From contig JAEOTB010000103.1 in NCBI GenBank assembly GCA_016840065.1, positions 1-15,025 of the forward strand: 15,025 nucleotides of DNA, given 5' to 3'. This document shows positions 1-15,025 of the stretch, piece after piece; the first letter of the stretch is position 1, and each line of letters opens with the position of its first letter. The notes beneath the pieces were generated by a model. That model worked only from the letters and a program-made list of their open reading frames with translations. It did no database searches and was not told where the DNA came from. This DNA comes from Candidatus Hermodarchaeota archaeon (GTDB taxonomy: Archaea > Asgardarchaeota > Hermodarchaeia > Hermodarchaeales > Hermodarchaeaceae). A program made the translations under genes and the position numbers.

Positions 1-1
1 A

Positions 2-160
2 CATTTGAAATGTAGATGTGGTAATGAAATAGAAAAAAGCGCTTGGGGGCCCGCGAAATGCCAAGGATGTGGCCGACCGTATTGCAAAAATTGCAAGGCA
101 AGCTTCGCTGGTTTCTGCAAACACTGTGAGAAAATGGGACCTCCACCAGGTTGGGGTTAA
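2..160 (+). CDS. Cys-rich double zinc-finger small protein, or the C-terminus of a protein truncated at the window edge; not in the ORF track
   Basis: Frame 2 reads HLKCRCGNEIEKSAWGPAKCQGCGRPYCKNCKASFAGFCKHCEKMGPPPGWG, TAA at 158-160. Eight Cys as CxC plus three CxxC. Possible TTG start at 5. Confidence 0.75.
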   Translation, partial: HLKCRCGNEIEKSAWGPAKCQGCGRPYCKNCKASFAGFCKHCEKMGPPPGWG

Positions 161-244
161 ACCAAGGAACAATTTCGCGAATAGTCTTACAGGTTTGTTT
201 ATTCGAGCTTGGTAGTAGTTGGTTTGAAGATGCGTTCAATCCAT

Positions 245-1345
245 CTAGGTCATAGAATAGAGGGGCTTCAACCGGCTTCGGTGTTTAGGATAGGAAAGGA
301 TGTCTGTTGAGTCGCTGAACTGATCCACTGAGCCAATGTGCTCTGGGAGTCTTAGAATTTCTTCGTCTTCTATTGTCGCTCTGATAGCTTGTGCGAAGCG
401 GTCGCTGTCGATTACTAGGTAGGGTCGGTTGTGGAAGTGTCTGACCTTTGGCTCGATGGAAGGGGTAATGCCAAGAGCGTTATGTATCTTTGCGACCGTC
501 TCATAAGCCTGGGAGAGATGCTGTTCGCGTTCCTTCCAAGTGGATGTGTATAATACGGATTCGAGAATCGGTCCTAGAACTTTGGCACAGCGGAGTTTGG
601 CGAATGCGGTTCCAAACCATTTAGGATAGGGGGCATAGACCTTCTCCATGAGGAAGCAGAGGCGCATCAGGTCCCTGACTAGCCTTGCTGCGATAATCTT
701 CGAACCGAGTTCGTCACCCACGTCTCCACATCGTCCGACGAAGGGTTCCTCCTGACATATACGCCTCCATTGAGCTGCCAGCAGATACTTCCAGAGTTCT
801 TCCGTATAGTAGTGGAACTTTTCGCGCACAGGACCGAGTTCTTTCAAGCCATCGTGGAAGATTTTCCCTGAGGTGACTTCTAGTAGGGACTGCTCGGAGA
901 AGGTGAGCCACTCCTTTACCGTGATTTCATCAAAGGGGTTGATGTTGAGGGTTCGGATGAAGAATCTGCGAGTAGTGGTGACTATCACTTGATGATTAAT
1001 CGGACCCTCGGTGATGTTCTCCATTACCAGTGCACCATCGGGTGCCTTGGCGAAGTGAGTCGAATAACCTCGAAATTGGTACGGGAGTTCACGGCTCAAT
1101 GTTGTTGTAATGCTCTCTCCGAGTTGAGGATAATCTCCATCAGCGAGAAATAATAGAAGGCGTGGCCCCCAACCGTGATCTCTAGATTGGGGGGTGTCAA
1201 AGCCAAGAATATCGGAACCCCATTTGCCCAGCGACCCGGCTGAATACTTGAGGTTGGGAAATTGTTTGTCTAATATTGGTTGGACGACTTCGTTGTAGAA
1301 CATCTCGCTTAATCTAAGTCCAGGAATGAATTTAGTTTCTTGAAT
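245..1345 (-). CDS. DUF4037-domain protein (nucleotidyltransferase-like)
   Basis: Motifs GSDILGFD..SRDHGWGPR, YAPYPKWFGTAF, FHNRPY and GSVDQFSDSTD recalled as typical of the family. The frame stays open upstream of ATG 1303 (IQETKFIPGLRLSE) to an ATT at 1345, preceded by GGAAGTGA. Confidence 0.8.
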   Translation of the reverse strand: MQETKFIPGLRLSEMFYNEVVQPILDKQFPNLKYSAGSLGKWGSDILGFDTPQSRDHGWGPRLLLFLADGDYPQLGESITTTLSRELPYQFRGYSTHFAKAPDGALVMENITEGPINHQVIVTTTRRFFIRTLNINPFDEITVKEWLTFSEQSLLEVTSGKIFHDGLKELGPVREKFHYYTEELWKYLLAAQWRRICQEEPFVGRCGDVGDELGSKIIAARLVRDLMRLCFLMEKVYAPYPKWFGTAFAKLRCAKVLGPILESVLYTSTWKEREQHLSQAYETVAKIHNALGITPSIEPKVRHFHNRPYLVIDSDRFAQAIRATIEDEEILRLPEHIGSVDQFSDSTDILSYPKHRSRLKPLYSMT

Positions 1346-1441
1346 TTTTCTTCACTTCCTTGATGAAATCTCGGGGAGAAAGGGTCGCTCAGTGGTGACC
1401 CGAATAGCTTTTAGGATAATGGAATATAGAATTATAGGTTT

Positions 1442-1467
1442 ATCATATCCGATGGACCAGATATGAT
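1442..1467. promoter_or_regulatory. Perfect 8-bp inverted repeat, candidate operator
   Basis: ATCATATC-N10-GATATGAT in the divergent intergenic region, just downstream of AT-rich TATA-like sequence at about 1423-1436. Confidence 0.45.
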
Positions 1468-1500
1468 TTGATATATGAAAGGATGTTTAGGGGTGCTATC

Positions 1501-2247
1501 TTGACAACGCTACCATCTTTGACTAATTCCCTTAAGGAAAACCGAAGTAAATTAGCCTCTTTGGAGAACTCGTCGGCAAAGGAAATTGAGAATCTTTCAG
1601 CCGAGCACGATGCTCTGCTAGAGGTTCTAGAGCGTGTCCAGGAACACTGGAATGCTCAGTCAACCGAAGCTAAAGCTTTGGCGAAGGAGGCTTTGGATCT
1701 AGGAGAGGATCTAATTACTGTAAAGGAGGCACAGGAAATCCTTGAAAGCCGAGTCAAAGGCAAAAGACAGGATTTAGCTGTGAAACAGAAATCGCTTCAA
1801 GACCTTGAATCGACCCTAGATGGATTAACCAATAAGGTATCCAAGGCCGAGGATACGCACCGGTCGGTGGAGAGTGAGCTCCGTGATAAAGAGGAGACAC
1901 TCTCAGATAGGAGAGATCTTCTAGAATCACTGCAAGAAGACCATAAGGACTTGATGAGGAAGCTGGAACGTGAGCGTCTTGGATTAAGGGAGAAATATGA
2001 GGAGCTAGTCTCAAAGTACCACGCTATTAGATTCTTGCTGCGAGAAGATTTTGTAGATGCACCTGAGGCAAAAATACTCAAAGCGTTGGAAGGGAAGTCA
2101 TCGATCAGTATCGACGAGTTGAAATCCAAAACATCCCTAACCACTTATCGTGTAGAAAAAGCAGTGAAGTTGCTGACAGAACGCGGGGTTCTTGATTTCG
2201 CTTCAAGAAGCGGCGAAATTACAGTAAAGAGACAGATTCAGCTTTGA
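1501..2247 (+). CDS. Long coiled-coil protein with C-terminal winged-helix domain (copy A)
   Basis: About 185 aa of heptad E/K/L-rich sequence, then PEAKILKALEGKSSISIDELKSKTSLTTYRVEKAVKLLTERGVLDF (wHTH pattern). TTG 1501 follows GGGGTG; the track start is 1468. Confidence 0.8.
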   Translation: MTTLPSLTNSLKENRSKLASLENSSAKEIENLSAEHDALLEVLERVQEHWNAQSTEAKALAKEALDLGEDLITVKEAQEILESRVKGKRQDLAVKQKSLQDLESTLDGLTNKVSKAEDTHRSVESELRDKEETLSDRRDLLESLQEDHKDLMRKLERERLGLREKYEELVSKYHAIRFLLREDFVDAPEAKILKALEGKSSISIDELKSKTSLTTYRVEKAVKLLTERGVLDFASRSGEITVKRQIQL

Positions 2248-2261
2248 AAAATGGGGTGAAG

Positions 2262-2999
2262 TTGATGAAGGAATTAGAAAAGCTAAACACGATTTTGGAA
2301 CGAACTCGAACCCGACTAAAGGAGCATAAAGAGTTCGTGGAAACCCAACTTGCGGCCATCCAAGACACCTTACAAGAATGTGGTGAAACCATACCCAAGG
2401 TTGAAGCAGAATTATCCGAATTAACAACACAGATGAAGCAGAACCAGGATTCCATCGATGATTTGACAAGAAAGATAGATGAAGTGGAGAGACTTAATCT
2501 TCTGCGGCAGGAGGAGATTGCCACTCTTCAAACCCAGATCGACGAGTTAGATAGTGAAACAGAATCAGTTGAGGGGCGGATAGCTGATTCAGAAGAACGT
2601 CTACAAACAGTTACCAGGTCGTTGCGTGATTTCCAAACTGATTTGGAGGATATCTCGAACCAGATTCAGATGATTGAGCGAGATATCGAAGAGGCGCGAG
2701 AAGAGAGTGAGCAATCAGTTAGTGCAAAGAACCTTGAGCGGGATGAAACCGAGCAAGAACTTGAAACGCTTAGAGAGGATAATGCAATTGCAGATTTCCT
2801 ACTCGAAGCCGTCGGGGACTCGGAGGAGTTACGATTCATCGCTACGCTTATCCAGAAATCAGACCTCACTGTAGGCGAACTCTGTGCAGCCAGTGGAGCG
2901 TCCAGAGAGGCTGCCGACCAAATAATCGAGTCACTTGAAGATGAAGGCTGGATCAAGCTTCGCGGCAATGGCACAATCCGTTTCTTAAAACCCCTCTAG
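2262..2999 (+). CDS. Long acidic coiled-coil protein with C-terminal winged-helix domain (copy B)
   Basis: Heptad coiled coil, then EELRFIATLIQKSDLTVGELCAASGASREAADQIIESLEDEGWIKL. GGGGTGA at 2253-2259 precedes TTG 2262/ATG 2265; the track start is 2244. Confidence 0.8.
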   Translation: MMKELEKLNTILERTRTRLKEHKEFVETQLAAIQDTLQECGETIPKVEAELSELTTQMKQNQDSIDDLTRKIDEVERLNLLRQEEIATLQTQIDELDSETESVEGRIADSEERLQTVTRSLRDFQTDLEDISNQIQMIERDIEEAREESEQSVSAKNLERDETEQELETLREDNAIADFLLEAVGDSEELRFIATLIQKSDLTVGELCAASGASREAADQIIESLEDEGWIKLRGNGTIRFLKPL

Positions 3000-3009
3000 C
3001 TGGACAGGA

Positions 3010-4959
3010 CTATCTTGAATCTCTTATGGAATCAAGTGCTTCTGGGTTTTCTACTGAGCTGAGGTCGCTGACTTTCTCATCTAGGTAGACACGCTTGATT
3101 AGTCGTCTAACGATTTTGCCTGATCGGGTTTTAGGCAAAGCAGCAACGAATCGTATATCTTCGGGGATGAATGGTTTGCCCATAACTTTTCCAATATGAA
3201 GTCGGAGTTCTTCACGGAGTCCATCTGTAATCTCGTGTCCAGTCTTTAGCACGACAAAGCTCACAATCCCTTGACCTTTCAGAGGATGAGGGACACCAAT
3301 GGTTGCAACTTCTGATACTGCTGGATGACTGGTGAGTGCTGTTTCTATTTCAGAGGGACCTACGCGCATGCCAGAAACTTTGATGACATCATCTGCCCGT
3401 CCAAGTAGAAACCAGAAGCCGTCCTTGTCTACAAAGGCCAAATCACCATGGTACCATACTCCAGGAAGGGTTGACCAGTAAGTTTCGATATATCGCTCTG
3501 GCGCCTTCCAGAATCCCCGGGTCATTGAGGGGGCTGGCTTTCGGCAGATGAGCATACCTATCTGGTTGCGGACGCTTGCACCACTTTCATCAACCACGTC
3601 GACATCCATCCCTAGACCAGGTCCTCGAAGTGTTCGTGGTTTCAAATCAGTTATTGGTAAGGGACTGAGGAAGCAACCAAAGATTTCGGTGCCACCAGAG
3701 AAATTAATGATTGGGAGCTTACCCTTCCCGACCGTTTTGAAATACCAGAGCCAGCTTGTGTCATCCCACGGTTCTCCCGTTGAACCTAGTATGCGTAGCG
3801 AGCTGAGGTCGCGTTTGTTTACCCAATCATTGCCCAGTCGTATGAGATACCGAATAGCAGTAGGGGCAATACCAAACGCAGTCACTTTGTGTTTTTCGAT
3901 AATCCTCCATAGCTTGTCGGGCCCGGGGTGGTCTATAGCACCCTCGAATATGAGGTTGGTAGCGCCATGATGCAACGCTCCCACCACCGCCCAGGGACCC
4001 ATCATCCAGCCGAGATCACTAAGCCAGAAGAGGACATCACCAGCTTTGATATCGCAGTAGTAGCCGACTTCCTTGGCAGCTTGGGCAAGGAGACCGCCGT
4101 GACTATGGACAGTGCCTTTTGGTTTACCTGTGGTTCCGGAGCTGTAGAGGACCATCGCTATATCCTCAGCATCCATTGGTTCAGTGGGGCACTCTGGTTT
4201 TTGGTCTTTGACGAGTTCGTGCCACCATATATCACGACCCTCCGTCCATGAAACTTCAATTCCCATCCGTTTTACGACGATGAGGTGTTTGATAGTGTCA
4301 ACGCCCTCTACGCTCTTGTCGGCGATTTCTTTGATATGGAGACGGCGACCGCGTCGAGTTGAGCCATCTGAGGTGAACAGTATCTTTGCTCCAACATCCC
4401 TGAGCCGCATTTTGATTGCGTCGAATTTGAAGCCAGAGAATATTGGTACAGCAATGCTCCCGATTTTGTATGCAGCCAGCAGAGCCATGATGGTTTCGGG
4501 AACCATTGGCATAAGAATTCCGAGTGGGTCCCCCTTGCTTATGCCGAGGCTCTTGAGCCCATTAGCGATTTGGCACACTCCTTCATTCAATTCCTCATAA
4601 GTGAGGCTGCGTTCTTCTCCTGTTTCACTGACCCAGATGAGTGCCCTCTTGTCAAGTGGGTGTTTGTCTATTGTGTTATGTACGATGTTTATCTTTCCAC
4701 CAATAAACCACTTTGCCCATTCGATTCCCTTGGAGGCATCTAGTACTTGGGAGTAGGGTTCATACCACTCGATACCCAAGTCCTTTAGCGCAGCATCCCA
4801 AAACCATTCGATTTCCGTGCTGCGTTTGACAAGCTCTTCGTAAGTCTTGATTCCATGTTTAGTCATGAATCGGCTAATGTTACTTCTCTCAAGATAATCG
4901 CCGTAGGGACTCCAGACAACATCGCTCAAGTTTTCATCCAACCATTTACTTCCTATCAC
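3010..4959 (-). CDS. acs: AMP-forming acetyl-CoA synthetase-family acyl-CoA ligase
   Basis: YSSGTTGKPKG loop, GSTGEP, SGGTE, HGD, GRADD, PKTRSGKIVRR. The true start may be TTG 4941. Confidence 0.92.
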   Translation of the reverse strand: MIGSKWLDENLSDVVWSPYGDYLERSNISRFMTKHGIKTYEELVKRSTEIEWFWDAALKDLGIEWYEPYSQVLDASKGIEWAKWFIGGKINIVHNTIDKHPLDKRALIWVSETGEERSLTYEELNEGVCQIANGLKSLGISKGDPLGILMPMVPETIMALLAAYKIGSIAVPIFSGFKFDAIKMRLRDVGAKILFTSDGSTRRGRRLHIKEIADKSVEGVDTIKHLIVVKRMGIEVSWTEGRDIWWHELVKDQKPECPTEPMDAEDIAMVLYSSGTTGKPKGTVHSHGGLLAQAAKEVGYYCDIKAGDVLFWLSDLGWMMGPWAVVGALHHGATNLIFEGAIDHPGPDKLWRIIEKHKVTAFGIAPTAIRYLIRLGNDWVNKRDLSSLRILGSTGEPWDDTSWLWYFKTVGKGKLPIINFSGGTEIFGCFLSPLPITDLKPRTLRGPGLGMDVDVVDESGASVRNQIGMLICRKPAPSMTRGFWKAPERYIETYWSTLPGVWYHGDLAFVDKDGFWFLLGRADDVIKVSGMRVGPSEIETALTSHPAVSEVATIGVPHPLKGQGIVSFVVLKTGHEITDGLREELRLHIGKVMGKPFIPEDIRFVAALPKTRSGKIVRRLIKRVYLDEKVSDLSSVENPEALDSIRDSR

Positions 4960-5089
4960 ATATCAGAATAATTTTATAGATTGTGGCTTCCGCTTCTCGC
5001 TAATAAGGATGCGAAAGACCTGGGTACGCTGCAGGATTCGCGATGAAGCTTGGTCCCGTGAAAGCAGAGTGCTTTGTGAAATAACATTC

Positions 5090-6448
5090 TTAGGGTTTGG
5101 TGCGTTTCCTCTTTAGGATTAGAAGGATTATTACAATACTCACACAGACCACAATGACTACACCGATAACCAATGGCAGCGGCAAGCCCCCTAAAGAAGG
5201 ATAAGCTGGGGGATATTCCTCGAATAGTGTCTCAAAGACAGCGGCAAATGCGTTCCAGACCCGTTCACAGTTGGAAATAACATCATCTGCGTTGGGATTG
5301 AAGTAATCCCAAATACTGTGACCGTAGGCGGTTTGATTGCCATAGGTTTCGAGGGTTATTGCTAGAACTCCCATTATTCCGTACATCCAGTCCTCCCAGA
5401 TGCCCTGGGTGCCTCCTTGACCTAGGCGTGGATAACTTGAAGCCTCCATGATGTCTACAGAGATTCGGGCAAAAATTGACTCGTCTTGAGTGTAGGATCC
5501 GTTGGTATGCCACGGGGTGAAGAATCCCGCTATCCCACTGTGGAGGGACATCGCGAACACCAATTCAGGATGTGCTTCTGCAAAGCTTCGCATTGCTTGA
5601 GTTTCTGGCTCGCTAAAAGGAGTACTACCATGGTAGACTTGTGACCGAGGAATAGGACTCCCCAAATTCCAGCCTACGAGATAGTTTCGGTTTAAGTCTA
5701 TGCCGCCTATTAGATCTTCACCGATTTCACCGTCCATGTCGAGATCGTATCCCTCGTATTCATCTGCTATATCGTCATATTCCACCCAGTTATCTCCATT
5801 GATGTCTTGGACTTCTCCCTCATCTAGTAAGCCGTCACTGTCCTCGTCGGTGGGGCGAAGGTTCTTTCTGTGCCAAGGATTCACATAGATCTCTGTTAGG
5901 GAATCAGGGTTCAGAGTAGGTATGATGTAAATCACAAAGTTCTGTAAGATGGTTGCTATGTCTGGGTCATCCCGGTGATAGACCAGGTAATCCATTATGA
6001 AGAGGGAGTTCTCTATTGTAATGCACTCGCGCCCGTGATGGTGCCCAACCACCAGGTATCCATGGCGACCAGTGGGATTGCCTGGAGCTGTGATAGTCAC
6101 GCATCGAATGTTTCGGGACTCATAGCTGGCACCAATGGTCTCCAATGTGACATAATCAGGATAGGATGCAGCTAAAGAGTTGATATGGGAATTGATTTCC
6201 TCATAGTTATGAAAGGGGCCCAAATCAGCACCCCAGTAAACCACATCGTCATGATCTATTGATCCAGGAGCACCCACGTACTCGTCCCAAATCCATTCAA
6301 CGGAGGACTGGGATTCCATAACCGTAACTCCCTGCAGGGACGCAACATTCAACGAAAGTGGAGTAGGGATGAAGAATGATAGCACTAACACCACACTAAC
6401 GGATAACCTCAGGTAGTTGAGGAAACTCCTCTGAAATTCTGGTCTCAT
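5090..6448 (-). CDS. Secreted, membrane-anchored M14 zinc carboxypeptidase
   Basis: HHGRE (HxxE), PTLNPD, RKN, GIDLNRNY, FSEPET, SLHS, TLE. N-terminal hydrophobic signal, C-terminal TM helix plus KRKRTKP, RBS GAGGT. Confidence 0.9.
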   Translation of the reverse strand: MRPEFQRSFLNYLRLSVSVVLVLSFFIPTPLSLNVASLQGVTVMESQSSVEWIWDEYVGAPGSIDHDDVVYWGADLGPFHNYEEINSHINSLAASYPDYVTLETIGASYESRNIRCVTITAPGNPTGRHGYLVVGHHHGRECITIENSLFIMDYLVYHRDDPDIATILQNFVIYIIPTLNPDSLTEIYVNPWHRKNLRPTDEDSDGLLDEGEVQDINGDNWVEYDDIADEYEGYDLDMDGEIGEDLIGGIDLNRNYLVGWNLGSPIPRSQVYHGSTPFSEPETQAMRSFAEAHPELVFAMSLHSGIAGFFTPWHTNGSYTQDESIFARISVDIMEASSYPRLGQGGTQGIWEDWMYGIMGVLAITLETYGNQTAYGHSIWDYFNPNADDVISNCERVWNAFAAVFETLFEEYPPAYPSLGGLPLPLVIGVVIVVCVSIVIILLILKRKRTKP

Positions 6449-6453
6449 TTACC

Positions 6454-6639
6454 TCACGTAGTCATCCTTCCCTTTCTGATTGAAAAACCGTTTCGGAAGA
6501 GGCAACATAAGCCCAAAACACTCAAGTCGCGCTTCTCATTCATCAGATGTTTTACTTTTTCTTCTTCGACGCGGTTGGTGTTTTGAGCCACTTGTAGTAC
6601 GTTTAGAGGATTGGCTGGTGGTTTCTCCTCTTCCATCAA
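6454..6639 (-). CDS. Hypothetical 61-aa protein
   Basis: GAGG upstream of TTG/ATG; its stop abuts the carboxypeptidase RBS; no recognisable domain. Confidence 0.3.
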   Translation of the reverse strand: MMEEEKPPANPLNVLQVAQNTNRVEEEKVKHLMNEKRDLSVLGLCCLFRNGFSIRKGRMTT

Positions 6640-6770
6640 TTTCCTCGTGTAGATTCAAGGTTATTTTTATTGTACCGACTCTTTCTAATTTTAAGGATGT
6701 ATTACACGTTCTCGCGCCGCAAAGGATTTAGCGTAGGGCGTGTATAGGGTGTGGAACGGATGGGTTTGCT

Positions 6771-7715
6771 GTGCCGCATTCTGAACAGGAACTAGTGTCA
6801 TCGAAGACCAGACGGACAGCTTCTACCTATCCTGCGCGGCTACTAGAGAAGATGTTGGAGCGGAGGACACTGGAAACTCCAACTACAAAACATCATGTGA
6901 TTGTTGGGAATAGCCGCAAAATGCTCGAAGTGGCAGATAATTCTGTACAACTAGTGGTTACTTCACCCCCTTATCCTATGATTGAGTTGTGGGATGACTT
7001 GTTCCATCAACAGGGATGCCGGACCTTCTCCGACATGCACAATCTTCTAGCTGAGGTTTGGAGGGAGTGCTACCGTGTACTCATCGAAGGAGGAATCGCC
7101 TGTATCAATATTGGGGACGCACTGCGAAAAGACAATGGTGGGTTGAGGCTCTTCCCCAATCATGTACGTATCACCGAGCATTGTGAATCCATCGGCTTCA
7201 CCAGTCTCCCCTTCATTTTATGGAAGAAGCCGACAACTAGACCTAATGCCTTTCTAGGGTCAGGGTTCTTGCCTCCCAACGCATACGTCACACAGGATTG
7301 CGAATTCATTCTCCTCTTCCGTAAAGGATCACCGCGTAGTTTTCCACCTAAAGACTTCTTACGTTATGCCAGCCATTACACAAAACCTCAGCGAGATGCA
7401 TGGTTTACCCAGATTTGGCAAGTACCCGGTGCCCGCCAAGAGAATGGTGACCTAGACCGACGAGTTGCTGCGTATCCAGAAGAGATTGCTAAACGCCTTA
7501 TTCGGATGTTCTCCATTTACGGAGATACTGTCATCGATCCCTTTCTAGGCACAGGAACGACGATGAAAGTGGCAAAGGACCATCATCGTAACAGTATCGG
7601 ATATGAGATTGATGAAAGGCTCCTCCCAACTATCAAGGAGCGGATAGCAATACCACTCGATTCTGTGGAAACCGCTGGTCAAGCATCGTCGTTTAAAATC
7701 ACTCGTCGAGACTAA
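6771..7715 (+). CDS. Site-specific amino (N4-C/N6-A) DNA methyltransferase, beta class, orphan
   Basis: Catalytic TSPPY precedes the SAM-binding DPFLGTGTT; also A.YPEEIAKRLI and GYEID. The true start may be later (ATG 6852). Confidence 0.9.
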   Translation: MPHSEQELVSSKTRRTASTYPARLLEKMLERRTLETPTTKHHVIVGNSRKMLEVADNSVQLVVTSPPYPMIELWDDLFHQQGCRTFSDMHNLLAEVWRECYRVLIEGGIACINIGDALRKDNGGLRLFPNHVRITEHCESIGFTSLPFILWKKPTTRPNAFLGSGFLPPNAYVTQDCEFILLFRKGSPRSFPPKDFLRYASHYTKPQRDAWFTQIWQVPGARQENGDLDRRVAAYPEEIAKRLIRMFSIYGDTVIDPFLGTGTTMKVAKDHHRNSIGYEIDERLLPTIKERIAIPLDSVETAGQASSFKITRRD

Positions 7716-7793
7716 CTCCTCGGATGATACTGATATTCATTTTACAAAACAAATGGAATGAAAAGAGGAGAGCAGGATGGTTCTAGCTTGCTG

Positions 7794-7808
7794 TAAGAAG
7801 GTTTAAAG
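7794..7808 (+). promoter_or_regulatory. BRE/TATA promoter, likely giving a leaderless transcript
   Basis: TAAGAAGG-TTTAAAG lies about 25 nt upstream of ATG 7833; no obvious RBS. Confidence 0.55.
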
Positions 7809-7832
7809 AACCTGAGATACCGATTCTAGGGT

Positions 7833-8696
7833 ATGTCGTTCGGTCAGGTTACCTTTCAAAGTGGTCAGCTCGTTCCACTAGCCTACGAGAGTGTCGCTAC
7901 AAAAATTGACAAGGTCAAGTTTGAGGATGAAGAAGGTCGCCTCGTAGTGTCTGATATTCGAGTAGTGTGGTACAAGACCAAGAAGGGTAGGAGTGTACTA
8001 AAGGGAGTTGCTGCTGCCATCGCTGTAGGTGTTGGCGGAGCAGTTGTCGGTCATGCAGCACGTCGCCACGGCGGAGTTGTTGGCGACATCGTCGGTCATG
8101 GGATTCAAGAGGGCACAGATGTCGCTGCTCATGCTATCATGTTCGATACGATAGCTAAACAGCACATGATTAGACGCGGAGAAGATGGCACTGCCGAAAC
8201 CATGGCTATACCGCTCCGAGCTATTGGCAATGCTACAGTTCATAAGGACAAGCTCATTATCACATTGAGCTCTGGTGATGATATCGATTTCGAGGGCAAA
8301 CGCAAGGGAAAGATGTTCTCCGTCGCTGTTGCTCAACTCATGACCGCAAAAGAGGCGAACAAATGCCCCTATTGCGGCGCGCGTCCTCAACCTGGTACTA
8401 ATGAATGCACTCGGTGCGGTGCAGCTGTTCAAGGCGGAACAGGGCCTACCCAAGCTGCTATGCCAGCAGGTATGCCAGCTGGAATGCCCGCGGGAATGCC
8501 TATGATGCCCGGTATGCCTCAATTCATGTGCCCGTTCTGTAAGAATAAGATTATGCCCGCCGAGCATTGTGTTAGCTGTGGTCGTAGACTTATGGCTAGA
8601 TGCTCGAAGTGTGAATCTGATATTCCGCTGTTTATGTTTGCAGGGGCGAAACGTTGCCCCCAGTGCGGTGGAAAGCTCGAGTACCCACAACACTAG
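7833..8696 (+). CDS. PH/GRAM-like domain with Gly-zipper insert, plus multiple zinc ribbons
   Basis: EGRLVVSDIRVVWY ... AIPLRAIGNATV..DKLIITLSSGDDIDF (PH-like pattern) split by GVAAAIAVGVGGAVVG. Six CxxC pairs and a PAGM linker. Confidence 0.75.
   Translation: MSFGQVTFQSGQLVPLAYESVATKIDKVKFEDEEGRLVVSDIRVVWYKTKKGRSVLKGVAAAIAVGVGGAVVGHAARRHGGVVGDIVGHGIQEGTDVAAHAIMFDTIAKQHMIRRGEDGTAETMAIPLRAIGNATVHKDKLIITLSSGDDIDFEGKRKGKMFSVAVAQLMTAKEANKCPYCGARPQPGTNECTRCGAAVQGGTGPTQAAMPAGMPAGMPAGMPMMPGMPQFMCPFCKNKIMPAEHCVSCGRRLMARCSKCESDIPLFMFAGAKRCPQCGGKLEYPQH
8460..8519 (+). repeat. Coding 12-nt tandem repeat (MPAG x3, then MPMMPGMP)
   Basis: ATGCCAGCAGGT ATGCCAGCTGGA ATGCCCGCGGGA; the three units differ only at synonymous positions. 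Confidence 0.85.
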
Positions 8697-8906
8697 TGGC
8701 AATCCTTCCTTCTAGTTCCACCGGAAGAGTGGATATGCTGATTTTGTTCAGGGAAGATTAGGTCTTGCAATCAAATCCATACTAGGCTTCTATCTAGGAG
8801 TGGACTTTCATCATACGCCTAGTTGCCTTTGAAGGGGTATAGCAAATAGCGAAGAGCTATATTAGGCGCGAATAACGCTTAGCCCGACTTTGTTGGATGT
8901 TATTTT

Positions 8907-9254
8907 ATGAGCCCAAGACCCAGAGCACGCCGCCGCGCCCACCGTCGCCGACGCCGCCAAATCCGTAGACGTACGCGACGTAGAAGACGTGCATATAGAC
9001 GACACCGAAGGCGCCTCAGAAGAGGAGATTGGTGGCTCTTTTCATTCATTGGCATTCCCAATCCCTTCCGAGTCCGCCGTAGGGACATCGTAATCATCGA
9101 GAAGGAAACTGGCAAATCGGTTGAAGATATGACGGAAGAGGAACTGATAGAGGAACTAGAGAAACGTGGAATCGAAGTGGAAGACCTCGATGATGAAGAA
9201 CAAGAAGCACTCGATGCCGTTGAAGGAGAAGAAGACGAGGGCCAAGATACCTAG
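8907..9254 (+). CDS. Small protein with Arg-rich N-terminus and acidic C-terminus
   Basis: MSPRPRARRRAHRRRRRQIRRRTRRRRRAYRRHRRRLRR, then WWLFSF, ETGKSVEDMTEEEL and a D/E tail. Confidence 0.75.
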   Translation: MSPRPRARRRAHRRRRRQIRRRTRRRRRAYRRHRRRLRRGDWWLFSFIGIPNPFRVRRRDIVIIEKETGKSVEDMTEEELIEELEKRGIEVEDLDDEEQEALDAVEGEEDEGQDT

Positions 9255-9354
9255 CGATCATTCACAAGCATTCACTAGCAAGTACCAGAGTATGATGTGG
9301 ATTCTTCGATTCTCTTAAACCATAAAACCCATCTTAAGGAATCAGCCAAGTTCT

Positions 9355-9858
9355 TCATGAGAAGTAATGAAGTGGTTCCTCGCTATGGACCTCCAGATGG
9401 TGGTCAAGAGTCCAGACTATTATTAGAAAGCCTTTGAAACCGTCTTCTATCCCACGGATAAGTGCTGGTTTAGTGAGTTCACTGAGGAACACTGTGTTCG
9501 TGAGTAGGATATGGCTCCATACTCCGGTCTTGCCGTCCTTTGTTACCTCGAAGCTGGATTGACGCTGCATCAACTGCATTCGAAGATCGTAGAATATCTT
9601 GTTCCGCTCTTCAGCAGATAACCTGGATAATGCTCTCTGATGCTCTAGACTAATTGGCGTCCCACTAGCTATGACTATACGGTCTTTGTAATCGTTGGGC
9701 TGGGCTATAGATACAAGGCGTGGAGAGCCCGACGGATAGGTACATGTTAAATGGAAGGTTGCTGTGTCGTCTTCCATTTCCCGGCGAAACAGCCTATCCT
9801 CTTCTAGCCACCGGGTTATGGTTTCTTTCCATTCCTCTGCGGTGGGTTCAGACGACAT
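9355..9858 (-). CDS. DUF2299-like archaeal protein
   Basis: ITRWLEEDRLF..DDTATFH..YP..ISLEHQRAL..FYDLR pattern, assigned from memory. GGAGG lies 6 nt upstream of ATG 9858; the track start is 9864. Confidence 0.7.
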   Translation of the reverse strand: MSSEPTAEEWKETITRWLEEDRLFRREMEDDTATFHLTCTYPSGSPRLVSIAQPNDYKDRIVIASGTPISLEHQRALSRLSAEERNKIFYDLRMQLMQRQSSFEVTKDGKTGVWSHILLTNTVFLSELTKPALIRGIEDGFKGFLIIVWTLDHHLEVHSEEPLHYFS

Positions 9859-9870
9859 GACCATCCTCCC

Positions 9871-12870
9871 CTATGTGAGTAAGAATCCATTAAGGTCCTT
9901 TTCGTCTTCAGACCATTTCTCTGTGTCACTGGGTTCTGTAATACCCAGACTTTCCAAGCGTTCCTGTAGTTTACGGACTACTGGATTTGACCTCCTCTCT
10001 TTGAAGAGGAGTAAACAGTTACTAATGATCTGGGTTAGTTCAGTTTTAAAGAGGTCTGGGGCTTTCTGGAGAAGTTCTTCTTGAATTTCTAGTGCCTCTT
10101 GATAAGCGCGTTCCGCTTCCACAAGTTGCCCCCTTCTCTTGTTAAGGATACCAATATTGTTCAAGGTTGATGCGAGACATCCTTGGTAGAGACTTGGAGC
10201 TTTTGCGGCTAGAATCCTGCGCAAACGAAGGGTTTCCTGAAAGACTGATTGTGCTTCAGAGAACCTCCCATCCACAGCCAGTACTACACCTAGATTGTTT
10301 AGCGATGTGGCAACACCCAGAAGATTGAACTCGGGTGCCTCTGACGCTAGTTTCCGGCGGATAGCTAGAGCCTCACGAAGTACACTTTCAGCCTCTGAGA
10401 AACGTCCAGCCTGTCGGAGGAACACCCCATAGTTTGTGAGGTTAGCAGCTAGATGGCGACGATACAGGTCAGGAGACTTGCCAGCTAGCTGACGGTGGAT
10501 TTCTAGCGCCTCCTGGTACGCCATCTCTGCACTCTCTGGTTGAACGGTCTGACGGAACAAGATTGCCATGTTATTGAGGGCTTGAGCAACACGCTGCCCA
10601 TACAAGTCAGGGTTTTTTTCAGCTAATTCACGATAGATTCGAAGCGCTTCCCGTAGCTCTAATTCTGCCCCCGCTGGTTGACCCGCCTGACGATGCAAAA
10701 TCCCGTGCAAATTGAAGGCATCCCCCAGTATAACTTGGTAGACATGTGGCGTTTCCTTAGCTAGTGTTTTTGCAAGACGAATAACTTCCCTGCCATCCTC
10801 TTCAGCGTCCTTTACTCTGCCTGTTAGGATGAAGAGAGAAGTCAGACCCGCCAAGCAAAGTAATCCACCTCCTTGTTCTATGTTCGGCTCGTCCTTGAAC
10901 TCGTTGAAGCATGATAGGGCCTCATAGTATAGATCCTCTGCCTCATCAGGTTTACCCGATTGAATACTAAGACGACCAAGGGAGAGGTGTATATGCGCTG
11001 TGGATAGAGGGGCGAGTGTTTTACTTGACAGACCCTTGTTGAGTTCGATAACACTGTAGTATATTTTCTGTGCTTCTGAATATTGTCCTGTACTAGTGAG
11101 GAAATCTGCGAAGTGCCTCAGCGAATATGCAAGGGTTTCTCGGGCAGCTTCACTAGGGTTCTTAGCGACTAGTTCCTTGCTCAGCTGAACTGCTTCCTGC
11201 AATGCAGCCTCCGCTTCGGAAGACCGCCCTACTTCGACGAGGAGAAGTGATAGATTGGAAAGAGGATATACTATCTCAGGCAGGTACCTGTCTGGGTCCT
11301 GCATCATTAAATCACGGTAAATCCGGATACATTGTCGAAAGTCGTTTTCAGCCTCTATAATCCGATTTAGTGCGTGGTAGATTACGGCTCTTATTCGTGC
11401 ACGCATAGCACGACCCTCATCAGATGTGAATCTGATGAAATCGACCATTACTAGGGCATCAGGGTGACGCTCGCGTTTTATTAGATCATTACCAATTTCC
11501 CTAGCCTTAACATAGGTTAATGATTGGTCAGCAAACTCTCGTACGGTCAGCGATACTCCCATTAGACGGTAATCTGACAGCTCGATACTGACTCCCTCAA
11601 GGCGATCAGCGACCTCTTTTGCCAATCTTGGTAGCTGATCACCCAACTCGGCGAGTACTAGGTCACGAGCTAGTGCGTGTAATTCCCAGTAACCATCTCC
11701 TCGATCATGCACAAAACTCAACCGAGTGAGGCGCTCCCAATGATCGGTTCTTAGATTTGGTGCAGCAATTTCGAGTATCTTCTGATCAAAGAAGGGAATG
11801 AGACCCGCCTGGTCAATGAATTCTAGCAATCCCTCTGCGAGGTTGAGGAGGCGCCGCCATGTCTTCAGGCGGACCTGCTCCAGTGTTTCAGCACGCAGGC
11901 TTTCGACATCCTCTCCACTGAGCGGGCAGCATTCGGCTAAATCACAAATAGCGTTGAGGACAAAGGGGTTTCCACCACTAATACTCACGATTTGGGTGTG
12001 AAGCTCCGGAGGCACTCCCCGCTGAGTCAGCAAGTCTCGACTACTAGCCTCGTCTAACTCGGTGAGTTCTGCCTCCTCAATAGTAACTTCTGCACTGAGG
12101 TTTGGCGGCAGCGCCCTCCGGCTGGCAGCGACACCAACAGTGTTTGCCAATGAAGAAAGGAAGATATACCAGAGTTCCGCTTCACTGATTTTTTGGTCAC
12201 CATATTGCCAATAACGGTGTTCACCATCAACTGCTTCAAAGTGGTCTAACAAAATCAAGAGTGGCTGCTGTAACTGTTTCCGCCCCCTGAGATCCTCTAG
12301 AAGGGCGTCCAAGAAGAGGAACTCTGCCTGATGAGGATCCCTCCAGAGCACCTCTAAGACTTTCTCTACATAGTTATTGCCAAGGCGTGTCTGTAGCCAT
12401 CCTGCGACTGTTCCAAAGCGTCGTTTGAGCTGGGGGCGTAGTTTAGCTCCGACGGTTTTGATGGCTTTGCTGATGTCTACCATACTCCCAACAAAGGGGA
12501 GAACCTTCACTAAGTCAAACGCCCAGCTTCGACCGGGGTCTTGGGTAGGTTGGATGCCTTTTACGAAGCGTAAGCGTATTGTCCAGAGTAAATCGAATCG
12601 TGGAAGCTTGATGCCCTGCCAAGCAGCCGCCTTTGCGAGGGCATCTAGCCGGTTGAAAAGAGACTTGACTCGGCGGAAGTCTAGGAGAATGGTCTTTTCC
12701 ACCAGGCCTTTCCAACGCTCAAACAAGGAGGTTTTCCCAATTCCTCCAAGCCCCCTTAGATGTAGCACTACGCTTCTTTCTTGGCAACGGCTGAGGGCAT
12801 CGGTCATCCAGCCTAAATAGGACTCCCGATTGACGAACACCTGCTTAATCGGTTTATAACGCTCCCACAT
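9871..12870 (-). CDS. STAND-class P-loop NTPase with C-terminal TPR array
   Basis: FVNRE, Walker A GLGGIGKT, Walker B LILLDHFE, SGGNP (GxP), LHALARD (MHD-like). Repeats of about 47 aa: A.SLNNLG.L...GR..EAE....EAL.I.R.LA. Confidence 0.88.
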   Translation of the reverse strand: MWERYKPIKQVFVNRESYLGWMTDALSRCQERSVVLHLRGLGGIGKTSLFERWKGLVEKTILLDFRRVKSLFNRLDALAKAAAWQGIKLPRFDLLWTIRLRFVKGIQPTQDPGRSWAFDLVKVLPFVGSMVDISKAIKTVGAKLRPQLKRRFGTVAGWLQTRLGNNYVEKVLEVLWRDPHQAEFLFLDALLEDLRGRKQLQQPLLILLDHFEAVDGEHRYWQYGDQKISEAELWYIFLSSLANTVGVAASRRALPPNLSAEVTIEEAELTELDEASSRDLLTQRGVPPELHTQIVSISGGNPFVLNAICDLAECCPLSGEDVESLRAETLEQVRLKTWRRLLNLAEGLLEFIDQAGLIPFFDQKILEIAAPNLRTDHWERLTRLSFVHDRGDGYWELHALARDLVLAELGDQLPRLAKEVADRLEGVSIELSDYRLMGVSLTVREFADQSLTYVKAREIGNDLIKRERHPDALVMVDFIRFTSDEGRAMRARIRAVIYHALNRIIEAENDFRQCIRIYRDLMMQDPDRYLPEIVYPLSNLSLLLVEVGRSSEAEAALQEAVQLSKELVAKNPSEAARETLAYSLRHFADFLTSTGQYSEAQKIYYSVIELNKGLSSKTLAPLSTAHIHLSLGRLSIQSGKPDEAEDLYYEALSCFNEFKDEPNIEQGGGLLCLAGLTSLFILTGRVKDAEEDGREVIRLAKTLAKETPHVYQVILGDAFNLHGILHRQAGQPAGAELELREALRIYRELAEKNPDLYGQRVAQALNNMAILFRQTVQPESAEMAYQEALEIHRQLAGKSPDLYRRHLAANLTNYGVFLRQAGRFSEAESVLREALAIRRKLASEAPEFNLLGVATSLNNLGVVLAVDGRFSEAQSVFQETLRLRRILAAKAPSLYQGCLASTLNNIGILNKRRGQLVEAERAYQEALEIQEELLQKAPDLFKTELTQIISNCLLLFKERRSNPVVRKLQERLESLGITEPSDTEKWSEDEKDLNGFLLT

Positions 12871-12900
12871 ACAGGAACCTCAGCTGTTGCTGCTATGTCT

Positions 12901-12940
12901 TTCCTTGCTTGTCCCTCATAAGCGTTCCTTGCTTATCATA
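12901..12940. repeat. Short direct repeat in a divergent promoter region
   Basis: TTCCTTGCTT at 12901-12910 and 12925-12934, each followed within 1-5 nt by TCATA. Confidence 0.6.
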
Positions 12941-13061
12941 CAAGATGGCGCTAGAATTTCAATATAATATTTAGGGAAGGGGCGTAAAATACCAACCAGC
13001 ATCTGCTTAATGGCAGCCAAAATGTCAAAGGAAAATGATGAATGTTTTTGGTGAAAAGGCC

Positions 13062-13283
13062 ATGGCTAAAATTAAGAAATACGAAAAGGACGAGAAATGG
13101 GTCGAAATAGACCTAGAACTCTGTAAGGGCGCGGCAGAATGCGAGAACTGGTGCCCAATCGGGGTTTACGTGATTGAAGAAGAGAAAGCTACAGCACCGA
13201 ACATAGAAGACTGCATCGGGTGCGGTGCATGTCAACGTGTATGCCCAACCCAAGCAATAGTACGACACTGGGCCTGGAAATAA
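13062..13283 (+). CDS. Dicluster ferredoxin, probably 3Fe-4S + 4Fe-4S
   Basis: CKGAAECENWCP and CIGCGACQRVCP. GGTGA at 13050-13054 precedes ATG 13062; the track start is 13035. Confidence 0.92.
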   Translation: MAKIKKYEKDEKWVEIDLELCKGAAECENWCPIGVYVIEEEKATAPNIEDCIGCGACQRVCPTQAIVRHWAWK

Positions 13284-13328
13284 AGACAGGGATTGCGGTA
13301 TCTTAACTGAAGGAAGTCGTCGAGGGAT

Positions 13329-13994
13329 CTAGCGGGTTCGCTGCCCCATATAATCAATTATCCACTGATACCTGGGCTTCTTCTGTATCGGATGCAGCTC
13401 TACACCTTCCACAAGACACAGTAGCTTCAACCTAGGAAACAGGGATAACACCTCGTCCTTGGTGAAGAAATGCTGGTAAAGGCGATACTTGGAATGGTAA
13501 TAGGTATTGGGTTCAACCTCCTCTAGCGAGCTGGAGTCCCTGACATGTTCGAATTCATCAAGGGAGAACACCCGAGCATAGACTACGCCGCGACGGGCTA
13601 GCCCTGCGTAAATCTTCTTTGCTATCTCTTCAATCTCTGACTTTCTGAAGAACTGTAACACCTTCGAGGCGATAATCAAGGCATACCGGCGGTTGGGAAT
13701 CTCGTAGGAGTGGATGTCGACGACTTGTGCGGTCAGTGTAAGGTTCTCTGTACGAGCGTGTTCTTGGCACTGTTTCACATAGGTTGTTGAGATATCGATG
13801 CAGTCCACTTCGTACCCCATTTTGGCAAAGAAGAGCGCGTTCCGCCCTTTCCCCATCCCCAAATCCAGTACTGGCCCATTCGGAACCTGAGGAAGGTACT
13901 CAATCAGCCGCCAGTCAGGACTCACTCCCAACTTGTCCCTAACTGCGCGATACGCCTCCATCCATCCTATAACCTGGTACGCCATCTCGACCAC
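13329..13994 (-). CDS. Class I SAM-dependent methyltransferase (TehB-like)
   Basis: VLDLGMGKGRNALFFAKMGYEVDCIDIS; HFFTKDEVLSLF. Confidence 0.88.
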   Translation of the reverse strand: MVEMAYQVIGWMEAYRAVRDKLGVSPDWRLIEYLPQVPNGPVLDLGMGKGRNALFFAKMGYEVDCIDISTTYVKQCQEHARTENLTLTAQVVDIHSYEIPNRRYALIIASKVLQFFRKSEIEEIAKKIYAGLARRGVVYARVFSLDEFEHVRDSSSLEEVEPNTYYHSKYRLYQHFFTKDEVLSLFPRLKLLCLVEGVELHPIQKKPRYQWIIDYMGQRTR

Positions 13995-14088
13995 TCTGTG
14001 GCAATTGATACGCTCATCTAATAACCATTATTATACTGATTCATCCCTATCATTGTAAAAATGATTACCCAATAGGAGGTGAATCATT

Positions 14089-14247
14089 GTGAGATGTTCG
14101 TCAATACGAAGCCATGCAGACGCTAAAGACGTTGAAAAAGACATCAACGAATGGCTGAAAAACAACCCCGGAGTCAACATCCGCTTCATCACCCAATCTG
14201 AAAGAGCCTCCAAAGGATGGGTTATTACCACGTTCTTCTATGACTAG
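14089..14247 (+). CDS. 52-aa small protein (Cse60/DUF2758-like pattern); not in the ORF track
   Basis: AGGAGGTGA RBS at 14074-14082, GTG start, MRCSSIRSHADAKDVEKDINEWLKNNPGVNIRFITQSERASKGWVITTFFYD, TAG stop. Confidence 0.8.
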   Translation: MRCSSIRSHADAKDVEKDINEWLKNNPGVNIRFITQSERASKGWVITTFFYD

Positions 14248-14362
14248 GTAGATGGAAAGAAGGTAGACCTGACAAATCCTGGCTAGGGACACTCTCTAGT
14301 AGAGGACCAGACTTGTTACGCCTTAGTTCTCTCTTGTCGATGTAGGGAGAGATACGGTCCCC

Positions 14363-15025
14363 CTACTTTATCACTTTCAGTTCTTTACCCACTTTCTCAA
14401 AGGCAGCAATCGCCTCATCCAGATCGTCCTTCGTCAAAGCCGCATTCATGATCAAACGGAGCCTCGCCTGATCTCGTGCGACCATCGGAAAGACAATCGG
14501 TAGAGCGAAGACCCCTTCGTCAAACAGACGGTTGCTCATCCGCTTCGCCTTCTCACTCTCACCAACAATGATGGGAATAATAGGCGTCTCACTGAACCCG
14601 GTGTTGAAACCTAAATCATCCATAGCGGATTTCAGTTGCTTAGTATTCGCCCACAGGTTCTTCACATGCTTTGGCTCGGTTTCTAGGATGTCAATTGCAG
14701 CAATACATGCAGCAGCCACTGGTGGTGGATGTGAACCGCTTAGCAGCCAGGTTCGAGACTTGTTCAGCGCAAAGTTGCGAAGTGATAGGCTTCCTGAGAC
14801 GTGTCCTCCAACCACTCCGAACGCCTTAGAGAATTTAGGCTGCTGAGGGGAGTGCATCCCCAAAGCATGTTCCCATCTCTACGTGGACGTCTTTGTGGGT
14901 GAGGTTGAAGTGGGAGACTATGCCGCGGCCTCCTTCGCCGAGGACTGCTTCGCCGTGGGCATCATCCACATAGATTGTTGCGCCGTGGGGTTTGCAGGCT
15001 TTGACGATTTTGTCGAGGGGGGCGA
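14363..15025 (-). CDS. kbl: Glycine C-acetyltransferase / 8-amino-7-oxononanoate synthase family PLP enzyme; 5'-truncated by the window and split by a 34-nt insert
   Basis: Upstream part APLDKIV..VDDAHGEAVLGEGGRG..VEMGT (15023-14869). Downstream part FSKAFGVVGG..PIIPIIVG..IVFPMVARDQARLR (from 14833) is in a different frame. kbl versus bioF is not firmly resolved. Confidence 0.88.
14835..14868 (-). other. Candidate bulge-helix-bulge (tRNA-endonuclease-type) intron in mRNA
   Basis: Insert AUGCUUUGGGGAUGCACUCCCCUCAGCAGCCUAA. Its removal gives ATG GGA ACA TTC TCT AAG (MGTFSK). The junctions form a relaxed BHB. Confidence 0.75.

Follow-up and report, generated by a model that had tools for sequence, protein, structure and literature searches.

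The kbl locus and its interrupted reading frame

The analysed stretch of DNA (the window; 15,025 nt) belongs to the genome of a Hermodarchaeia archaeon of the Asgard group, G000, and ends on the minus strand in a gene of the kbl/BioF family whose reading frame is broken by a short insert. The features of this locus are the following.

14869..15025, minus strand: end of exon 1, kbl/BioF family (TIGR01825 profile positions 180-230)
14835..14868, minus strand: candidate 34-nt intron of the bulge-helix-bulge (BHB) type, which EndA is predicted to cut at AC^A and AA^A; G001 and SRR14699980 have inserts at this site too
14835..14837, minus strand: in-frame UAA terminating the unspliced frame
14825..14827, minus strand: Lys codon of T-F-S-K, aligned with T-L-S-K of PDB 7POA
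14363..14834, minus strand: exon 2 with stop codon (profile positions 232-385), a separate 164-aa fragment in the NCBI annotation

Contig C18 shares exactly 127 nt with the window and holds the 5' part of kbl in intact form, and neither a second kbl copy in G000 nor another lesion in the gene was found. An intact orthologue scores 514/535 against TIGR01825, 445/460 against Kbl and 390/426 against BioF. A Zn-dehydrogenase gene (tdh-like) lies upstream of kbl in two relatives, its G000 orthologue being located on contig C17. The gene encodes a PLP enzyme of the BioF/Kbl family, most likely Kbl (glycine C-acetyltransferase).

Without splicing, E-M-G-T runs into ten foreign codons and the UAA at 14837-14835, and F-S-K-A-F-G lies in a different frame. 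The lysine codon is found two codons past the insert. Because this residue, which we take to be the PLP Schiff-base lysine of alpha-oxoamine synthases, lies downstream of the insert, the unspliced product would be nonfunctional. Only a 34-nt deletion recovers G-T-F-S-K. There are three equivalent deletions (14868-14835, 14867-14834 and 14866-14833), all giving the same spliced sequence, ATGGGAACATTCTCTAAG, in which ACA is joined to UUC; the first is the one that results from cuts between the second and third bases of the ACA and AAA bulges described below.

The motif G-T-F-S-K is unbroken in about 170 homologues. The spacing from D-D-A-H to S-K is 96-105 nt in 171 homologous matches, as against 136 nt in G000 and 130 nt in its nearest genome, the congener G001 (94% identical). 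Since homologue motif spacing alone defines both the length and the position of the insert, these are fixed without recourse to any RNA motif, and the BHB cut sites coincide with the insertions so defined (34 nt in G000 and in a contig from run SRR14699980, 28 nt in G001).

No second copy of the insert was detected in the genome, the best other match covering 17 nt (E 0.67), and the kbl insert hence lacks the multiple genomic copies of a repeated miniature element (MITE, REP). A group I or group II self-splicing intron or another Rfam RNA is excluded by the 34-nt size and by the lack of any Rfam match in the window. Relaxed selection on the exons had been named in the original prediction as an outcome that would speak against splicing; comparison with G001 instead gives pN/pS values of 0.047/0.56 and 0.009/0.67 for the two exons, which indicates purifying selection on both.

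Fold of the insert and its junctions

Two opposed 3-nt bulges flank a 4-position helix, which is the geometry of BHB introns, and the elements are arranged as follows.

14876..14881, minus strand: exon-exon helix, 5' arm, UAGAGA
14871..14874, minus strand: central helix, exon strand, GGGA (G-U, G-C, G-C, A.G); GGGU in G001, giving four pairs
14868..14870, minus strand: 5' bulge ACA, predicted cut after the second base; identical in 3/3 carriers
14841..14867, minus strand: intron hairpin of a 4-bp stem, a 2x2 loop, a 5-bp stem and a 5-nt loop
14837..14840, minus strand: central helix, intron strand, GCCU; invariant in 3/3 carriers
14834..14836, minus strand: 3' bulge AAA, predicted cut after the second base, then a U.U mismatch (14875/14833)
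14827..14832, minus strand: exon-exon helix, 3' arm, UCUCUA

The original prediction had described the minus-strand sequence from 14882 to 14827 with these helices and bulges, the break of E-M-G-T into a stop with F-S-K-A-F-G elsewhere, and cuts after the second nucleotide of each bulge that take out exactly 34 nt and bring T-F-S-K back; on each of these points the sequence agrees. The 6-bp exon helix, which it had also put forward, is present but lends weaker support than supposed, as it also arises in 16 of 55 homologues that have this peptide but no intron. This helix is largely dictated by the codons and is not independent evidence for an intron. At its silent Val and Ser positions, complementarity is seen in 28 of 54 sequences without the intron, where 16 would be expected (a comparison that ignores kinship), which suggests insertion of the intron into the loop of a hairpin already present in the mRNA. 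Apart from this, the complementarity in intron-less homologues could point to a conserved mRNA hairpin or to a trace of past introns.

A strict canonical hBHBh' motif is not formed in the window, where an A.G stands at position 4 of the central helix and a U.U beside the 3' bulge. Both junctions are relaxed in G000, and the class of the kbl junction is relaxed BHB/BHL (bulge-helix-loop). The BHB score of the site is equalled at about 0.3% of random genome positions when four registers are allowed, and the region folds better than its own shuffles (z -2.6). In this regard, a 2026 preprint warns that motifs with three of four pairs arise easily by chance and that relaxed motifs are weak evidence by themselves (10.64898/2026.10.13.758758). 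The case for the kbl intron is built on homology and conservation.

The minimum-energy fold is shifted by one base against the productive register (UGGG/CCUA) and is calculated to be 2 kcal/mol more stable; a cut in this slipped register would remove 36 nt and leave a stop. Nearest-neighbour energies favour the slipped register in G000 and SRR14699980, and it is possible in all three carriers, whereas in G001 the productive register beats it. The bulge begins with A in all carriers, a feature kept by the productive register only.

Inserts at the same site in related genomes

In G001, the insert at the same nucleotide is 28 nt long and has a different hairpin, with an 8-bp stem, together with the same ACA bulge and GCCU strand; its central helix consists of four standard pairs, and a separate assembly of the same run confirms it. 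The third carrier, the contig from run SRR14699980 (unrelated to the window's run), has an intron identical to that of G000 at 32 of 34 positions, even though exon 2 shares 86% protein identity and differs at 43 of 66 fourfold sites (65%). The carriers are separated by dS 1-1.7, with about 1.6 between G000 and SRR14699980. When the three are compared, and only three related sequences are available, 95% of cells are paired and three pairs have changed on both sides (16 of 500 shuffles); slid controls contain no double-sided pair changes. These comparisons indicate that the BHB structure is conserved across the three carriers while its sequence varies.

The near-identity of the G000 and SRR14699980 introns may be due to lateral intron transfer or, just as likely, to slow change, because G000 and a further genome, G003, likewise agree at 25 of 26 positions of the moxR intron. 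In a tree of exon 2, the three carriers form one clade with the intron-less G003 outside, and none of the 13 genomes of the other genus with a match has the kbl intron, a distribution that fits a single gain. A protein sequence from JGI 3300042731 (P0001) is 96% identical, sister to G000, and begins M-G-T-F-S-K; as far as a protein sequence can tell, it probably represents a precise intron loss. Its reading as the product of a spliced transcript was rejected, the sample being catalogued as a soil metagenome. In three Thorarchaeia-like genomes the kbl matches are split by contig breaks.

As a separate observation, kbl of G001 has a second candidate BHB intron upstream (L002 / L404, about 1028-1042), at T-D-G-V-F-S-M. 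It is 31 nt long, has four pairs in its central helix and a stem of 8 bp, and is absent in G000 and G003.

Candidate introns in other protein genes

A census that was blind to the motif, locating insertions by protein alignment alone, compared G000 with 2.16 Mb of G004, a genome of the other genus. It covered about 1,300 comparable genes, and introns shared with the G004 reference, such as that of dnaG, are invisible to it. Seven high-similarity frame-breaking inserts emerge in G000: one in moxR (26 nt), two in tuf (29 and 31 nt), the kbl insert (34 nt), one in each of two acs copies (31 nt each) and one in a C85 gene (31 nt). All seven show BHB geometry with A as the first base of the 5' bulge, and six have four central pairs. 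Their BHB scores are 14-21, compared with 13 or less for 63 in-frame control insertions. The dnaG intron is the eighth of G000, and G004 has four introns, one of them in cbf5, as the original prediction had anticipated in suggesting that the lineage holds further short introns. Motif-first genome scans were set aside as a means of finding introns for being too noisy (513,125 raw hits, and 43 candidates that were mostly unsupported).

The moxR and acs introns of G000 are common to G003. That of moxR (G000 C10 39546; L359 in G003) is absent from the corresponding locus of G002 (L357). The two acs copies of G000 (C105 284 and C113 13591; L378 in G003) differ by compensatory stem changes, and the duplication may reflect a strain mixture. 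In G001, acs (L374) is interrupted by an unrelated intron of 30 nt, one base downstream of the G000/G003 site, with an A.G at central position 4 as in kbl of G000. The cbf5 gene of G004 carries a 41-nt BHB intron (C4 12651, plus strand) at I-I-N-L-D-K, which G000 is without; in Crenarchaeota the cbf5 intron occupies another site, at the catalytic Asp. Introns of 29 and 35 nt also interrupt a roadblock-like and a CoA-transferase-like gene of G004, respectively.

Splicing enzymes and tRNA introns

Two EndA subunits, alpha and beta, are encoded in G000. The alpha subunit, whose best match is Aeropyrum EndA (E 6e-45), has the Tyr/His/Lys residues, and its K-P-K aligns to K44-P45-R46 in the Aeropyrum loop, which confers broad specificity (PMC12397907). 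The G000 enzyme is thus predicted to be of the broad-specificity (alpha-beta)2 type with the specific loop. RtcB is present as a 483-aa open frame (E 2.9e-170). Among the tRNA introns of G000, six of nine calls, some of them uncertain, have central helices with three of four pairs.

A probable spliced intron and its alternatives

Taken together, these data lead us to propose that the insert is a functional intron of the tRNA type in the kbl mRNA, handled by EndA and RtcB, with a probability of about 0.88; judging from the relatives, the kbl mRNA is almost certainly spliced. We infer that the pre-mRNA would fold in the productive register into a relaxed bulge-helix-bulge (bulge-helix-loop), that the two-subunit EndA would release 34 nt by cutting each 3-nt bulge between its second and third bases, and that RtcB would ligate the exons, giving T-F-S-K and a full-length PLP enzyme. 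Unspliced mRNA would stop eleven codons after the threonine, short of the catalytic lysine. The intron would have been gained once, in part of the genus, at the site of a pre-existing exon hairpin, and afterwards the BHB core would have been kept while the inner hairpin was altered in one lineage. A spliced mRNA intron in a metabolic gene was the central claim of the original prediction. It is supported by same-site inserts of different sequence, compensatory changes and purifying selection, as well as by the single gene copy and the presence of EndA and RtcB genes. The alignment to orthologues that it had proposed as a check returned same-site inserts in two relatives and an uninterrupted motif in the remaining homologues.

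Within the probability of this reading lies a refinement that we regard as rather unlikely, in which splicing of a real intron is inefficient or proceeds in two registers and acts as a throttle, so that splicing capacity determines Kbl output, the productive 34-nt cut competing with the slipped 36-nt cut or with retention. The availability of the slipped register in every carrier, and its being favoured in two of them, are in line with this notion; so is the A of the A.G, which occupies a silent third position and yet is kept between G000 and SRR14699980 despite their divergence. G001, however, has U there and a full helix, and the lack of the intron in the sister sequence and in most relatives argues against a conserved control function.

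If the insert were instead an inactivating one, either a small hairpin element or decayed mobile DNA, kbl would be a recent pseudogene. The in-frame stop and the frameshift within the active-site motif are what such an event would produce, and kbl may be dispensable. This explanation is nevertheless very improbable in view of purifying selection over three carriers at the dS values given above, a single gene copy free of other lesions, an insert with no second copy, and the occurrence of the same architecture twice in tuf, an essential gene, and in dnaG.

Translational rescue, by a frameshift or a ribosome hop over the hairpin in place of splicing, is also highly unlikely. A stable hairpin with a stop codon resembles bypass signals in general, of which T4 gene 60 is an example. 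A frameshift, however, would leave 9-11 extra residues inside a motif that has none such in about 170 homologues, and for a hop there is no matched pair of take-off and landing codons (ACA versus AAA, or AUA in G001). Moreover, the inserts of other genes have lengths that fall in all three frames, and yet BHB geometry is common to all of them. Finally, an assembly or sequencing artefact, conceivable for a metagenome-assembled genome of 84% completeness and 5% contamination whose contig ends 157 nt upstream, is rendered negligible by the near-identical insert in the unrelated run SRR14699980 and by the different insert at the same base in G001, seen in two assemblies.

Probable gain, loss and copying of mRNA introns

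Beyond kbl, the introns of tuf and dnaG bear on how such elements arrive at new sites.

G000 C10 75552, minus strand: tuf intron 1, 29 nt
G000 C10 107682, plus strand: dnaG intron, 31 nt
G004 C23: dnaG intron, 28 nt

The first tuf intron is identical to the G004 dnaG intron at 31 of 35 positions, including the exon target GCCUAC (the shuffle control for this match does not preserve hairpins), and is related to the dnaG intron of G000 as well. It is found only in G000 among the genomes covered, being absent from tuf of G001, of G003 and of the other genus. The intron was probably copied between mRNAs, tuf intron 1 deriving from a dnaG intron. This resemblance adds support to a mobile mRNA-intron reading, and we consider it fairly probable that Hermodarchaeia routinely splice mRNAs by EndA and RtcB and that small introns are gained, lost and copied between protein genes at the scale of a genus, kbl with its two independent intron sites being one example of gain and loss. 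If this is true, a live prokaryotic system of mobile mRNA introns would exist in the closest relatives of eukaryotes.

Relation to known splicing systems

In the literature searched, archaeal mRNA splicing is confirmed for one coding sequence, that of cbf5, and one 5' UTR. No paper on mRNA BHB introns in Asgard archaea was found in this search, whose coverage leaves most subscription journals outside, and a 2026 preprint on Asgard tRNA introns mentions neither mRNA nor cbf5 (10.64898/2026.10.13.758758).

The closest counterpart is the intron of crenarchaeal cbf5 pre-mRNA, known from Desulfurococcales and Sulfolobales (Yokobori et al., 2009; PMC2738675). Like it, the kbl intron is short, lies in coding sequence next to a catalytic residue, has a relaxed BHB with predicted cuts between the second and third bulge residues, co-occurs with a predicted (alpha-beta)2 EndA bearing the specific loop, and has been gained and lost among relatives. 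Unlike cbf5, an RNA-modification gene, kbl is a metabolic gene, and its host is an Asgard archaeon; its intron is one of at least eight in the genome, whereas that of cbf5 is a single case, and its presence varies within one genus. Splicing of cbf5 was confirmed by cDNA, while that of kbl is predicted from DNA sequence.

For Haloferax volcanii HVO_1309, a BHB intron located in the 5' UTR has also been described (Schwarz et al., 2020; PMC7714728). Like it, the kbl intron would be an EndA substrate within an mRNA, but the 46-nt intron of HVO_1309 lies outside the coding sequence and was verified in vitro, whereas removal of the kbl intron would restore a reading frame. Non-canonical tRNA introns of Thermoproteales and Asgard archaea (PMC4090602; PMC11291895; 10.64898/2026.10.13.758758) resemble the kbl intron in size, motif, predicted enzymes and repeated gain, and differ from it in that its host is an mRNA; sequence sharing between host genes has been described for the tRNA introns of Thermoproteales. 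The IRE1-type splicing of HAC1/XBP1 mRNA in eukaryotes (PMC4090602) likewise combines protein-only cleavage with joining by a tRNA ligase and shifts the frame, although the IRE1 nuclease and its motif differ from EndA and the BHB, so that the parallel with kbl is an analogy only.

If the kbl intron and its siblings are spliced, an Asgard class would splice protein genes as a matter of routine, and the tRNA-splicing enzymes would be needed for translation (tuf), for priming (dnaG) and for carbon metabolism (acs, kbl). Many Asgard 'pseudogenes' and split genes would then be mis-annotated. Nature provides a small test set at the kbl site: there are two different hairpins, central helices both relaxed and complete, a register that competes with the productive one, and relatives without the intron. 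The tuf/dnaG pair bears on the route of intron arrival, which the 2026 preprint left open for Asgard tRNAs.

Other features of the window

Elsewhere in the window, positions 1468-2999 (plus strand) encode two adjoining proteins of about 250 aa with a coiled coil and a winged helix, for which no curated family match was obtained, and an N6/N4 DNA methyltransferase is encoded at 6771-7715 (plus strand), with no obvious restriction partner adjoining. A 287-aa protein at 7833-8696 (plus strand) combines several zinc ribbons of the CxxC kind (DZR) with a linker of Pro/Met/Gly repeats, and it is followed at 8907-9254 (plus strand) by a protein of 115 aa whose N-terminus is Arg-rich and whose tail is acidic. 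Positions 9871-12870 (minus strand) encode a 999-aa P-loop ATPase with C-terminal TPR repeats.
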